From Synechococcus sp. UW140 (GTDB lineage Bacteria; Pseudomonadota; Gammaproteobacteria; Burkholderiales; Burkholderiaceae_C): a DNA stretch of 64,000 nt. Both the position numbers and the translations under genes were made by a program. Every line of letters begins with the position of its first letter. Position 1 is the first letter of the stretch. Shown one piece after another: positions 1 through 64,000 of this stretch. The notes beneath the pieces are model-generated. The model was not told the origin of the DNA. It ran no database searches and worked only from the letters and a program-made list of their open reading frames with translations. Where the stretch lies: contig CALRQR020000012.1 of assembly GCA_943370375.1 (NCBI GenBank), positions 4,968-68,967 on the forward strand. The letters are read 5' to 3'.

Positions 1-1
1 T

Positions 2-1255
2 TCCGAGGCCGACCGCGAAGCAAAATACATCAAGCTGGCGGACGAGTCGGTCTGCATCGGCCCGGCGCCTTCCAAGGACAGCTACCTCAACATGCCGGCC
101 ATCATTTCGGCGGCAGAAGTCACGGACGCGGAAGCGATTCACCCCGGCTACGGTTTTTTGAGCGAAAACGCCGACTTTGCCGAGCGGGTGGAAAAAAGCG
201 GCTTCAAGTTCATCGGCCCTTCGCCCGAATCCATCCGCATCATGGGCGACAAGGTCTCGGCCAAGCAGACCATGATCAAGGCCGGCGTGCCCTGCGTGCC
301 CGGCTCCGAAGGCGCACTGCCTGACGACGCGGTCTTCATCAAGCGCACCGCCAAGCAGATCGGCTACCCCGTCATCATCAAGGCGGCGGGTGGCGGCGGC
401 GGGCGCGGCATGCGCGTGGTGCACACCGAGGCAGCCTTGCTGCACGCGGTGCAGACCACCAAGGCCGAAGCCGGTGCGGCTTTCGGCAACCCCGAGGTCT
501 ACATGGAGAAATTCCTGCAGAACCCGCGGCACATTGAAATCCAGATCCTGGCCGACCAGCACAAGAATGCGGTCTGGCTGGGCGAGCGCGACTGCTCCAT
601 GCAGCGGCGCCACCAGAAAGTCATTGAAGAAGCGCCGGCGCCGGGTATTCCGCGCAAGCTGATCGAGCGCATCGGCGAGCGTTGCGTCGCGGCCGTCAAA
701 AAGATCGGCTACCGCGGCGCGGGCACCTTTGAGTTTCTCTACGAAAACGGCGAGTTTTACTTCATCGAGATGAACACCCGCGTGCAGGTGGAGCATCCGG
801 TCACCGAGTGGATCACCGGCGTGGACATTGTTCGCACCCAGATCATGGTGGCGGCCGGCGAAAAATTGCCTTTTGCCCAACGCGACATCGAGCTCAAGGG
901 CCATTCCATCGAATGCCGCATCAACGCGGAAGACCCGTACAAGTTTGTCCCTTCGCCGGGCCGCATCACGACCTGGCACACGCCAGGCGGGCCGGGCGTG
1001 CGGGTGGACTCGCACATCTATGCCAACTACTTCGTGCCGCCCAACTACGACTCCATGATCGGCAAGATCATCGTGCACGGCGACACGCGCGAGCAGGCGC
1101 TGGCCCGCATGAGCACGGCCCTGGCCGAGACCGTGGTCGAAGGCATCAACACCAATATCCCGCTGCACCGCGAGCTGATGGTGGACGCGAAGTTCATGGA
1201 CGGCGGCACGAACATCCACTATCTGGAAGAGTGGCTCTCGAAGCGAGAGAGATAG
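2..1255 (+). CDS. accC: acetyl-CoA carboxylase biotin carboxylase subunit (5' end outside window)
   Basis: The frame is open from the window edge ([24 protein letters not shown]... before the listed Met at 92). ATP-grasp signatures [10 protein letters not shown] and [14 protein letters not shown] are present. Confidence 0.95.
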
Positions 1256-1286
1256 AGCCCCCACGGTGGATGTGGCCCCCACGGTC

Positions 1287-1358
1287 GCTCACTTCGTGTA
1301 GCTCCCTGCCCCCCGAGGGGGCCGCCCGCCCTGCGGCCCGGCAAAGCCGGTTCCGCGG
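1287..1358 (+). repeat. Type-2 intergenic repeat, copy A (~70 nt, two GC hairpins)
   Basis: GCTCACTTCGTGTAGCTCCCTGCCCCCCGAGGGGGCC...GCCCGGCAAAGCCGGTTCCGCGG aligns along its length with 36076-36145. Hairpins are CCCCCCGAGGGGG and CCGGCAAAGCCGG. Confidence 0.7.
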
Positions 1359-1418
1359 CTCATGCTTGAATGAATACCTGTGCTCCTTGGCGTAGAGCTT
1401 CCTGCGAGGTAATAAACC

Positions 1419-2309
1419 ATGTTTGAACTGATCCTGCTGGCTCCCGTCGACGAAGTCGAAACCCTGAGCGAAGCGCTGGACGCGCTGGATGCGCTCAGTG
1501 TGTCGGTGGAAGATGCCGACGCGCAGACGCCGGCTGAGCAGGCGCTGTTTGGCGAGCCGGACATGCCGCCGCCCAAGGCGGGCTGGGAGCGTTCGCGCAT
1601 CGTGTCGCTGTTTGCCACTGAAGCCCTGGCGCGTGATGCGGCCGGCGTGCTGTCGGCACAAGACTTTTTCGCGGGCTGCAGTGTGGTGGCCGTCCAGCCG
1701 GTGCCTGATCAGGATTGGGTGCGCCTGACGCAATCGCAGTTCTCGCCGGTCGACATCACCCCCGAATTCTGGATCGTGCCGACCTGGCATGAGCCGCCTG
1801 CCGAAGCCAAACAGCTGATTCGCCTGGACCCGGGCCTGGCGTTTGGTACGGGCACGCACCCGACGACGCGCATGTGCCTGCGCTGGATAGCAGGCCAGGG
1901 CAGTGCCGGCAAAAGCCTGGGCCGTGTCCTGGACTACGGCTGTGGCTCGGGCATTCTGGCCATAGGCGCGGCAAAGTTCGGCGCGCTGGACATCGACGCG
2001 GTTGACATTGACCCGGCGGCCGTTGAATCGACGCGCGCCAATGCCGAGGCGAACCATGTGGTGCTCAATGCCGGTCTGCCCGAAAAGGCTGGCGGCAAGT
2101 ACCAGACTGTTCTGGCCAATATCCTGGCCACGCCGCTGAAGGTGCTGGCACCGCTGCTGTGCGCGCATGTCGAAAAAGGCGGGCATCTGGTGCTGGCCGG
2201 CATTCTCGACCGCCAGGCCGAAGAACTCAAAGAGGCCTATGCGCCGTATTGCCAGCTCACGGTGCATGACACGCAAGAGGGCTGGATCCTGATGACCGCC
2301 AGCTTCTGA
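1419..2309 (+). CDS. prmA: ribosomal protein L11 methyltransferase
   Basis: 296 aa with SAM-binding DYGCGSGILAIGA and the typical PrmA N-terminus. It lies downstream of accC, as in many proteobacteria. Confidence 0.92.
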   Translation: MFELILLAPVDEVETLSEALDALDALSVSVEDADAQTPAEQALFGEPDMPPPKAGWERSRIVSLFATEALARDAAGVLSAQDFFAGCSVVAVQPVPDQDWVRLTQSQFSPVDITPEFWIVPTWHEPPAEAKQLIRLDPGLAFGTGTHPTTRMCLRWIAGQGSAGKSLGRVLDYGCGSGILAIGAAKFGALDIDAVDIDPAAVESTRANAEANHVVLNAGLPEKAGGKYQTVLANILATPLKVLAPLLCAHVEKGGHLVLAGILDRQAEELKEAYAPYCQLTVHDTQEGWILMTASF

Positions 2310-2382
2310 GCCGGCCCCTCCTGCGCGGGATGGCTCGCACAGACCGTCAACCGTGCTGCCGACCCCTACAATACAGCGCTAA

Positions 2383-3516
2383 ATGAGCCTGATTACGCGC
2401 TGCCCCGCATGCGGCACGATGTTCAAAGTCGTGACCGATCAACTCAAAGTCTCGCAGGGCTGGGTGCGATGCGGGCATTGCGCCGAAGTCTTTGATGCGT
2501 CGGCCCATCTGCTGCCTCGCGATATGTCGTCGCTGGCAATGTCATCGGCCCCGCTGGCCGATACCGAGCCGCAGCCGTTGCCGGAACCCGAAGTCCCTTC
2601 CGCCCGGCAAGCCACCGCCGATACGGAACCAGCAGATCTCCACCCCGATGACTGGGCGCCTGCCAGGTCATTTGCCGACAGGGCGCCTATGCGGCCGTCA
2701 AACGCCACACCCGTGGAGGCCCAGGACAGCGCTGCCGACTTTGACCCCGGGCGCTGGAAACGGGCGCAACAGGAACGCCAACTGGACCCGACGGAGCTGG
2801 ACGACGACTCGCTGCCTCCGGCGCTGCTGCCCCGGCCGCCGGCCGTGATGCGCCAGGCGATCGAGGACGATTCCAGCTTCGATTACTCGGATGTGGACTC
2901 CGGCATGCCGGACTCGCGGATGCCAGTTGAGCACGATGTTTCTTTTGTGCGGGACGCGCAGCGCAAGGCGTTCTGGAAGAAGCCGGCCACACGGTGGTCG
3001 CTGGCCTTGCTGTCCTTGCTGCTGCTGGCCGGCCTGGTGGTGCAATGGGGCGTGCAGCAAAGAGACACGCTCGCTGCGCTGGAGCCGCGCCTGGTGCCGG
3101 CGCTTCAGGCTATCTGCGGCCCGCTCCAATGCGACATACGCGCACCCCGCCATATCGAGTCACTGGTCATCGACAGCTCCACCTTCAACCGGCTCGGGCC
3201 CGACGCCTACCGGCTCAGCTTTACCCTCAAGAACACGGGTGTGGTGGCGCTGGAGATGCCGTCTCTGGAAGTGACCCTGACCGACACCCAGGACCAGGCC
3301 GTGGTGCGGCGCATTCTCACGCCGGCGCAGTTCGGCGCCAGAAGCGCCACGCTGGCCCCGCAGTCGGACCTGGCTGGCGTGGTCATCATGAGAGTCTCTG
3401 GCGATGCCGGTGCGCCGGCACCTGCCTCATCCTCTTCTTCCCCCGCTTCCCCCGCCACTGCGCCTGGCGGCCCCCTGCGGGTCGCGGGCTACCGCGTCCT
3501 GGCTTTTTATCCCTGA
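2383..3516 (+). CDS. zinc-ribbon (MJ0042-type) / DUF3426 family membrane protein
   Basis: N-terminal CPACGTMFKV...VRCGHC zinc ribbon, a Pro/Asp-rich linker, one TM segment (WSLALLSLLLLAGLVVQW) and a C-terminal beta-rich domain. Confidence 0.8.
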   Translation: MSLITRCPACGTMFKVVTDQLKVSQGWVRCGHCAEVFDASAHLLPRDMSSLAMSSAPLADTEPQPLPEPEVPSARQATADTEPADLHPDDWAPARSFADRAPMRPSNATPVEAQDSAADFDPGRWKRAQQERQLDPTELDDDSLPPALLPRPPAVMRQAIEDDSSFDYSDVDSGMPDSRMPVEHDVSFVRDAQRKAFWKKPATRWSLALLSLLLLAGLVVQWGVQQRDTLAALEPRLVPALQAICGPLQCDIRAPRHIESLVIDSSTFNRLGPDAYRLSFTLKNTGVVALEMPSLEVTLTDTQDQAVVRRILTPAQFGARSATLAPQSDLAGVVIMRVSGDAGAPAPASSSSSPASPATAPGGPLRVAGYRVLAFYP

Positions 3517-3536
3517 TTGAAACGAGAAAGAACCGA

Positions 3537-4439
3537 ATGTCTGCTGTTATCTGTGGCTCCCTGGCGTTTGACACCATCATGACTTTTGAGGGGCGCTTTT
3601 CCGAGCAGATCCTGCCCGACCAGCTGCACATCCTCAATGTGTCTTTCCTGGTGCCTGCCCTGCGCCGCGAATTCGGCGGTTGCGCCGGCAATATCGCCTA
3701 CAGCCTGCGCCAGCTCGGCGGCAAGCCGCTGCCCATGGCCACGGTCGGCACCGACGGCGCCGACTATGTGGAACGCATGAAAACCCTGGGTGTCAGCACG
3801 GAGTTCGTCCGCCAGGTGGGCGACACCTACACCGCGCAGGCCATGATCATGACCGACCGCGACAACAACCAGATCACGGCCTTTCACCCCGGCGCAATGA
3901 TGCAGGCCCACGTGACCCGCATTGAGGCGCGTAGCGACATCAAACTGGGCATCATTGCCCCCGATGGCCGCGACGCGATGCTGCAGCATGCCGAGCAGTT
4001 CAAGGCGGCCGGCATTCCCTTTGTGTTTGATCCGGGCCAGGGCCTGCCGATGTTTGACGGCAAGGAACTGGCGCATTTTGTCGAACTGGCGACCTGGGTG
4101 ACGGTCAATGACTACGAGGCCAAAATGCTTTGCGACCGCACGGGCATGTCCTGCGCTGAACTGTCGCGCAAGGTCGAAGGCCTCGTAGTGACACTGGGCG
4201 CCGAGGGCTGCGAAGTCTGGGTGGGCGGCGAAAAAACGCTGGTGCCGCCCGTCAAGGCCACAGAAGTGGTCGACCCGACCGGCTGTGGCGACGCCTTTCG
4301 TGGCGCGCTGCTGTTCGGCCTGGAGCAGGGCTGGTCGCTGGCGCGTTGTGCGGCGCTGGGCAACCGGGTGGGCGCGCTGAAGATCGCCACGCGAGGCGGA
4401 CAGAACTACACCCTGACTGCTGAACAAATCGCTGCCTAG
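3537..4439 (+). CDS. PfkB-family carbohydrate/nucleoside kinase
   Basis: I start at the in-frame ATG at 3537 (MSAVICGSLAFD...). The motif DPTGCGDAFRGALL is the ribokinase-family anion hole. The listed ORF from 2994 overlaps the previous gene and is treated as a false extension. Confidence 0.85.
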   Translation: MSAVICGSLAFDTIMTFEGRFSEQILPDQLHILNVSFLVPALRREFGGCAGNIAYSLRQLGGKPLPMATVGTDGADYVERMKTLGVSTEFVRQVGDTYTAQAMIMTDRDNNQITAFHPGAMMQAHVTRIEARSDIKLGIIAPDGRDAMLQHAEQFKAAGIPFVFDPGQGLPMFDGKELAHFVELATWVTVNDYEAKMLCDRTGMSCAELSRKVEGLVVTLGAEGCEVWVGGEKTLVPPVKATEVVDPTGCGDAFRGALLFGLEQGWSLARCAALGNRVGALKIATRGGQNYTLTAEQIAA

Positions 4440-4479
4440 CCCAATACCTATATTGGGTTGCTGCTATTAAATTAATAGC
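4436..4479 (-). repeat. Type-1 intergenic repeat, copy 1
   Basis: The reverse complement reads GCTATTAATTTAATAGCAGCAACCCAATATAGGTATTGGGCTAG. Its end overlaps the TAG stop of the kinase gene. It shares GCTATTAA-TT-ATAGC plus a ...TGGGCTAG module with seven other copies. Confidence 0.7.
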
Positions 4480-4505
4480 AAACGGCTGATATCCTGCTCG
4501 CGCCT

Positions 4506-4859
4506 TTACGGTGCCGGGCTGCCCGCTGCCTTCACCAACTCATCCCATGTGGCGTGGCTTGCCGCCGAGGCTTGCACGCGCAACTGCTTGCGCCTCGAAG
4601 TCTCCCCGCGCACCAGCGTGACCGCCTGTTGAGGTACGCCCAGGCAGCCTGCGAGCCATTTCATTAACGCCTGGTTGGCTTTGCCGTCCACCGGCGGCGC
4701 CTGCAGCCGCAGACGCAGTGCCATCTGGCCGGCTTCGCCATGCAGGCCCACGGGCTGCGTTTTGGCCGCATTGGGCACCACATGCACGTCCAGCAGCACA
4801 TCGCCGTTCTTTTCCAGCCGCATGAAGGGCAGATCGGGCAGCGCAGGGGATGTGTTCAT
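4506..4859 (-). CDS. DUF167 (YggU) family protein
   Basis: LDVHVVPNAAKTQPVGLHGE...LRLQAPPVDGKANQALMKWLA...RGETSRRKQLRV resembles YggU. The start is ambiguous: ATG at 4859 or 4823. The Met at 4910 abuts a terminator and is unlikely. Confidence 0.8.
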   Translation of the reverse strand: MNTSPALPDLPFMRLEKNGDVLLDVHVVPNAAKTQPVGLHGEAGQMALRLRLQAPPVDGKANQALMKWLAGCLGVPQQAVTLVRGETSRRKQLRVQASAASHATWDELVKAAGSPAP

Positions 4860-4911
4860 GACGGCAATAAGCGTGAGGGGGCAGGTGGGTTGTGAAAAGC
4901 GGACAGGCATG

Positions 4912-4942
4912 AAAAAAGCCCGACACCTTTCGATATCGGGCT
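4912..4942 (-). terminator. rho-independent terminator after the H1-like gene
   Basis: The minus strand reads AGCCCGATATCGAAAGGTGTCGGGCT followed by TTTTTT, directly downstream of the stop at 4965. Confidence 0.7.
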
Positions 4943-4964
4943 CTAAGCAGAAATACCTTACTGC

Positions 4965-5438
4965 TTACGGCTTGCTGGCTGTTGGAAACGGCCAGGCAGC
5001 TTGCGGGTTCAGAGTAGTCTGAGCCGCAGGGGCAGCCGCTGCAGCAGGTGCTTTCGCAGCTTTGGCAGCAGGTTTTTTCGCGGCTTTCTTCGCAGCGGGC
5101 TTTTTCGCTGCTTTCTTGGCGGCAGGCTTCTTCGCAGCGGCTTTCTTCGCCGCTGGTTTCTTCGCTACCTTTTTCGCGGCCTTCTTGGCTGCTGGCTTCT
5201 TAGCTGCGGCTTTCTTCGCCGCTGGCTTCTTGGCCGCTACCTTCTTGGCTGCTGGCTTTTTCGCTGGCGATTTTTTCGCAGCTGGCTTCTTAGCCGCTAC
5301 TTTTTTCGCTGGAGCTTTTTTAGCCGGAGCTTTTTTCGCTGCTGCTTTTTTCGCAGCTGGTTTCTTAGCCGCTACTTTTTTAGCAGGGGCTTTCTTTGGA
5401 GCAGCTTTTTTAGCCGCAGTTTTTTTCGCAGTTGCCAT
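4965..5438 (-). CDS. histone H1-like / AlgP-like Lys-Ala-rich nucleoid protein
   Basis: About 27 tandem (P/A)AAKK pentapeptides and a C-terminal [17 protein letters not shown]. The ATG at 5438 is preceded by AAGGAGAAAACT. The listed start at 5456 is a GTG inside that SD. Confidence 0.85.
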
Positions 5439-5623
5439 AGTTTTCTCCTTGATCACGTTGCAAAGAGCACTTCACGGTTGGAGTACGTAAAGCGATTCAC
5501 GGCGTTGGGCCCCGGATAAACCGGTCCCAGCGCCGCGAACACAGGAGCAAAGCCCAACGCGCGCTCTTCGGCGCTGTCATTGGTCATTGCAATTCTTAAA
5601 ATCATTGTTCGGGCGTTTTTCAA

Positions 5624-6841
5624 TCAATCCCAGGAAAGCGCACCACCGGACTGGTACTCGATCACACGGGTTTCAAAGAAGTTGCGCTCTTTCTTCAGGT
5701 CGATCATTTCGCTCATCCACGGAAACGGATTCTCCTCGTTGGGGAAGAGAGTTTCAAGTCCGATCTGCGTGGCGCGGCGATTGGCAATGTAGCGGAGATA
5801 GCCTTTGAACATGGATGCATTGAGGCCGAGCACGCCGCGCGGCATGGTGTCTTCGGCGTAGCGGTATTCCAGTTCGACGGCTTTCATGAACAAGGCCTTG
5901 ATCTCGGCCTTGAACTCTGCGGTCCAGAGATGGGGGTTTTCCAGCTTCAGCTGGTTGATCAGGTCGATGCCGAAGTTGCAGTGCATCGACTCGTCGCGCA
6001 GGATGTATTGGTATTGCTCGGCAGCGCCGGTCATCTTGTTCTGGCGGCCCAGGGCAAGAATCTGCGTGAAGCCCACATAGAAGAACAGGCCCTCCATCAG
6101 GCAGGCAAACACGATCAGCGACTTGAGCAGGGTCTGGTCGGCTTCGGGCGTACCGGTCTTGAAGTGGGGGTTGGAGATGACTTCAATGAAGGGGATCAGG
6201 AACTGGTCCTTGTCCTTGATGGACTGGACTTCGTTGTAGGCGTTGAAGATCTCGGCTTCGTCCAGGCCCAGCGACTCAGTGATGTACTGATAGGCATGGG
6301 TGTGGATGGCCTCTTCGAAAGCCTGGCGCAACAGGAACTGGCGGCATTCGGGCGCCGTGATGTGGCGATAGGTGCCCAGCACGATGTTGTTGGCGGCCAG
6401 CGAATCGGCGGTCACGAAGAAACCCAGGTTGCGCTTGACCAGACGGCGCTCGTCTTCGGTCAGGCCGTTAGGGTCTTTCCAGAGCGCGATGTCGCGCGTC
6501 ATGTTCACTTCCTGCGGCATCCAGTGGTTGGCGCAGGTGGCGAGGTATTTTTCCCAGGCCCATTTGTATTTGAACGGCACCAGCTGGTTGACGTCGGTCT
6601 GGCCGTTGATGATGCGCTTGTCGGAGGCCTTGACGCGGTGCGCCTTGGCAGGTTCGGCGGCGATGGGGGCCGCAACTTGCGCAGGTGTGAACGCGCCGTC
6701 GTTGAGCATGCGCACTTGCGCTTGGGGTTGCTCGGCGGTGTTCAAAGAAAGAGGCGGAAGTTCCATCGAGCGGCCTTCGGGCGTGCCGCTGTTATGAGAT
6801 GTTTGCAACGATGGTTTGACTTCTTCGTCCCAGGTCAACAT
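5624..6841 (-). CDS. nrdB: ribonucleoside-diphosphate reductase beta subunit (class Ia, Pseudomonas-type long N-terminus)
   Basis: Di-iron ligand context [12 protein letters not shown] and [10 protein letters not shown]. The protein starts MLTWDEE at the ATG at 6841. Confidence 0.95.
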
Positions 6842-6973
6842 AGAGGTTTCCAATACTTTGGGATTATGAAAGCAGCGATACAAAATGAAAAGTGTTCATT
6901 CACATCGCTACAAAATTGTGTTGCTCATATACATCGAATCGCGCGATCAAGTGAGCGCGCGACTCGATGATTT

Positions 6974-9883
6974 TTATTGGCAGGCCTCGCATCCCGGGTC
7001 ATCGATCGCGCAGAATTTGATGTCGGTCGCAGGCGTTGCGTTCATCTGCGCTTGCGCTGCGGCGGCTGCTGCTTCGAGTGCGCTCATGCCGCTGCTCGCA
7101 GTTGCCGTGCTCGATGACACCGAGTTCATCTTGCCCGCGGTCACGGTCGATTTCTCGGCGTGCGTCGCGCTCTGGGTGCGCAGGTAGTAGGTGGTCTTCA
7201 GGCCGCGCAGCCAAGCCAGCTTGTAGGTGTCGTCGAGCTTCTTGCCCGAGGCGCCCGCCATATAGATATTGAGGGACTGGGCCTGGTCGATCCATTTCTG
7301 GCGGCGCGCTGCAGCCTCCACCAGCCAGGAGGTTTCTACTTCAAACGCGGTGGCGTACAGCGCCTTGACGTCTTGCGGCACGCGGTCGATGGGGCGCAGC
7401 GATCCGTCAAAGTGCTTCAGGTCCACCACCATCACGTCGTCCCACAGATTCAAGCGCTTGAGGTCACGCACCAGGTAGTGGTTGATGACCGTGAATTCGC
7501 CGGACAGGTTGGACTTGACCGAGAGGTTGCCGAAGCAGGGCTCGATACAGGCGTCCACGCCGATGATGTTGGAGATGGTGGCCGTGGGGGCGATGGCGAC
7601 GCAGTTGGAGTTGCGCATGCCGTCCTTGGCGATCTTCTTGCGCAGGGCTTCCCAGTCCAGCGTGGCGGAACGGTCGACTTCCACATAACCACCGCGTTGC
7701 TCGGCCAGCATGTCCAGCGTGTCCAGGGGCAGGACGCCCTTGTCCCAGAGCGAACCCTTGTAGCTGGCGTACTTGCCGCGCTCTTTGGCCAGCTCGGTGG
7801 AGGCCCAGTAGGCGTGGTAGCAGACGGCTTCCATGGATTTGTCGGCGAACTCGACGGCTTCTTGCGAGGCGTAAGGCACGCGCAGCTCGTACAGGCAATC
7901 CTGGAAGCCCATGATGCCCAGGCCGACGGGGCGGTGGCGCATATTGGAGTCGCGGGCCTTCTTGACGGCGTAGTAGTTGATGTCGATCACGTTGTCCAGC
8001 ATGCGCATGGCCGTGGTGATGGTTTTCTTGAGTTTTTCGTGGTCGACTGCGCCGTCCTTCAAATGCTGGACGAGGTTGACCGAGCCGAGGTTGCAGACGG
8101 CGGTTTCGGTGTCGCTGGTGTTGAGCGTGATCTCGGTGCACAGGTTGGACGAGTGCACGACGCCGGTGTGCTGCTGCGGCGAGCGCACATTGCAGGCGTC
8201 CTTGAAGGTGATCCAGGGATGGCCGGTTTCAAACAGCATCGACAGCATCTTGCGCCACATGTCGGTGGCCTGCAGCTTGCGGGACGGCTTGATCTCGCCG
8301 CGCTCGGCCTTGGCTTCGTAAGCGGTGTAGATTTTCTCGAAGTCCTTGCCGAACTTGTCATGCAGGTCAGGTGTGTCGGACGGTGAGAACAGCGTCCAGG
8401 TGCCCTTTTCCATCACGCGGCGCATGAAGAGGTCGGGGATCCAGTTGGCAGTATTCATGTCGTGCGTGCGGCGGCGGTCGTCGCCGGTGTTCTTGCGCAG
8501 TTCCAGGAACTCTTCAATATCCAGGTGCCAGGTTTCCAGGTAGGCGCAGACGGCGCCCTTGCGCTTGCCGCCCTGGTTGACCGCCACGGCGGTGTCGTTG
8601 ACGACCTTCAGGAAAGGCACGACGCCTTGCGACTCGCCGTTGGTGCCCTTGATATGGGCGCCCAGGGCGCGCACGGGTGTCCAGTCATTGCCCAGGCCGC
8701 CGGCAAATTTGGACAGCAGGGCGTTCTCTTTGATGGCGTCGTAGATGCCGCCCAGGTCGTCGGCGACGGTCGTCAGGTAGCACGACGACAGCTGCGAGCG
8801 CAGCGTGCCGGCATTGAACAGGGTGGGCGTGCTCGACATGAAGTCGAAGGACGACAGGATTTCGTAGAACTCGATCGCGCGCTCTTCGCGGTTGATTTCA
8901 TTCAGCGACAGGCCCATCGCCACGCGCATGAAGAAAGCCTGTGGCAGCTCGATACGCTGCTTGCGCACGTGCAGGAAGTAGCGGTCAAACAGGGTCTGCA
9001 GACCGAGGTAGTCGAACTTCAGGTCGCGTTCGGGCTTGAGCGCTGCGCCCAGGCGGGCCAGATCGAACTGCTGCAGTTTTTCGTCGAGCAGTTCGTTTTG
9101 CACGCCCTTGGCGATGAACTGAGGGAAGTATTCGGCATAACGAATCGCCATGTCTGCCTGGTTGACTTCTTCGCCCAGCACTTCGCGGCGGATGGTGTGC
9201 ATCAAGAGGCGCGCGGTGGCGTAGGTGTAGTCAGGGTCTTTTTCGATCAGCGTGCGGGCGGCGAGGATGGACGCCTTGTAGACCTCGTCGATGGGAACGC
9301 CGTCGTAAAGGTTGCGCATGGTTTCCGCAACGATGGGGTCGGGTTTGACGTCGGCGCCCAGGTTGGCGCAAGACGCTTCAATCAGCGCCTGCAGGTTGCG
9401 CACGTCGAGCGCGACGCGGTTGCCGCGGTCGGTCACGTGGATCAGGGGCGCTGCGGGCGCCGTGGTTTGCGGCTGGCGTGCGCGCTCTTGCGTGCGCTTT
9501 TCGCGGTACAGCACGTAGGCTCGGGCAATCTCGTGGTGGCCGCCGCGCATCAGGCCCAGCTCGACCTGGTCTTGCACGTCTTCTATATGAAAGGTGCCGC
9601 CGCCCGGGCGCGAACGCATCAGGGCGCGGATGACCGCCTGGGTCAGGCCGTCAACCGTTTCGCGAACGCTGGCAGATGCCGCACCTTGGGTGCCGTGGAC
9701 GGCGAGGAAGGCCTTCATCATGGCCACGGCAATCTTGTTGGGCTCGAAGGGCACCACGCCGCCATTGCGGCGAATGATCTGGTAGTGGGCGAGGGGGTTG
9801 GATTGTGCGTTGGTGTCGCTTGCTGCGGGATTGCCTGCCAGAACGCCGGACGTTGCTGGCACCGCGTGTTGTGCTGTTTGCAT
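6974..9883 (-). CDS. nrdA: ribonucleoside-diphosphate reductase alpha subunit
   Basis: 969 aa with an N-terminal ATP-cone region, active-site NLCTEI and a C-terminal CEACQ redox tail. Confidence 0.96.
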   Translation of the reverse strand: MQTAQHAVPATSGVLAGNPAASDTNAQSNPLAHYQIIRRNGGVVPFEPNKIAVAMMKAFLAVHGTQGAASASVRETVDGLTQAVIRALMRSRPGGGTFHIEDVQDQVELGLMRGGHHEIARAYVLYREKRTQERARQPQTTAPAAPLIHVTDRGNRVALDVRNLQALIEASCANLGADVKPDPIVAETMRNLYDGVPIDEVYKASILAARTLIEKDPDYTYATARLLMHTIRREVLGEEVNQADMAIRYAEYFPQFIAKGVQNELLDEKLQQFDLARLGAALKPERDLKFDYLGLQTLFDRYFLHVRKQRIELPQAFFMRVAMGLSLNEINREERAIEFYEILSSFDFMSSTPTLFNAGTLRSQLSSCYLTTVADDLGGIYDAIKENALLSKFAGGLGNDWTPVRALGAHIKGTNGESQGVVPFLKVVNDTAVAVNQGGKRKGAVCAYLETWHLDIEEFLELRKNTGDDRRRTHDMNTANWIPDLFMRRVMEKGTWTLFSPSDTPDLHDKFGKDFEKIYTAYEAKAERGEIKPSRKLQATDMWRKMLSMLFETGHPWITFKDACNVRSPQQHTGVVHSSNLCTEITLNTSDTETAVCNLGSVNLVQHLKDGAVDHEKLKKTITTAMRMLDNVIDINYYAVKKARDSNMRHRPVGLGIMGFQDCLYELRVPYASQEAVEFADKSMEAVCYHAYWASTELAKERGKYASYKGSLWDKGVLPLDTLDMLAEQRGGYVEVDRSATLDWEALRKKIAKDGMRNSNCVAIAPTATISNIIGVDACIEPCFGNLSVKSNLSGEFTVINHYLVRDLKRLNLWDDVMVVDLKHFDGSLRPIDRVPQDVKALYATAFEVETSWLVEAAARRQKWIDQAQSLNIYMAGASGKKLDDTYKLAWLRGLKTTYYLRTQSATHAEKSTVTAGKMNSVSSSTATASSGMSALEAAAAAAQAQMNATPATDIKFCAIDDPGCEACQ

Positions 9884-10015
9884 GAGTTCCTCTTTGTTTT
9901 ATGACTGTCTGACGTGCTGTCCGGGGCATCCCTATTTGCCGGGGTTGTTCAAGTGCCATGAACGGTTCCCTGCGGCGCGAAGCCCGAATTACGTCAAAAC
10001 TGAATTAGGGCTTAG

Positions 10016-10031
10016 ACACTATACCTAGGGT
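10016..10031. promoter_or_regulatory. NrdR box 1 (promoter-proximal)
   Basis: ACACTATACCTAGGGT matches 13 of 16 positions of the remembered NrdR palindrome acaCwAtATaTwGtgt. It overlaps a minus-strand TATAGT -10 candidate at 10018-10023. Confidence 0.6.
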
Positions 10032-10047
10032 ATGGGGGGAATACAAG

Positions 10048-10063
10048 CCACTACAGGTAGTGT
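10048..10063. promoter_or_regulatory. NrdR box 2
   Basis: CCACTACAGGTAGTGT matches 12 of 16 positions. It is 32 bp centre-to-centre from box 1, about three helical turns, as is typical for tandem NrdR boxes. The -35 candidate TTGTAT (10041-10046) lies between the boxes with a 17-bp spacer. Confidence 0.55.
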
Positions 10064-10331
10064 ATCGCCCTCTGAATTCGCTGTTACGTTTTGTGGCTTT
10101 TGCTGCTGTATTCGGTACGGCATTTTGCGCACCTGAATTGAGCATATGACGACGTATCAATCTTCGCCAAGGCCTGATGAAATCACGCTCGCGCATCATG
10201 GGCAAAGCGCTGGTGCGGCTTTGCGCGGGCTTTGGGCTGGGAGAACCGGCCCGCATTGGCACGGTAAAAATTCCCAAAATTTTTGCACCGCAAACGCACC
10301 TTGTTGGGGTGCGTGCGCGGCAGCAAGCCAC

Positions 10332-10961
10332 TCAGGCAGTGTCGGGAAAACACCTAGCAGGCGATGCCAGTGCGCCTTGCAGCAAAAGCCAGTCGAAGCC
10401 GGGACCCGGGTCCAGTTTGCGGCCCGGCGCGATGTGCTCATGCCCTGCAATGTGTGCGATGGGATAGGCCTGCTGGAGCGAGGCGCACAGCCCGATCAGA
10501 GTCTCGTATTGCGGCGCCTCAAAGAGGCCTCCTTCAAGGCCTTCCAGTTCAATGCCGATCGAGTCGTCATTGCAGTTGCTGCGCCCGCGGTAGCTGGACT
10601 CCCCTGCATGCCATGCCCGGTCATTGCAGCCCACAAACTGCCACAAGGCACCGGTGCGCGTAATAAAGAAATGCGATGAAACCTGCAGCCCGCGAATGCC
10701 CTGGAAGTAAGCGTGCGCCTCCCAGTCGAGCTCATTGGCAAAGAGGCGCTGGACATTGCCGTTGCCAAATTCGCCGGGCGGCAAGCTGATGGAGTGGATG
10801 ACGATCAGGTCGATCTGCGCGCCTTCGGGGCGCGCGCCGAAGTTGGGCGAGGCCTGAGCCCGGGCATAGCGGTACCAGCCGTTTTGCCACAAGGGCAGGG
10901 CGCGGCCCGAGGCGGATGCGCCGCCGGCTTCAGGCGGGGTCATCGGCGGTGCCCTGGCCAT
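10332..10961 (-). CDS. ampD: 1,6-anhydro-N-acetylmuramyl-L-alanine amidase
   Basis: LIVIHSISLPPGEFG ... RAWHAGESSYRGRSNCNDDSIGIELEG ... GHEHIAPGRKLDPGPGFDW matches AmpD almost motif for motif. An alternative start is at 10943. The gene overlaps the 3' end of the upstream regulator gene. Confidence 0.92.
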   Translation of the reverse strand: MARAPPMTPPEAGGASASGRALPLWQNGWYRYARAQASPNFGARPEGAQIDLIVIHSISLPPGEFGNGNVQRLFANELDWEAHAYFQGIRGLQVSSHFFITRTGALWQFVGCNDRAWHAGESSYRGRSNCNDDSIGIELEGLEGGLFEAPQYETLIGLCASLQQAYPIAHIAGHEHIAPGRKLDPGPGFDWLLLQGALASPARCFPDTA

Positions 10962-12384
10962 CGTCAGGGTCGTCGCTGCCTGGCGTGACGATGTTCAGGC
11001 GCGCAATCCGGTAGCGTATCTGGCGAAGGGTCAGGCCCAGCCGGGACGCCGCCGCGGTCCGGTTGAAGCCGGTTTCCAGCAACACCTTCGTGAGGATGCT
11101 GCGTTCTTGCCGGTCCAGGTAATCCTGCAGGTTCTCCGGAACCGCGACGTGCTCCTCGGCCGGCGCGTCGAAGTGCAGTTCGCTGCCGTCGCCCAGCGCC
11201 ACGGCGCGGTGCAGGGTGTTTTCAAGTTCCCGGACATTGCCGTTGAAGGGCAGGGAGCGCAGCTGTTCCATCACGGCGTCTGTCAGCGCGGGAATGGCGA
11301 AGCCGGACTCCTGGCAGATTCTTGAAAGCAGCGCGTTGCACAGCGCGGGGAGGTCTTCGCGCCGTTCGCGCAGAGGCGGCACGACAATCTCGATCACGTT
11401 GAGCCGGTAATACAGGTCCTGGCGAAAGGTGCCCTGCGCCACTTCGGCGGCCAGGTCTTTGTGGGTCGCGCTGACAATACGCACGTCGACGGTGTCTTCC
11501 TGAGGCGACCCGAGCGGGCGCACCGTGCGCTCCTGGATGGCCCGCAAAAGCTTGGACTGCATGGCCAGGGGCAGATCGCCGATCTCGTCGAGAAAGAGTG
11601 TCCCGCCTTTGGCCGCCTGGAAGTAGCCCTGCCGGTCCTGTGACGAGCCGGTATAGGCACCCTTGCGCGCGCCGAAAAATTCCGCCTCGAGAAGATTCTC
11701 CGGGATGGCGCTGCAGTTGACCGCCACGAAAGGCCCGCCCGCCCGATGGCTGCAGCCATGCACGGCGCGCGCGACCAGTTCCTTGCCGGTGCCCGATTCG
11801 CCCTGTATCAAGATGGGCGCCATGCTGCCGGCCACCTTGACGATGCGCGACTTCACGGCGCGCATGACCGGCGACTCTCCGACCAGTTTCTTCAAGATCA
11901 CCGGCGTGTCAGCCGCCGTCGGCAGAGGAATCGCCAGTGGCGCAATGAACGAGTCCGCCGGGCTGCGCTCGGCCTTGGCAGCCGGCACGGGGTGTTTTGC
12001 GCCCAGCACGGCCGACGCCACGACGCTGCGAAATTGCTTGAGGTCTACCGGTTTGGTGAGGTAGTCAAACGCGCCGGCCTTGAGGGCTTCCACCGCATTT
12101 TCGGCAGAGCCGTGCGCCGTGATGACCACACAGCGCTCCGGCCTTTGCTGGGCGACCAGGTCGCGCAGCAGTTCAAGCCCCAGGCCGTCAGGCAGACGCA
12201 TGTCGGTAATGACCGCGTCGAAGCGGTTTTCGCTGAGCTGCTGGCGGGCCTGCAGCAGGTCGCCGGCGGCTTCCACCCGATAGCCTTCCCTGAGCAAGGT
12301 CAGCTCATAGAGGGTTCGCAGGTCCGGCTCGTCGTCAATGACGAGGATGCGGGCTTGCTGGGGAGTGGGGGTTTGCGTGCTCAT
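10930..12384 (-). CDS. pilR: sigma-54-dependent response regulator, PilR-like (NtrC family)
   Basis: REC domain (ILVIDDEPD...TDMRLPDG), AAA+ domain with GESGTGKE and GAFTG-like GAYTG, and a C-terminal Fis-type HTH (NRTAAASRLGLTLRQIRYRI). The listed start at 12396 is TTG, so I use the ATG at 12384. Confidence 0.88.
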   Translation of the reverse strand: MSTQTPTPQQARILVIDDEPDLRTLYELTLLREGYRVEAAGDLLQARQQLSENRFDAVITDMRLPDGLGLELLRDLVAQQRPERCVVITAHGSAENAVEALKAGAFDYLTKPVDLKQFRSVVASAVLGAKHPVPAAKAERSPADSFIAPLAIPLPTAADTPVILKKLVGESPVMRAVKSRIVKVAGSMAPILIQGESGTGKELVARAVHGCSHRAGGPFVAVNCSAIPENLLEAEFFGARKGAYTGSSQDRQGYFQAAKGGTLFLDEIGDLPLAMQSKLLRAIQERTVRPLGSPQEDTVDVRIVSATHKDLAAEVAQGTFRQDLYYRLNVIEIVVPPLRERREDLPALCNALLSRICQESGFAIPALTDAVMEQLRSLPFNGNVRELENTLHRAVALGDGSELHFDAPAEEHVAVPENLQDYLDRQERSILTKVLLETGFNRTAAASRLGLTLRQIRYRIARLNIVTPGSDDPDDGQGTADDPA

Positions 12385-12392
12385 GTCGTCCG

Positions 12393-14108
12393 TCAAGTGG
12401 GCATTGTGGCAAAAGACGGCGAACGCGTGTTCGATGCCGAAGGCGTGGGCTTGAACATGACAAAGAATTCGTTGCCGTCGATGCCCGCACGCTGCACGCG
12501 CTGGTAGCCGATCAGCGCGCCATAACGCTCACACAGTTCCCGGCAGATGTAGAGGCCCAGACCGCTGGAGCGGCTTTCCGACGAGAAAAACGGCTCAAAC
12601 AGGTGGGTCTGGACGGTTTGCTCCAGCGGCTGCCCGTCGCTCCACACTGAGAGGATGGCCTGCCCCGTCGGAACGAACTGCGTACTCACCTCGATGGCCC
12701 GGGGGGAGGTGCTGGCGTAGCGCAAGGCGTTGTCCAGCAAATTGATCATCAGGCGGCGCAAGTGCTCGGGTTCAAAGCACACGGCGGCGTTGCCCGAGCC
12801 TGCCGTGATGCCCATTCGCTCTGACGCGGCGGATTGCGCGGCCCAGTCGGCGGTGATTTTCTGGACGGTTTCGTCCAGCGCCAGCGTGGTTGTTTCCGGC
12901 GCAGGCAGCTGCGCCTGGGCCCGGGAGATATTCAGCACTTCGTCGACGATCTTGGCCAGGCGCTGCGCGTTTTGCCTGACCATGGCCGTGAGCAGGCGGT
13001 GGCCTGAGTCCTGCAGGTCTTCTTCGAGCAGTGCATTGGCCTGAGAGATAGCCGCCAGCGGATTCCTGATCTCATGGGCCACCGCGGCAGACATGCGCCC
13101 CATGGCGGCCATTTTTTCCGTTCGCACCCGTGCCTCCATCTCACGCAGGTCTTCGAGAAACATGACGCAAAGGCTCTCGTGCGTCCCGTTTTGCGAAGCG
13201 GCCAGCCGCGTGCGCACATGCAGCCGCCGGGGGGGAGTGTCCGGATACTCGAGGGTGACATCAGCCTCCTGGGGCAGATGCGAGCTGAAAGTGCGGTGCG
13301 TTAACTCCGCCAGGGGTTGCCATGCGGCCTCGGTCGCCAGGATAAAAGGCGCATTGCGCACGGCGTCATTGGCCGTCAGCAGCCGCCGGGACGCGGGGTT
13401 GGCCGAGCGGACGATGCCATTGATATCGACCACCAGCACGCCGTCGGCCAATGTCTCAATAACCAGTTCGTTGACCTGGATCTGCATGCGCGCAGCCGAC
13501 TGGCTGCGCTTTGCCGATTGCTCTTCCCGTGCAAGGCGCAGGGCGAGGTGGTTGGCGAGCAAGGCCACCAGAAAGAAACCGGAGCCGCTCAGCCCCGACT
13601 GCAAAAAGCGCGCGCTGGAGTCGCCCACCTGCTGCAACGAGCTCGACCACGCGTCAACCAGCAGCAGCAGCGTGACGCTCGCCGCCGTACCAAATGCCAG
13701 CAAGATCGGACCGAGGATGGACGACAGCAGCACGGGCAAGGCAAACAGCGGGGTGTAATTGATGCCGCTTGATTGCAGGAAGTTGAGCACCGAGAAGGTG
13801 ATCACGTCCACGCCGATGGTCAATACCCATTGCGTGTCGAAGGTACGGCCCGGCGGCCGCGGCCTGGCCCATAGCCGCACGATCAGCGTGGCGCACAGGT
13901 AGGCGATGCAGACGCCGATCGACCAGCCGTTGGTGATATTGCCCAGGGCATAAATGACGGCCTGCAGGATCACCAGCACCGCGGCAATCGCCACGCGCGC
14001 CGTCATGAACACGCGCCAGAGGCGGCCGAACGAGCTGTGCTCCGGTTCTGCTTCCCAGGCGCCGGACATCTTGTCGCCCGTTTCAAACCAATGGGATGGC
14101 GTGCTCAT
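12393..14108 (-). CDS. pilS: multi-TM PAS sensor histidine kinase, PilS-like
   Basis: About six N-terminal TM helices, a PAS segment, an H-box (SAAVAHEIRNPL) and N/G boxes (LLDNALRY, GLGLYICRELC). The start is placed at the ATG at 14108, downstream of the PP0621-family stop. Confidence 0.85.
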   Translation of the reverse strand: MSTPSHWFETGDKMSGAWEAEPEHSSFGRLWRVFMTARVAIAAVLVILQAVIYALGNITNGWSIGVCIAYLCATLIVRLWARPRPPGRTFDTQWVLTIGVDVITFSVLNFLQSSGINYTPLFALPVLLSSILGPILLAFGTAASVTLLLLVDAWSSSLQQVGDSSARFLQSGLSGSGFFLVALLANHLALRLAREEQSAKRSQSAARMQIQVNELVIETLADGVLVVDINGIVRSANPASRRLLTANDAVRNAPFILATEAAWQPLAELTHRTFSSHLPQEADVTLEYPDTPPRRLHVRTRLAASQNGTHESLCVMFLEDLREMEARVRTEKMAAMGRMSAAVAHEIRNPLAAISQANALLEEDLQDSGHRLLTAMVRQNAQRLAKIVDEVLNISRAQAQLPAPETTTLALDETVQKITADWAAQSAASERMGITAGSGNAAVCFEPEHLRRLMINLLDNALRYASTSPRAIEVSTQFVPTGQAILSVWSDGQPLEQTVQTHLFEPFFSSESRSSGLGLYICRELCERYGALIGYQRVQRAGIDGNEFFVMFKPTPSASNTRSPSFATMPT

Positions 14109-14124
14109 CTGTGGCCTGTTGACA

Positions 14125-14373
14125 CTATGTTTTGTCCCCGGCCTGGCGGCGGTGCGCGTCGCTGCAATAGACACCCTTGCCTGCGATCAGCGCTTCGGAT
14201 TTCGGCAAATGCAAGCCGCAGACCTCACAGGCCACCATTTCGGCGACCGCGGTTCCGGGTTTTGGAGAGGCCGGTGCACGGGTCGCCGCGGCGTCTTTTC
14301 TTTCTGCGTCCCGGTTGTTCCGCCAGAGCCAGAACACCACCAGCACCAGGGCTGCGACCAACACATATTTCAT
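14125..14373 (-). CDS. PP0621-family small membrane-anchored Cys-rich protein
   Basis: 82 aa with an N-terminal TM helix (MKYVLVAALVLVVFWLW) and a C-terminal CEVCGLHLP...YCSDAHR metal-binding-type motif. Its ATG overlaps the stop of the upstream gene as ATGA. Confidence 0.75.
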   Translation of the reverse strand: MKYVLVAALVLVVFWLWRNNRDAERKDAAATRAPASPKPGTAVAEMVACEVCGLHLPKSEALIAGKGVYCSDAHRRQAGDKT

Positions 14374-15170
14374 ACACGCCTCAAGATAACTTCAAGCACG
14401 AAGCGCGAACCCGCATAGCCCAGCAGCAGCAGGCCCGACCCCAGGTACAGCACGTTCACCGCCTTGCGGCCGCGCCAGCCCAGGCGCGCCCTGCCGATCA
14501 GCAGGCCGGCAAAGGTCAGCCAGGCCAGCACCGAAAACACGGTTTTGTGGTTCCACTTCCAGGCCAGCCCCGGCCCGTAGAGCGTTTCGGCGAACAGCCA
14601 GCCGACAAACAGCGTGGCCGACAGCAGCACAAAGCCGGCTTCCACGAAGCGGAAGGTGAGGCGTTCCAGCGTGAGCAGCGGCACGCCGGCATCGGTTTGC
14701 GCGGCCTGGCGGATGGCGCGCTCGGACCGCGTCATCAGCCAGCCATGCACGACGGCCGCGGCGAACAGCCCATAAGAGGCAATGCCCAAGGCCCAGTGCA
14801 GCGGCAGCCAGGGCGAGGCGATGGCGTGGTAAGTGGTCCCCGGGAAAATGACGGTCAGGATGACCGCTGCGCTGCCCAGGCCGGCCAGCGCCCAATGGGC
14901 ATGGAGCTGCGGAAAGAGGCGGCTTTCAATGGCGTAGACGGTCAGCACCAGCCAGACGGTCATGGACAGGGCCGGCGCAAAGCCGAAACGGGGCGGTTCG
15001 CCCAGCAGGCCGTCGGCCAGCGCCAGCGCGTGCAGCAGCCAGGCGGCCAGCAGCACGGCGCGTGTGGTGCTGGCACTCAGGCGCGAGGTGGCCAGCGCCA
15101 GCACGGCATAGGCGATGGCAGCGCCGGCCGCCGCCGCAAGACCCCACCAGGCGCTCAAAGCTAAAATCAT
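14370..15170 (-). CDS. cytochrome c assembly family (CcsA/YpjD-like) inner membrane protein
   Basis: 266 aa, polytopic and Trp-rich (WLPLHWALG, WKWNHKT). It is divergent from ffh, the usual ypjD position. Confidence 0.8.
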   Translation of the reverse strand: MILALSAWWGLAAAAGAAIAYAVLALATSRLSASTTRAVLLAAWLLHALALADGLLGEPPRFGFAPALSMTVWLVLTVYAIESRLFPQLHAHWALAGLGSAAVILTVIFPGTTYHAIASPWLPLHWALGIASYGLFAAAVVHGWLMTRSERAIRQAAQTDAGVPLLTLERLTFRFVEAGFVLLSATLFVGWLFAETLYGPGLAWKWNHKTVFSVLAWLTFAGLLIGRARLGWRGRKAVNVLYLGSGLLLLGYAGSRFVLEVILRRV

Positions 15171-15269
15171 GGCTAGAGTTTAGCCTTTACTGTCTTTTCC
15201 GCCGCCTTCGGGGCGGCCCTGGCGGTTTCACTTTCCCACCTAACTGCCCCACGCCCGTGGCGCCTTCCC

Positions 15270-16628
15270 ATGGCTTCAGCCCTTACCGACAAGTTATCCC
15301 GCCTCGTCAAGGAAATGCGAGGCCAGGCCCGCATCACCGAATCCAATGTGCAGGACATGCTGCGCGAAGTGCGCATGGCGCTGCTGGAGGCCGACGTGGC
15401 GCTGCCGGTGGTGCGCGACTTCATTGCCCGGGTCAAGGACAAGGCGCTCGGCCAGGAAGTCATGGGATCGCTGTCGCCCGGGCAGGCCTTGGTCGGCATC
15501 GTCAGCCGCGAACTGGCGGCGACCATGGGCGAAGGGGTGAGCGACATCAACCTGGCGGCGCAGCCGCCTGCCGTCATCCTGATGGCCGGCCTGCAGGGCG
15601 CGGGTAAAACCACCACCACCGCCAAGCTGGCCAAGCACCTGATTGAAAAGCGCAAGAAAAAAGTGCTGACGGTCTCGGGCGACGTGTACCGCCCGGCCGC
15701 CATCGAGCAGCTCAAGACGGTCACCAAACAGGCCGGCGCCGAGTGGTTTCCCAGCACGCCCGACCAGAAACCGGCCGACATCGCCCGCGCCGCCATTGAT
15801 TACGCGCGCAAGCATTTCTTTGACGTGCTGCTGGTCGATACAGCGGGTCGCCTGGCCATTGATGAGGCCCTGATGGCCGAAATCAAGGAATTGCACGCGA
15901 TTCTGAACCCGGTCGAGACCCTCTTTGTGGTCGATGCCATGCAGGGCCAGGACGCGGTCAACACCGCCAAGGCCTTCAAGGAGGCTTTGCCGCTGACCGG
16001 CATCATCCTGACCAAAACCGACGGCGATTCGCGCGGCGGCGCGGCGCTCAGTGTGCGGCAAGTCACCGGCGCACCCATCAAGTTCTCCGGCACCAGCGAG
16101 AAGATCGACGGCCTGGAGGTGTTTGACGCCGAGCGCCACGCAGGCCGCATCCTGGGCATGGGCGATATCGTCGCGCTGGTCGAGCAGGTCGCTGCCGGCG
16201 TCGACATGGCCTCCGCCCAGAAGCTCGCCGCCAAGATCAAGTCCGGTGACGGCTTTGACCTCAACGACTTTCTCAGCCAGCTGCAGCAGATGAAAAACAT
16301 GGGCGGGCTGTCCAGCCTGCTGGAAAAGCTGCCCGCACAAATGGCCGCCAAAGCCGGCCAGGTCGACATGAACAAGGCCGAAAAAGACATCAAGCGCAAG
16401 GAAGGCATCATCCAGAGCATGACGCCGCTGGAGCGCCGCAAGCCCGAACTCATCAAGGCCACCCGCAAGCGCCGTATTGCCGCCGGTTCCGGCGTGCACG
16501 TTCAGGAGGTCAACCGCCTGCTCAACGAGTTTGAGCAGATGCAGGGCATGATGAAGAAGATGAAGGGCAGCGGCATGGTGAAGATGATGAAGCGCATGGG
16601 CGGCATGAAGGGCATGCCGAAGTTCTAG
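15270..16628 (+). CDS. ffh: signal recognition particle protein
   Basis: NG domain with GLQGAGKTTT, DTAGRL and TKTDGD, followed by a Met-rich M domain. Confidence 0.97.
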   Translation: MASALTDKLSRLVKEMRGQARITESNVQDMLREVRMALLEADVALPVVRDFIARVKDKALGQEVMGSLSPGQALVGIVSRELAATMGEGVSDINLAAQPPAVILMAGLQGAGKTTTTAKLAKHLIEKRKKKVLTVSGDVYRPAAIEQLKTVTKQAGAEWFPSTPDQKPADIARAAIDYARKHFFDVLLVDTAGRLAIDEALMAEIKELHAILNPVETLFVVDAMQGQDAVNTAKAFKEALPLTGIILTKTDGDSRGGAALSVRQVTGAPIKFSGTSEKIDGLEVFDAERHAGRILGMGDIVALVEQVAAGVDMASAQKLAAKIKSGDGFDLNDFLSQLQQMKNMGGLSSLLEKLPAQMAAKAGQVDMNKAEKDIKRKEGIIQSMTPLERRKPELIKATRKRRIAAGSGVHVQEVNRLLNEFEQMQGMMKKMKGSGMVKMMKRMGGMKGMPKF

Positions 16629-16652
16629 TCAGCCAGTTTCTTAAGCAAAAAA

Positions 16653-16701
16653 GGCCTTTAGCCAAATAACTGCCTGGGCTTATAGCTATTAAATTGATAG
16701 C
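16653..16701 (-). repeat. Type-1 intergenic repeat, copy 2
   Basis: The reverse complement reads GCTATCAATTTAATAGCTATAAGCCCAGGCAGTTATTTGGCTAAAGGCC. Confidence 0.7.
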
Positions 16702-16711
16702 ACTTATCGCC

Positions 16712-16739
16712 AAAAAAAGCCGCTTGAAGCGGCTTTTTT
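16712..16739. terminator. bidirectional rho-independent terminator (ffh / opgH convergent)
   Basis: AAAAAAAGCCGCTTGAAGCGGCTTTTTT: a GC stem flanked by an A-run and a T-run. Confidence 0.8.
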
Positions 16740-16756
16740 CATGGGCGTTCAAACGG

Positions 16757-18757
16757 TCACGCCGCCTTCAGCAGCGGCTTGGCCAGCCGGCTTGCATGCA
16801 GCCAGGCGCGGCGCAGCACCGCCGGCGAACGGGTCTCTTCCGGAATCAGCAGGTAGTTCTGAGCCCGCAGGGCCGTGCCCACGCCGACCTTGCTGGTGAG
16901 CACCGTCATCGGAATTGCCAGCAGCAGCGGCAGGCCGACCGGGATCAACCAGACCAGCGCGCGCGCATCGATCACGGCAATGCCAATGGCCAACAGCACG
17001 ATCACGCCCGACATGGGCGCCAGCTGCCTCAGCGCGTGGCGCCACGGCACGGCGGCCGCTTCGCGCGGCGGCGACTTCCATTCGAGCTTCAGGCCGGTCA
17101 GGGCCACCACCACAAACAGCGAATGCGCCAGCATGCGGATGGGCGCTTGCAGCAGCGCGATCAGGGTTTCGAGCAGTGCACTGCGCAACAGGCTGGCGGT
17201 GCCGCCGTAAGAGGCTTGCTGGCGGTTGACCAGCACGGCCACGATGCCCAGGATGCGCGGCAGGAACAGCATGCACAGCGTCCAGCCCCACAGCGCCATC
17301 AGCTCGCCGGGCAACAGCGTCCAGTCGGCAATCATGGGTGAGCCCGACAGCCACAGCGCCGTACCCAGCGTGAGGAAACAAAGCCACAGCGGCGCCGACA
17401 GATACGCCATCGCGCCGGTGCCGAACATCGAGCGGTGCACCGGGTGAATGCCCGGCTCGGCGATCAGGCGGGAGTTTTGCAGGTTGCCCTGGCACCAGCG
17501 GCGGTCGCGCTGCAGCTCGGCCAGCAAATCCGGCGGCTGCTGCTCGTAGCTGCCCACCAGGTCGCCCACCAGCCACACGTGGTAGCCGGCGCGGCGCATC
17601 AGCGCGGCCTCGACAAAATCGTGCGACATGATGCTGCCGGCCATGCCGCCCGTGCCCTTGATGTGCGCCAGCGCGCAGTGCTTCATGAAGGGCTCAATGC
17701 GGATGATGGCGTTGTGGCCCCAGTAGTGGGACTCGCCCATCTGCCAGAACTGCATGCCCAGCGTAAAGAGGCGGCCTGTCACGCGCGAGGCAAATTGCTG
17801 CGCGCGTGCATGCAGGGTCACGTGGCCGATGGCCTGCGTGGCGGTCTGGATGATGCCGGCCTTGGGGTTCGCTTCCATCAGCTTGACCATGGAGACCAGG
17901 CAGTCGCCGCTCATCACGCTGTCGGCGTCCAGCACCACCATGTAGCGGTAGTCCTTGCCCCAGCGGCGGCAAAAGTCCGCCACATTGCCGGCCTTGCGGT
18001 CGGTGCGGCGTTTGCGCAGGCGGTAATACACCTCGATCTGCGGCTGGTCCGGGCGGCCTGCCAATTGCGTGCGCAGGTCTTCCCACGCGGCGCGCTCGGC
18101 CTTGATGATGGCCGGGTTGTTGCTGTCCGACAGCACGAACACGTCAAAACTTTGGACGTGGCCGGTCATTGCGACCGACTCGCAGGTGGCGCGCAGGCCG
18201 GCGAACACGGTGCGCACATCCTCGTTGCAGATCGGCATGATGATCGCGGTGCGGGTGGAGGCATCCAGCGGGACATGCTGGACTTTTTTGGCCGACAGCG
18301 CGTGCTTGTCGCCGTAAATCGTCACGTAAAAACCCATCATCGCCGTCATGAAGCCCGTCACCACCCAGGCTGACAGCAGCGCAAACAGGGTGATCTGGCC
18401 GTATTGCAGCCAGGCGTTGTCGTAGTCGGGCTGCATGTCGGCAAAGATGCTGGTCGCCAGCACCGTGCTGACCAGCGTCAGTATCAAAAATACCGCGCGG
18501 CGGCGCCTGGCTGCGCGCTGCCAGGGCTCGGGCCGCGGTGAGGGCAAGGGGCGCAGGGCAGCAGAGTCCGCCGCCTTGAACAGTGACAGCACGGGCAGCA
18601 GCAGGGCGGTTGCCATGCTGTTCCAGAAGCCGCGCCAGGGGCGCGGCGCCATCGAGCCGCGGTTCAGCGGCGGCGCCGTGACCGAATTCGGATGACGTTC
18701 CTCACGCAGGGGGCTGCGCGGGGCAGCGGTGGTCAGGGTGTGATCAGGTTGGTCCAT
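16757..18757 (-). CDS. opgH: glucans biosynthesis glucosyltransferase H
   Basis: GT2 core (IIMPICNEDV, VLDADSVMSGD, QRDRRWCQGNLQ) flanked by multiple TM helices. Confidence 0.93.
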   Translation of the reverse strand: MDQPDHTLTTAAPRSPLREERHPNSVTAPPLNRGSMAPRPWRGFWNSMATALLLPVLSLFKAADSAALRPLPSPRPEPWQRAARRRRAVFLILTLVSTVLATSIFADMQPDYDNAWLQYGQITLFALLSAWVVTGFMTAMMGFYVTIYGDKHALSAKKVQHVPLDASTRTAIIMPICNEDVRTVFAGLRATCESVAMTGHVQSFDVFVLSDSNNPAIIKAERAAWEDLRTQLAGRPDQPQIEVYYRLRKRRTDRKAGNVADFCRRWGKDYRYMVVLDADSVMSGDCLVSMVKLMEANPKAGIIQTATQAIGHVTLHARAQQFASRVTGRLFTLGMQFWQMGESHYWGHNAIIRIEPFMKHCALAHIKGTGGMAGSIMSHDFVEAALMRRAGYHVWLVGDLVGSYEQQPPDLLAELQRDRRWCQGNLQNSRLIAEPGIHPVHRSMFGTGAMAYLSAPLWLCFLTLGTALWLSGSPMIADWTLLPGELMALWGWTLCMLFLPRILGIVAVLVNRQQASYGGTASLLRSALLETLIALLQAPIRMLAHSLFVVVALTGLKLEWKSPPREAAAVPWRHALRQLAPMSGVIVLLAIGIAVIDARALVWLIPVGLPLLLAIPMTVLTSKVGVGTALRAQNYLLIPEETRSPAVLRRAWLHASRLAKPLLKAA

Positions 18758-20343
18758 GTTTCGCTTACGGTGTGGTTGTCGTGTTTGAGGAAGGCGCGCA
18801 GCTCAACAGGCTGGGCCGCGTTCAGCCGCTGCACGCGCAGCGTCATCCGCCATGCGCCAGTGGCGGGGTTTTTGTAGGCCAGGCTTTCCAGCACGCGGCC
18901 GTTGGCATTGGCACTGGAAACCGCTTCGACCCTGGCGTCCTCGGGCAGCGCATCCAGCGCCGGGCCGGCAAAGTCGATGACGTACTGGACCTGGTCCTTG
19001 AGGTCGGTTCCGGCCTTTGCGTAGCCGAAGCCGCGGCGCGATTGTGTCACCCAGCCGTTGGGCGGCAGCTGCTGGTTCTTGCCTTGCCAGCTGATTTGCC
19101 AGGCGATGTCCAGCGACTGGCCGGGCGCCGGCATTTTTTCTGGCACCCAATAGGCGGCCACGTTGTCGTGCGTTTCATCGGGCGTGGCAAATTGAAAGAG
19201 TTCGACGCGCCCGGCGCCCCAGTCGCCCATGGGCGTAACCCAGGCGCTGGGCCGCATCTCATAGCGGGCTTCGGTGTCTTCGTAGTTGGCAAAGGCGCGG
19301 TCGCGCTGCATCAGGCCAAAGCCCTTGAGCGACTTCATGGCGAAAGACGTCACCAGCGGAGATGCGGGGTTTTGCAGCGGGCGCCACAGCCATTCACCGT
19401 CGCCGGTGGCCATCATCAGGCCGTCGGAGTCGTGCACTTCGGGCCGGAAGTCACCGGGGCGGGGCTGGTTCTCGCCAAAGAAAAACATGCTCGTCAGCGG
19501 CGCGATGCCCAGCGAGGTGATGGGCGCGCTGTTGCCGGAGGTAGAGGCCGGGCGCATGAAGATGCGCGCCTGCACCTTCGTGGTGGTTTGCTCGCCGGCC
19601 TGGATGTCAAAGCGGTAGGCACCCGTCATGCGTTCCGAATCCATCACGGCATACACCGTCAGCTGTTTGCTGTCACCGCTGGGCTTTTGCAGCCAGAAAT
19701 CGGTGAAGCGGGGAAACTCTTCTTTGGCGCCGCCCGGGCCGCCGGCCGTGTCGACGGCCAGGCCGCGTGCCGAAAGGCCGTAGCGCTGGCCAGAGCCGAG
19801 GGCCCGGAAGTAGCTCGCACCGGTGAACACCACCAGCTCATCCTTGTAGGTGGGTGAGTTGAGGTTGCTGAAAAAGCGCACGCCGCCGTGGCCCAGGTCG
19901 CCCCAGGTCTCAGGTGACAGTTTGTTTTTTCCGAAATTAAAGGTAGCCGGGTCGTAGGGAAGGCGCTTCACGCCGCTTGTCGTGATTTCGTGAATGCGAA
20001 CCGAATCGCCATGCCGGCCGACGTGGAAAAAGTTCGCTTCAAAGGGCAGTTGGTCGGCGCGCCACAGCGTGCTGGCGGCATTGAAACGGATGTCGCGGTA
20101 GTCGTCGTATTCCATCTTCGCCAGCTCGGCAGGCACGGCGTGGGAGGCCTCGCGCCAAGGCGCTTGCGAGCGCTGGCGGGCGATTGCGGCCACATCGTCC
20201 AGGTCGAAGGCGTGCGCCTGACCCGCTGCGAGCGTCAGGACTGCAAGGCTTGCGCAGGCCGCGATACGGGCCCGCAGGAGGAAACTGGCGCGGCGGTTGC
20301 GGCTGCCGGAGGTGTTGAAAAAAGGCAGGAAAAAAGCTGGCAT
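18733..20343 (-). CDS. opgG: periplasmic glucans biosynthesis protein OpgG/OpgD family
   Basis: The mature region FDLDDVA...YDDYRDIRFN...GASYFRALG...YGLSARGLAVDT aligns with E. coli OpgG. It has a 45-aa signal peptide containing NRRASFLL. Confidence 0.93.
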   Translation of the reverse strand: MPAFFLPFFNTSGSRNRRASFLLRARIAACASLAVLTLAAGQAHAFDLDDVAAIARQRSQAPWREASHAVPAELAKMEYDDYRDIRFNAASTLWRADQLPFEANFFHVGRHGDSVRIHEITTSGVKRLPYDPATFNFGKNKLSPETWGDLGHGGVRFFSNLNSPTYKDELVVFTGASYFRALGSGQRYGLSARGLAVDTAGGPGGAKEEFPRFTDFWLQKPSGDSKQLTVYAVMDSERMTGAYRFDIQAGEQTTTKVQARIFMRPASTSGNSAPITSLGIAPLTSMFFFGENQPRPGDFRPEVHDSDGLMMATGDGEWLWRPLQNPASPLVTSFAMKSLKGFGLMQRDRAFANYEDTEARYEMRPSAWVTPMGDWGAGRVELFQFATPDETHDNVAAYWVPEKMPAPGQSLDIAWQISWQGKNQQLPPNGWVTQSRRGFGYAKAGTDLKDQVQYVIDFAGPALDALPEDARVEAVSSANANGRVLESLAYKNPATGAWRMTLRVQRLNAAQPVELRAFLKHDNHTVSETWTNLITP

Positions 20344-20355
20344 GCCATGACTAGG

Positions 20356-20370
20356 GCAAACCCTGTGCCA
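20356..20370 (-). promoter_or_regulatory. sigma-54 (-24/-12) promoter directed into opgG
   Basis: The minus strand reads TGGCAC-AGGGT-TTGC, an exact match to TGGCAC-N5-TTGC. The GC of the -12 element is at 20357/20356 and the opgG ATG starts at 20343. Confidence 0.7.
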
Positions 20371-20389
20371 GTTTCAAAAAACTGTTTTA

Positions 20390-20402
20390 AATCAATGGCT
20401 TG
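20390..20402 (+). promoter_or_regulatory. IHF core site candidate
   Basis: AATCAATGGCTTG is a perfect WATCAANNNNTTR. It lies between the sigma-54 element and the upstream palindromes. A second perfect core, AATCAAAGGCTTA, is at 20514-20526 inside a 26-bp direct repeat. Confidence 0.5.
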
Positions 20403-20463
20403 GAAGTGATACCTGACATAACCAAATGTAATCAGACTCAGATGCGGCGAGAACCGCGTTTTT

Positions 20464-20481
20464 TGTCGCCAATCAGCGACA
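20464..20481. promoter_or_regulatory. GlrR-type enhancer site 1 (TGTC-N10-GACA)
   Basis: TGTCGCCAATCAGCGACA is a perfect TGTCGC-N6-GCGACA palindrome, about 100 bp upstream of the -24 element. Confidence 0.6.
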
Positions 20482-20530
20482 CGTTTCAGTGGCGAGTGAA
20501 TTAAACCGTTTTAAATCAAAGGCTTAAGGC

Positions 20531-20548
20531 TGTCGCCGGAGAGCGACG
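20531..20548. promoter_or_regulatory. GlrR-type enhancer site 2
   Basis: TGTCGCCGGAGAGCGACG has the same arms with one mismatch. A GCGACA half-site follows at 20564-20569. Confidence 0.5.
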
Positions 20549-20589
20549 GCGCGCTGCGAGGTAGCGACAAATCCGGTGAGACCCCGGCA

Positions 20590-21954
20590 CTAGGCCTTGA
20601 AGTGGCCCGGCGTCAGCCCGTGCTTTTGCATCAGCCGGTAAAACTCGGTCCGGTTGCGGTCGGCCAGACGGGCCGCATCGGCCACGTTGCCGTCCGTCAG
20701 TTTGAGCAGGCCCACCAGGTAGTCACGCTCAAAGTGCTGCTTGGCTTCGGCAAAAGTGAGCACCTGCACGCTGGGGGAGCGCAGCGCCCGCTGAACCAGC
20801 GCCAGCGGCACCAGCGGTGTGGTCGACAGCGCGCAGACCTGCTCCACGACGTTGTAGAGCTGACGCACGTTGCCCGGCCAGGCGGCGGTGGTCAGGGCCT
20901 TGAGGGCTTCGGGCGCGAAGCCGCTCAGGCGCTTGTCGTACTTGGCCGCCAGCTTCAAGAGGAAGTGGTTGGCCAGCAGCGGAATGTCTTCGCGCCGCTC
21001 CGACAGCGGCGGCAGGGTCAGCGTGACCACATTGAGCCGGTAATACAGGTCGGCGCGGAACTGGCCCTCGGCCATGGCGGCGTCCAGGTCGCGGTGCGTG
21101 GCCGAGATGATGCGCACGTCCACCGGAATCGACTGGCTGGAGCCCAGCGGCCGCACCACGCGCTCTTGCAGCACACGCAGCAGCTTGACCTGCAGCGCAG
21201 GCGGCATGTCACCGATCTCGTCGAGCAGCAAGGTGCCGCCGTCGGCCGCCTGGAAGAGGCCTTTGTGGTTGGCCACCGCGTCGGTGAAGGCGCCCTTGAC
21301 GTGGCCGAACAGCTCGGACTCGAGCAGGGCTTCAGGAATGGCGCCGCAATTGACCGCGATGAAGGGCTTGCTGGCCCGCGCGCCACCCTGGTGGATGGCC
21401 TGGGCGAGCAGCTCTTTGCCGGTGCCGCTTTCGCCGCGCAGCAGCACGCTGGCGTCTGATTGCGCCACCATGCGTGCTTCGGCCAATGCTTCGGCCATGC
21501 GGCTGGACCGGCTGATGATCTGGTTCTGCCAGGCTTCGGGGCTGCCCCGTCTGGCCGGGTTGGCGGGGGCGCTCAGCGCCAGCGCCTGGGCGATCTTGTC
21601 GAGCAGCCCCTTGCCGTCAAAAGGCTTGGTGAGGTAGGTAAACACACCGCGCTCGGTCGCTTCCACGGCGTCGGGGATGGTGCCGTGTGCGGTCAGCAAG
21701 ATCACGGGAAGCGACGGGTGTTGCTGGCGGATATCGTCAAAGAGCGCCAGGCCGTCGCGCCCGGGCAGGCGCACATCGCTGAGCACCAGCTGCGGCCGCT
21801 CGATATGCAATTGCGTGAGCGCGGCTTCGGCCGACGTGACGGCGGTCACGCGGTAGCCCGCTGCCGTGAGCCGCATGGTGAGCAGGCGCAGCATGTCCGC
21901 ATCGTCATCCACGACGAGCAGGTGCGGCGATATGGCGCTGGCGGAATCGGTCAT
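20590..21954 (-). CDS. glrR: sigma-54-dependent response regulator, GlrR/QseF orthologue
   Basis: Collinear with E. coli GlrR from memory: REC (LLVVDDD...SDVRLPGRDG), AAA+ (GESGTGKE, ESELFGHVKGAFT) and HTH (GNVADAARLADRNRTEFYRLMQKHGL). Confidence 0.85.
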   Translation of the reverse strand: MTDSASAISPHLLVVDDDADMLRLLTMRLTAAGYRVTAVTSAEAALTQLHIERPQLVLSDVRLPGRDGLALFDDIRQQHPSLPVILLTAHGTIPDAVEATERGVFTYLTKPFDGKGLLDKIAQALALSAPANPARRGSPEAWQNQIISRSSRMAEALAEARMVAQSDASVLLRGESGTGKELLAQAIHQGGARASKPFIAVNCGAIPEALLESELFGHVKGAFTDAVANHKGLFQAADGGTLLLDEIGDMPPALQVKLLRVLQERVVRPLGSSQSIPVDVRIISATHRDLDAAMAEGQFRADLYYRLNVVTLTLPPLSERREDIPLLANHFLLKLAAKYDKRLSGFAPEALKALTTAAWPGNVRQLYNVVEQVCALSTTPLVPLALVQRALRSPSVQVLTFAEAKQHFERDYLVGLLKLTDGNVADAARLADRNRTEFYRLMQKHGLTPGHFKA

Positions 21955-22601
21955 GGTGCGGCGGGCCGGGTTCGGCCGGCGGCAGGCGCCGAGGCCGGGG
22001 CGGCGGGCGGGCGGCTGGTCAGGCTGCGTTCAATCGCCTTGAGCGCTTCCAGCCGCTCGTTGGTTTGGTCCAGCCTGCGCTGTACGTCGCGCAGCTGCTG
22101 GGTTTGTTTGTCCAGTTGTTCTTCCAGGCGGCGCTGCTCGGCATAGCGCGACGCCAGCAGCCGGGCCAGCGGGTGCAGCGCCTGGGCGTCGGCATTGCCC
22201 AGCACGCGGGCCAGCAATTCCTGGGCGCGAATCAGCTCGGGCAACTGACGCAGCTGGCTCAGCACCAGCGACAGTTGAATCTGGGCTTCGGGGCTGGCGG
22301 CGTCGCCCAGCCGGGCGGCTTCCTGCGTGAGGTCGGCCGGCGGCATGACGCGCACGCGCTCGGCATAGGCCAGCATGCGCAGCGTCATGCCGCTGGCAAA
22401 CACCACGGCCTCGGGCAGTGGTGTGGGAGGGCTGGTGCTGGCCCGCGCGGCCTCTGCGGCAGAGGCCGCGGCCCGGGCTGCCTGAACGGCTGCGGCGTCA
22501 GGGGTGCGCTCGGGGGCAGGGCCGCTGCTGCACGCGGCCAGCAAGGCCGCCGTCGTCAGGGTTGCCAGCAGGCGAGGGGAAAAATCAGTACTTGGAAACA
22601 T
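21951..22601 (-). CDS. QseG/YfhG-like lipoprotein
   Basis: Lipobox LLAAC|S, an Ala/Gln/Leu-rich coiled-coil body, and the same position between kinase and regulator as E. coli yfhG (qseG). Confidence 0.65.
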   Translation of the reverse strand: MFPSTDFSPRLLATLTTAALLAACSSGPAPERTPDAAAVQAARAAASAAEAARASTSPPTPLPEAVVFASGMTLRMLAYAERVRVMPPADLTQEAARLGDAASPEAQIQLSLVLSQLRQLPELIRAQELLARVLGNADAQALHPLARLLASRYAEQRRLEEQLDKQTQQLRDVQRRLDQTNERLEALKAIERSLTSRPPAAPASAPAAGRTRPAAP

Positions 22602-24006
22602 GGGGTAGCTCTATTCTGAAGTGTGCACCAGGCTGGTCCGGCATCAGGGAGATGCTTCCGCCGTGCGCGGCAATGTATTCATGGACGATGGAAAGGCCAA
22701 TCCCGCTGCCGCGCACCACGTCGGTGGGCTGGCGTTCGCCGCGGTAGAAGGGCTCGAATATGCGCTCGCGGTCGCCTTCGGCCACACCCACGCCCTGGTC
22801 GTGGATGTCGATGCGGGCAAAGCCGTGCTGGTGGCTCAGCTCGAGGCGGATCAAGCCCTTGGCCGGCGAGTAGCGGATGGCGTTGGACAGCAGGTTGGCC
22901 AGCGCCGTACCGATTTTTTCGGTGTCGATTTCCATCAGCAGCGGCTCACCGACGACGGTGACGGCCAATTCCTTGGCGCGCCACTGCAGTCGCTGCGCAT
23001 AGACCTGCTCTTCCAGCACCTGCAGCAGATCGACGCTTTGGCGGCGCAGCTGGCGCGCCTCGAAGGCGGCGGTGTTAAAGCGCAGCAGGTCTTCGATCTG
23101 GCTTTGCAGCACGCCCGTGTTGTGTTTGAGGATTTGCGCGATCTCGCGCTGGTCGCTGGTCAGCGTGCCGGCCACGCCGTCTTCGAGCAGGGACACGCCT
23201 TCGCGCAGCGAAGCCAGCGGCGTCTTGAGCTCGTGCGAGATGTGGCGCAAAAAGCGCGACTTGTCGGCGTCCAGCTCGACCAGCCGCAGGCGCAGCCAGT
23301 TCAGCCGCTGCCCGACCAGCGCCAGGTCGGCCGGGCCCTGGATGGCGATGACCTGGTCAAGGCGGTTTTCGCCCAGGCCGACGATGGCGTTTTCCAGGCG
23401 CCGCAGCGGCAGCGTGAACCACACGCCGAAAGCCAGCGCCATGGCCACCGCCAGCACGATGGCCCAGGTGACTTGCTGCGTCAGCTGCTGCCGGCTGGCC
23501 TCGAGCTTGCCTTCCAGCGACTTGTTGCGCTGCTGGATGGCTTGCTGAACCTGTACCGCGATGGCGGCGTTGATGGCCTCCAGTTCGCGAAACTCCTGCG
23601 CGAGCTGGCGTTCGCGCTCCAGCGCGGTGTCGGGCGGGCCGGTCAGCAGGCCGGCAATGGCCTGCAGGTGGGCGCGCCACTGCCGGGCCTTCGCCACGGG
23701 GATGTCTTCGCGGGCCAGGCCGTCCAGGATTTCGGTGGTCTCGCGCACTTCTTCGCCAAAGCGGCCCCTGAGCACCCGGTCGTCCAGCACGACGGACTGC
23801 CGCGAGGTGCGCTCCATCGAAAGGCTGCGCTCGCTAAGCGACTGCGCCGCGCCGCTGAGATCCAGCGCGCGTGCGGCATTGCTGCGACTTTGCTGCGTGA
23901 GGTCTTCCAGGGTGAACAGGGCACGCAGCGAGGCGGCGCCCAGCAGTGCGGCGATCAGCAGGAAAGCGATCACCAGCAACTGGCGGAACGAGAATCTCTG
24001 CAGCAT
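22585..24006 (-). CDS. glrK: sensor histidine kinase, GlrK/QseE-like
   Basis: Two TM helices plus HAMP, an H-box FLRHISHELKTPL, and HATPase (NLLSNAIRYSP, GSGIGLSIVHEY). 473 aa, the same size class as GlrK. Confidence 0.8.
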   Translation of the reverse strand: MLQRFSFRQLLVIAFLLIAALLGAASLRALFTLEDLTQQSRSNAARALDLSGAAQSLSERSLSMERTSRQSVVLDDRVLRGRFGEEVRETTEILDGLAREDIPVAKARQWRAHLQAIAGLLTGPPDTALERERQLAQEFRELEAINAAIAVQVQQAIQQRNKSLEGKLEASRQQLTQQVTWAIVLAVAMALAFGVWFTLPLRRLENAIVGLGENRLDQVIAIQGPADLALVGQRLNWLRLRLVELDADKSRFLRHISHELKTPLASLREGVSLLEDGVAGTLTSDQREIAQILKHNTGVLQSQIEDLLRFNTAAFEARQLRRQSVDLLQVLEEQVYAQRLQWRAKELAVTVVGEPLLMEIDTEKIGTALANLLSNAIRYSPAKGLIRLELSHQHGFARIDIHDQGVGVAEGDRERIFEPFYRGERQPTDVVRGSGIGLSIVHEYIAAHGGSISLMPDQPGAHFRIELPHVSKY

Positions 24007-24039
24007 GCGCGTAGGGTGCGTCAGCAGCGCGCTGGGGCG

Positions 24040-25383
24040 TCAGGCCGCAACAGCGACGTCCCGCGTGAGGACTTCGCCGCGCAGCGAGCGCTGCGTGGCC
24101 TGGGTGATGGTGATGTCCAGCATCTGGCCGATGAGGCGCGGCTGACCCTTGAAGTTGACCACGCGGTTGCACTCGGTGCGGCCCATGAGCTCGGTCGGGT
24201 CCTTGCGCGAAGCGCCTTCCACCAGAATGCGCTGCACCGTGCCCTGGCGGCTGGCGCTGATGGCGCGCACGCTGTCGTCAATGGTGGCTTGCAGGTGCTG
24301 CAGGCGCTTGAGCTTGACCTCGTGCGGCGTGTCGTCGTGCAGTGCGGCGGCGGGAGTGCCGGGGCGCGGGCTGTAGATAAAGCTGAATGACGTGTCGTAG
24401 CCGATCTCGTCGATCAGCTTCATCATCTTGCCGAAGTCGTCTTCGGTCTCGCCGGGAAAGCCGACGATGAAATCGCTGCTCATGGCCAGGTCCGGGCGAA
24501 TGGCGCGCAGCTTGCGGATGGTGCTTTTGTATTCCATGGCGGTGTAGCCGCGCTTCATCGCCATCAGGATGCGGTCCGAGCCGTGTTGCACCGGCAGGTG
24601 CAGGTGGTTCACCAGCTTGGGGAGCTTGGCATAGGCGTCGATCAGGCGCTGCGTGAACTCGTTAGGGTGGCTGGTGACGTAGCGGATGCGTTCGATGCCG
24701 GGAATGTCGGAGACGTATTCGAGCAAGGTCGCAAAATCGGCGATCTCGGCCGTGCCACCCATGGGACCGCGGTAGGCGTTGACGTTCTGGCCCAGCAGCG
24801 TGACTTCCTTGACGCCCTGGTCGGCCAGGCCGGCAACTTCGACCAGCACGTCCTCAAAGGGGCGCGAGACCTCTTCGCCGCGGGTGTAGGGCACCACGCA
24901 GTAGCTGCAGTATTTGGAGCAGCCTTCCATGATGCTGACGAAGGCGCTGGCGCCCTCGACGCGCGCCGGCGGCAGGTGGTCGAATTTTTCGATCTCGGGA
25001 AAGCTGATGTCGACCTGCGGCTTGCCCAGGCGGGCGCGGTTGGACAAGAGTTGCGGCAGGCGGTGCAGCGTCTGCGGGCCGAACACCACATCCACATACG
25101 GCGCGCGCTGGATGATGGCCGCGCCTTCCTGGCTGGCCACGCAGCCGCCCACACCGATCAGCACGCCCTTTTCTTTGAGGTGCTTGACGCGGCCCAGGTC
25201 GCTGAAGACTTTTTCCTGCGCCTTTTCTCGCACCGAGCAGGTGTTGAAGAGGATCAGGTCGGCCTGCTCCATGTCCTGCGTGGGCTCGTAACCCTCGGCG
25301 GCATGGAGCACATCGGACATCTTGTCCGAGTCGTACTCGTTCATCTGGCAGCCGAAGGTTTTGATAAAGACTTTTTTGCTCAT
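24040..25383 (-). CDS. miaB: tRNA-i6A37 methylthiotransferase
   Basis: [19 protein letters not shown]..., the radical-SAM [11 protein letters not shown] motif and a TRAM C-terminus. The start is at the ATG at 25383. Confidence 0.95.
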
Positions 25384-25440
25384 GATGTGCTGTCGGGGGC
25401 TGGATATCGGAGGGGCAGTGGCGGCGGCGGCCACCGTACT

Positions 25441-25488
25441 GCTATTAATTTAGGAGCTGCTTGCCCATGACCTGAAAGGGCTGGAGGC
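25441..25488 (+). repeat. Type-1 intergenic repeat, copy 3
   Basis: GCTATTAATTTAGGAGCTGCTTGCCCATGACCTGAAAGGGCTGGAGGC. Confidence 0.6.
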
Positions 25489-25532
25489 TGATTTCATGCA
25501 TGACCGCCGATGGGCGGCCGATGCGATGCCAA

Positions 25533-26000
25533 TTACTGCTTGTAGGCCGGCAACTGGTGGTACGGCGTCTTGCCGTCGTCCGCGGGCGCCGTGGTGCCGG
25601 AGCCGGTGGTGAAGTTGAAAAAGGTGTCCTTGTTGCCGGCACGCTTTTCCTTGGCTTCTTCGGGATTGAGGATCCACACGTCCTGCACCTGGCCCGTGTT
25701 GTTGCGCAGGTAGTTCACTACCAGTTTCTGGTTGAGAAACGGGCCGGACATCACAAAATTGTTGTTGATGTCGCGGATGCGCGCACCGACCGAGAGGCGG
25801 TCCTGCTTGCCGTCCATCGAGATCACCGGCGGCGCCAGGACCACCATTTCACCGCGCACGGCCTTGGGCGGAAATTTACGGACGTTGAGTTTGGCGGGCG
25901 CTTCCGGGTCGGTTTGCGCCAGGGCCGGCAGGCCCAGCAGGCCGGCAACGGCGGCCAGCGCCACGAGGAAGGGAGTCAGACGGGAATTGCAGCGGTTCAT
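25533..26000 (-). CDS. hypothetical secreted protein
   Basis: Signal peptide MNRCNSRLTPFLVALAAVAGLLGLPALAQT. The codon usage is gene-like. I recognise no family. Confidence 0.6.
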   Translation of the reverse strand: MNRCNSRLTPFLVALAAVAGLLGLPALAQTDPEAPAKLNVRKFPPKAVRGEMVVLAPPVISMDGKQDRLSVGARIRDINNNFVMSGPFLNQKLVVNYLRNNTGQVQDVWILNPEEAKEKRAGNKDTFFNFTTGSGTTAPADDGKTPYHQLPAYKQ

Positions 26001-26117
26001 GGTATGTGTCCAGAGGCTGTTGAATATCAAAAGGATAGCAAAGAATGGCGCAGTGACGCGCTAAATAACGTCACAAGCGTCACAAAAAGACCCGGCAAAG
26101 CTAAGAACACAAAGAAC

Positions 26118-26150
26118 AAAGCCCCAGGGGAGGGGACCCTCTGGGGCTTT
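26118..26150 (-). terminator. terminator downstream of the tRNA
   Basis: The minus strand reads AAAGCCCCAG-AGGGTCCCCTCCC-CTGGGGCTTT followed by GTTCTTTGTGTTCTT. Confidence 0.55.
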
Positions 26151-26162
26151 GAAAAGTATTCC

Positions 26163-26239
26163 TGGTGGTCGTAGGTGGACTTGAACCACCGACATCAGCA
26201 TTATGAATGCTGCGCTCTAACCAACTGAGCTATACGACC
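26163..26239 (-). tRNA. tRNA with CAT anticodon (elongator Met, or Ile2 if lysidinylated)
   Basis: The minus strand reads GGTCGTATAGCTCAGTTGGTTAGAGCGCAGCATTCATAATGCTGATGTCGGTGGTTCAAGTCCACCTACGACCACCA. It has a 7-bp acceptor stem, the anticodon loop TTCATAA and an encoded CCA. G1-C72 and a non-GGG anticodon stem exclude the initiator. Confidence 0.93.
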
Positions 26240-26248
26240 GAACCCAGG

Positions 26249-26254
26249 ATTATA
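26249..26254 (-). promoter_or_regulatory. -10 box candidate for the tRNA
   Basis: A perfect TATAAT on the minus strand, 9 nt upstream of the mature 5' end. The only TTGGCA (26275-26280) is 20 bp away, which is too far, so the -35 is unresolved. Confidence 0.4.
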
Positions 26255-26293
26255 GCCAAAACTTCGGCGGTTTATGCCAACCCCCGTCCAGGC

Positions 26294-27088
26294 TCACTTG
26301 TGTTTAAACAACGGTTTGCGCTTGTTCACAAAGGCGTCCATGCCTTCTTTCTGGTCTTCGGTGGAGAACAGGGAGTGAAAGAGGCGCCGCTCGAACATCA
26401 CGCCGTCGCTGAGGCCGCTTTCGAAGGCGCGGTTGATGGCCTCTTTGGCGGCCATGACGCTGGTGCGGCCGAAGCCGCAGATCAGCAGTGCGGCGCCCAG
26501 GGCCTCGTCCATCAGTTTGTCCAGCGGCACCACACGGCTCACCAGCCCCGAGCGCTCGGCCTCCTGGGCGTCCATCATGCGGCCGGTCAGGGCCATGTCC
26601 ATGGCTTTGGATTTGCCCACGGCGCGCGGCAGGCGCTGCGTGCCGCCGGCGCCGGGGATGATGCCCAGCTTGATTTCGGGCTGGCCGAACTTGGCGTTGT
26701 CGGCGGCGATGATGAAGTCGCACATCATGGCCAGTTCGCAGCCGCCGCCCAGGGCAAAACCGCTGACCGCCGCGATCACCGGCTTGCGCACGCTGCGGAT
26801 GTGTTCCCAGTTACGGGTGATGTAATCCTGGCCGTAGACGTCGGCAAAGGTGTAGCTGGCCATGGCGCCGATGTCGGCGCCGGCGGCAAAGGCCTTTTCA
26901 CTGCCGGTCAGGATGATGCAGCCGATGCTGTCGTCGGCGTCAAAGCCTTTGAGCGCCTGGCCCAGCTCGTCCATGAGCTGGTCGTTCAGGGCGTTGAGCT
27001 GCTTGGGCCGGTTCAGGGTGACGATGCCCACTTTGAGGCCTTCGGGGCCTTCGGTGCGGGTTTCAAGGGTTTCGTAGGTGGAGGGCAT
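26294..27088 (-). CDS. enoyl-CoA hydratase (crotonase family)
   Basis: [12 protein letters not shown] ... FAAGADI ... [11 protein letters not shown] crotonase signatures. The start is at the ATG at 27088. Confidence 0.9.
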
Positions 27089-27197
27089 GTGAGAAGTCCT
27101 TTGAGCTGGAATGCATCGTAAAAGCGTCTCCAATGATGCCATGCGCCGGCGGCCGCAACCTGGCTTGCAATGCTAGATTCGGGAGAGGAGACCTCTC

Positions 27198-28025
27198 ATG
27201 ACCGCACCTGATTCCACCCCCGCCAACAGCGCCGCAGATTCCCCCGTTCTGTACAACACCGAAGGCGCTGTCGCCGTCGTCACGCTCAACCGCCCGCAGG
27301 CGCTCAACAGTTTCACCCGGCAGATGCACCGCGAGCTGTGGGCTGCGCTGGACAAGGCGGAAGCCGACCCGCAGATCCGGGCGCTCGTGATCACCGGCGC
27401 GGGCCGCGGGTTTTGCGCGGGCGCGGACCTGGCCGAGTTCGACTTCGCGCCCGGCCCCAGGCGCATCGAGCGCGCCGACCCCGGCCCGCTGATCGACCAG
27501 GCCTTCAACCCCACGGTGCGCCGCCTGCTGGGGCTGCGCATGCCCACGGTGGCGGCCGTCAACGGCGTGGCGGCCGGCGCGGGCGCCTCATTGGCGATGA
27601 CCTGCGACATGGCGGTGGCCGCGCCCGGTGCCAGTTTTATCCAGGCCTTCAGCAAGATCGGCCTGGTGCCCGACGCCGGCAGCAGCTGGCTGCTGGTGCA
27701 AAAACTGGGGCTGGCCCGCGCGATGGCGCTGGCTTTCACCGGCGACAAATTGCCGGCCGCGCAGGCCAAAGAGTGGGGCCTGATCTGGGACGTGGCAGAG
27801 GACCCGCTGGCCGCCGCCACGGCGATGGCGCAGCGTCTGGCGGCCCTGCCGACGCGGGCGCTGGTGGCGACACGGCAGCTCATGCGTGAAGGCGTGACCC
27901 GTACCTTGAACCAGCAGCTCGATGCCGAGCGCGACATGCAGTCGGCCCTGGGCCATACGCATGATTACTTCGAGGGGGTGGCGGCTTTTCTTGAAAAGCG
28001 GCCGGCGGCTTTCAAGGGCGAATGA
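27198..28025 (+). CDS. enoyl-CoA hydratase/isomerase family protein (PaaG-like)
   Basis: VTLNRPQALNSF ... GAGRGFCAGADL ... AAVNGVAAGAGASLAMTCD. A GGGAGAGGAG RBS precedes the ATG. Confidence 0.88.
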   Translation: MTAPDSTPANSAADSPVLYNTEGAVAVVTLNRPQALNSFTRQMHRELWAALDKAEADPQIRALVITGAGRGFCAGADLAEFDFAPGPRRIERADPGPLIDQAFNPTVRRLLGLRMPTVAAVNGVAAGAGASLAMTCDMAVAAPGASFIQAFSKIGLVPDAGSSWLLVQKLGLARAMALAFTGDKLPAAQAKEWGLIWDVAEDPLAAATAMAQRLAALPTRALVATRQLMREGVTRTLNQQLDAERDMQSALGHTHDYFEGVAAFLEKRPAAFKGE

Positions 28026-28034
28026 GCTTTTGTT

Positions 28035-28082
28035 GCTATGCTTTTTATAGCTACTTGCCAAGGCGCATAAAGGGCTAGAGCC
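28035..28082 (+). repeat. Type-1 intergenic repeat, copy 4
   Basis: GCTATGCTTTTTATAGCTACTTGCCAAGGCGCATAAAGGGCTAGAGCC. Confidence 0.65.
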
Positions 28083-28128
28083 CGTTTTTATTATAAAGCG
28101 CTGTTGCGCCACCGGCCTTTATCAGCGT

Positions 28129-29952
28129 TCAGGCCTTGGGCGCCAGCCAGTGGTCCATCAGCGCCGCATCCTGCACCGACAGGCGCCAGGTGGTGAGGGC
28201 GGGCGGCATGGCCAGCTCCAGCCGCATCAGGCGCTTGTCGCGTGAAACGAGGGCGATCACTTTTTTGGCGCTGCCCGCGTAATGCGTCAGGTCCTCGAGC
28301 CGGCTCATGCGCCATCCGCCGTTGGCCGCGCGGCCCGCCCCTTTGGCTACGGGCTCCACGCCCAGCCATTCGTCGCCCGCGGAAAAGCCTGCGCGCTCGG
28401 CCACGCCGCCGCGCAGCACGGTCTTGACCTGCACCACGCCCTGGCCCTCGCTGGCCCTGAGGCCCAGCCGGTGGGCGAGTTGTGCCGGCTCTTCGGCAAC
28501 GGCCACGCCGTGCTGTTGCAGCAAATCCTTGAGCGGAAGTTCGCTGCGGCCATGCACCCAGCGCGCCAGCTCGCCCGCGTAAGGGCGATGGCCGGCGGCG
28601 GCCAGCTCGTCTGCAAAGTCGGCTTCGCGCATCGGGCCCGCCTTGCAGCGCAGCCAGAGTGCGCGCATCACGTCGTCGAGCGTGGCGCTCTTGGCTCTAC
28701 GGTGCTCAGTGGCTTCGCTGCGCAGCGTGAGGTCAAAGCACAGCGCCACCAGCGCGCCCTTGGTGTAGTAGCTCACGGTGGCGTTGGGCGTGTTCTCGTC
28801 CTGGCGGTAGTACTTCACCCAGGCGTCAAAACTGGCCTCGGCCACCGACTGCACCAGCCGGCCCGGCGTCTGCATGACCTGGTTGATGGTCTTGTTGAGC
28901 ACCTTGAGGTAGCCGGCGTTGTCCAGCAGGCCCGCGCGGCGCAGGAAAAGGTCGTCGTAGTAGCTGGTAAAGCCTTCAAAGAACCACAGCAGGCTGGTGT
29001 AGTTTTCGCCGGCGTAGTGATAGTGCTCAAACTCGGCGGGGCGCAGGCGCTTGACGTTCCAGGTGTGGAAGTACTCGTGGCTGATGAGGCCGCGCAGCGT
29101 GGTGTAGCCCTCGCTGGTGCGTGGCTCACCCACGCGGGGCAGGTCCTTGCGGTTGCAGATGAGGGCCGTCGAGTTGCGGTGCTCCAGCCCGCCGTAGCCG
29201 TCATCCACCGCATTGATCATGAAGAGGTAGTTCTGGAAGGGCGGCTTCTTCGCGCCATGCCAGAAGCGGATCTCGGCCTCGCAGATCTTTTGCGTGTCGG
29301 CCAGCAGCCGGGTGCCGTCAAAACCCGGCGTGGCGCCCGCCACCACCACGCGGTGCGGCACGCCGCGTGCGCTGAAGGCGCCGCTCCAGAACGCGCCCAT
29401 TTCCACCGGGCAGTCGACGAGTTCGTCATAGTCAGGCGCTTCGTAGCTGCCAAAGCCCTGTTTGTTAACCTCGCGCGCCGCCAGGCCGGTGGCCAGGGAC
29501 CAGCCTGAAACGCCTTTGGGCGTGGGGACTTCCAGCACGTGCACCGCGCTTTCCTGGCCCTGCACCTTCAGGCACAGGCTGGTGCCATTGAAGAAACCGC
29601 GATGGGCATCCAGCCAGGCCGTGCGCACCGAGTTGTCGTTGGCATAGACCTCATAGCGCAGCACCAGCGGTTTGGCCGGCGAGCAGGCGACCTGCCAGGT
29701 GCACTTGTCCAGTTGCTCGACCTGAAGCGGTGTGCGGCTTGCCTGGCGCGCTTCAAGGTGCTGAAGGTTTTTGGCAAACTCCCGCACCAGGTAGCTGCCC
29801 GGGATCCACACCGGCAGCGAGACGCGCTGCAGCGCCTCGGGCCGTGCGATGGTGAGCGTGACGCGAAAGAGATGGGCGTGGAGGTCGCCGATCTCGACGC
29901 GGTAATGAAGGGGCGCGGGGGGATTTTTGGGGGTGCCTGGCATCTTGGTCAC
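28129..29952 (-). CDS. M61 family glycyl aminopeptidase with C-terminal PDZ domain
   Basis: HEYFHTWNVKRLRP zinc motif (HExxH plus downstream E), 607 aa, and a PDZ-like GVAERAGFSAGDEWLGV. Confidence 0.88.
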   Translation of the reverse strand: MTKMPGTPKNPPAPLHYRVEIGDLHAHLFRVTLTIARPEALQRVSLPVWIPGSYLVREFAKNLQHLEARQASRTPLQVEQLDKCTWQVACSPAKPLVLRYEVYANDNSVRTAWLDAHRGFFNGTSLCLKVQGQESAVHVLEVPTPKGVSGWSLATGLAAREVNKQGFGSYEAPDYDELVDCPVEMGAFWSGAFSARGVPHRVVVAGATPGFDGTRLLADTQKICEAEIRFWHGAKKPPFQNYLFMINAVDDGYGGLEHRNSTALICNRKDLPRVGEPRTSEGYTTLRGLISHEYFHTWNVKRLRPAEFEHYHYAGENYTSLLWFFEGFTSYYDDLFLRRAGLLDNAGYLKVLNKTINQVMQTPGRLVQSVAEASFDAWVKYYRQDENTPNATVSYYTKGALVALCFDLTLRSEATEHRRAKSATLDDVMRALWLRCKAGPMREADFADELAAAGHRPYAGELARWVHGRSELPLKDLLQQHGVAVAEEPAQLAHRLGLRASEGQGVVQVKTVLRGGVAERAGFSAGDEWLGVEPVAKGAGRAANGGWRMSRLEDLTHYAGSAKKVIALVSRDKRLMRLELAMPPALTTWRLSVQDAALMDHWLAPKA

Positions 29953-30029
29953 AGAATACCCCAGGTCAGCAGCCGTCTGCAGCGCGTGGGGCGGGCCGGT
30001 AAAACGGCCTGCGCCGGCAAAGCTGGTTT

Positions 30030-30076
30030 GCTATTAAAAAAGGAGCTGCTTGCGCATGCTCTGTGCGGGCCCTGGC
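30030..30076 (+). repeat. Type-1 intergenic repeat, copy 5 (divergent)
   Basis: GCTATTAAAAAAGGAGCTGCTTGCGCATGCTCTGTGCGGGCCCTGGC, followed by a further GCTATTAATTGC at 30075-30086. Confidence 0.55.
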
Positions 30077-30141
30077 TATTAATTGCTTAAAAACGTGGCG
30101 ACTTCAAGGCGACTTCAAGGCGCCTCCAGGGCAAGGTGCAT

Positions 30142-30867
30142 TCAGGGTGCTTTGGCGACAGTCAGCATTTTTTCAACTTCTTGCGCGCTGACGGCGCCGG
30201 GCGCCCGTTTGCCGCTGGTAAAGAGCAGTGTGGGCGTTCCGGTGATGTTGTACTTCTGCCCGTAGTCGCGGTTTCGCTTGATGGCGGCCATATCGCATTC
30301 GGTGGTTGCAGGCGTCGTGTTGCGCAGCATCCAGTCGTTCCAGGCCTTGATCTTGTCTTTGGCGCACCAGATGTTGCGCGACTTGATGATCGAGTCAGGC
30401 CCCAGCACGGGGTACAAAAACAGGTAGACGGTGACGTTGTCGATCTTGGTCAGGTCGCGTTCGAAGTGCTTGCAGTAGCCGCAATTGGGGTCTTCAAAGA
30501 CGGCCAGCTTGCGCTTGCCGTCGCCGCGCACGATCTTGATGGCGTCTTCCGTAGGCAGCTTGTCGAAGTCGATCGCCGTGAGTTTTTCGACGCGCTCTTC
30601 TGTCAGGTTGCGCCGGTTCTTCACATCCAGAAGATTGCCTTCGATCAGGAAATTGCCTTGCTCGTCGGTGTAGAAGATGTCAAAGCCGACACGGACTTCA
30701 TAGAGCCCGTTCATCGGCGTTTTGATCACTTCATCGATCCTGGAGAAAGCGGGCATTTTCTCCGCCAGGCTTTTGCGGATGGCGGCTTCCTGTGCGAAGG
30801 CCGGGATCAGGCTGAACGCCAGCAGGCCGAGCATGGCGGTTGATTTCAGGTATCTCACAAATTTCAT
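30142..30867 (-). CDS. dsbC: thiol:disulfide interchange protein, DsbC/DsbG family
   Basis: Signal peptide, an N-terminal dimerisation domain and a thioredoxin fold with CGYC. Confidence 0.88.
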   Translation of the reverse strand: MKFVRYLKSTAMLGLLAFSLIPAFAQEAAIRKSLAEKMPAFSRIDEVIKTPMNGLYEVRVGFDIFYTDEQGNFLIEGNLLDVKNRRNLTEERVEKLTAIDFDKLPTEDAIKIVRGDGKRKLAVFEDPNCGYCKHFERDLTKIDNVTVYLFLYPVLGPDSIIKSRNIWCAKDKIKAWNDWMLRNTTPATTECDMAAIKRNRDYGQKYNITGTPTLLFTSGKRAPGAVSAQEVEKMLTVAKAP

Positions 30868-30885
30868 CGGTATTCCAGTGTGTCT

Positions 30886-32007
30886 CTATAAACCCGCCGC
30901 CTGCCGCGTCAGCCAGTGCTTGAGGAAACCGCTGCGCTCAAAGCCCTTCATGCCCCAGTTGCGCAAAGCCTGCCAGCGCCCGTCGGTCTGCGCAAAAATC
31001 CCGTGCAAGCCGTCGGTCACCGCGCCCATCGCCGCCACATCGGCCTTTCGCGCCCTTTCGTAGCGGCGCAGCAGCTTTTCGTCGCCCAGCCCGCGCCAGT
31101 ACTCGCGTTTGGCAATCACACCGGCCAGGCATGCCGCGTCGGCCAGGCCCAGGTTCAGTCCCTGGCCCGCCAGCGGATGCACCGTGTGCGCGGCGTCACC
31201 TGCCAGAGCCCAGCCGGGGCCGACCCAATGGCCGGCGCTCGACAGGGCCAGCGGCCAGCTTGCACGCTCGCTGGTCAGGCGCAGCGGGCCGGTCTCCGGG
31301 CCGCAGACGGCTTGCAGCGCCTTGCAAAATTCTTCGGGCGGCATCTTCTCCAGCACGGCTGCGCGCTCTACAGAGACTGACCACACCAGGGCCGCCAAGT
31401 TCCCTTGTTCGGCGGATAAAGGCAAAAGAGCCAGCACCTGGCCGCCGGTAAACCATTGGCGGGCCACGCCGCCGTGCGGTTTATCCATTTGAAGCCTGGC
31501 CGCAACGGCCTTCTGCGGATAGGGCTTGACAGTCCAGTTCAGCGGCCGGGTGAGGCCGACTTCGTCGCGGCTCGCGCTTTTCTGGCCTTCGCAGATCACG
31601 TTGAGTGCCGCCTTGGCCGGCGCGGTCACGGTTTCGATTTGCGGCTGGTAACGAACCGCCTGGATCAGCTGCTCCTCCAGCGCGGGCACGTCGACGATCC
31701 AGGCGAGGGCGTCCTGGCCGACGCTTTTGGCCGTGAAGTCGAGCTTGCCGCCGTCGTCGCCCCAGACCTGCATCTCCAGCACGGGCGTGGCAAAGCGCGC
31801 ATCGGGCCAGGCGCGCAGGCCTTCCAGCACGCTGCGCGAGGCGCTGTTGAGCGCGTAGGCACGCACATCGGCTGCGGCAGGGGCCCCCGCGGGCTTTTCA
31901 GGCCGGGTGACCAGCGCCACGCGCAGGCGCTCACGCGCCAGCAGCAGCGCCAGGGTGCGGCCCACCACGCCGTCGCCGCGAATACAGACATCAAAGGTCT
32001 TGGTCAT
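30886..32007 (-). CDS. UbiH/UbiF/VisC/COQ6-family FAD-dependent monooxygenase
   Basis: GDGVVG dinucleotide fold and GDAAHTVHPLAGQGLNLGLAD. Confidence 0.85.
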   Translation of the reverse strand: MTKTFDVCIRGDGVVGRTLALLLARERLRVALVTRPEKPAGAPAAADVRAYALNSASRSVLEGLRAWPDARFATPVLEMQVWGDDGGKLDFTAKSVGQDALAWIVDVPALEEQLIQAVRYQPQIETVTAPAKAALNVICEGQKSASRDEVGLTRPLNWTVKPYPQKAVAARLQMDKPHGGVARQWFTGGQVLALLPLSAEQGNLAALVWSVSVERAAVLEKMPPEEFCKALQAVCGPETGPLRLTSERASWPLALSSAGHWVGPGWALAGDAAHTVHPLAGQGLNLGLADAACLAGVIAKREYWRGLGDEKLLRRYERARKADVAAMGAVTDGLHGIFAQTDGRWQALRNWGMKGFERSGFLKHWLTRQAAGL

Positions 32008-32149
32008 GGCTCATTTTAGAAGGCAGTGCAAAATTGCGCCTTTAAACAGGTTCCAGGCCGGCAATGGCCATCGAATCCGCACTCATAAAGATAAAGGCCT
32101 GCAAGACGTGAGCGATACAACGAACAACACATCGGGGGCAGGCGGCGAG

Positions 32150-33025
32150 ATGCCTTCAGACATCTCGGCCGTGATTTCACGCCTCTTTGTTTACCCTGTG
32201 AAATCGTGCGCCGGCGTGCAGGTGCAAGACGTCATCCTGACCGAAACCGGGCTGGAGTTTGACCGCGCCTGGATGGTGGTGGACGACAAAGGCCACTTCC
32301 TCACGCAACGCGAGCTGCCGCGCATGGCGCTCATCAAACCGCAGCTGCGGCACAGCGACATGGTGCTGCGCGCGCCCGGCATGCTGGCGCTGCACATTGC
32401 GCTGGACCAGGTCGAAGAACCTGTGCGCGTGCAGGTGTGGAAGGACGAAGTGCAGGCCTACGACATGGGTGCCATCGCCGCCCAGTGGTTCACCGATTTC
32501 CTCGGCCAGCCCGCGCGCCTGGTGCGCTTTGACCCCGAACACAAGCGCATCTGCAACATGCAGTGGACGCACGGTGTTGAGGCGCTCAACCAGTTCAGCG
32601 ACGGCTATCCGCTGCTGGTCATCAGCGAAGCGTCGCTGGCGCAGTTCAATGAAAAGCTGGTGGCTGCGGGGTCTGCCCCGGTCGGCATGGAGCGCTTTCG
32701 GCCCAACATCGTGCTGGGCGACGCGCCCGGCGACCAGGGGCTGGCCCCGCACGACGAAGACCGCATCGACCTGCTGCAGATCAAAACGGAGCAAGGGGCC
32801 GTGCAGCTCAAGCCGGTCAAGCCCTGCCCGCGCTGCCCGATTCCCAATATCGACCCTGCTACCGCCACCAGCAGCCCAGAAGTGGGCGACATGCTGCAAA
32901 GCTACCGCCAGGACGCCCGCGTCAACGGCGCGCTGACCTTTGGCATGAATGTCATCGTGCTGGCCGGCGTAGACCACCAGCTCAAGGTGGGCCAGCGGGC
33001 GGGCGCAAGCTATCTGTTTGAGTGA
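32150..33025 (+). CDS. MOSC domain-containing protein (YcbX-like)
   Basis: LFVYPVKSCAG N-terminal beta-barrel and the MOSC motif KPCPRCPIPNIDP. The start is at the ATG at 32150; the listed ORF from 31907 overlaps the divergent gene. Confidence 0.85.
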   Translation: MPSDISAVISRLFVYPVKSCAGVQVQDVILTETGLEFDRAWMVVDDKGHFLTQRELPRMALIKPQLRHSDMVLRAPGMLALHIALDQVEEPVRVQVWKDEVQAYDMGAIAAQWFTDFLGQPARLVRFDPEHKRICNMQWTHGVEALNQFSDGYPLLVISEASLAQFNEKLVAAGSAPVGMERFRPNIVLGDAPGDQGLAPHDEDRIDLLQIKTEQGAVQLKPVKPCPRCPIPNIDPATATSSPEVGDMLQSYRQDARVNGALTFGMNVIVLAGVDHQLKVGQRAGASYLFE

Positions 33026-34932
33026 CTTTTGACGGCGCGCAGCGGGGCCGGTGTGCGGCCGGAGGCTGCCTGCGGCGGGGGCGTTTTGGTCTCATGAGGC
33101 GGCCGGGACGCCCGGGGTACCGAATCGGTTCCGTCAAAGCCTGAATCCTGTGCAGCCCCCAGCGGCATGGGGTGCGTGAGCTCCGGCTCCAGAAAGCGGA
33201 TGGGCCGGCGCGTGCGGCCGCCCATGCTGTGCAGCAGGTCGGCCAGCGCCTGGGCAATGGCTTCGTGGCTGCCCATGCGTTCGCTCAGCAGCACGCCCGC
33301 CACATGGAACTGCAGCACCACTTCGGGCTTCAGGCCCTTCAGCGGCATCAGGCCGGCGGCAATCAGCCGCGCCGAGAGCTCGGTGACCGGCGTGCGCGAT
33401 GCCACGCCCTCAAGGATCAGGCCGAAGCGGGCTTCGTCGATGCGCCCCACGGTGTTCACATCGCGCAGGATGCGGCGCAGCTTGATGACGCTGCGCAGCA
33501 GGCTTTGTTCGGCCACCGCGGTGCCCCAGGTTTTCTTGATGTAGCGGTAATTGACCAGCTCGATGTAGACCACGGCCGCCGGCTCCTGATAGCGCTTGGC
33601 GCGCTCCACCACCTGCATGAACCGGTCATGGAACAGGTGGCCTGCCAGCAGGCCCGTGAGCGCGTCCTGGCTGGACATGGCCTGCTCGCGCGCTTCGACT
33701 GCGTGACGCTCGCGTGAGCGCAGGTTCAGCGCCACCAGCAGCATCGGCACTTCAATCGTGAGGCCGGCCATCAGGCCGTACTGGGACAGCCATGACGCGG
33801 AGATCAGGCCGAGGATGCTGACGACGATGAGAAGGGTCGCCAGCGCCAGCGGGGCGAAAGCGGCCAGCACCCAAAAACCGACGATGTCCTTGCGTCGCCA
33901 GGTCAGGTAGGCCCGGCCCACCCCCATCACGACGATCATGATCAGGTAAATACCGATCATGCGCACGCCGACGTTTCGATCCAGCAACGTATAAAAGAGT
34001 GCCAACGGCAGTCCGGCCACGCCGACCCAGTAGGTCAGCCGCTCAAACCCCTTGTGACGCGTGCCTGTGCCGCACAGGTGGTGCACGACGAGCAAGGCCG
34101 CCCCGCCGCCCAGCAGGCCCAGGCAGCCCTGCGCCAGGTTGTTCCAGGCGCTGAAGTCGCTCCACAGCAAATGGCCCGCCACGCCCGTCCAGGCCGCCAC
34201 CACCAGCGCCATGATGGAGGCGTAAACGGCATACCACCCATAGGCTTTGTCGCGGTACACCCAGCTTTGCACCGCGCAGGCCACGATCAGCAGCACGAGT
34301 GCGCCAAACACCACGCCGATGGCCAGGTACTCGAGCTGCAGGCGCTGCGCCTGCTGGCTGCGGGTGCTGACACGGATCGGAATGCCGACTTCCGTCAGGT
34401 GCTGAATGCGCACATACACGTCGTGCACGCCGTTGTCGCGCAGGCTCAGCTGGAACTGCCCATAGCGGCCGGGCTCGGGCCAACTGGAGACGGCCAGCGT
34501 GTCGCCGGCCGACTGGGCGGCCCAGCTGCCCGCCGGCGTGCGCTGGTACACCGTCGCCAGGTCCAGCAGGGGCAGGGGAAATTCAAGCAGCCAGTCCTGG
34601 CGAGAGTCGGCCGATCGGGTGAAGCGGTAGTGCAGCCACAGCGCGGCCTTCGGGCCGAGCGAGTAAATAGTGTCGGCCTTGGTCGGCGTGAATGCCACGC
34701 CCGGCAACCCACCGGCCAACTGGTCAATGGCGGCGGTTCCTTGCGTATCGATCCACAGGAGGCCGTCGGCACGCACGTCCATCACCGGGTTCGCTTCGCT
34801 CAATGTCAGGATGGGCTGGGCCTGCAGCGGGCCGGCCTGCAGCAGCAAAGACCCGCCCAGCAAAAGGGTGGCAAATACATGGGCGGTGGCCATGCCCAAA
34901 GCACGCAAACCCCGGCCGGCCGCGCATCGCAT
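33010..34932 (-). CDS. 7TMR-DISM-type sensor with degenerate GGDEF output domain
   Basis: Signal peptide plus a periplasmic domain, seven TM helices, then DALTGLL...GRIDEARFGLIL, where the GGDEF position reads DEARF. The start is at 34932 or 34893. Confidence 0.8.
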   Translation of the reverse strand: MRCAAGRGLRALGMATAHVFATLLLGGSLLLQAGPLQAQPILTLSEANPVMDVRADGLLWIDTQGTAAIDQLAGGLPGVAFTPTKADTIYSLGPKAALWLHYRFTRSADSRQDWLLEFPLPLLDLATVYQRTPAGSWAAQSAGDTLAVSSWPEPGRYGQFQLSLRDNGVHDVYVRIQHLTEVGIPIRVSTRSQQAQRLQLEYLAIGVVFGALVLLIVACAVQSWVYRDKAYGWYAVYASIMALVVAAWTGVAGHLLWSDFSAWNNLAQGCLGLLGGGAALLVVHHLCGTGTRHKGFERLTYWVGVAGLPLALFYTLLDRNVGVRMIGIYLIMIVVMGVGRAYLTWRRKDIVGFWVLAAFAPLALATLLIVVSILGLISASWLSQYGLMAGLTIEVPMLLVALNLRSRERHAVEAREQAMSSQDALTGLLAGHLFHDRFMQVVERAKRYQEPAAVVYIELVNYRYIKKTWGTAVAEQSLLRSVIKLRRILRDVNTVGRIDEARFGLILEGVASRTPVTELSARLIAAGLMPLKGLKPEVVLQFHVAGVLLSERMGSHEAIAQALADLLHSMGGRTRRPIRFLEPELTHPMPLGAAQDSGFDGTDSVPRASRPPHETKTPPPQAASGRTPAPLRAVKSHSNR

Positions 34933-34963
34933 ACACTTCTCAGCCTGTTTTTGAAGGTTTGTC

Positions 34964-36055
34964 ATGAGTTTGAAGTGCGGCATTGTAGGCTTGCCTAACG
35001 TCGGAAAATCCACCCTGTTCAATGCGTTGACCAAAGCGGGGATTGCGGCTGAAAACTACCCCTTTTGCACGATTGAGCCGAATGTCGGCGTTGTGGAAGT
35101 GCCCGACCCGAGGTTGGCGCAATTGGCCGAAATCGTCAAGCCCGAGCGGATTGTTCCGGCCATCGTCGAGTTTGTGGACATTGCCGGCCTGGTGGCGGGC
35201 GCCAGCACGGGCGAGGGCCTGGGCAATAAATTCCTGGCCCACATCCGCGAAACCGACGCCACCATCAATGTGGTGCGCTGCTTTGAAGACGACAACGTGA
35301 TCCACGTGGCCGGCAAGGTCGACCCGATCTCCGACATCGAAGTCATCCAGACCGAACTCTGCCTGGCCGACCTGGCTGCCGTCGAAAAAGCGCTGCATCG
35401 GGTCACCAAGACCGCCCGCTCGGGTGACAAGGAATCGGCCAAGCTGGTCGTCATCCTCGAGAAATGCCAGGCCGCGCTCAACGAGGGCAAGCCGGTGCGC
35501 ACCATCGACTTCAGCAAGGAAGAGCTGCCGCTGCTCACGCAGTTCTTTCTGATCACGGCCAAACCGGCCATGTTTGTGGCCAACGTGGCCGAGGACGGGT
35601 TTGAGAACAACCCGCTGCTGGACCGCCTGAAAGCCTATGCCGACGCCCAGAAGGCGCCGGTAGTGGCGATCTGCGCCAAGATGGAAGCCGAAATGGCCGA
35701 CATGGAAGAGGAAGACAAAAAGATGTTCCTCGCCGAGATCGGTCAGGACGAGCCGGGCCTCAATCGCCTGATCCTGGCGGCCTACAAGCTGCTGGGCTTG
35801 CAGACCTACTTCACGGCCGGTGTGAAGGAAGTGCGCGCCTGGACCATTCATGTGGGCGACACCGGCCCACAGGCAGCCGGCGTGATCCACACCGATTTCG
35901 AAAAAGGCTATATCCGCGCGCAGACCATCGCTTTTGCCGACTACATCAGCTTCAAGGGCGAGCAGGGCGCCAAGGATGCCGGCAAGATGCGCAGCGAAGG
36001 CAAGGAATACGTCGTCAAGGATGGCGACGTGATGAACTTCCTGTTCAGCAGCTGA
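34964..36055 (+). CDS. ychF: redox-regulated ATPase YchF
   Basis: [19 protein letters not shown]-loop and a TGS-like C-terminus ([17 protein letters not shown]). Confidence 0.96.
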
Positions 36056-36075
36056 ATGGGTACACCCCTGCCTGG

Positions 36076-36145
36076 GCTCACTGCGTGTAGCCCATCCTCC
36101 CCTGCAGGGGACGCCGCTTGTCGCCCGGCTTAGCCGGTTCGACGG
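36076..36145 (+). repeat. Type-2 intergenic repeat, copy B
   Basis: GCTCACTGCGTGTAGCCCATCCTCCCCTGCAGGGGACGCC...GCCCGGCTTAGCCGGTTCGACGG aligns with 1287-1358. Confidence 0.7.
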
Positions 36146-36251
36146 CGGCACTTGATAGGACCGTGTAGATTGCATGAACCTGTACGCTTGGCCAAACGGC
36201 TTGCCAGGGCAGACCATAACCCTTGAAACACTCGCTTTGAAAGAGAACACC

Positions 36252-36608
36252 ATGACCATCCAACGCATCGAAACCGGCCCCCGCATGTCCCAGGCCGTCG
36301 TCCACAACAAAACCGTTTACCTGGCAGGCCAGGTGGCCGGCGATGACGCCGGCGTCGGCGTGTATGAAGAAACCCGCAGCATCCTGGCCAACATCGACCG
36401 CCTGCTGGCCGCCGCCGGCAGCGACAAGTCGCGCCTTTTGAGTGCCACCATCTGGCTCACAGACATGGACAGCTTCGGCGACATGAACCGCGCCTGGGAA
36501 GCCTGGGTCGTACCCGGCGCCACGCCGGCGCGCGCTACCGTCATGAGCCCGCGCCTGGCGGCGGCCAAATATCACGTCGAAATCGGCGTGGTGGCGGCGC
36601 AAAGCTGA
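36252..36608 (+). CDS. RidA/YjgF family protein
   Basis: MTIQRIETGPRMSQAVVHNKTVYLAGQVA ... ARATV. The protein is 118 aa from the ATG at 36252. Confidence 0.85.
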   Translation: MTIQRIETGPRMSQAVVHNKTVYLAGQVAGDDAGVGVYEETRSILANIDRLLAAAGSDKSRLLSATIWLTDMDSFGDMNRAWEAWVVPGATPARATVMSPRLAAAKYHVEIGVVAAQS

Positions 36609-36648
36609 TCTCCCCTGACTGCCTGACCGCCTTGAAGGCTGCGCCGCA

Positions 36649-37383
36649 ATGACGGAACCCGTTCGCCTTGCCAAGCGCCTGGCCGAAATGCTGGCCTGCT
36701 CACGCCGCGAGGCCGAGCAGTACATCGAAGGCGGCTGGGTCACGGTCGACGGCGTCACTGTCGAAGAGCCGCAGTTCCGCGTGCTGGACCAGGTCATCGT
36801 GCTCGACAAAAACGCCAGTCTGCTGGCGTTGACGCCGGTCACTTTGCTGCTGCACAAACCTGCCGGCTATGTGGCGGGAGATGGCGCTGCCGGGTCTTTG
36901 GCGCCCTTGCTGTCGGCCGCCACGCAGTCGCCTGATGACCGCTCCGGCATCCGGCCGCTCAAAAAACATTTCTCGTCGGTCGAATTGGTGACACCGCTGG
37001 CCACACCGGCCAGCGGCCTCGTCGTGCTGACGCAGGACTGGCGCGTGACGCGCAAGCTGCGCGAAGACGCACGCGTGATGGAGCATGAAGTCGTTGTCGA
37101 TGTCAGCGGTGACATCAAACCCGGCGGCCTGGAGCGGCTGAACCGCGTGGACCACGGCTTCACTTTCAAGGGTGCGCTGTTGCCGCCGGCCAAGGTCAGC
37201 TGGCAAAGCGAAACCCGTCTGCGTTTTGCCCTCAAGGGCGAAGTGCCGGGGCAGATCGCCTACATGTGCGAGAGCGTGGGTTTGCAGGTGAACGGCATGA
37301 AGCGCCTGCGCATCGGCCGTATGGCGATGAGCCAGTTGCAGCCCGGGCAGTGGCGCTATTTGCAGGCGCACGAACGCTTCTGA
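36649..37383 (+). CDS. S4-domain / RsuA-family pseudouridine-synthase-like protein lacking the catalytic Asp
   Basis: S4 N-terminus (RLAKRLAEMLACSRREAEQYIEGGWVTVDG). The motif II position reads TPLATPASGLVVLTQD instead of GRLDxxTxGLLLLTxD. Confidence 0.8.
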   Translation: MTEPVRLAKRLAEMLACSRREAEQYIEGGWVTVDGVTVEEPQFRVLDQVIVLDKNASLLALTPVTLLLHKPAGYVAGDGAAGSLAPLLSAATQSPDDRSGIRPLKKHFSSVELVTPLATPASGLVVLTQDWRVTRKLREDARVMEHEVVVDVSGDIKPGGLERLNRVDHGFTFKGALLPPAKVSWQSETRLRFALKGEVPGQIAYMCESVGLQVNGMKRLRIGRMAMSQLQPGQWRYLQAHERF

Positions 37384-37395
37384 TTCCGGCGGAAT

Positions 37396-37866
37396 TTATC
37401 CGGTGACTACACCCGGAAAGGCCCAGATGAGGCTGCCGGTCATCAAGAAGTAGCGCAAGAATTTCCCGACCGCCATGTAAGCCAGACAGGGCCAGAACGG
37501 AAACTTGAGCCAGCCGGCGACTGCGCACAGCGGGTCGCCCACCACCGGAAGCCACGCTAGGAGGCAGGCTTTAGGGCCGAGCTTTTCCAGCCAGCGAATG
37601 GCGTGGCCGTGGTGCGATGAATGCTGGTATTTGTCGACCACTTTGTGGGCGCCGTAACCCATCCACCAGTCCAGCGCGCCGCCCAATGTGTTGCCGGCGG
37701 TGGCGACCAGCACGGCCGGCCAGAACATCGCGGGGTTGAGTTTGACCAGGCCAAAGACCACGGGCTCCGAACCCAGCGGCAACAGTGTGGCTGAAATGAA
37801 CGACACCACGAAAACCGTGCTCAGGCCGTATTCGGGCAGGGCCAAAAGTTCGATCAGGTGGTTCAT
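37396..37866 (-). CDS. YqaA/DedA-related inner membrane protein
   Basis: SFISATLLPLGSE...GNTLGGALDWWMG resembles YqaA. The start is at 37866 or 37878. The rest of the listed 537-aa ORF is an antisense shadow of dusB. Confidence 0.8.
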   Translation of the reverse strand: MNHLIELLALPEYGLSTVFVVSFISATLLPLGSEPVVFGLVKLNPAMFWPAVLVATAGNTLGGALDWWMGYGAHKVVDKYQHSSHHGHAIRWLEKLGPKACLLAWLPVVGDPLCAVAGWLKFPFWPCLAYMAVGKFLRYFLMTGSLIWAFPGVVTG

Positions 37867-38031
37867 CCAGGCGGGCATATATGCATTCGAGTATAGGCAG
37901 GGTGGGCCGCCGGCCGTGTCAGGAAGACGCTTACAACTGCGTGTGCAATTTTCAATTGCTGAAATTTTGAGCAGGTACAATCGTGCCTCCTTTTTCAGCA
38001 ACCGGCAGCACCCCTTTCCCATGCTTTTCCC

Positions 38032-39105
38032 ATGAACATCGGCCCCTACGCTTTGGCAAACAACCTGTTTGTTGCGCCCATGGCCGGCGTGACGGACCGG
38101 CCGTTTCGCCAGCTCAGCAAAAAGCTGGGTGCGGGCTATGCGGTCAGCGAGATGGTGACATCGCGCCGTGATTTGTGGGACAGCCTGAAGACCTCGCGCC
38201 GCGCCAACCACGAAGGCGAGGACGCCCCTATCGCCGTGCAGATCGCCGGCACCGACGCGCAGATGATGGCTGACGCCGCCGCCTACAACATCGACCGCGG
38301 CGCACAGATCATCGACATCAACATGGGCTGCCCGGCCAAGAAGGTCTGCAACAAATGGGCGGGCTCGGCGCTGATGCAGGACGAAACCCTGGCGCTGCAG
38401 ATCGTCGAGGCCGTGGTGGCCGCCTGCGCACCGCGCAATGTGCCCGTCACGCTCAAGATGCGCACCGGCTGGTGCCAGGCCGAAAAGAACGCCCTCACGA
38501 TTGCCCGCGCCGCTGAAAGCGCCGGCGTGCAGATGATTACCGTGCACGGCCGCACGCGCGAGCAAGGCTACAAGGGCGCGGCCGAATACGACACGATCGC
38601 CGCGGTCAAGGCTGCGCTGCGCATTCCGGTGGTGGCCAACGGCGACATCAGCAGCCCCGAAAGGGCGCGCGACGTGTTGGCTTACACCGGCGCCGACGCC
38701 GTGATGATCGGCCGCGCGGCTCAGGGCCGCCCCTGGATCTTCCGCGATGTCGCGCATTTTCTGGCTACCGGCACGCACCTGGCGCCGCCTCTGGTGGCCG
38801 AGGTCGAACGCCTGCTGGTCGACCACTTGCGCGACCACTACACCTTGTATGGCGAATTCACCGGCGTGCGCACCGCGCGCAAGCACATCGGTTGGTACGT
38901 TAAAACCCTGCCCGGCGGCGAGGCGTTTCGCGCGCGGATGAATCTGCTTGAAGACTGCGAAGCGCAACTGCAAGCGGTGAGCGGGTTTTTTCAGGAATTG
39001 GGAGAGCACATGGACCGCATACCGGCCAGTGCTGAAAGTACGGACGGCGAAAACGGCCCGGCAAAAAAGAACAGCTATAAAAACGAGGAGGAAGCTGCTG
39101 CATGA
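38032..39105 (+). CDS. dusB: tRNA-dihydrouridine synthase B
   Basis: APMAGVTDRPFR ... DINMGCPAKKV ... HGRTR. Confidence 0.95.
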   Translation: MNIGPYALANNLFVAPMAGVTDRPFRQLSKKLGAGYAVSEMVTSRRDLWDSLKTSRRANHEGEDAPIAVQIAGTDAQMMADAAAYNIDRGAQIIDINMGCPAKKVCNKWAGSALMQDETLALQIVEAVVAACAPRNVPVTLKMRTGWCQAEKNALTIARAAESAGVQMITVHGRTREQGYKGAAEYDTIAAVKAALRIPVVANGDISSPERARDVLAYTGADAVMIGRAAQGRPWIFRDVAHFLATGTHLAPPLVAEVERLLVDHLRDHYTLYGEFTGVRTARKHIGWYVKTLPGGEAFRARMNLLEDCEAQLQAVSGFFQELGEHMDRIPASAESTDGENGPAKKNSYKNEEEAAA

Positions 39106-39338
39106 GCAAGAAACATATCGAAGAGTGCGTACGCGCCAGCCTGGAAGGCTATTTCAAGGACCTGCGTGGCATTGAGCCTGACGGCATGTACGACATGATG
39201 GTCCGGGTGGTGGAAAAGCCTTTGCTCGAAGTTGTCATGCAGCACGCAGAAAACAACCAGTCGCGCGCCGCCGAATGGCTGGGGCTGAACCGCAACACCC
39301 TGCGCAAGAAGCTGGTAGAGCACAAGCTCATCAAATAA
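39102..39338 (+). CDS. fis: DNA-binding protein Fis
   Basis: 78 aa with an ATGA overlap with dusB and a C-terminal HTH QSRAAEWLGLNRNTLRKKL. Confidence 0.93.
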   Translation: MSKKHIEECVRASLEGYFKDLRGIEPDGMYDMMVRVVEKPLLEVVMQHAENNQSRAAEWLGLNRNTLRKKLVEHKLIK

Positions 39339-39414
39339 CCAGCACCGGAAAACAAGCGCCTGAATTTCCCTCGTTCGGCCTGCACCGAATCGACATCCTT
39401 TTGAGAAAACCACC

Positions 39415-40998
<1,584 letters not shown>

Positions 40999-41017
40999 GA
41001 CGGTTTTAAGCGATTTT

Positions 41018-41066
41018 GGCCTCTAACCCAGTATCCATGTGGGCTAGTAGCTATCAAATTGATAGC
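41018..41066 (-). repeat. Type-1 intergenic repeat, copy 6
   Basis: GGCCTCTAACCCAGTATCCATGTGGGCTAGTAGCTATCAAATTGATAGC, in inverted orientation relative to copy 7. Confidence 0.7.
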
Positions 41067-41156
41067 TTTATAGTGGCTCGTGCGCTTTTTGTCTTTCCGT
41101 ATCGGCTGCGGTAGCGGGCTTCAATAAGCAGTCGCAAGCCGGCTGGAGAGTTGGTT

Positions 41157-41205
41157 GCTATTAATTCGATAGCGACTTGCCAAGGCAGTTACTGGGCTAG
41201 AGGCC
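41157..41205 (+). repeat. Type-1 intergenic repeat, copy 7
   Basis: GCTATTAATTCGATAGCGACTTGCCAAGGCAGTTACTGGGCTAGAGGCC. Confidence 0.7.
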
Positions 41206-41229
41206 AAAACTGCTCAAAATGCGGCTAGC

Positions 41230-42561
41230 TCAAGCTGCCGCGAAGAACTTCGCTGCGGCTTCCACCGTCGCCTCAATATCCGAAGCGGTATGCGCCGAAC
41301 TCACAAACCCGGCCTCATACAGCGCCGGCGCGTAGTACACCCCACTGTCCAGCATCGCATGAAAGAACCGGTTGAACGATGGCCCGTCGGTGGTCATCAC
41401 GGTGGCGTAGTTCTGCGGCAATTGCCCGAGCAGGAAGAAGCCGAACATGCCGCCTTCGCTGTCGCCGCAAAACGGGACGCCTGCCTTGCCGGCTGCCTGC
41501 GTGAGGCCGGCGACCAGGCTGCGTGTGCGTTCGCCCAGCGCTTCGTAGAAACCGGGTTTGGCGATCTCGCGCAAGGTTGCCAGGCCGCAGGCCGTGGCCA
41601 CCGGGTTGCCTGAGAGCGTGCCGGCCTGGTAGACCGGGCCCAGAGGCGCCAGCTGCTCCATCACGGCGCGTGTGCCGCCAAAAGCCGCCAGCGGCATGCC
41701 GCCGCCAATCACCTTGCCCATCACGGTCATGTCGGGCTTGAAGCCCGGTATGCTTTGGGCATAGACGCTTTGCGCGCCGCCCAGGGCCACGCGAAAACCG
41801 GTCATGACCTCGTCAAACACCAGCAGCGCGCCATGCTGCGTGCACAGCTCGCGGCAGCGTTTCATGAAGGGCACGCTCGCGCGCACGAAATTCATGTTAC
41901 CGGCGATGGGCTCGATCATCAGGCAGGCGATTTCCTTGCCGTGCAGGGAAAAGGCTTCTTCGAGCTGGGCGATGTGGTTGTACTCAAGCACCAGCGTGTG
42001 CTGCACCACCTCTGGCGGAACGCCGGCGCTGGTCGGGTTACCGAAGGTGGCCAGGCCCGAGCCGGCCTTGACGAGGAGGGCATCGGCATGGCCGTGGTAA
42101 CAACCTTCAAACTTGATGATTTTGCTGCGCCCGGTGGCGCCGCGCGCCAGGCGGATTGCACTCATGGCCGCTTCCGTGCCCGAGCTCACCAGCCGCACCA
42201 TTTCCAGTGAAGGCACCAGACGCACGATTTCTTCGGCCAGCTCGACCTCGCGCTCGGTGGGCGCGCCGTAGGAAAAGCCTTCCAGCGCGGCTTTTTGCAC
42301 GGCCTCGACCACTGCGGGGTGGCCGTGCCCCAGGATCATGGGGCCCCAGGAGCCGATGTAGTCGATGTAACGCTTGCCGTCGGCGTCCCAGAAGTAGGCG
42401 CCCTGGGCGCGCTGCACAAAGCGCGGGGTTCCGCCCACGGCCTTGAAGGCGCGAACCGGGGAATTGACGCCGCCGGGAATCAGTTTTTTGGCGCGTTCGA
42501 AGAGGGCGTCGTTGCGGGAGGCTGTCTGGAGGCTGACGGGCTTAGTGCTTGGTTGTTCCAT
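41230..42561 (-). CDS. hemL: glutamate-1-semialdehyde 2,1-aminomutase
   Basis: [13 protein letters not shown] ... GKVIGGGMP (PLP Lys). The start is at the ATG at 42561; the listed start at 42576 is TTG. Confidence 0.95.
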
Positions 42562-43510
42562 TGGGGGGCAGGTCAAGGGTGGGTTTTAACGTCAGATCGA
42601 CGTCGTCATTGGCATCGCCCGGCTCTTCCCCGGATTCTTCTTCGGGGTCGACGTCGGCCTGCGCCCAGAACAGGCGGTCCGGCACGATATTGCCCATGCC
42701 GGGGTGAAAGCCGGCGTCCAGGCTGTGATCCAGGAAGGTCAGCGCTTCGGCAGTGGCCGCCTGCAGGTCGTGGCCGTTGGCCAGCAAGGCCGCGAGGGCG
42801 GCGGACAAGGTGTCGCCAGCACCGGCAAACACGGCTTCAAAACGCTCGAATTTTTCGCTGTAAAGCACGGCTTGGGGGGTGGCCAGAACGTTGTCGATGA
42901 ACTGGTCGGGCATGGGAATGCCGGTCACCAGGGTGTAGGGCACGCCGAGGTCGGCCGCCGCCTTGGCAATGTCCCGGGCTGTGGGATTTCGCTCGCCGGG
43001 CCAGTCTGGCAGGAGCCAGCGCCACAGGCTGCTGTGGTTGCCGACCAACACCGTGGTCTGGGGCAGCAGCAGCTCGCGAAAGGCGTCCAGGTAGCTGTCG
43101 ATTTCGCTTTCTTCCCACCATGAGAGGTTGGGCATGTAGGCGATCAGCGGCACATCGGCATAGTCCGAGGCGATTTCGGCGATGGTCGAAATGTTTTCGG
43201 GGCTGCCGACAAACCCGACCTTGATGGCCGAAACCGGCATGTCCTCCAGGGCTGAGCGCGCCTGGTCTGTTACAGCTTCTTCATCGAAGGAAAAGTGGTC
43301 GAAAATTTCGGCCGTATCACGCACATAAGCGCCTGTTACAACCGCCAGCGGATGGGCGCCGGCAGAGGTGATCGAGGCAATATCCGCAGTCAAACCACCG
43401 GCTCCGCTGGGGTCGTTGGCATTGAATGTCATCACGCAGGCTGGTGATGCGTCCGTGTCCTCGATTTGGAGTTGTCGGCTGTCCAGTTGAGGGGTTTTGG
43501 GGTTTGCCAT
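42542..43510 (-). CDS. ThiD/PdxK-family (ribokinase-fold) kinase, annotated-type hydroxymethylpyrimidine kinase
   Basis: [14 protein letters not shown]-terminus as in ThiD. The C-terminal motif reads [10 protein letters not shown] rather than the HGTGC I remember for ThiD. An acidic 50-aa tail follows. Confidence 0.7.
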
Positions 43511-43604
43511 AGGCTGCGATTTTGCCTTGTACGCGAATAAGCAACGCCGCCTCGATACAATTGTTGCATTCTATTCGAAGGCAACTTAAGCTGTGACTCA
43601 ATCA

Positions 43605-43766
43605 ATGACGTGGATGTGTTTAATTTGTGGGTGGATTTACGACGAGGCTGCCGGCGCTCCGGAACATGGAATTGCCGCCGGGACGCCCTGGGCCCAAGTG
43701 CCAATGAACTGGACCTGCCCCGAATGCGGTGCGCGCAAAGAAGATTTTGAAATGGTTCAGATATAA
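43605..43766 (+). CDS. rubredoxin (not in ORF track; 53 aa)
   Basis: Manual translation gives MTWMCLICGWIYDEAAGAPEHGIAAGTPWAQVPMNWTCPECGARKEDFEMVQI, with the two CxxCG/CPxCG knuckles. Confidence 0.9.
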   Translation: MTWMCLICGWIYDEAAGAPEHGIAAGTPWAQVPMNWTCPECGARKEDFEMVQI

Positions 43767-43845
43767 ACAAGCGTTTTAGGCACTTGCCTGAACAATCGCA
43801 GGACGGTCCCATGGGCCGGGGCCTGCAACATGAGGAGCATAGGCA

Positions 43846-44244
43846 GTGAGCATTCCCAGTTCCGGACTGAAGGTTTTGGTCATCGATGACAGCAATACCA
43901 TCCGGCGTAGCGCCGAGATATTCCTGAAGCAGGGTGGTCATGAAGTATTGCTGGCCGAAGACGGCTTTGACGCCCTGTCCAAGGTCAACGACTACGAACC
44001 CAATCTGATTTTCTGCGACATTCTGATGCCCCGTCTGGATGGCTATCAAACGTGTGCGATTATCAAGCGCAATGTGAAGTTTTCTGCCGTTCCCATTGTG
44101 ATGCTGTCCTCCAAGGACGGCGTTTTCGACAAGGCGCGAGGTCGTATGGTGGGTTCACAGGACTACCTGACCAAGCCTTTTACCAAAGATCAGCTGCTGC
44201 AGACCGTTCAGGAGCTCGGCAGTGCTAAACAAGGAGTAGTGTGA
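43846..44244 (+). CDS. pilG: twitching-motility response regulator PilG
   Basis: GTG start 8 nt after GAGGAG. LKVLVIDDSNTIRRSAE...CDILMPRLDGYQTCAIIK...MLSSKDGVFDKARG is close to P. aeruginosa PilG. Confidence 0.92.
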   Translation: MSIPSSGLKVLVIDDSNTIRRSAEIFLKQGGHEVLLAEDGFDALSKVNDYEPNLIFCDILMPRLDGYQTCAIIKRNVKFSAVPIVMLSSKDGVFDKARGRMVGSQDYLTKPFTKDQLLQTVQELGSAKQGVV

Positions 44245-44609
44245 TGGCAATTAAAAAAATACTGGTGGTGGACGACTCCAAAACCGAATTGATGTTTCTG
44301 ACCGATTTGCTGGTCAAAAACGGTTTTACCGTTAAAACGGCTGAAAACGCAGAAGACGCATTTCGCCGCCTGGCAGAAGACAAGCCTGAGCTGATCCTCA
44401 TGGATGTGGTGATGCCCGGCCAAAACGGCTTTCAGCTGACGCGCGCCATCACGCGCGACCCGCTGTATTCCGATATCCCCATCATGATGTGCACCAGCAA
44501 GAACCAGGAAACTGATCGTGTCTGGGGCATGCGGCAGGGCGCCCGCGACTACATCACCAAACCGGTGGATGCAGATGAGCTGATGGCCAAAATCAAGGCC
44601 CTTGGCTGA
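44241..44609 (+). CDS. pilH: CheY-like response regulator PilH
   Basis: 122-aa REC domain, with an ATGA overlap with pilG. Confidence 0.9.
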   Translation: MMAIKKILVVDDSKTELMFLTDLLVKNGFTVKTAENAEDAFRRLAEDKPELILMDVVMPGQNGFQLTRAITRDPLYSDIPIMMCTSKNQETDRVWGMRQGARDYITKPVDADELMAKIKALG

Positions 44610-44630
44610 CTAAAGGCGTAAAACCAAAGC

Positions 44631-45161
44631 ATGGCGAATAGACAAGCCCTTAGAGAACTCCAAACCCGGCTGGCCGACAGGCTGCAGATTGCGCGGACGC
44701 AAGGTGTTGCTGCATCCTGGCTGGCCGTGGAGGCTGGCGGGAAGAAGTACCTGTTTCCCCTGAGTCAGTCCGGTGAAATTTTCCCGTGGGTGAGTACGCA
44801 ACCTGTTCCGTACACACAGGCCTGGTTTGCCGGCGTCGCCAATCTGCGGGGTGGCCTGTTTGGCGTGGTCGATCTCGCCAGCTACGTCAGCGGCAAGGCC
44901 CCACCACCCAAAAACGAACTTGCGCGCACAGACTCCAGGCTTGTCGCGCTTAACAGCGCGCTGGAAGTCAACTGCGCGTTGTTGATCGACAAACTCTCCG
45001 GGCTTCGCAATCAGGAAGCGTTCGGCGATTTCTCTGAAAAAGCGCCCGACGCACCCGATTTCTTTGGCAACCAGTATGTGGACCTCAACGGTGCCACCTG
45101 GCAGGAAATCAACCTTCAGTTGCTTGCCCAGCAAGCCCATTTTTTGACGATAGGCGCATAG
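44631..45161 (+). CDS. pilI: CheW-like coupling protein PilI
   Basis: CheW domain (WFAGVANLRGGLFGVVDL), in the position between pilH and pilJ. Confidence 0.88.
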   Translation: MANRQALRELQTRLADRLQIARTQGVAASWLAVEAGGKKYLFPLSQSGEIFPWVSTQPVPYTQAWFAGVANLRGGLFGVVDLASYVSGKAPPPKNELARTDSRLVALNSALEVNCALLIDKLSGLRNQEAFGDFSEKAPDAPDFFGNQYVDLNGATWQEINLQLLAQQAHFLTIGA

Positions 45162-45189
45162 CGCACCCTGTTCCCCCGGAAGGCTCACC

Positions 45190-47478
45190 ATGTCTGTAAT
45201 TGAAAATATCCAGAAGCTGTTTAAAACCAAATCCGTCCAGCCCGAAGACAGCATGGACATGGCTTCCGTCGGTACGCCAGATCCTCTTGCTACCGGTGCC
45301 ATGGATGAAGCTTCCCTGCAGACCGCAGCGGTACGGCAGACCGGCAACGACGACGCGTTTCCAGCCAGCCGGATGGCTACAGCTGAAGACGCAGCGCCCG
45401 CTGAACGCTCCGATCTTCTGTATCTGCCCGTGCTGGGCAGACGGACCATGGGTCAGCACCAGCGCATTTTGGTGTTCCTCCTGGCTGTTTTCGTGATTAT
45501 TCTGGGTACGGTGACCTTCCTGGCGCTGAACCAGGCTGACAAAGTCGCTCAACAGGTGGCGGCAACGGGTCAATCCCTGATGCAGTCTCAGCGCCTGGCG
45601 AAATCCGTGTCGCAGGCGCTGGTGGGCAGTGCCCAGGCCTTCCCTGACGTGCGCGAAAGCTCTGACGTGCTGGCTAAAACCGTGCGCGGCCTGAAGTCAG
45701 GCGAAGACAGCTTGCGCCTGGCGCCGGTGAGCGATGAGTTGCAAGGTGACGTGGAAAAAGTCACCCCCTTCATGGAACGTGCGGAAAAGAATGCCAAGAC
45801 CGTGATGGGCCAGCAGAACATTCTGACGCAGGTGGGTAACGCTCTACGCACCATTAACCGCCAGTCTTCGGACTTGCTGGAAATCGCTGAAACCGTTTCG
45901 TCGCTCAAGCTCCAGCAGAATGCGGCGCCGGCAGAAATTTCAGCCTCCGGCCAGTTGGTGATGTTGACCCAGCGGATTGGTAAGTCTGCCAATGAGTTCT
46001 TGACGATGGAGGGTGTGAGCCCCGAAGCCGTGTTCTTGCTGGGTAAGGATTTGAATTCGTTCAAGGAAATCGCCCAGGGATTGCAGGAAGGCAGCCCTGA
46101 GTTGCGCCTTGCCGGCTCCAAGGATCCGCAGACCCGCGAACGCCTGGAAGCCTTGATGGCGCTCTATGAACAAACGCGCGTGCAAGCCGGCGCCATTCTG
46201 GGTAACTTGCAGGGCTTGGTCTCCGCCCGTGAAGCGCAGTCTTCGATTATTGCGGACAGTGAGCCACTTCGCCGTGGTCTGGAAGATCTGCAGGGCAAGC
46301 TCTCTTCGCAAACCGGTTTGGGCGCGTCTTCACTGATCACCCTCGGCGTTGCGGCTTTCTTTGCTTTGTTGTGCGCGGCCGGTTTGGCCCGTTTGCAGGT
46401 GCAGGACAGTCAGCAGCGCCAGGCAGTTGCTGAAACCCAGCGCCAGGAAGCTAAGGGACAAGAGCAGGACGCCAAGCGCGTCAATGACGCCAATCAGGCC
46501 GCTATTTTGCGACTGATGAATGAGTTGCAGACAGTGGCTGAAGGTGATTTGACACAGGAAGCGACCGTGACCGAAGACATTACCGGCGCTATCGCCGACT
46601 CGGTGAACTACACGGTGGAAGAGTTGCGACAGCTGGTGGGCAACGTGCAGAACACGGCTACCCGCGTTGCACAGACGACGGCGCAGGTGGAAAGCACGTC
46701 CACCGAACTGCTCGCGGCTTCTACCGAACAGCTGCGCGAGATTCGCGAAACCGGCCAGTCGGTGCTTGACATGGCGTCCCGAATTAACGAAGTGTCCACG
46801 CAGGCGCAAGAATCTTCCCAGGTGGCGCGTCAATCGCTGACCGCCGCCGAATCCGGCCTGCAAGCTGTGCAAAACGCCATCGGCGGTATGAACTCCATCC
46901 GCGACCAGATTCAGGAAACCTCCAAGCGGATCAAGCGACTCGGTGAGTCTTCGCAGGAGATTGGTGAAATTACCGAACTGATTTCCGACATTACCGAACA
47001 GACCAACGTGCTGGCGCTGAATGCTGCCATTCAGGCCGCGTCGGCCGGTGAAGCCGGACGAGGCTTCTCGGTGGTTGCGGAAGAGGTGCAGCGACTGGCT
47101 GAACGTTCCGCTGATGCTACGCGTCAGATTTCGGCCCTGGTGAAAGCGATTCAGACCGACACACAGGATGCGGTGGCCGCTATGGAACGCTCCACGCAGG
47201 GTGTGGTTGAAGGGGCCAAGCTCTCCGATAACGCGGGTACCGCGCTGACCGAGATTGACCAGGTGTCACGCCGGCTTGCTGACCTGATTGAGCAGATTTC
47301 AAACTCCGCCTCCCGCGAAGCCGCATCGGCCAACGTGGTGGCCGGCAACATCCAGCACATTTTCGCGGTGACGGAGCAAACGGGAGAAGGTACCCGTTCC
47401 ACGGCACAGCAGGTGCGAGACCTTTCCCGCATGGCTGAAGAGCTGCGCCAGTCGGTGTCCCGATTCAAGATCGCCTGA
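45190..47478 (+). CDS. pilJ: methyl-accepting chemotaxis protein PilJ
   Basis: Two TM helices flanking a periplasmic domain, HAMP, and the highly conserved MCP hairpin ITEQTNVLALNAAIQAASAGEAGRGFSVVAEEVQRLAERS. Confidence 0.93.
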   Translation: MSVIENIQKLFKTKSVQPEDSMDMASVGTPDPLATGAMDEASLQTAAVRQTGNDDAFPASRMATAEDAAPAERSDLLYLPVLGRRTMGQHQRILVFLLAVFVIILGTVTFLALNQADKVAQQVAATGQSLMQSQRLAKSVSQALVGSAQAFPDVRESSDVLAKTVRGLKSGEDSLRLAPVSDELQGDVEKVTPFMERAEKNAKTVMGQQNILTQVGNALRTINRQSSDLLEIAETVSSLKLQQNAAPAEISASGQLVMLTQRIGKSANEFLTMEGVSPEAVFLLGKDLNSFKEIAQGLQEGSPELRLAGSKDPQTRERLEALMALYEQTRVQAGAILGNLQGLVSAREAQSSIIADSEPLRRGLEDLQGKLSSQTGLGASSLITLGVAAFFALLCAAGLARLQVQDSQQRQAVAETQRQEAKGQEQDAKRVNDANQAAILRLMNELQTVAEGDLTQEATVTEDITGAIADSVNYTVEELRQLVGNVQNTATRVAQTTAQVESTSTELLAASTEQLREIRETGQSVLDMASRINEVSTQAQESSQVARQSLTAAESGLQAVQNAIGGMNSIRDQIQETSKRIKRLGESSQEIGEITELISDITEQTNVLALNAAIQAASAGEAGRGFSVVAEEVQRLAERSADATRQISALVKAIQTDTQDAVAAMERSTQGVVEGAKLSDNAGTALTEIDQVSRRLADLIEQISNSASREAASANVVAGNIQHIFAVTEQTGEGTRSTAQQVRDLSRMAEELRQSVSRFKIA

Positions 47479-47533
47479 TGCCTGTCTGTTTGCGTTGACT
47501 GTGAATCCCGATTCCTGAACCGGCCCGTTATTT

Positions 47534-50500
47534 ATGCAATCCAACGCCTCGAATTCAACAACTGTTGAACCCGATCTTGCCCTGAATGATCTGGGCCCCC
47601 TCGCCTGGGTGCTTGACGAGCTGCGCAAGTCGCTGGACGGCGCAGCAAAGGCCCTCAAACGTTTCGTACGCGATGCGGAGGCTGCGCGCGGGTCCGATCT
47701 CGCGGCCCTTGATGCCAGCCAGTTGCGTATCGCACGTCAGCAGTTGCACCAAGCGGTGGGTGCACTGGAGATGGTGGGTCTTGCTGGGCCTGCGCTGGTC
47801 CTCCGCTCAATGGAAGCGGCTGTGCAAAAGTTTGTACAGCAACCCGAACAGTGCAATCAGGATGCAGCTGGAAAGATCGAACGGGCCAGCTATGCCCTGA
47901 CGGAGTATCTTGAAGGCGTATTGGCAGACAAACCTGTCTCGGCGGTTTCGCTGTTCCCGCAGTACCGCGATGTGCAGGAGCTGGTGAAGGCCGACCGAAT
48001 CCACCCGGCAGACCTGTGGCCGTTTGAATGGCGCTGGCTTGAGGCAGAACTGACTGAGAAGGCGGAGCCTCGCAATTACGACGACAGCGCACGAGCCGTG
48101 CTGGATCAGTCGGTGCTTCAGCTCATGAAGGGCAAGGCACCCCAGGCCGCGAAAAACCTGAGAGAGCTCAGCCTGGGATTCGCCGCGCGGCAGGCTGACA
48201 GGCAGCCCAGAATATTCTGGAAGATTGCGGCAGCTTACTTCGAAGCCGTTGCCCACGACTTGCTCGGTTCAGACATTTATGTTCGCCGTGCCGCTTCCCG
48301 AATCCTGATGCAGTACGCCTTGCTGGCCAAAGGCGACCCGGCCGTGTCTGAACGCCTGGCGCAGGACCTGCTGTTTTTCTGTGCCCAAGCGGTTTCTGCT
48401 CGTGCCAGTGATACCCCTGTTCTGTCGGCGGTACGTTCGGCCTACGGGCTCAATCGATTCAAGCCTGTGGACTATGAATTGGTTCAGTTTGGAAGATTTG
48501 ATCCAGCCCTTTTGGCGCAGGCGCGCAAACGGATTACGTCGGCCAAAGAAACCTGGTCTTCGCTCTCCGCGGGGGATGCCAACAAGTTCAAAACGGTATC
48601 CGACCAGTTCAGCTTGGTAACCGACTCCCTGCTCAAGTTGCATCCGCCCAGCGAGCCTCTTGCACAAGCCTTGACGCATGCCGTCGAGACGACTGTGCGC
48701 TCCGGTCAGGCGCCCGGCATTGAGTTGGCCATGGAAGTGGCGACATCGGTGCTCTATCTTGAAGCCGCCTTTGATGACCTGGATCCCAACGATCCGCAAT
48801 TGGCGGTTCGCACTGCGAACCTCGCCTCACGCCTTGAAGGCGTCAGGGCGGGCGGTCAGCCTCAGCCACTCGAGGGCTGGATGGAAGAGTTGTATCGCCG
48901 CGTCAGTGACAAGCAGACCATGGGTAGTGTCGTGGGCGAATTGCGCGTGTCCTTAGGCGAGCTTGAAAAATCACTGGACATTTTCTTTCGCAATCCGCAA
49001 GACAAGGTTTCGCTGCAGTCTGTCCCCGGCCAGCTTTCGCAGATGCGCGGTGTGCTCTCAGTGCTGGGGCTTGACCAGGCATCTCATGCGGTTTTACGCA
49101 TGCGCGACAGCGTGGAGCAAATGCTCGTCACCGAAATCGATGAGCAAATGGCACGCGCTGCCGGAACATTCGAGCATCTTGGCAACAACCTGGGCGCTCT
49201 GAGTTTCCTGATCGACATGCTGAACTACCAGCCTGCGCTGGCCAAGAAGCTTTTTGTCTATGACGAAGAAAAGGGCGAACTCAAACCTCTGATGGGGCGT
49301 GCACAGAACGCATCGACCGCCGCTTCCTCTGTGACAGTCAATAGCGACATGCTGTCTCAGGAAGTTATTTCCGTGGTGCAGGATGCCGGCCTTGGCGAGA
49401 AAAGTGAAAACCTCACTGTCAAGCTCGATGCATTGGCCACCCATGCCGCACTCGCCGAGCAGCCGACATTGGCCCGGACGGCGCGCGATGCGTCGGCCGC
49501 CGTGGCGGGCAGCAATGCCGATGCCGCCGCTACTGCAATGACGACTTTGGCGTTTTCCGTGACGCCGGCCTCTGTGGCGGCTGAAAGCCAGGACAATGCA
49601 GCCGACTTCGGAGAAGACGACCTGCGCGATATCTTCCTGGAAGAAGCGCGTGAAGTGGTGGGCAACGGACTCGAAGCTCTAACTGCTCTGAGCCGTGATC
49701 CCGCCGATGTGTCTCAGCTCACGGTCCTGCGACGTGCCTTTCATACGCTCAAGGGCAGCTCGCGGATGGTGGGACTTAATGAATTCGGTGAAGCCGCCTG
49801 GTCGCTCGAGCAAATGCTCAACAGCTGGCTGGCTGACCAGAAGGCCGCCACAGACGAGTTCCGGGCGCTGGCTTCCGATGCCATGAATGGTTTCGCGAAC
49901 TGGGTTGCAGATATCGCAGGAAACCAGGATGGTGCGTGGTCTGCCTCGGTTTTCCGTACCAGTGCAGATGCGATGCGGACCGAAGCGCGTTATGTTCCGC
50001 TCGTTATTTCTGCCAAGCCCGCCACTGCGCAGCCTTCCGCTCCTGCGGTCGAGCCTGTTGCCGCGGAGGTGTTTTCTTTGCCGGATATCCAACTGGATGC
50101 CGGTACGCACGCTGCAGCCGGCGTAGACGCGTCCGCGACCGCACCGGCAGAGGATCTGGACTTTGATCTCGTCTTTGAAGATGCGGCTACGCCTGCCGCC
50201 GCAAGCGCCCCGTCTGCGGCCCCGGTGAGTGAGCCTGTCGGCGAAATCGAGGGCATTGACTTTGACAGCCTTTCCGCGATTTCGGGCGGTGCGGATGTTT
50301 CTCCGGTCGTGGTGGAATCCGCTGCGGCAGAACAGCCCGCTCCTTCAACGCCGGAGGAGGCAGAAGCGATTGAGTTGTCCGACGCCGATTTTGAGAAGCA
50401 TTTCCACGCCGAGCCTGCAAAGCCCGACGAAACAACTGTCGTATTCGATTTCGCGTCTGCCTCGCCCGCTGCACAGCCTGTGGCGGCGCCCCCCAGTTTG

Positions 50501-53500
50501 CCTGAACCGTTTGATTTCGCTGAGCCTGTCCGCCTTGCGGAAGTGCCGGCTGTTGAAGCGACTGACAGCGTGTTGCCGGCAGATGGCAATGGCGACGAAC
50601 AAGTCAAGGTCATCGGCTCTCTGCGAATCGGTATCCCGCTGTACAACGTCTACTTGAACGAAGCTGACGAATGGTCGCGCAGGCTGGTGACCGAAGTTGC
50701 AGAGTGGTCGCTGGAGCGCAATCAGCCTGTCAGCGATTCCACCGTCGCACTGGCCCATTCTCTTGCCGGCAGTTCTGCTACGGTCGGGTTCGACGCCTTG
50801 TCTGAAATGGCGCGCGCATTCGAGCAAGCCTTGCAGCAATCCAGAGCGCACCACAGCAATGGTGCTGCCAAGTACGGACAGATTTTTGTAGATGCGGCGG
50901 AAGACATTCGCCGGCTTCTCCATCAGTTTGCCGCCGGTTTCCTCAAAGAGCCGGATGCCGCCGTCCTGGGCAGCCTGAGAGAGCTTGATTTCTCCGACTC
51001 GATCCTGGCTCCTGGCAGCGAGTCCGATTTTGATTTTTCTGGCGAACCAGCAGTAGAGACAGAAGCGGCTCTGGACTCCGTGCTTCCTCCTGAACTGGAG
51101 GCCGAGCTTCAACGTGAGGCCTTGGCTGAGACTGAGCCCGTAGTCATCAAGGCCGAAGTGCCCGAGGCGCCTGATCCTGTGCGGGCCACGCCAGTGCCAC
51201 CGCCTGCCGCGGTTGTCGTCGCGCCGCCGGTGCGGCTGGTCACCCCGGTGGCAGCGCCTGTCGCTTCGCAGTTCGATGACGGCGAAGACGACGAAATCGA
51301 TGCGGTTGATGCCATTGACCCCGACCTCTTTCCGATCTTCGAAGAAGAGGCTGCTGAACTTATGCCTCAACTGGGTGGTGCGCTGCGGCAATGGTCCGCA
51401 CGGCCCGACAACCAGGGTGCGCGCATGGAAGTGCTGCGTGCATTGCATACGCTCAAGGGCAGCGCCCGCCTCGCAGGTGCCCTGCGGATGGGTGAAATGG
51501 CCCACCGGATTGAATCCGAGATCGAATTCCTCGGCTCCGATGCGGCCGCTTCCCAAGAGTTTGATGCCCTCATAACGCGCTTCGATGCGATGGAGGCAGC
51601 GTTTGAAACCTTGCGTCACGCGGACGCCGCTGCGGCTGCCGCACCTGTGGTGCTGGCGCCTCTCACTGCGGCAGAGCCACCGCCAAAATCTGCGCCTGTG
51701 GAAGAAGCTGCGGCAGACGTGCAGGATACCCCTGTGCAGGCTGCAGCAGCGTCGGCCGCCGAAAGCGGCTCCCGCAAGCTCACGGTTCCTGCGCCACAGT
51801 CCATGGCCATGCAGCCATTGCGGCAAGCGGCTTCTGCTTCGATACGTGTGCGCTCTCAACTGCTTGACCGCATGGTCAATCAGGCCGGTGAGGTCATGAT
51901 CACGCGTTCCCGCCTGGAGGCTGAACTCAGCCAGCTTCGCGGCTCACTGAACGACATGAGCGGTAACTTGAACCGCTTACGCCAACAGCTGCGAGACATT
52001 GAACTGCAGGCTGAAACCCAGATGCAGTCGCGATTGGCCCAGGCCAAGGAGGCCCAGGCCGGGTTCGACCCGCTGGAGTTCGACCGCTTTACCCGCGTGC
52101 AGGAATTGACCCGCATGATGGCCGAGTCGGTGAATGACGTGGCAACCGTGCAGCGCACCTTGCAGCGGACGGTGGAAGCCACCGAAGACGACTTGATTGC
52201 ACAGGCTCGCCAGACCCGTGAACTGCAGCGCGACCTGCTGCGCACGCGCATGGTGGAGTTCGAAGGTATTTCCGAGCGCCTCTACCGCGTGGTGCGCCAG
52301 GCTTCCAAGGAAACCGGCAAACAGGTTCGTCTGGACTTGCTGGGCGGCACCATGGAAATGGACCGCGGCATGCTGGACCGTATGACGCCAGCCTTTGAGC
52401 ACTTGCTGCGTAACTGCGTGGCTCACGGTATTGAAAGCACACAGGTTCGTACCGATGCGGGTAAAGACCCGGTCGGTCTGATCACTGTCCATTTGCGCCA
52501 GGAAGGCAATGACGTTTCGGTCGACTTCAGCGATGACGGCGCCGGTTTGAACCTGGCACGCATTCGCGAAAAAGCCATCAGTCTCGGCATGATCACGGCA
52601 GACCAGGCGATCAACGACCAGGACGCTGCCAACCTGATATTCATGCCCGGATTTTCCACGGCCGCTCAGGTGACCGAACTGGCAGGGCGCGGCATCGGTA
52701 TGGATGTGGTCCGTTCTGAAGTCAATGCGCTCGGTGGCCGGATCGAAACCTCGACGGTCGCCGGCCAGGGAACCCACTTCAAGCTGGTGCTCCCCCTGAC
52801 CACGGCTGTGACGCAAGTGGTGATGATCCGCTCGGGCAATCTTTCCGTCGGTGTGCCCGCCAACGTGGTGGAAACCGTCAGGCGCGCTTCGGCCAAAGAG
52901 CTGCAGCAGGCCTACAACACCGGCACGCTTGAGGTCGCCGGCGAGTCGATTCCCTTCTTCTGGTCCGGCGCCTTGTTGCAGGCCTCGCACCACAGTGCTG
53001 AAACCCAGACCAAGACCACCCCAGTCGTGATCTTCCGAAGCGCCGCGCAGCGTATTGCCCTGCACGTCGATGAAGTCTTGGGTAACCAGGAAGTTGTGGT
53101 CAAGAACTTGGGCCCGCAGTTGTCCCGTCTGCCAGGCTTGGCGGGTATGTCGGTGCTCGCTTCGGGTGCGGTCGTGCTGATTTACAACCCGGTTGCGCTG
53201 GCTTCCGTGTATGGCCAGCAGGCCCGCGCCTGGAGTTCAGACCGCGCCGAGCCGCACATGCTCGAAGGCTCCGGCGCCACAGTCACCGGCGCTGGCGGTG
53301 TCGCGACGACTGTCTCGGTGCCTGCCGCTCCGCAGATTCCGCTGATCCTTGTGGTCGATGACTCCATCACGGTTCGCCGGGTTACGCAGCGCCTGCTTCA
53401 GCGTGAAGGCTACCGTGTCTCCATGGCAGCCGATGGCCTGCAAGCGCTTGAGCGCCTGCAGGAAGAGCGTCCCGCCGTCGTGCTGTCAGACATCGAAATG

Positions 53501-53719
53501 CCGCGTATGGACGGCTTCGATCTGGCGCGCAACATCCGGGCTGACGTGCGCCTCAACAACCTGCCCATCATCATGATCACGTCCCGTATCGCTGAGAAGC
53601 ACCGTGAGCATGCCAAGGAGCTCGGCGTTGACCACTACCTGGGCAAGCCGTTCTCCGAAGAAGAGTTGATGAGCTTGGTGCGCCACTATTGCGCCGCCGA
53701 GACCGCCGCTTCCGCCTGA
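47534..53719 (+). CDS. chpA: ChpA-type multi-Hpt hybrid CheA histidine kinase
   Basis: 2061 aa. Hpt-like motifs are LHQAVGALEMVGL, SQMRGVLSVLGL (Ser at the His position), FHTLKGSSRMVGL, AHSLAGSSATVGF and LHTLKGSARLAGA. These are followed by the CheA HATPase (GLNLARI..., GRGIGMDVV), a CheW domain and a C-terminal REC (ILVVDDSITVRR...SDIEMPRMDG). Confidence 0.93.
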   Translation: MQSNASNSTTVEPDLALNDLGPLAWVLDELRKSLDGAAKALKRFVRDAEAARGSDLAALDASQLRIARQQLHQAVGALEMVGLAGPALVLRSMEAAVQKFVQQPEQCNQDAAGKIERASYALTEYLEGVLADKPVSAVSLFPQYRDVQELVKADRIHPADLWPFEWRWLEAELTEKAEPRNYDDSARAVLDQSVLQLMKGKAPQAAKNLRELSLGFAARQADRQPRIFWKIAAAYFEAVAHDLLGSDIYVRRAASRILMQYALLAKGDPAVSERLAQDLLFFCAQAVSARASDTPVLSAVRSAYGLNRFKPVDYELVQFGRFDPALLAQARKRITSAKETWSSLSAGDANKFKTVSDQFSLVTDSLLKLHPPSEPLAQALTHAVETTVRSGQAPGIELAMEVATSVLYLEAAFDDLDPNDPQLAVRTANLASRLEGVRAGGQPQPLEGWMEELYRRVSDKQTMGSVVGELRVSLGELEKSLDIFFRNPQDKVSLQSVPGQLSQMRGVLSVLGLDQASHAVLRMRDSVEQMLVTEIDEQMARAAGTFEHLGNNLGALSFLIDMLNYQPALAKKLFVYDEEKGELKPLMGRAQNASTAASSVTVNSDMLSQEVISVVQDAGLGEKSENLTVKLDALATHAALAEQPTLARTARDASAAVAGSNADAAATAMTTLAFSVTPASVAAESQDNAADFGEDDLRDIFLEEAREVVGNGLEALTALSRDPADVSQLTVLRRAFHTLKGSSRMVGLNEFGEAAWSLEQMLNSWLADQKAATDEFRALASDAMNGFANWVADIAGNQDGAWSASVFRTSADAMRTEARYVPLVISAKPATAQPSAPAVEPVAAEVFSLPDIQLDAGTHAAAGVDASATAPAEDLDFDLVFEDAATPAAASAPSAAPVSEPVGEIEGIDFDSLSAISGGADVSPVVVESAAAEQPAPSTPEEAEAIELSDADFEKHFHAEPAKPDETTVVFDFASASPAAQPVAAPPSLPEPFDFAEPVRLAEVPAVEATDSVLPADGNGDEQVKVIGSLRIGIPLYNVYLNEADEWSRRLVTEVAEWSLERNQPVSDSTVALAHSLAGSSATVGFDALSEMARAFEQALQQSRAHHSNGAAKYGQIFVDAAEDIRRLLHQFAAGFLKEPDAAVLGSLRELDFSDSILAPGSESDFDFSGEPAVETEAALDSVLPPELEAELQREALAETEPVVIKAEVPEAPDPVRATPVPPPAAVVVAPPVRLVTPVAAPVASQFDDGEDDEIDAVDAIDPDLFPIFEEEAAELMPQLGGALRQWSARPDNQGARMEVLRALHTLKGSARLAGALRMGEMAHRIESEIEFLGSDAAASQEFDALITRFDAMEAAFETLRHADAAAAAAPVVLAPLTAAEPPPKSAPVEEAAADVQDTPVQAAAASAAESGSRKLTVPAPQSMAMQPLRQAASASIRVRSQLLDRMVNQAGEVMITRSRLEAELSQLRGSLNDMSGNLNRLRQQLRDIELQAETQMQSRLAQAKEAQAGFDPLEFDRFTRVQELTRMMAESVNDVATVQRTLQRTVEATEDDLIAQARQTRELQRDLLRTRMVEFEGISERLYRVVRQASKETGKQVRLDLLGGTMEMDRGMLDRMTPAFEHLLRNCVAHGIESTQVRTDAGKDPVGLITVHLRQEGNDVSVDFSDDGAGLNLARIREKAISLGMITADQAINDQDAANLIFMPGFSTAAQVTELAGRGIGMDVVRSEVNALGGRIETSTVAGQGTHFKLVLPLTTAVTQVVMIRSGNLSVGVPANVVETVRRASAKELQQAYNTGTLEVAGESIPFFWSGALLQASHHSAETQTKTTPVVIFRSAAQRIALHVDEVLGNQEVVVKNLGPQLSRLPGLAGMSVLASGAVVLIYNPVALASVYGQQARAWSSDRAEPHMLEGSGATVTGAGGVATTVSVPAAPQIPLILVVDDSITVRRVTQRLLQREGYRVSMAADGLQALERLQEERPAVVLSDIEMPRMDGFDLARNIRADVRLNNLPIIMITSRIAEKHREHAKELGVDHYLGKPFSEEELMSLVRHYCAAETAASA

Positions 53720-53739
53720 CGAAAAAATCAGCCAAATCA

Positions 53740-53787
53740 GGTTGTAGCCCAGGCGGGGATTGGGCGGGTAGCTCCTAAAACAATAGC
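53740..53787 (-). repeat. Type-1 intergenic repeat, copy 8 (divergent)
   Basis: The reverse complement reads GCTATTGTTTTAGGAGCTACCCGCCCAATCCCCGCCTGGGCTACAACC. Confidence 0.55.
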
Positions 53788-53794
53788 AATATCC

Positions 53795-53825
53795 AAGGCC
53801 TGAGAGTTTTCTCTCAGGCCTTTTT
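53795..53825. terminator. terminator shared by convergent chpA and photolyase genes
   Basis: AAGGCCTGAGAG-TTTT-CTCTCAGGCCTTTTT. The hairpin includes the last codons and the stop of the photolyase gene. Confidence 0.7.
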
Positions 53826-55304
53826 CACGACCGCGTAGCGCTGCAGCGTCAGCGCCCGCGCCTCGTCGTGCTGCACGATGGGCAGCGGATAGTCTTTGCC
53901 CAGCACCACGCCAGCAGCGGCCAGCTCCAGCGGTTTAGCCAGCCAGGGGCTGTGCAGCGCCTTGTCGGGCAGTTGTGCCAACACCTGAACGTACCTGCGG
54001 ATGAACTTCCCGTCAGCGTCAAACTTCTCGCTCTGGCTGACCGGGTTGAAGATGCGGAAATAGGGCTGCGCGTCACAGCCGGTGCTGGCCGCCCACTGCC
54101 AGCCGCCGTTGTTGGCCGACAGGTCAAAGTCGTTGAGCTTTTCGGCAAAGTAACGCTCACCCCAGCGCCAGTCAATCCCCAGGTCCTTCACCAGAAAACT
54201 GGCGGTCACCATCCGCAAGCGGTTGTGCATATAGCCCGTCTGGTTGATCTGGGCCATGGCTGCGTCCACGAGCGGGTAGCCGGTGCGGCCATCGCACCAG
54301 GCCTGAAACAGCGCTTGGGCTTTCTCGCCGTTTTCCCACTCAATCGCGTCATAGTCCGGTTTGAACGCACCGCCGACAGCGTGCGGGAAATTGGCCAGAA
54401 TCTGCGCGTAAAAATCCCGCCAGATCAGCTCGCTGAGCCAGGTGGCGGCGCCTTCGTTCTCGCGGCCCTCGCGGTTCCCCCGGTCGATCGCGCTCAAAGC
54501 CATAGAAGCCATATGCCGGATCGATACCGTGCCGAACCGAAGGTGCACGCCCAGGTAACTCGGGCCCTTCACGGCCGGGAAGTCACGCGCCTCCTTGTAC
54601 TGCGCCATGCGGCCGATGAAATCGTCAAAGAGCTGAACCCCGCCTTCGCTGCCCGTGGGGATTTTCAGCGTCGACAGGTTGCTGGCCCCAAACCCCAACT
54701 CACCCAATGATGGGACAGGGCGCCTGCTGGCCGAGACGGGCGCCAGGGCTGCTGCGTACATTTCGACGGGATAAGGCTTGAGGTAAAAGTCGTCCACCTT
54801 CTTCAGCCACGCATTTTTGTAAGGCGTGAACACGGTGTAGGGCTTGCCCGCCAGGGTCAGCACCTCCTGGCGCTCAAAAATAACGTGGTCCTTGAAGCTG
54901 TAAAAGGCCTTGCCCCCGGCGTCGAGTGCGGCCTGCACCGCAGCGTCGCGCGCCAGCGACTGGGGCTCGTCATCATGATTGGTAAATACAGCGTCGGCGC
55001 CCAGTTCAGCCGCCAGCCGTTCCACCGCATCCACGGCACCGTGATGGGCTGTCAGAAGGCTCGCGCCGGGGCTGCCGGCCGCGGCGGCCAGTTTTTGGAG
55101 CTGCCCATCCAGGCTCAGCACCGATTCCCGTATGAATTCCACACGGCGGTCCACCCGCGGCAGGCTGTCCAGGATGTCCCTGTCAAAAACGAACGCGCAA
55201 TACACCTGCTTACATGACTTCAGCGCGTGGTACAGCGCCGCGTTGTCCTGAACCCGCAGATCACGCCTGAACCACATCAGGCCCGTCTTGTACTTCTTTT
55301 GCAT
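53814..55304 (-). CDS. phr: deoxyribodipyrimidine photo-lyase / cryptochrome family protein
   Basis: MWFRRDLRVQDNAAL ... TGYPLVDAAMAQINQTGYMHNRLRM ... WQWAASTG. The start is at the ATG at 55304. Confidence 0.92.
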   Translation of the reverse strand: MQKKYKTGLMWFRRDLRVQDNAALYHALKSCKQVYCAFVFDRDILDSLPRVDRRVEFIRESVLSLDGQLQKLAAAAGSPGASLLTAHHGAVDAVERLAAELGADAVFTNHDDEPQSLARDAAVQAALDAGGKAFYSFKDHVIFERQEVLTLAGKPYTVFTPYKNAWLKKVDDFYLKPYPVEMYAAALAPVSASRRPVPSLGELGFGASNLSTLKIPTGSEGGVQLFDDFIGRMAQYKEARDFPAVKGPSYLGVHLRFGTVSIRHMASMALSAIDRGNREGRENEGAATWLSELIWRDFYAQILANFPHAVGGAFKPDYDAIEWENGEKAQALFQAWCDGRTGYPLVDAAMAQINQTGYMHNRLRMVTASFLVKDLGIDWRWGERYFAEKLNDFDLSANNGGWQWAASTGCDAQPYFRIFNPVSQSEKFDADGKFIRRYVQVLAQLPDKALHSPWLAKPLELAAAGVVLGKDYPLPIVQHDEARALTLQRYAVVKKA

Positions 55305-55413
55305 CGGACCATGGTAACGAAAAGCCGCCGGACGGCCTTTCATTCCCGGCAGATTGGCGGGTCGCCGGGCGGGGTGGCTCCCCGCGCCGCCCCGTCCGGC
55401 GTAAAATCCCCTC

Positions 55414-56001
55414 ATGGCCACGGATTCCGCATCGATCAACCTCACGCATCACTTCCTCATCGCCATGCCCGGGATGGACGACGAAGCTTTTGCCAAAAGC
55501 GTGGTCTATATGTGCGAACACAGCGACAGGGGCGCCCTGGGCCTGATCATCAACAAACCCAGCGACATCAACCTCAAGAACCTGTTTGACAAGGTCGAGT
55601 TGCCCTTGCGCCGCGACGACCTGTCTCAAGCTCTGGTGTTCCAGGGCGGCCCGGTTCAGACCGAGCGCGGTTTTGTGCTCCACGAATCCATGATGCCTGG
55701 CAACGAATCGGTCTACGCCTCCACCATGACGATTCCCGGCGGCCTGGAGATGACCACCTCCAAAGACGTCCTCGAGGCGCTGTCCACCGGCGCCGGCCCG
55801 CGCAAAGTGTTTGTCTCGCTGGGCTACTCCGCCTGGGGTGAAGGCCAGCTTGAATCCGAAATTTCCGACAACAGCTGGCTCACCGTGGCGGCCGATTTGG
55901 GCGTGATCTTCGACACGCCGGTCGAGCAACGCTACGACAAGGCCCTCATGCTGCTGGGCCTGCAAAGCTGGATGCTCTCGCCCGAGGCCGGCCACGCATG
56001 A
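55414..56001 (+). CDS. algH: YqgE/AlgH family (UPF0301) protein
   Basis: LTHHFLIAMPGMDDEAFAKSVVYMCEHSDRGALGLIINKP. Confidence 0.92.
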   Translation: MATDSASINLTHHFLIAMPGMDDEAFAKSVVYMCEHSDRGALGLIINKPSDINLKNLFDKVELPLRRDDLSQALVFQGGPVQTERGFVLHESMMPGNESVYASTMTIPGGLEMTTSKDVLEALSTGAGPRKVFVSLGYSAWGEGQLESEISDNSWLTVAADLGVIFDTPVEQRYDKALMLLGLQSWMLSPEAGHA

Positions 56002-56030
56002 GCCTTGCGGCCATGCCCTCCCAGGGCCCA

Positions 56031-56296
56031 AGGGCCTGTCATCATATAAATCGCCCCCGCGCTGGGGCTGCAAGGGGTGCGGCGCTAGGCGCGGCCCGCC
56101 GGCCGGGGTCGTCCCCGGTCAAGGGCTGCAACGACGCGCGGCGCCCCTTGCGGCCCCAGCCCTGCGGGTGGCACCCGGAAAAGGCCGCACTCGTTGTTGC
56201 AAAGCCTCACCGGGGATTGCCCCGGCTTCGTTTTGCGCCTAGATTGCGGCCTTTTCCGGGTGCCACGCGGGGGCGATTTATATGATGACAGGCCCT
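56031..56296. repeat. 52-bp perfect inverted repeat (left arm split by a 107-bp palindromic insertion) spanning the algH-ruvX spacer
   Basis: 56245-56296 is the exact reverse complement of 56031-56061 joined to 56169-56189. The inserted segment 56062-56168 is itself an inverted repeat (CTGGGGCTGCAAGGGG / CCCCTTGCGGCCCCAG). The loop is 56190-56244. Confidence 0.85.
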
Positions 56297-56683
56297 AGCC
56301 TCAATACCTTTCTGGCTTTCGACTTCGGTCTCAAGCGCACCGGCGTTGCCACCGGCAACGTCCTCACCCGCACCGCCTCCCCCCAACCCACCATTGCCGC
56401 CGAAGGCAGCGACGCACGCCTCAAAGCCGTCGAGGCGCGCATCAAAGAGTGGCAGCCTGATGCTCTGGTGGTCGGCATTCCCTTTCACCCTGACGGCGCC
56501 AGCCACGACAATACCGTGCGGGCCCAGAAGTTCGCCCGCCAGCTTCGTGGGCGCTTTGGCCTTCAGGTCTTTGAGGTGGATGAGCGCTACAGCACCACCG
56601 AGGCCCTGGCAGGCGGTGCAACCGATGCCGACGCGGCCTCGGCCTGCATCATCCTCGAGCAGTTTTTAAGGAGTTTTCCATGA
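56282..56683 (+). CDS. ruvX: Holliday-junction-resolvase-like pre-16S rRNA nuclease YqgF
   Basis: FLAFDFGLKRTGVATG ... VVGIPFHPDG ... DERYSTTEA. The ATG lies inside the right arm of the inverted repeat. Confidence 0.92.
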   Translation: MMTGPSLNTFLAFDFGLKRTGVATGNVLTRTASPQPTIAAEGSDARLKAVEARIKEWQPDALVVGIPFHPDGASHDNTVRAQKFARQLRGRFGLQVFEVDERYSTTEALAGGATDADAASACIILEQFLRSFP

Positions 56684-57183
56684 GCAGTCTGACCCTGGAC
56701 GCCGAGGCGCTGTACAGCGACCTGCTGCGCGGCATGCGACAGCAACTGGCGTCTTACCCCCTGCCGCCCAAGCTGGTCGGCGTGGCTTCGGGCGGCGCCT
56801 GGCTGGCGCAGCGCCTGCAAAAAGACCTGGGCCTGGAGGGCGAGGCCGGTGTGCTGTCGTCCTCCATGCACCGTGACGATTTCTCGCAGCGCGGCCTGTC
56901 CTCCAGCGGCCAGACCCTGCTGCCCTTTGACGTGAACGGCGCGCATCTGGTTGTGGTCGACGACGTGCTCTATACCGGCCGTACCATCCGCGCGGTGCTC
57001 AATGAGCTGTTTGACTATGGCCGCCCCGCCAGCGTCAAGCTGGTCGTGCTGGTAGACCGGGGCGGGCGCGAGTTGCCCGTGCAACCTGATCTGGCCGTGG
57101 CGCGCGTAGCCTTGCCTGCTTCGCAATCGCTCGAGCTGGCCCGCGCAGAAGACGGCAAGTTCAGCTTCCAGGTTCAGGGCTGA
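56680..57183 (+). CDS. pyrR: bifunctional pyrimidine operon regulator / uracil phosphoribosyltransferase
   Basis: PRTase motif [15 protein letters not shown]. 167 aa, with an ATGA overlap with ruvX. Confidence 0.92.
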
Positions 57184-57251
57184 ACACATCGTCAAACCCT
57201 ATTCAAAAAATCAAGAGACAAAAGATCAAAGGTCCCCGAGGAGTCCATCAC

Positions 57252-58214
57252 ATGCTGTACCGACGAAATCCGCAACTCAACAAAAACGGCGAGCTGATCC
57301 ACTTGCTGTCGATTGAAGGCCTGCCCAAGGCCACCCTGACGCAGATCCTCGACACCGCCGCCAACTTCGTCAGTGTCAACAACCGCGAAGTCAAAAAAGT
57401 CCCGTTACTGCGCGGCAAGAGCGTCTTTAACCTCTTCTTTGAAAACTCCACCCGCACCCGCACGACCTTCGAGATCGCCGCCACGCGGCTGTCGGCCGAC
57501 GTCATCAACCTGGACATCGCGCGCTCCTCGGCCTCCAAGGGCGAGTCGCTGCTCGACACCATCGCCAACCTGAGCGCCATGGCCGCCGATCTCTTCGTCG
57601 TGCGCCACAGCGAATCGGGCGCGCCCTACCTGATCGCCCAGCACGTCGCGCCGCACGTGCATGTCATCAACGCCGGCGACGGCCGCCATGCGCACCCCAC
57701 GCAGGGCCTGCTCGACATGTACACCATCCGGCACTACAAGAAAGACTTCAGCAAGCTCACGGTTGCCATCGTCGGCGACGTGCTGCACTCGCGCGTTGCG
57801 CGCTCCGACATTCATGCGCTCACCACGTTGGGCTGCCCCGAAGTGCGTGTGGTCGGCCCCAAGACCCTGGTGCCCGCCGACATGGCGCAAATGGGTGTGC
57901 GCGTCTGCAACACGCTCGAAGAAGGCATCAAGGGCGCCGACGTGATCATCATGCTCAGGCTGCAAAACGAACGCATGTCCGGCGCACTGCTGCCCAGCAG
58001 CCAGGAGTTCTTCAAGAGCTTTGGCCTCACCACCGAAAAGCTGCAACTGGCCAAACCTGACGCCATCGTCATGCACCCAGGCCCTATCAATCGCGGGGTG
58101 GAAATTGACTCCGCTGTGGTCGACGGCACGCAAAGTGTCATCCTGCCGCAAGTCACTTTCGGTATCGCGGTCCGAATGGCGGTCATGAGCATAGTTGCAG
58201 GAAACGAAGCATGA
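57252..58214 (+). CDS. pyrB: aspartate carbamoyltransferase catalytic subunit
   Basis: [13 protein letters not shown] and [18 protein letters not shown] is present. Confidence 0.96.
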
Positions 58215-59518
58215 AGATACTCATCAAAAACGGCCGCGTCATCGACCCAGCCTCCAAATTCGACGAAGTCTGCGATGTGGCGATTGCCGCGGGCCGTATC
58301 GTCTCGCTCAAAAGCACCCCCGCTGATTTCGCGCCCAACAAAACCATTGACGCAACAGGCTGCATCGTCGCGCCAGGCCTGATCGATCTGTCGGCCCGTC
58401 TGCGCGAACCCGGGCACGAACATGAAGGCATGCTTGAGAGCGAACTCGCCGCGGCGGTGGCGGGCGGCGTGACCAGCCTGGTCTGCCCGCCTGATACCGA
58501 CCCGGTGCTCGACGAGCCCGGCCTGGTCGAGATGCTCAAGTTCCGCGCTGAAAAACTGCATCAGTCGCGCGTGTTCCCGCTGGGTGCATTGACCCGCGCG
58601 CTGAAGGGCGAGACGTTGACCGAGATGGTCGAGTTGACGGAATCGGGCTGTGTGGGTTTCAGCCAGGCCGAGGTGCCTCTGGCCAATACACAAGTGATGA
58701 TGCGCGCCCTGCAATACGCCTCGACCTTCGGCTACACCGTCTGGCTGCGCCCGCAAGAGATGTACCTGGGCAGCGGCGTCGCCGCCAGCGGCCCACTGGC
58801 CACACGCCTGGGCCTGAGCGGCGTCTCCGTTGCCGCCGAAACCATCGCGCTGCACACGATTTTTGAACTGGTGCGTGCCACCGGCGCGCGCGTCCACCTG
58901 TGCCGTATCAGCAGCGCCGCGGGCGTGGCCCTGGTCGCCAAGGCCAAGGCCGAGGGCCTGGCCGTGACCTGCGACGTCAGCATCAACAGCCTGCACCTGA
59001 CCGACGTGGATATCGGCTACTTCGACAGCCGCATGCGGCTGGACCCGCCACTGCGCCAGCAGCGCGACCGCGACGCCATCCGCCGGGGCCTGGCCGACGG
59101 CACCATCGACGCGCTGGTGTCAGACCACACGCCTGTCGACGAAGATGCCAAGACCTTGCCCTTTGCCGAGGCCGAGCCGGGCGCCACCGGGCTTGAACTG
59201 CTGCTGGGTCTGGCCTGCAAATGGGCCGCTGACAGCGAAGCCGGTTTGCAGCGCGCGCTGGCGGTGCTCACAAGCGAACCCGCACGGGTGTTGGGCAACG
59301 CGCTCGGCACGCTGCAGGCCAGCGCCGGCCAGCTCGTCAAGGGCGGTGTGGCCGACATTTGCGTGTTTGACCCGGCGGGCGAGTGGACGGTTGAGCCCGC
59401 CGCCTTGCGCAGCCAGGGCAAGCACACACCGTTTTCCGGCCACCAGATGCCCGCGCGCGTGCGCTGGACCATCGTTGGCGGGCAGCTCGCCTATGAAGCC
59501 CCTGAAGCTTCGCACTGA
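58211..59518 (+). CDS. dihydroorotase-like protein (PyrC'-type, predicted non-catalytic)
   Basis: Amidohydrolase fold, but the metal-binding DxHxH reads [10 protein letters not shown]. It is translationally coupled to pyrB, as in the Pseudomonas pyrB-pyrC' pair. Confidence 0.85.
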
Positions 59519-59548
59519 GGTCTTTGTTTTGCCCATGAGGTGTTGCGC

Positions 59549-60292
59549 ATGAAGTGGCTTCGTTTTGTCTGGACCTTGCTGCGTGCGGTCGTGCATGCAG
59601 TGCAGGGCTTCTGGACCATCAAGACCGTTTTCCCCAAGCTGCCCAAAGCCGAGCAGGAGGCCCGCGTGCAGGCATGGGCCGGGGCGATGCTGCACATCGT
59701 GGGCATTGAGCTGTTGGTCCAGGGCACGCCGCCGGCGACGGGCCCGGTACTGCTCGTGGCCAACCATATTTCGTGGCTCGACATTCTGGTGATGCATGCC
59801 TCGCGCCACTGCCGTTTTGTGTCGAAGGCGGATGTACGGGACTGGCCTTTCGTGCGCACGCTGTCACACGGCGCGGGCTCCTTGTATATAGAGCGCACGT
59901 CGCGGCGCGACGCCCACCGCGTCGTCACGCAAATGGCGGACAGTCTTCGCGCGGGCGACATCCTGGCGGTGTTTCCTGAAGGCACGACGGGCGATGGCAT
60001 CACCCTCAAACACTTTCACGCCAACCTCATCCAGGCGGCGATTGAAGCGTCGGTGCCGGTGCAACCGGTCGCACTGAAATTTATTGACGCCGCCAGCGGC
60101 GAAACCAGCTTTGCGCCCAGCTATGTGGACGACGAAACGCTGATCGGCTCGATCTGGCGCACCTTGACCGCACCGCCCATCAAGGCGGTCGTCACTTTTG
60201 GCCAGGCGCAGGCCCCTCAAGGCCAGACCCGCCGGGTGTGGGCCGAGACACTGCGTGAGGACATTGAGCGCCTGAGGCAGACGCAGGGCTGA
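59549..60292 (+). CDS. plsC: 1-acyl-sn-glycerol-3-phosphate acyltransferase family protein
   Basis: HX4D motif (NHISWLD) and FPEGTT. The ATG at 59549 is 8 nt after GAGG; the listed start at 59540 is GTG. Confidence 0.85.
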   Translation: MKWLRFVWTLLRAVVHAVQGFWTIKTVFPKLPKAEQEARVQAWAGAMLHIVGIELLVQGTPPATGPVLLVANHISWLDILVMHASRHCRFVSKADVRDWPFVRTLSHGAGSLYIERTSRRDAHRVVTQMADSLRAGDILAVFPEGTTGDGITLKHFHANLIQAAIEASVPVQPVALKFIDAASGETSFAPSYVDDETLIGSIWRTLTAPPIKAVVTFGQAQAPQGQTRRVWAETLREDIERLRQTQG

Positions 60293-60310
60293 GAAGGGGC
60301 GCGAGGGCCG

Positions 60311-61420
60311 TCAGGTGGTTGCCGCTGCCGCGGCTGGCGCGTCGCCCGTTTCACGCGGAAAGGTCACCACATGGTCAACCTCGGCGCGAATCCCTATCCA
60401 CTCGCCCAGCGCATGGTTGTGGTGCGAAGGCACATGCGCCATCACGGTCTCGCCCGTTTGCAGCTTGAGCGTGTACAAAAACTCCGAGCCGCGAAACGCC
60501 TTGCGCACAATTTGCGCTTTGACCGGCGCATTGTCGTCATGCACGATGTCGTCGGCCCGCAGCAGCACATCGCACAGACCGCCGGCATAGGCGCCGGGCA
60601 AGGGGCATTCCAGCATGTCCGTCAGGTCGCCGAGGGCAGTGTGCACCACCACCTCGTCGCCGTGCTGCTCGATATGCGCCGGCGTAAACACGCCATGGCC
60701 GATGAAGTCAGCCACAAAGCGCGTGGCAGGGCGGTGATAGAGCACATAAGCTTCATCCCACTGGTGCAATTGTCCCTGGTGCATCACGCCGATGCGGTCG
60801 CCGATGGCAAAAGCCTCCAGCTGGTCATGCGTGACGAAGAGAGCCGTCGCGCCAGCCGCCTTCAGGATGCCGCGCACCTCATGCGCCAGACGCTCGCGCA
60901 AATCCACGTCGAGGTTTGAAAATGGCTCGTCCAGCAGCAGCAGGCGCGGCTGCGGGGCCAGCGCGCGCGCCAGTGCCACGCGTTGCTGCTGGCCGCCCGA
61001 AAGCTCATGCGGAAAGCGCTTGTGCACATTGCCCAGTCCGACCAGCTCGAGTACTTCGCTGACGCGTTTTTCGCGCTGGGTAGGCGCCAAATGGGTGAGG
61101 CCGAAGGCGACGTTGTGCGCTGCATCAAGATGCGGAAACAACGCGTAGTCCTGAAACACCATGCCGATGCGACGAGATTCAGCAGGCACATGCAAGGCGG
61201 CGCTGCTCACCACATCCTGCGCCAGCGCGATACTGCCGGTGGTGGCACGCTCAAGGCCGGCGACGGCACGCAGCAAAGTGGTTTTGCCACAACCTGAAGG
61301 CCCGATCAGGACCCCGATTTCCCCCGCCTGAAGGCTGAACGACACGCCGTCAACGGCTGGTTTGGAGCGGCCGGCGTAGTGCACGCCCAGCTGGGAGATA
61401 TCCAGAAACATGCAAATCAT
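60311..61420 (-). CDS. ABC transporter ATP-binding protein (FbpC/PotA family)
   Basis: Walker A GPSGCGKTT, signature LSGGQQQRVALARAL, Walker B LLLLDEP, and a C-terminal TOBE-like domain. An alternative start is at 61411. Confidence 0.9.
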   Translation of the reverse strand: MICMFLDISQLGVHYAGRSKPAVDGVSFSLQAGEIGVLIGPSGCGKTTLLRAVAGLERATTGSIALAQDVVSSAALHVPAESRRIGMVFQDYALFPHLDAAHNVAFGLTHLAPTQREKRVSEVLELVGLGNVHKRFPHELSGGQQQRVALARALAPQPRLLLLDEPFSNLDVDLRERLAHEVRGILKAAGATALFVTHDQLEAFAIGDRIGVMHQGQLHQWDEAYVLYHRPATRFVADFIGHGVFTPAHIEQHGDEVVVHTALGDLTDMLECPLPGAYAGGLCDVLLRADDIVHDDNAPVKAQIVRKAFRGSEFLYTLKLQTGETVMAHVPSHHNHALGEWIGIRAEVDHVVTFPRETGDAPAAAAATT

Positions 61421-61447
61421 TGTAGATGCTTACAATTCTCATTTGCA
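61411..61447. promoter_or_regulatory. imperfect nested palindrome in the divergent ABC promoter region
   Basis: TGCAAATC-ATTGTA-GATGCT-TACAAT-TCTC-ATTTGCA. It is AT-rich in a GC-rich genome and overlaps the ATPase start codon. Confidence 0.3.
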
Positions 61448-61548
61448 GTGACTGACTGCAAGACCATGGCGAACGCAGGCGGGGGCAGGGCCCCTTCCCG
61501 CGAGAGGCCTTTTTGTTAAGAACCTGTTCCCAGGCTTTCCGGGGCTCC

Positions 61549-63159
61549 ATGTTTCGCCGATATTTCCCTCCTGTTGTGCTCTTTTTGCTGGTCGGGCTGC
61601 TGACGCTGCCGGTGCTGGCCGTGGCCTTGTCGTGGCTGCAGTTCAACAGTGAAGCGCAATCCATCCTGCTGCAGATGCTGCAGACCGTGCTGCCGGACTA
61701 CACCTTCACTTCGCTGGTGCTGTGCCTGTGCGTGGCCTTGGGCGTGGCGGTGGTCGGCATGACCACCGCCAGCACGGTCACGTTGTTCGACTTTCCGGGT
61801 CGCCGGGTGTTTGAGTGGGCCTTGCTGCTGCCGCTGGCCATGCCGGCCTACGTTCTGGCGTATGCGTACACCGACTTCCTGCAGTACGCCGGGCCGTTGC
61901 AAACCTGGCTGCGCGCCAGCTTCGGCCTGCAGGGCCGGCTGCTGCCCGAGGTGCGCAGCCTGGGCGGCGCGGTGCTGGTGTTCACGGTTGCGCTGTATCC
62001 CTATGTCTATCTTCTCGCGCGCACAGCTTTGTCAGAGCGTGCCGTGCACCTGATGGAAGCCGCGCGCCTGCTGGGCGCGCCGCTGTCGCGCCGCATCCGG
62101 GGTGTGGCGCTGCCGCTTGCCCGGCCGGCTGTGGCGGCGGGTGTGGCGCTGGCCTTGATGGAAACCCTGGCCGACTTCGGCGTCTCCAGCTACTTCGGCA
62201 TCCAGACCTTCACCGCCGGCATCTACAAGGCGTGGCTGTCGATGGACAACCGCATGGCTGCGGCGCAATTGGCCACCGTGCTGCTGTTTTTTGTCGCGCT
62301 GCTGCTGTGGATAGAGCACAGCGCGCAAAAGCGCATGCGCTTTGCCACCGGCCGCGGCGCGCGCGCCGGCGCACAAGACGCCGCGCCCGTGCAACTGCGC
62401 GGCCTGCGCGCCCTCTCGGCCTGGCTGGTGTGCGCCGTTCCCATCGCGCTGGGCTTTGTGCTGCCGGTGCTCTTCATGCTGCGCCCGCTGGTGCTGGGCT
62501 GGGACAACCTGCTCTGGGACAAATTCATCGGCTGGACGCTCAGCAGCATCGGCCTGGCGGGCTTGAGCGCACTGCTGGCCACCGCGCTGGCCGTCGGCCT
62601 GGCTTTTGCGGTGCGCCGCCAGCCGGGCCTGCTCACCCGTGCTGCCGTGCAGCTGGCCGGCCTGGGCTATGCTGTGCCGGGTGCAGTGATCGTGGTCGGC
62701 CTCTTGCTGCCCGTGGGCTGGCTGCAGGCCGCCGCGCCGCAGACCGGCGCAGGTTATTGGGTTACGGCCACCATCCTTGGCGTGGTCTGGGCTTACCTGG
62801 TGCGCTTCAGTGCCGTGGCGCTGCAAAGCCTGCAAAGCGGTTATTCGCGCATTCCTGCCAGCTTTGACGACAGCGCGCGCATGCTGGGCACCAGCGGTAT
62901 GGGCATCCTCAGCCGTGTGCACTGGCCGTTGCTCAAGCGCTCGGTCGCCGCGGCCGGTTTGCTGGTGTTTGTCGATGTGATGAAAGAGCTGCCCGCCACG
63001 CTGGTGCTGCGGCCCTTCAACAGCGACACGCTGGCCGTGATCACCTACCAGCTTGCGCGTGACGAGCGGCTCGGTGAAGCCGCCTTGCCCGCGCTCGCGC
63101 TGGTGCTGGTGGGCCTGCTGCCCGTCGCGCTGCTCAGCCGCACGCTGCGGTCAAAGTAG
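61549..63159 (+). CDS. ABC transporter permease, duplicated-domain FbpB-type
   Basis: About 12 TM helices and two EAA-like loops (ALSERAVHLMEAARLLGA, DDSARMLGTSG). The start is at the ATG at 61549; the listed start is TTG. Confidence 0.88.
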   Translation: MFRRYFPPVVLFLLVGLLTLPVLAVALSWLQFNSEAQSILLQMLQTVLPDYTFTSLVLCLCVALGVAVVGMTTASTVTLFDFPGRRVFEWALLLPLAMPAYVLAYAYTDFLQYAGPLQTWLRASFGLQGRLLPEVRSLGGAVLVFTVALYPYVYLLARTALSERAVHLMEAARLLGAPLSRRIRGVALPLARPAVAAGVALALMETLADFGVSSYFGIQTFTAGIYKAWLSMDNRMAAAQLATVLLFFVALLLWIEHSAQKRMRFATGRGARAGAQDAAPVQLRGLRALSAWLVCAVPIALGFVLPVLFMLRPLVLGWDNLLWDKFIGWTLSSIGLAGLSALLATALAVGLAFAVRRQPGLLTRAAVQLAGLGYAVPGAVIVVGLLLPVGWLQAAAPQTGAGYWVTATILGVVWAYLVRFSAVALQSLQSGYSRIPASFDDSARMLGTSGMGILSRVHWPLLKRSVAAAGLLVFVDVMKELPATLVLRPFNSDTLAVITYQLARDERLGEAALPALALVLVGLLPVALLSRTLRSK

Positions 63160-63180
63160 GCGCAGCGAACTGCCTGGCCA

Positions 63181-63579
63181 TCAGGCCTTGGCTTTGATGT
63201 AGCGGTACTCCTGCGTCAGACCGCCAAAACCGTAGGCCTCGGCGCGCACGTCGTGCACGTAGATATAACTTTCTTCGTGCACATTGCCGAGAAGCCTGCT
63301 GAAGGCGGCAAACGCTTCGGCCACGTACTGCGCCTTCTCATCTTTGGTGTTGGTGCCGTCCACGACCTTGATGTCGAAATAAAAACTGTTCTTTCCCTGG
63401 CTGGCCAGTGTGCTGCCGCCCACGATCCAGTGCTCGGGCGGCACGAAATCGATCGCGATCGCGGTGAGTTCGCGCTTTTTGCGCAGGATACGCGTGGTCA
63501 GTTCCAGCAGGGTTTCGGCGATGTTGTGGGTCAACTCGGCGCTGGCGGGTTGGCTGACTTTGACGTTAAGGATAGGCAT
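63181..63579 (-). CDS. tautomerase family protein (4-OT superfamily, long form)
   Basis: MPILNVKVS with Pro-1. 132 aa. Confidence 0.8.
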   Translation of the reverse strand: MPILNVKVSQPASAELTHNIAETLLELTTRILRKKRELTAIAIDFVPPEHWIVGGSTLASQGKNSFYFDIKVVDGTNTKDEKAQYVAEAFAAFSRLLGNVHEESYIYVHDVRAEAYGFGGLTQEYRYIKAKA

Positions 63580-63607
63580 GAGATTTCTCCAGTAGAGGTG
63601 GTTAAAA

Positions 63608-63631
63608 ATATAGTTAGCTATGCAACTATAT
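63608..63631. promoter_or_regulatory. 8-N8-8 palindrome upstream of the tautomerase gene (candidate MarR operator)
   Basis: ATATAGTT-AGCTATGC-AACTATAT, 29 bp upstream of the tautomerase ATG and downstream of the marR-family gene. Confidence 0.35.
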
Positions 63632-63661
63632 GGGCAAAAAAAAGGACAAATGTACAGGGGT

Positions 63662-64000
63662 TCATTTCAGGGCGGAAGACACGCTCCTGACGCGGGCTAC
63701 GGTCTCATCGAAATTCTCCTTTCCGATCTGTTGCTGAATGCGGCGCGTGACTTCGCCGCTGGCTTTGTTGATGCCGGCGTGCAGGGATTCGGCCTGCGCC
63801 GTCGGGAAGACGGCCCAATGCCGGCCGTCGGACTCCAGGCTGCGGCGCTCCACGAGGCCGAGTGCCTGCAGGCCGTCCAGCAGCCGCGTGGCGGTGGGCC
63901 GAGAGATGGTCAGCTCGTCGGCGATCTCATGCTGCGGCATGCCGGGCTGCTTGAGCACCAGGCGCAGCATGAAGCCCTGCGACGGCGTGACGCCAAAGGG
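63662..64000 (-). CDS. MarR family transcriptional regulator (5' end outside window)
   Basis: wHTH PQHEIADELTISRPTATRLLDGLQALGLVER. The frame stays open upstream of the listed Met to the window edge (PFGVTPSQGF). Confidence 0.85.
   Translation of the reverse strand, partial: PFGVTPSQGFMLRLVLKQPGMPQHEIADELTISRPTATRLLDGLQALGLVERRSLESDGRHWAVFPTAQAESLHAGINKASGEVTRRIQQQIGKENFDETVARVRSVSSALK

Follow-up and report, generated by a model that had tools for sequence, protein, structure and literature searches.

A candidate GlrR/sigma-54 promoter and enhancer between glrR and opgG in Burkholderiales, with a predicted transcription start at the opgG start codon

The physiological role of the QseE/QseG/QseF system (GlrK/GlrR), and the signal to which it responds, are still debated. 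To our knowledge, the outputs known so far are limited to glmY, glmZ and rpoE, all of them in Enterobacteriaceae. The promoters of the sRNA genes glmY and glmZ contain three TGTC-N10-GACA sites situated more than 100 bp upstream, and two IHF-like regions flank the site termed ABS3 (PMC3045617). For E. coli rpoE, one report describes a QseF-dependent sigma-54 promoter (PMC6075780). Clusters of qseE, qseG and qseF, whose hallmark is a lipoprotein gene lying between those of the kinase and the regulator, were reported in Betaproteobacteria in 2025, with outputs not mentioned (PMC12691602). We considered Ralstonia PehR as a known betaproteobacterial output of GlrR and rejected it: the source paper only aligns PehR with GlrR, and PehR is longer and a different activator.

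Expression of opgGH in E. coli is osmoregulated and proceeds from a sigma-70 promoter. For mdoG of P. syringae, RpoD and RpoE-like promoters have been predicted (PMC3247240), and a role of sigma-54 or GlrR at opgGH/mdoGH is the subject of no report that we found in the searchable literature. Leaderless mRNAs, for their part, have been mapped by dRNA-seq in two members of the Burkholderiales: B. cenocepacia has 72 genes whose start codon coincides exactly with a primary start (PMC4603805), and 4.67% of the primary starts of C. metallidurans are leaderless (PMC7563307). The leaderless sets of both species are associated with sigma-70-type motifs (PMC4603805, PMC7563307), and our search of the literature returned no report of a leaderless transcript that depends on sigma-54.

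The window analyzed here (the whole stretch of 64,000 nucleotides) contains genes for a sensor kinase, a lipoprotein and a sigma-54 activator, followed by a 246-bp spacer and then by opgG and opgH, which overlap by 25 nt (Table 1). An earlier note on this DNA had named the first three GlrK, a QseG-like lipoprotein and a GlrR orthologue with a near-identical helix-turn-helix, and all three names agree with our comparisons. The best NCBIfam match of the regulator is GlrR, at 612 bits versus 413 for NtrC, although the GlrR equivalog cut-off of 763 is not reached; the protein is 57% identical to GlrR of Pantoea, and its recognition helix reads RNRTEFYRL vs RNRTEFYKL in the latter. Aligned over its full length, the kinase shares 31% identity with its counterpart in the glmY-glrK-qseG-glrR locus of Pantoea, and there is no GlrK-specific model among the NCBIfam matches listed for it. 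The C-terminus of the lipoprotein matches QseG (NF007997, E 6e-5) and Pfam YfhG (E 3.7e-4) weakly, in both cases below the curated cut-offs. On the other side of the spacer, the N-terminus of OpgG (MPAFF) leads into a 45-aa signal peptide with an AHA end.

Table 1. Coordinates of genes and candidate regulatory elements around the glrR-opgG spacer; offsets are relative to TGGCAC.
Feature	Coordinates	Strand	Remarks
glrK/qseE-like sensor histidine kinase gene	22585..24006	minus	HisKA and HATPase_c domains; syntenic position
qseG-like outer-membrane lipoprotein gene	21951..22601	minus	LLAAC lipobox; between kinase and regulator
glrR/qseF orthologue, sigma-54 enhancer-binding response regulator gene	20590..21954	minus	receiver, Sigma54_activat and AAA-lid domains
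TGTCGC half-site, possible degenerate third GlrR site (ABS1-like)	20564..20569	minus	-199
Distal candidate GlrR site (ABS2-like)	20531..20548	minus	-178; one mismatch to TGTC-N10-GACA; plus strand TGTCGCCGGAGAGCGACG, minus strand CGTCGCTCTCCGGCGACA
Distal putative IHF core	20514..20526	plus	-156; AATCAAAGGCTTA, matches WATCAANNNNTTR; between the two GlrR sites
Proximal candidate GlrR site (ABS3-like)	20464..20481	minus	-111; followed by A-run; plus strand TGTCGCCAATCAGCGACA, minus strand TGTCGCTGATTGGCGACA
Proximal putative IHF core	20390..20402	plus	-32; AATCAATGGCTTG, matches WATCAANNNNTTR; between ABS3 and promoter
Candidate sigma-54 promoter element, TGGCAC-AGGGT-TTGC	20356..20370	minus	candidate by sequence; read as TGGCACAGGGTTTGC
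Predicted transcription start	20343..20344	minus	inferred; A of opgG ATG (20343) or the C before it
opgG/opgD-family (MdoG) gene	18733..20343	minus	Pfam MdoG, 599 bits
opgH (mdoH) glucosyltransferase gene	16757..18757	minus	NCBIfam MdoH NF003960, 1269 bits, above cut-off

The earlier note had also claimed that the spacer holds the sole exact TGGCAC-N5-TTGC element of the window, facing opgG, and a pattern count over the window confirmed this. Similarly, both of the palindromes that it had placed upstream lie where it put them, one exact and the other with a single mismatch; no exact TGTC-N10-GACA other than the former occurs in the window, and the attribution of this motif to GlrR/QseF at E. 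coli glmY agrees with the published description (PMC3045617). The further half-site that it listed is present in the sequence, as a half-site only: a third full GlrR site was rejected, given that -199 offers just the TGTCGC half and the partner half misfits the N10 spacing. What had been described as two 26-bp direct repeats, each with an IHF core, proved correct as to the cores and incorrect as to the length, the pair being 23 nt long with 91% identity (20379-20401, which holds the proximal core, and 20503-20525, which holds the distal one) and spaced by 124 bp; these repeats are simply two putative IHF sites. Neither a sigma-70-like promoter nor a predicted terminator was found in the glrR-opgG spacer.

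Neither the promoter motif nor the palindrome is rare by itself: shuffled versions of the window contained 0.39 sigma-54 matches and 0.73 TGTC-N10-GACA palindromes, as compared to the one exact occurrence of each that we observed, and when one or two mismatches are permitted, the motif counts in the window equal those expected by chance. Because single motifs are at chance level, the weight of the evidence lies in their arrangement and conservation, and what is above chance is the co-location of these candidate elements within one 246-bp spacer, in a single orientation and with spacing that is conserved across genera.

The candidate architecture shares with glmY/glmZ its activator family, recognition helix and TGTC-N10-GACA consensus, as well as the order of its elements (ABS, ABS, IHF, ABS, IHF, -24/-12). 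In E. coli glmY (locus L081) we measured GlrR sites at -203, -170 and -107 and IHF cores at -150 and -31; the last two sites and both cores are nearly equal in offset to those of the window (-178, -111, -156 and -32), and the sites of Pantoea glmY are at -198, -165 and -102. Reichenbach et al. are said to have mapped, in 2009, the glmY start to GlmY position 1, which is 13 nt from the -12 C in E. coli and 12 nt in Pantoea (start of the Rfam model), and 13 nt likewise separate the -12 C from the predicted +1 of the window. The differences concern product, position and detail. Whereas glmY and glmZ specify sRNAs, the product here is a protein-coding biosynthetic operon, in a betaproteobacterial host, and its start codon falls on the predicted +1; the promoter lies 3' of glrR, whereas the enterobacterial glmY promoter is upstream of glrK; and the window has two clear full sites only, with a palindrome-to-palindrome distance of 67 bp versus the 63 bp between ABS2 and ABS3 in glmY. 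E. coli glmY also has an overlapping sigma-70 promoter (PMC3045617), of which the window spacer contains no counterpart that we could find. As to the sRNAs themselves, the GlmY and GlmZ models (RF00128 and RF00083) had no match in the window at the gathering threshold and none with E<=1 in positions 18000-26000, nor were they found in seven betaproteobacterial loci, for which the Pantoea control scored 103.7 bits.

The rpoE promoter offers a parallel of another kind, as a protein-coding target in envelope homeostasis with the same activator and sigma factor as proposed here for opgGH; it differs in that rpoE encodes a regulator, sigma-E, and opgGH is a biosynthetic operon. The rpoE mRNA has a leader. 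With the gammaproteobacterial opgGH/mdoGH genes, the locus shares the operon itself and the tie to envelope and osmotic state.

To compare the locus across relatives, we scanned one genome per species, which yielded 80 loci, the closest one listed being from Polaromonas (GlrR identity 92%). The order miaB-glrK-qseG-glrR-(opgG)-opgH is common to Polaromonas, Hydrogenophaga, Acidovorax, Variovorax, Ramlibacter, Rhizobacter, Rubrivivax and others, and in nearly all Burkholderiales loci the sigma-54 element is located 113-183 nt past the glrR stop, its AGGGT spacer often being identical. An ungapped alignment anchored on TGGCAC displays five blocks at fixed positions: TGTCGC-N6-GCGACA at about -178, the AAG-N4-TTGATT (IHF) core at about -156, the second GlrR site with its A-run at about -111, the second IHF core at about -32, and the promoter. 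Relatives also have a recurrent (T/C)GTCGC near -200, and in many genomes the stop codon of glrR and the distal palindrome overlap.

Offsets were counted in a set of 36 non-redundant genome loci in which opg genes follow glrR, from genomes that include Polaromonas, Variovorax, Hydrogenophaga and Acidovorax; the compared loci share descent, and the counts below are not numbers of independent events. A distal GlrR-type site with up to one mismatch is present in all 36 loci (at -177 to -181 in 27 of them) and a proximal site in 35 (at -110 to -113 in 29), with 67 bp between the two. The IHF cores, when matched strictly, occur distally in half of the loci (18/36; -160 to -125, mostly -155 to -159), with near-matches in most of the others, and proximally in 22/36 (-28 to -36). 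The earlier note had proposed direct control of opgGH by GlrR and sigma-54, and the fixed offsets across these 36 genomes, together with the likeness to glmY, support that proposal to the point that we consider such control highly probable. It had further presented the opgGH link as a new regulon assignment, and we found no report of such a link in the searchable literature.

A composite pattern consisting of the proximal site, a gap of 80-100 nt and the sigma-54 element was also searched for in metagenomes. As this pattern was built from the window locus, it is biased to loci of the same type, and the scan cannot exclude other targets. A GlrR orthologue is encoded directly upstream in 61 of the 80 loci listed, and in 62 of the 80 the downstream gene is opgG, a small ORF followed by opgH, or opgH; the remaining loci mostly have BON-domain genes 3' of glrR. 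Six loci (L094, L108, L118, L129, L130 and L141) have neither a recognizable glrR directly upstream nor an opg- or BON-type gene downstream, and some of these may be chance matches. The composite architecture is thus essentially a signature of the glrR-opg locus type, as far as a pattern derived from one locus can indicate. On one contig (L159), two sites, an IHF core and a sigma-54 element precede opgG, and the upstream gene encodes an unrelated exported protein of 493 aa. Because the enhancer here accompanies opgG with glrR not adjacent, it appears to belong to opgG and not to the 3' end of glrR.

Outside the opg-type loci, the gene that follows the promoter changes. After glrR in Herbaspirillum, Chitinimonas and Roseateles, the sigma-54 element gives way to a roughly 60-nt leader that contains a hairpin and a Shine-Dalgarno sequence, and then to a gene for a small exported BON-domain (OsmY-like) protein; a BON-domain gene is also the target in Oxalobacteraceae-type genomes, and a DUF1328 membrane protein gene takes this position in Thiobacillus-type genomes. 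Thauera and a Rhodocyclaceae genome have the promoter upstream of glrK and in the opposite direction, and the target fragment there has no Pfam family. Rhizobacter- and Rubrivivax-type genomes keep opgG, behind a leader of 40-60 nt that contains a hairpin; leaders of this length precede opgG in loci L030, L035 and L159. By these comparisons, the opgG-opgH target is limited to part of the clade (a small ORF and opgH take its place in Variovorax-type genomes), and the local target of the candidate promoter is interchangeable, those targets that could be identified being envelope-associated.

The start codon of opgG stands where transcription is predicted to start. Its A (20343) is 13 nt past the -12 C (20356), and no other in-frame ATG, GTG or TTG occurs upstream of the charged region of the OpgG signal peptide. 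The earlier note had placed the transcription start near 20344, in agreement with the predicted 20343/20344; the leaderless consequence is added here. We examined the spacing in 67 non-redundant loci that combine an Opg-type gene with a GlrR orthologue and a sigma-54 element: in 55 of them the first in-frame ATG comes 12-15 nt past the -12 C (at exactly 13 nt in 45), and every one of the 55 short-spacing loci uses ATG as its start codon. Between the -12 C and the ATG, each of positions 4-9 has an information content below 0.6 bit, and a C occupies position 12 in 42/45 loci, giving the usual pyrimidine-purine context of a transcription start. The 12 nt 5' of the ATG are the promoter's own downstream edge, variable in sequence and without a Shine-Dalgarno motif. 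At the protein level, the N-terminus M-x-A-F-F is conserved. Pairing is essentially absent from the first 36 nt of the predicted RNA, and the fold is not stronger than that of shuffled controls (z = 0.52).

The spacing also persists where the gene is a different one. Variovorax, Xenophilus and Pseudacidovorax lack opgG, and the ATG, still at 13 nt, opens a conserved ORF of 66-71 aa that stops 6-15 nt before opgH. Differences within this small ORF are coding-like in their distribution (569 at third codon positions vs 321 and 301 at the others), and the Variovorax version has no Pfam family. The ATG of Pseudorhodoferax, at 15 nt, is that of opgH itself. Because the spacing is kept while both the intervening sequence and the downstream gene change, a start site at the start codon is the best explanation, and we somewhat favor the view that the opgGH transcript is leaderless. 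Such a transcript would resemble the leaderless mRNAs known from the same order in having its start codon at or near the start site and in being without a Shine-Dalgarno sequence. It would differ from them in its promoter, which is of the -24/-12 sigma-54 type in opgG and a TA-rich sigma-70-type motif directly upstream in the known cases, and in the function of its product, an exported enzyme, whereas the known leaderless genes are enriched for transcription regulators; moreover, their starts were mapped by dRNA-seq and that of opgG is predicted.

The explanation that we consider probable overall is that the spacer is the promoter-enhancer of opgG-opgH, that it works like the enterobacterial glmY promoter, and that transcription starts at or near the ATG. 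Sequence and comparison show the motifs, the conservation of their spacing and where the start codon lies; from these we infer that GlrR and IHF bind the region, that sigma-54 is required, where exactly transcription starts and that translation is leaderless. In this scheme, the GlrK kinase, under modulation by the QseG-like lipoprotein, would phosphorylate GlrR, and GlrR-P would occupy the TGTCGC-N6-GCGACA palindromes at -178 and -111 and perhaps also a degenerate third site near -199. With the DNA bent by IHF at the two conserved cores, the GlrR ATPase would contact sigma-54 RNA polymerase at TGGCAC-N5-TTGC and cause the promoter to open, and transcription would begin at, or 1-3 bases 5' of, the A of the opgG ATG. 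The resulting opgGH mRNA would lack a leader and any space for a Shine-Dalgarno sequence, such that efficient synthesis of OpgG would depend on initiation at this promoter: in read-through transcripts from glrR, the same AUG would be internal and without a ribosome-binding site.

That last point bears on the possibility that most opgGH transcription comes from glrK-qseG-glrR read-through or from a sigma-70 promoter that escaped recognition, and that the sigma-54 element and palindromes serve some other purpose, for instance as an insulator or roadblock, in autoregulation of the glr operon, or as a poised promoter that is rarely used. In favor of such an arrangement are the lack of a predicted terminator between glrR and opgG, the overlap of the distal palindrome with the glrR stop codon in many genomes, and the overlapping sigma-70 promoter of E. 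coli glmY itself (PMC3045617). However, the opgG AUG would be without a Shine-Dalgarno sequence in a transcript of this kind, the spacer has no detectable sigma-70-like promoter, the enhancer is retained with opgG on contig L159, where glrR is not adjacent, and the fixed distance of 12-15 nt from the -12 position to the ATG, across sequence that varies, is left unexplained unless initiation at that place matters; we regard this possibility as improbable. Still less credible, and in our estimation highly improbable, is that real sigma-54/GlrR elements produce an sRNA or short regulatory transcript over the 5' end of opgG, analogous to GlmY, with opgG transcribed otherwise. The GlrR-dependent promoter beside glrK-qseG-glrR does make an sRNA in Enterobacteriaceae, and a normal 5' UTR would have no room at opgG. 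Yet Rfam matches are lacking in the window and in relatives outside Pantoea, the spacer prediction contains no terminator-like site, and what comes after the promoter is a conserved ORF with a fixed start position. Even in the genomes without opgG, the sequence following the ATG evolves as coding (the 569 third-position differences vs 321 and 301), and the lineages that possess a leader have a Shine-Dalgarno sequence and a protein gene next.

Dependence of the promoter on GlrR and sigma-54 would also be compatible with an mRNA that is not functionally leaderless, be it through another start codon or another route of translation, which we judge unlikely, if less so than either of the preceding readings. 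Leaderless mRNAs are a small minority in Proteobacteria, sigma-54-driven ones were not found in the literature, and three relatives (L030, L035 and L159) have an opgG leader of 40-60 nt. Against this, the window offers the ATG at 20343 as the sole in-frame ATG, GTG or TTG before the charged region of the signal peptide; the M-x-A-F-F N-terminus that follows from it is conserved, all 55 short-spacing loci use an ATG, and the predicted RNA is essentially free of pairing over its first 36 nt. We retain the GlrR/sigma-54 promoter with a start at or near the opgG ATG as the preferred reading.

The kind of promoter (GlrR/IHF/sigma-54) is a known one, and opgGH would be a new target for it. A conserved and direct link would place the synthesis of periplasmic glucans under an envelope-sensing two-component system and would give the QseE/QseG/QseF system a concrete output outside of the enterics. 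If the transcript is leaderless, a sigma-54 start site that is also the start codon would be an unusual design, in which the activation of transcription also gates translation: only transcripts that start exactly here would carry a 5'-terminal AUG and allow efficient translation of OpgG, or of the small ORF in Variovorax. The link to opg genes and the link to OsmY-like BON-domain genes in sister lineages both point to osmotic or envelope homeostasis as the core function of the system, and a target that varies with lineage (OPG synthesis, BON/OsmY-like, DUF1328) would point to periplasmic osmotic or envelope homeostasis as the ancestral task of QseEGF. A broader proposal, to which we attach roughly even odds of being right, is that GlrK-QseG-GlrR of the Comamonadaceae drives a sigma-54-dependent leaderless mRNA whose translation is coupled to promoter choice, and that periplasmic osmotic or envelope homeostasis is the ancestral function, in which case the connection to glmY and glmZ in Enterobacteriaceae would be a later acquisition.

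In Variovorax, Xenophilus and Pseudacidovorax, the interval between glrR and opgH lacks opgG, and the ATG adjacent to the promoter instead starts a conserved open reading frame of 66-71 amino acids (MTALTSPSFALRPQRDGLRQK...DCVFKRFPAIGD...), with a gap of 6-15 nt between its end and the ATG of opgH. A Pfam search matched this frame to no family. The differences among loci lie mostly at third codon positions, a pattern suggesting that the frame is coding.

In other relatives, other genes follow the sigma-54 element. Chitinimonas, Herbaspirillum and Roseateles share the layout of GlrR site, IHF core and sigma-54 element 3' of glrR, there ahead of a gene whose small exported product has a BON domain (OsmY-like). 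The leader of this gene, approximately 60 nt long, includes a 5' hairpin and a clear Shine-Dalgarno sequence. The sigma-54 element 3' of glrR is followed, in Thiobacillus- and Hydrogenophilales-type genomes, by a gene for a 55-aa DUF1328 membrane protein, whose E. coli homologue, ytjA, presumably adjoins osmY. In a Rhodocyclaceae genome and in Thauera, a sigma-54 element that matches exactly, accompanied by a TGTC-N10-GACA site, is found upstream of glrK and directed away from it; the gene that follows encodes a protein of roughly 200 aa (MFNKPN...RLIVGPDVKLKGAEILDCDTLVVEGRV), of which a 110-aa fragment had no match in Pfam.

Coordinates of features in the window and in related loci (L-numbers)
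Feature	Locus	Position	Strand	Remark
Small ORF in place of opgG	L009	about 7592-7795		example
Small ORF in place of opgG	L005, L007, L010-L014, L017, L022, L027 and 21 metagenome loci			further loci
TGGCAC before BON-domain gene	L033	7544
TGGCAC before BON-domain gene	L034	7514
TGGCAC before BON-domain gene	L037	7446
TGGCAC before BON-domain gene	L039	7450
TGGCAC before BON-domain gene	L042	7471
TGGCAC before BON-domain gene	L043	7474
TGGCAC before DUF1328 gene	L046	7440
TGGCAC before DUF1328 gene	L047	7429
TGGCAC before DUF1328 gene	L048	7440
Sigma-54 element upstream of glrK	L040	3736	-	Rhodocyclaceae genome
Sigma-54 element upstream of glrK	L044	3708	-	Thauera
Distal GlrR site overlapping glrR end	L010	1635-1652		example
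Distal GlrR site overlapping glrR end	L027	7296-7313		example
Distal GlrR site overlapping glrR end	L007			example
Hairpin and T-run in opgG leader	L030	about 6340-6375
Hairpin and T-run in opgG leader	L035	about 2085-2115
Hairpin and T-run in opgG leader	L159	about 1860-1900
Sigma-54-like element, one mismatch (TGGCGCGCAGCTTGC)	window	24501-24515	+	antisense within miaB
tRNA gene	window	26166-26239	-	Rfam match

In many genomes glrR runs into the distal GlrR site, with the stop codon lying within the palindrome (TGTCGCCGAGTAGCGACA), so that the sites to which GlrR is predicted to bind also encode its C-terminal tail there. In the window, by contrast, glrR stops earlier, and the corresponding predicted sites (20531-20548) are non-coding.

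Within the opgG leader, Rhizobacter- and Rubrivivax-type loci have a hairpin rich in G+C and, after it, a T-run (e.g., GCGGCTCTTTGATGAGCCGCTTTTCAC); this structure looks like a terminator or attenuator placed between the sigma-54 promoter and opgG. In the window, whose genome is G+C-rich, a pyrimidine-/U-rich tract (GCUUUUUUCCUGCCUUUUUUC; 20317-20337, minus strand, opgG codons 3-9) comes right after the AUG, and Polaromonas, Acidovorax and Hydrogenophaga relatives have comparable U-runs after the ATG, coding for a conserved M-x-A-F-F. At the RNA level, this tract could be a feature of the predicted leaderless start. Rfam, scanned over the whole window at the gathering threshold, matched nothing except the tRNA gene.

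The sigma-54-like element antisense to miaB recurs at the equivalent place in many related loci, probably owing to conservation of the coding sequence. The composite pattern designed from the window locus (a proximal GlrR-type site, a gap of 80-100 nt and a sigma-54 element) was also present in metagenome contigs L094, L108, L118, L129, L130 and L141, with other genes downstream and, directly upstream, nothing recognisable as glrR; at L130, where the DNA is AT-rich, there are two palindromes along with an IHF-like core. These six may be chance matches, or they may be extra members of the regulon in other taxa.

Follow-up and report, generated by a model that had tools for sequence, protein, structure and literature searches.

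In the 64,000-nucleotide window (the whole stretch of DNA that was analysed, from whose first letter all positions are counted), algH, ruvX and a pyrR-like gene follow one another on the forward strand, and a long palindromic repeat lies at the junction of the first two. RuvX (YqgF) is essential in E. coli, and its gene is single-copy here, with one match in this genome. The features of the locus are as follows:

55414-56001, forward strand: algH (yqgE-like, DUF179; ORF list; Pfam PF02622, E = 9e-49)
55998-56030, forward strand: 5' end of the ancestral ruvX, 11 codons (MSLAAMPSQGP), severed from the remaining gene
55998-56285, forward strand: bridging ORF of 95 codons, running from the old ruvX ATG across the element to TGA 56283-56285
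56031-56296: palindromic mobile element (the ruvX copy), 266 nt, 'ATGATG' subfamily, detected at full length with nhmmer and covariance model (CM) R1
56031-56061: left arm of the outer stem, 31 nt (repeat search); helix 1 of the family, in which 24/32 pairs show double changes
56062-56159: internal hairpin A with tip CCGGGGTCGTCCCCGG (fold; a homologous hairpin in 12/12 aligned copies)
56160-56168: conserved linker CCCTGCGGG, family pattern CCC-N3-GGG (copy alignments; helix 7 of the consensus)
56169-56265: internal hairpin B (repeat search, alignment of copies)
56210-56235, forward strand: tip of hairpin B followed by CTTCGTTTTG, terminator-like (consensus scan, alignment of copies)
56266-56296: right arm of the outer stem, 31 nt, bearing the new translation start region (repeat search)
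56269-56273, forward strand: SD-like GGGGG, 8 nt ahead of ATG 56282; GGAGG in sister copies
56282-56287, forward strand: ATGATG, element-borne start codons of the present ruvX, overlapping the stops TGA 56283-85 and 56286-88
56282-56683, forward strand: present ruvX (yqgF) CDS, 133 aa (Pfam PF03652, residues 9-130)
56680-57183, forward strand: phosphoribosyltransferase gene, pyrR-like, next gene of the string (ORF list, Pfam)

Stop and start codons overlap, as is expected of translationally coupled genes, at three places: the algH stop TGA 55999-56001 with ATG 55998 (ATGA 55998-56001), the end of the bridging ORF with the present ruvX start (ATGA and TGATG, 56282-56288), and the ruvX stop with ATG 56680 of the next gene (ATGA 56680-56683). 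The first and the last of these link algH, ruvX and the pyrR-like gene, and by them the string is predicted to have once been wholly translationally coupled. The bridging ORF, which meets a second TGA in its frame at 56286-56288, matched no Pfam family.

The inverted repeat stood up to a scripted comparison: as the original prediction had stated, the 52 nt at 56245-56296 match, letter for letter, the reverse complement of 56031-56061 plus 56169-56189. The repeat search returned the same outer repeat (56031-56061 / 56266-56296, 31 nt, 100%) and an inner one of 28 nt (93%). Also as described, the ruvX ATG lies in the right arm (ORF from ATG 56282, algH ending at 56001), the segment 56062-56168 forms a palindrome of its own, and the two CCGGGG-N4-CCCCGG tips are found. 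The 21-bp perfect stem of hairpin B (56169-56189 / 56245-56265) surrounds the conserved core TTGCAAAGCC...GTTTTGCGCC; its tip was considered as a conserved terminator of the family and rejected, as the main subfamily lacks the T-run. Folding of the 286-nt region, a check suggested at the outset, predicted a strong Y-shaped structure of -232.5 kcal/mol with z = -18.3 against dinucleotide shuffles, a stability therefore far outside chance. By our own estimate, a perfect inverted repeat of at least 20 nt within 500 nt is expected ~0.002 times per 4.4-Mb genome. Both arms of the ruvX copy are single-copy in this 4.4-Mb genome.

A dispersed family of palindromic elements

Copy searches and alignments show 56031-56296 to be a member of a dispersed family of mobile elements that are palindromic, non-coding and MITE-like. 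Searching with nhmmer and an alignment of the copies retrieved 13 full-length family members in this genome, including the ruvX copy (nhmmer E = 6e-41; CM R1, 184 bits), and a genome-wide scan for perfect inverted repeats added elements 266-270 nt long, whose arms include AGAACCTGTTCACGGTCTAAACGG. The layout consists of an outer stem of ~30 bp beginning AGGGCCTGT, a ~100-nt hairpin, a short linker, and a second ~100-nt hairpin with the core given above. With CM R1, copies were found in 54 of 101 congeneric species genomes, many of which carry at least 19, and in 73 of 150 genera of the GTDB family, nearly always at full length (265-272 nt); the relatives together hold hundreds. Three copies lie on a plasmid of Comamonas odontotermitis, and the arm was also found in MAGs whose labels read Polaromonas, Rubrivivax or Pseudomonadota. 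The family, a length-invariant and strongly co-varying unit of ~267 nt, is spread over about half of the Comamonadaceae genera.

In an alignment of 12 copies, hairpin A, the CCC-N3-GGG linker and hairpin B occupy the same columns throughout. The segment 56062-56168 had been taken for a nested 107-bp insertion; because hairpin A and the linker, which make it up, are a regular module found in every family member and in the same columns of all aligned copies, it is no second insertion. The same alignment disposes of the pair CCCCGCG/CCCTGCGGG as an imperfect target duplication, CCCTGCGGG being the conserved linker of the family. L130, a 178-nt relative, has no hairpin A but keeps its 3' half-stem (TTGCAACCTCGG), and hence would represent a deletion and not a pre-insertion form. 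Both outward ends of L130 (7133-7310 in a 'Rubrivivax sp.' MAG) are in frame with the divergent genes that flank it, one of which is of the Methyltransf_28 kind and the other SDR-like. The perfection of the arms at ruvX had been thought to imply a recent event or selection. Near-perfect arms are, however, usual in the family (perfect terminal arms of 22-31 nt among the copies of this genome), and one family site is also occupied in two other species.

Several further observations concern individual copies. The loop of the inner hairpin of the ruvX copy matched the starts of two contigs, C20 and C24; the end of C9 and the start of C20 together form element X, and the starts of C26 and C24 form element Y, each of ~267 nt. 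X and Y are nearly identical, have ~150 nt in common and account for assembly breaks at four contig ends. X links purL-side sequence to C20, and a dihydroxy-acid-dehydratase-like gene follows 20 nt downstream of Y. Copy X itself sits within another repeat family of ~110 nt, which has dozens of copies per genome in relatives such as G208, G191 and G065. At C5:247593-247642 (L046), a perfect 50-nt hairpin consists of outer arms only (AGAACCTGTTCACGGTCTAAACGG CT ...) and has no counterpart at the orthologous site of relatives; from its sequence it would be a minimal derivative or else a form that is mobile by itself.

The properties expected of MITEs were found as follows. The element is small, mostly 265-272 nt (i.e., below ~500 bp), and has no coding gene of its own, most copies being interrupted by stops; it has terminal inverted repeats, namely, the perfect arms mentioned above and helix 1 of the consensus; and it is dispersed, with 13 copies and presence/absence differences at orthologous sites. 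Flank-joined queries revealed clean empty sites in close relatives for the majority of the copies, including those at ruvX, C13a, C2, C22, C18, C7 and Y, and some orthologous sites are occupied in relatives. The C2 site holds a full element in this genome, G129 and G165; in G124, G190 and G084 (L096, L107, L110) it holds terminus remnants of 11-13 nt (GGAACAGGATCC, GAACAGGTTCC), which look like excision or deletion footprints. A left-arm remnant is present at the C13a site of G129.

Any target duplication would amount to 3 bp at most. Among nine empty sites compared, only C22 was clean (TAA): the empty site reads GAGTT-TAA-GGGC and the occupied one TAA, GAACC...GGTTC, TAA, if the element is taken as GAACC...GGTTC. 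The C13a copy is flanked by the pair CTA/TTA, and the remaining sites are ambiguous as to duplication. At ruvX, only a net gain of 266 (or 263 or 269) nt is compatible with the reading frame, which would mean a duplication of 0-3 bp. A TNA or CTAG target of the IS5 type is a lead only. When inverted repeats spaced by 0.5-6 kb were sought in this genome, none had the family ends of an autonomous partner, so that 'MITE' is used here as a description and not as a proven mechanism; a look-alike at C3:162309-164474 was discarded because it encloses ordinary genes.

Insertion into ruvX and the origin of its present start

When orthologous algH-ruvX spacers were aligned, as had been proposed, the element was absent from the junction in 28 of 28 congeners (17 aligned, and the 11 closest relatives at the locus, with 88-93% identity across the 3' end of algH). 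At these empty sites, the algH stop overlaps the ruvX ATG (GCATGA) in most congeners aligned, and the N-terminus of RuvX reads MSLAAMPS...(14-15 residues)...TFLAFDFG, the sequence ATGAGCCTTGCGGCCATGCC(T/C)TCC... continuing directly into the TFLAFDFG codons. In this genome, ATGAGCCTTGCGGCCATGCCCTCCCAGGGCCCA (55998-56030) is followed by the 266-nt element and then by AGCCTCAATACCTTTCTGGCT. Since joining 56030 to 56297 yields an in-frame RuvX with an N-terminal stretch as long as in G129, the comparison shows that the 266-nt element was inserted after codon 11 of the ancestral ruvX. The sole canonical starts ahead of the FDFG motif are ATG 56282 and ATG 56285, both in the right arm. Read from the sequence, the old start is shown to be cut from the RuvX domain, and ATGATG to be the sole usable ruvX start now.

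Copies with the same ends were found elsewhere. G061 contains a copy of ~90% identity with ends ...GATTTATATGATGACAGGCCCT between divergent genes for a regulator and an ABC-transporter binding protein, G015 contains two more copies with ATGATG ends, and shortened copies are present in other MAGs. The ends of the G061 and G015 copies are identical (ATATGATGACAGGCCCT). The end consensus of the ATGATG subfamily is GGAGG-8 nt-ATGATGACAGGCCCT (in full GCGGAGGCGATTTATATGATGACAGGCCCT), with a canonical GGAGG as against GGGGG in the copy of this genome. A metagenome scan with the 21-nt end gave one match, at the same site as in G015 C20. Because these subfamily ends lie at unrelated loci elsewhere, the ruvX start site arrived with the element, i.e., the comparison of ends shows the ruvX start codons to have been brought by it. 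The original prediction had listed a MITE-like element as a possible donor of the ruvX start, and this explanation is upheld by the 28 empty sites, by the 12 further copies in this genome and the hundreds in relatives, and by the ~90% identical copy and others with ATGATGA-bearing arms at unrelated loci of other species. The proposed search of the genome and its relatives for copies returned those 12 family members as well as empty sites. A selfish palindromic element has thus split single-copy ruvX, and the gene apparently lives on via the start that the element carries.

The junction shows other additions as well. In L014 (G012) and L019 (G011), a different element of ~190 nt with inverted repeats of its own lies at the algH/ruvX overlap and seems to have duplicated CATGAG, so that stop and start both survive. 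Spacers of ~60-80 nt are found at the junction in G003/G007 and G015/G018. Judging from these sequences, the algH-ruvX junction is a recurrent insertion site.

Expression of the split gene

A plausible route by which the split gene may be expressed is a relay of coupled translation. Having finished algH, ribosomes would begin again at ATG 55998, which is preserved, and read the 95 codons of the bridging frame across the element, melting the 52-bp helix and the terminator-like tip; at UGA 56283-85, where the stop overlaps AUG 56282/56285, they would terminate and then re-initiate on ruvX. If no ribosomes passed, a structure of -230 kcal/mol would keep the SD and AUG locked, and RNase III might cut this structure as well. 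On the arrangement of the reading frames, we lean slightly towards such a relay as the way in which ruvX is expressed. The old ATG 55998 and its ATGA coupling to algH are intact, and frame 0 is open up to the TGA that overlaps ATG. An open frame of 95 codons arises by chance in ~19% of shuffles of the GC-rich element.

A parallel exists in G015, where the element lies after codon 2 of mogA (ATG ACC). The ATG of mogA overlaps the stop of darP, an arrangement that is also the native one in this genome. An 86-codon ORF uses the element frame seen at ruvX and terminates at the corresponding TGA, again overlapping ATGATG, after which mogA resumes as MMTGPADAVRIGIVSVSDRAS... (MoCF_biosynth, Pfam). 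As read from these sequences, the mogA split is an independent event of the same kind as that in ruvX. Among only 8 related full-length copies of the ATGATG and sister subfamilies, the bridging frame is open in 2/2 intragenic copies and closed in 6/6 intergenic ones, which have one to five stops in it (hand-calculated Fisher p ~0.04). The ATG of the element lies 15 nt from its end, so that insertion at a codon boundary sets the distal gene in frame and the stub in the open frame. The mogA parallel, the restriction of the open frame to intragenic copies, and this geometry together give the relay more weight.

The outward ends of the ATGATG subfamily run in frame for >100 codons into a gene in 7 of 13 cases, as compared with 0 of 10 in the sister subfamily, the loci being few and partly related (G015 C20 and L131 are the same insertion). 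The downstream genes concerned include ruvX, mogA, a Methyltransf_28 gene and a Rieske oxygenase gene, among others. The tally includes loci with the element upstream of the native start, for which simple survivorship is no explanation, and it is suggestive with regard to the relay.

Alternatively, a promoter in the loop of hairpin B might give rise to an mRNA without the left arms, on which the start would be free and both the relay and the helix irrelevant. MITEs such as Correia elements do bear outward promoters (PMC10969869), and a weak sigma-70-like pair can be read by eye (TTGCCC at 56217-22, 17 nt, TAGATT at 56240-45; 8/12 matches). However, a promoter scan found none in the element at its threshold, the -35-like hexamer is not conserved in sister copies (TCACCC in G015, TTACCC in G061), and an internal promoter leaves unexplained why the bridging frame is open in intragenic copies only. 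This makes an internal promoter unlikely, though it deserves consideration.

It is still less probable that selection keeps the hairpin perfect as a cis-regulatory or RNA-processing device for ruvX, the second option of the original prediction, acting through sequestration of the start and/or as an RNase III site. The SD-like run and both ATGs do lie within a perfect 31+21-bp helix of an extremely stable fold, so that burial of the start would be structurally sound, and RNase III cleaves Correia elements where their ends pair (PMC10969869). Nevertheless, the structure is missing from the algH-ruvX junction of all 28 congeners, it occurs at 12 other loci in this genome and hundreds elsewhere without orientation bias, and near-perfect arms are the norm of the family. 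Being absent in congeners and generic to the family, the structure would exert any regulatory effect as a by-product of insertion. Overall, the locus is probably best explained by insertion of a mobile element in ruvX, an element-borne start, expression by the translational relay, and homogenisation of the arms at the DNA level.

A wider possibility, to which we give little credence at present, is that the ATGATG subfamily is adapted to settling at gene 5' ends in translationally coupled operons while leaving the genes alive. At either end it would present an outward GGAGG-8 nt-AUGAUG start cassette, and one frame could remain open, ending in a UGA that overlaps the AUG. If so, insertion at a codon boundary would turn one gene into a stub ORF plus a restarted gene, making the element a portable translational coupler whose strategy of limiting damage resembles in spirit that of self-splicing introns and inteins. 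Within the literature reached, such a strategy appears to be undescribed for MITEs. The intragenic position and the bridging frame were both absent from the original prediction; what is new at this locus comprises the former, the SD and ATG supplied by the element, a bridging ORF that ends in a stop/start overlap, and the independent recurrence at mogA. The ruvX and mogA loci offer a testable system for the effect of ribosome traffic on very stable mRNA helices, for chained termination-reinitiation via a junk ORF, and for gene starts made by MITEs.

Several known repeat systems resemble the present element in part. Correia elements (NEMIS) of Neisseria are 104-157 bp long and have a TA duplication. 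The element described here is unrelated to them in sequence, measures ~267 nt, and has two internal hairpins and no clear duplication. What they share is a small, non-coding unit with long terminal inverted repeats, a long mRNA hairpin (predicted here), and a location in or beside genes; Correia elements are MITEs that are co-transcribed with their neighbours, cut by RNase III at the paired terminal repeats, and alter gene expression (PMC10969869). REP2 of Neisseria and the IR repeats of Borrelia bring a promoter, RBS and ATG to a downstream gene (PMC3184786), and thus share with this family the provision of RBS and ATG by a dispersed repeat; they are, however, not whole-element palindromes within a CDS, and their descriptions mention neither a bridging ORF nor a stop/start overlap. 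Rickettsia palindromic elements (RPE) and other intragenic MITEs exemplify the tolerance of a palindromic repeat in a protein-coding gene (PMC10969869, PMC3184786). An RPE adds an in-frame internal peptide to the translated protein, whereas here the gene is split and its distal part restarted from the element-borne start. For Chunjie, the parts of the literature available to us describe a MITE within an operon that is apparently preserved (PMC10969869, PMC3184786). According to the same partial accounts, Chunjie is A+T-rich and 178-235 bp long, with 21-bp TIRs and 9-bp direct repeats, unlike the present element. As far as those accounts extend, none of Correia, REP2/IR, RPE and Chunjie is described as splitting a gene that is then restarted via a bridging ORF.

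REPs are 20-40 nt and REPINs ~100 nt long, with hundreds of copies and a linked RAYT gene (Y1 transposase). The REP/BIME/REPIN repeats and the present family are alike in being hairpin-forming intergenic repeats with co-varying stems that are probably handled as single-stranded DNA, but a unit of ~267 nt does not fit the size of REPs or REPINs, and the copy numbers here are in the tens. The betaproteobacterial repeat element BRE is ~90 bp long and often tandem, and it was rejected as the same family, with 0/5 conserved 8-10-mers of the present family found in the two supplementary files of the BRE paper (PMC3110155). Strings from the family core sequence had no match in the searchable literature. 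A MITE has been reported in Polaromonas sp. JS666, of the same bacterial family (Mattes et al. 2008, as cited in PMC10969869); it may belong to the very family described here, which would then possibly already have a name.

Structure conservation, probably at the DNA level

RNAalifold gave a consensus of 88 pairs, 55 of which show compensatory double changes, as compared with 27.9 in shuffles and 13-22 when the partners were slid by 1-3 columns; in the named structure, 94.3% of cells pair as against 78.5% in shuffles. The covariance model gives scores on either strand, the copies point both ways with respect to adjacent genes without bias, and a hand count of pair types in the outer stem found G·U-type and A·C-type mismatches at about the same frequency, i.e., no strand preference. 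These three observations fit a DNA-level palindrome better than a strand-specific RNA. Covariation was accordingly rejected as proof of RNA function, also because gene conversion between paralogues can import both sides of a pair.

Conversion of this kind has probably occurred at the orthologous C22 site, which holds the canonical 269-nt form in this genome and a form of 334-336 nt in G129 and G124; the long form has an extra 66-nt module in otherwise ~98% identical sequence. As judged from these alignments, the length difference is best explained by gene conversion between paralogous copies, and gene conversion can bring in both sides of a 'compensatory' change together. From this we infer that the complementarity of the arms is upheld at the DNA level, by hairpin-related repair and conversion between copies, and not by selection for control of ruvX.

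A structured non-coding RNA gene or riboswitch-like leader, in place of mobile DNA, would account for the strong covariation in all helices and for the fixed length of ~267 nt over 73 genera. Apart from the two orientations, the scoring of both strands and the balance of wobble and A·C mismatches in the hand-counted outer stem, this is opposed by the presence/absence differences, footprints and deletion derivatives at orthologous sites, and Rfam 15 returned sub-threshold chance matches only for the ruvX copy and five other copies; such an RNA is therefore very improbable. A local inverted duplication of the ruvX 5' end by template switching, to which the likeness of the left flank CAGGGCCCAA to the right end CAGGCCCTA might point, is scarcely credible given that G061, G015 and MAGs have these 31-nt arms and the interior at loci unrelated to ruvX and that the arm sequence is missing from ruvX of relatives. 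An assembly artefact is likewise contradicted by the above data.

There are practical consequences for genome annotation: the element breaks assemblies, gene callers will mis-annotate it, and the 95-aa 'protein' at this locus is an artefact of the insertion. The extra module seen at C22 is not confined to that site. A 334-nt variant at C14:118551-118884 has an extra 66-nt double-palindrome module inside hairpin A, and this variant is multi-copy, with copies of 334-338 nt in G065, G060, G089, G050 and G124.
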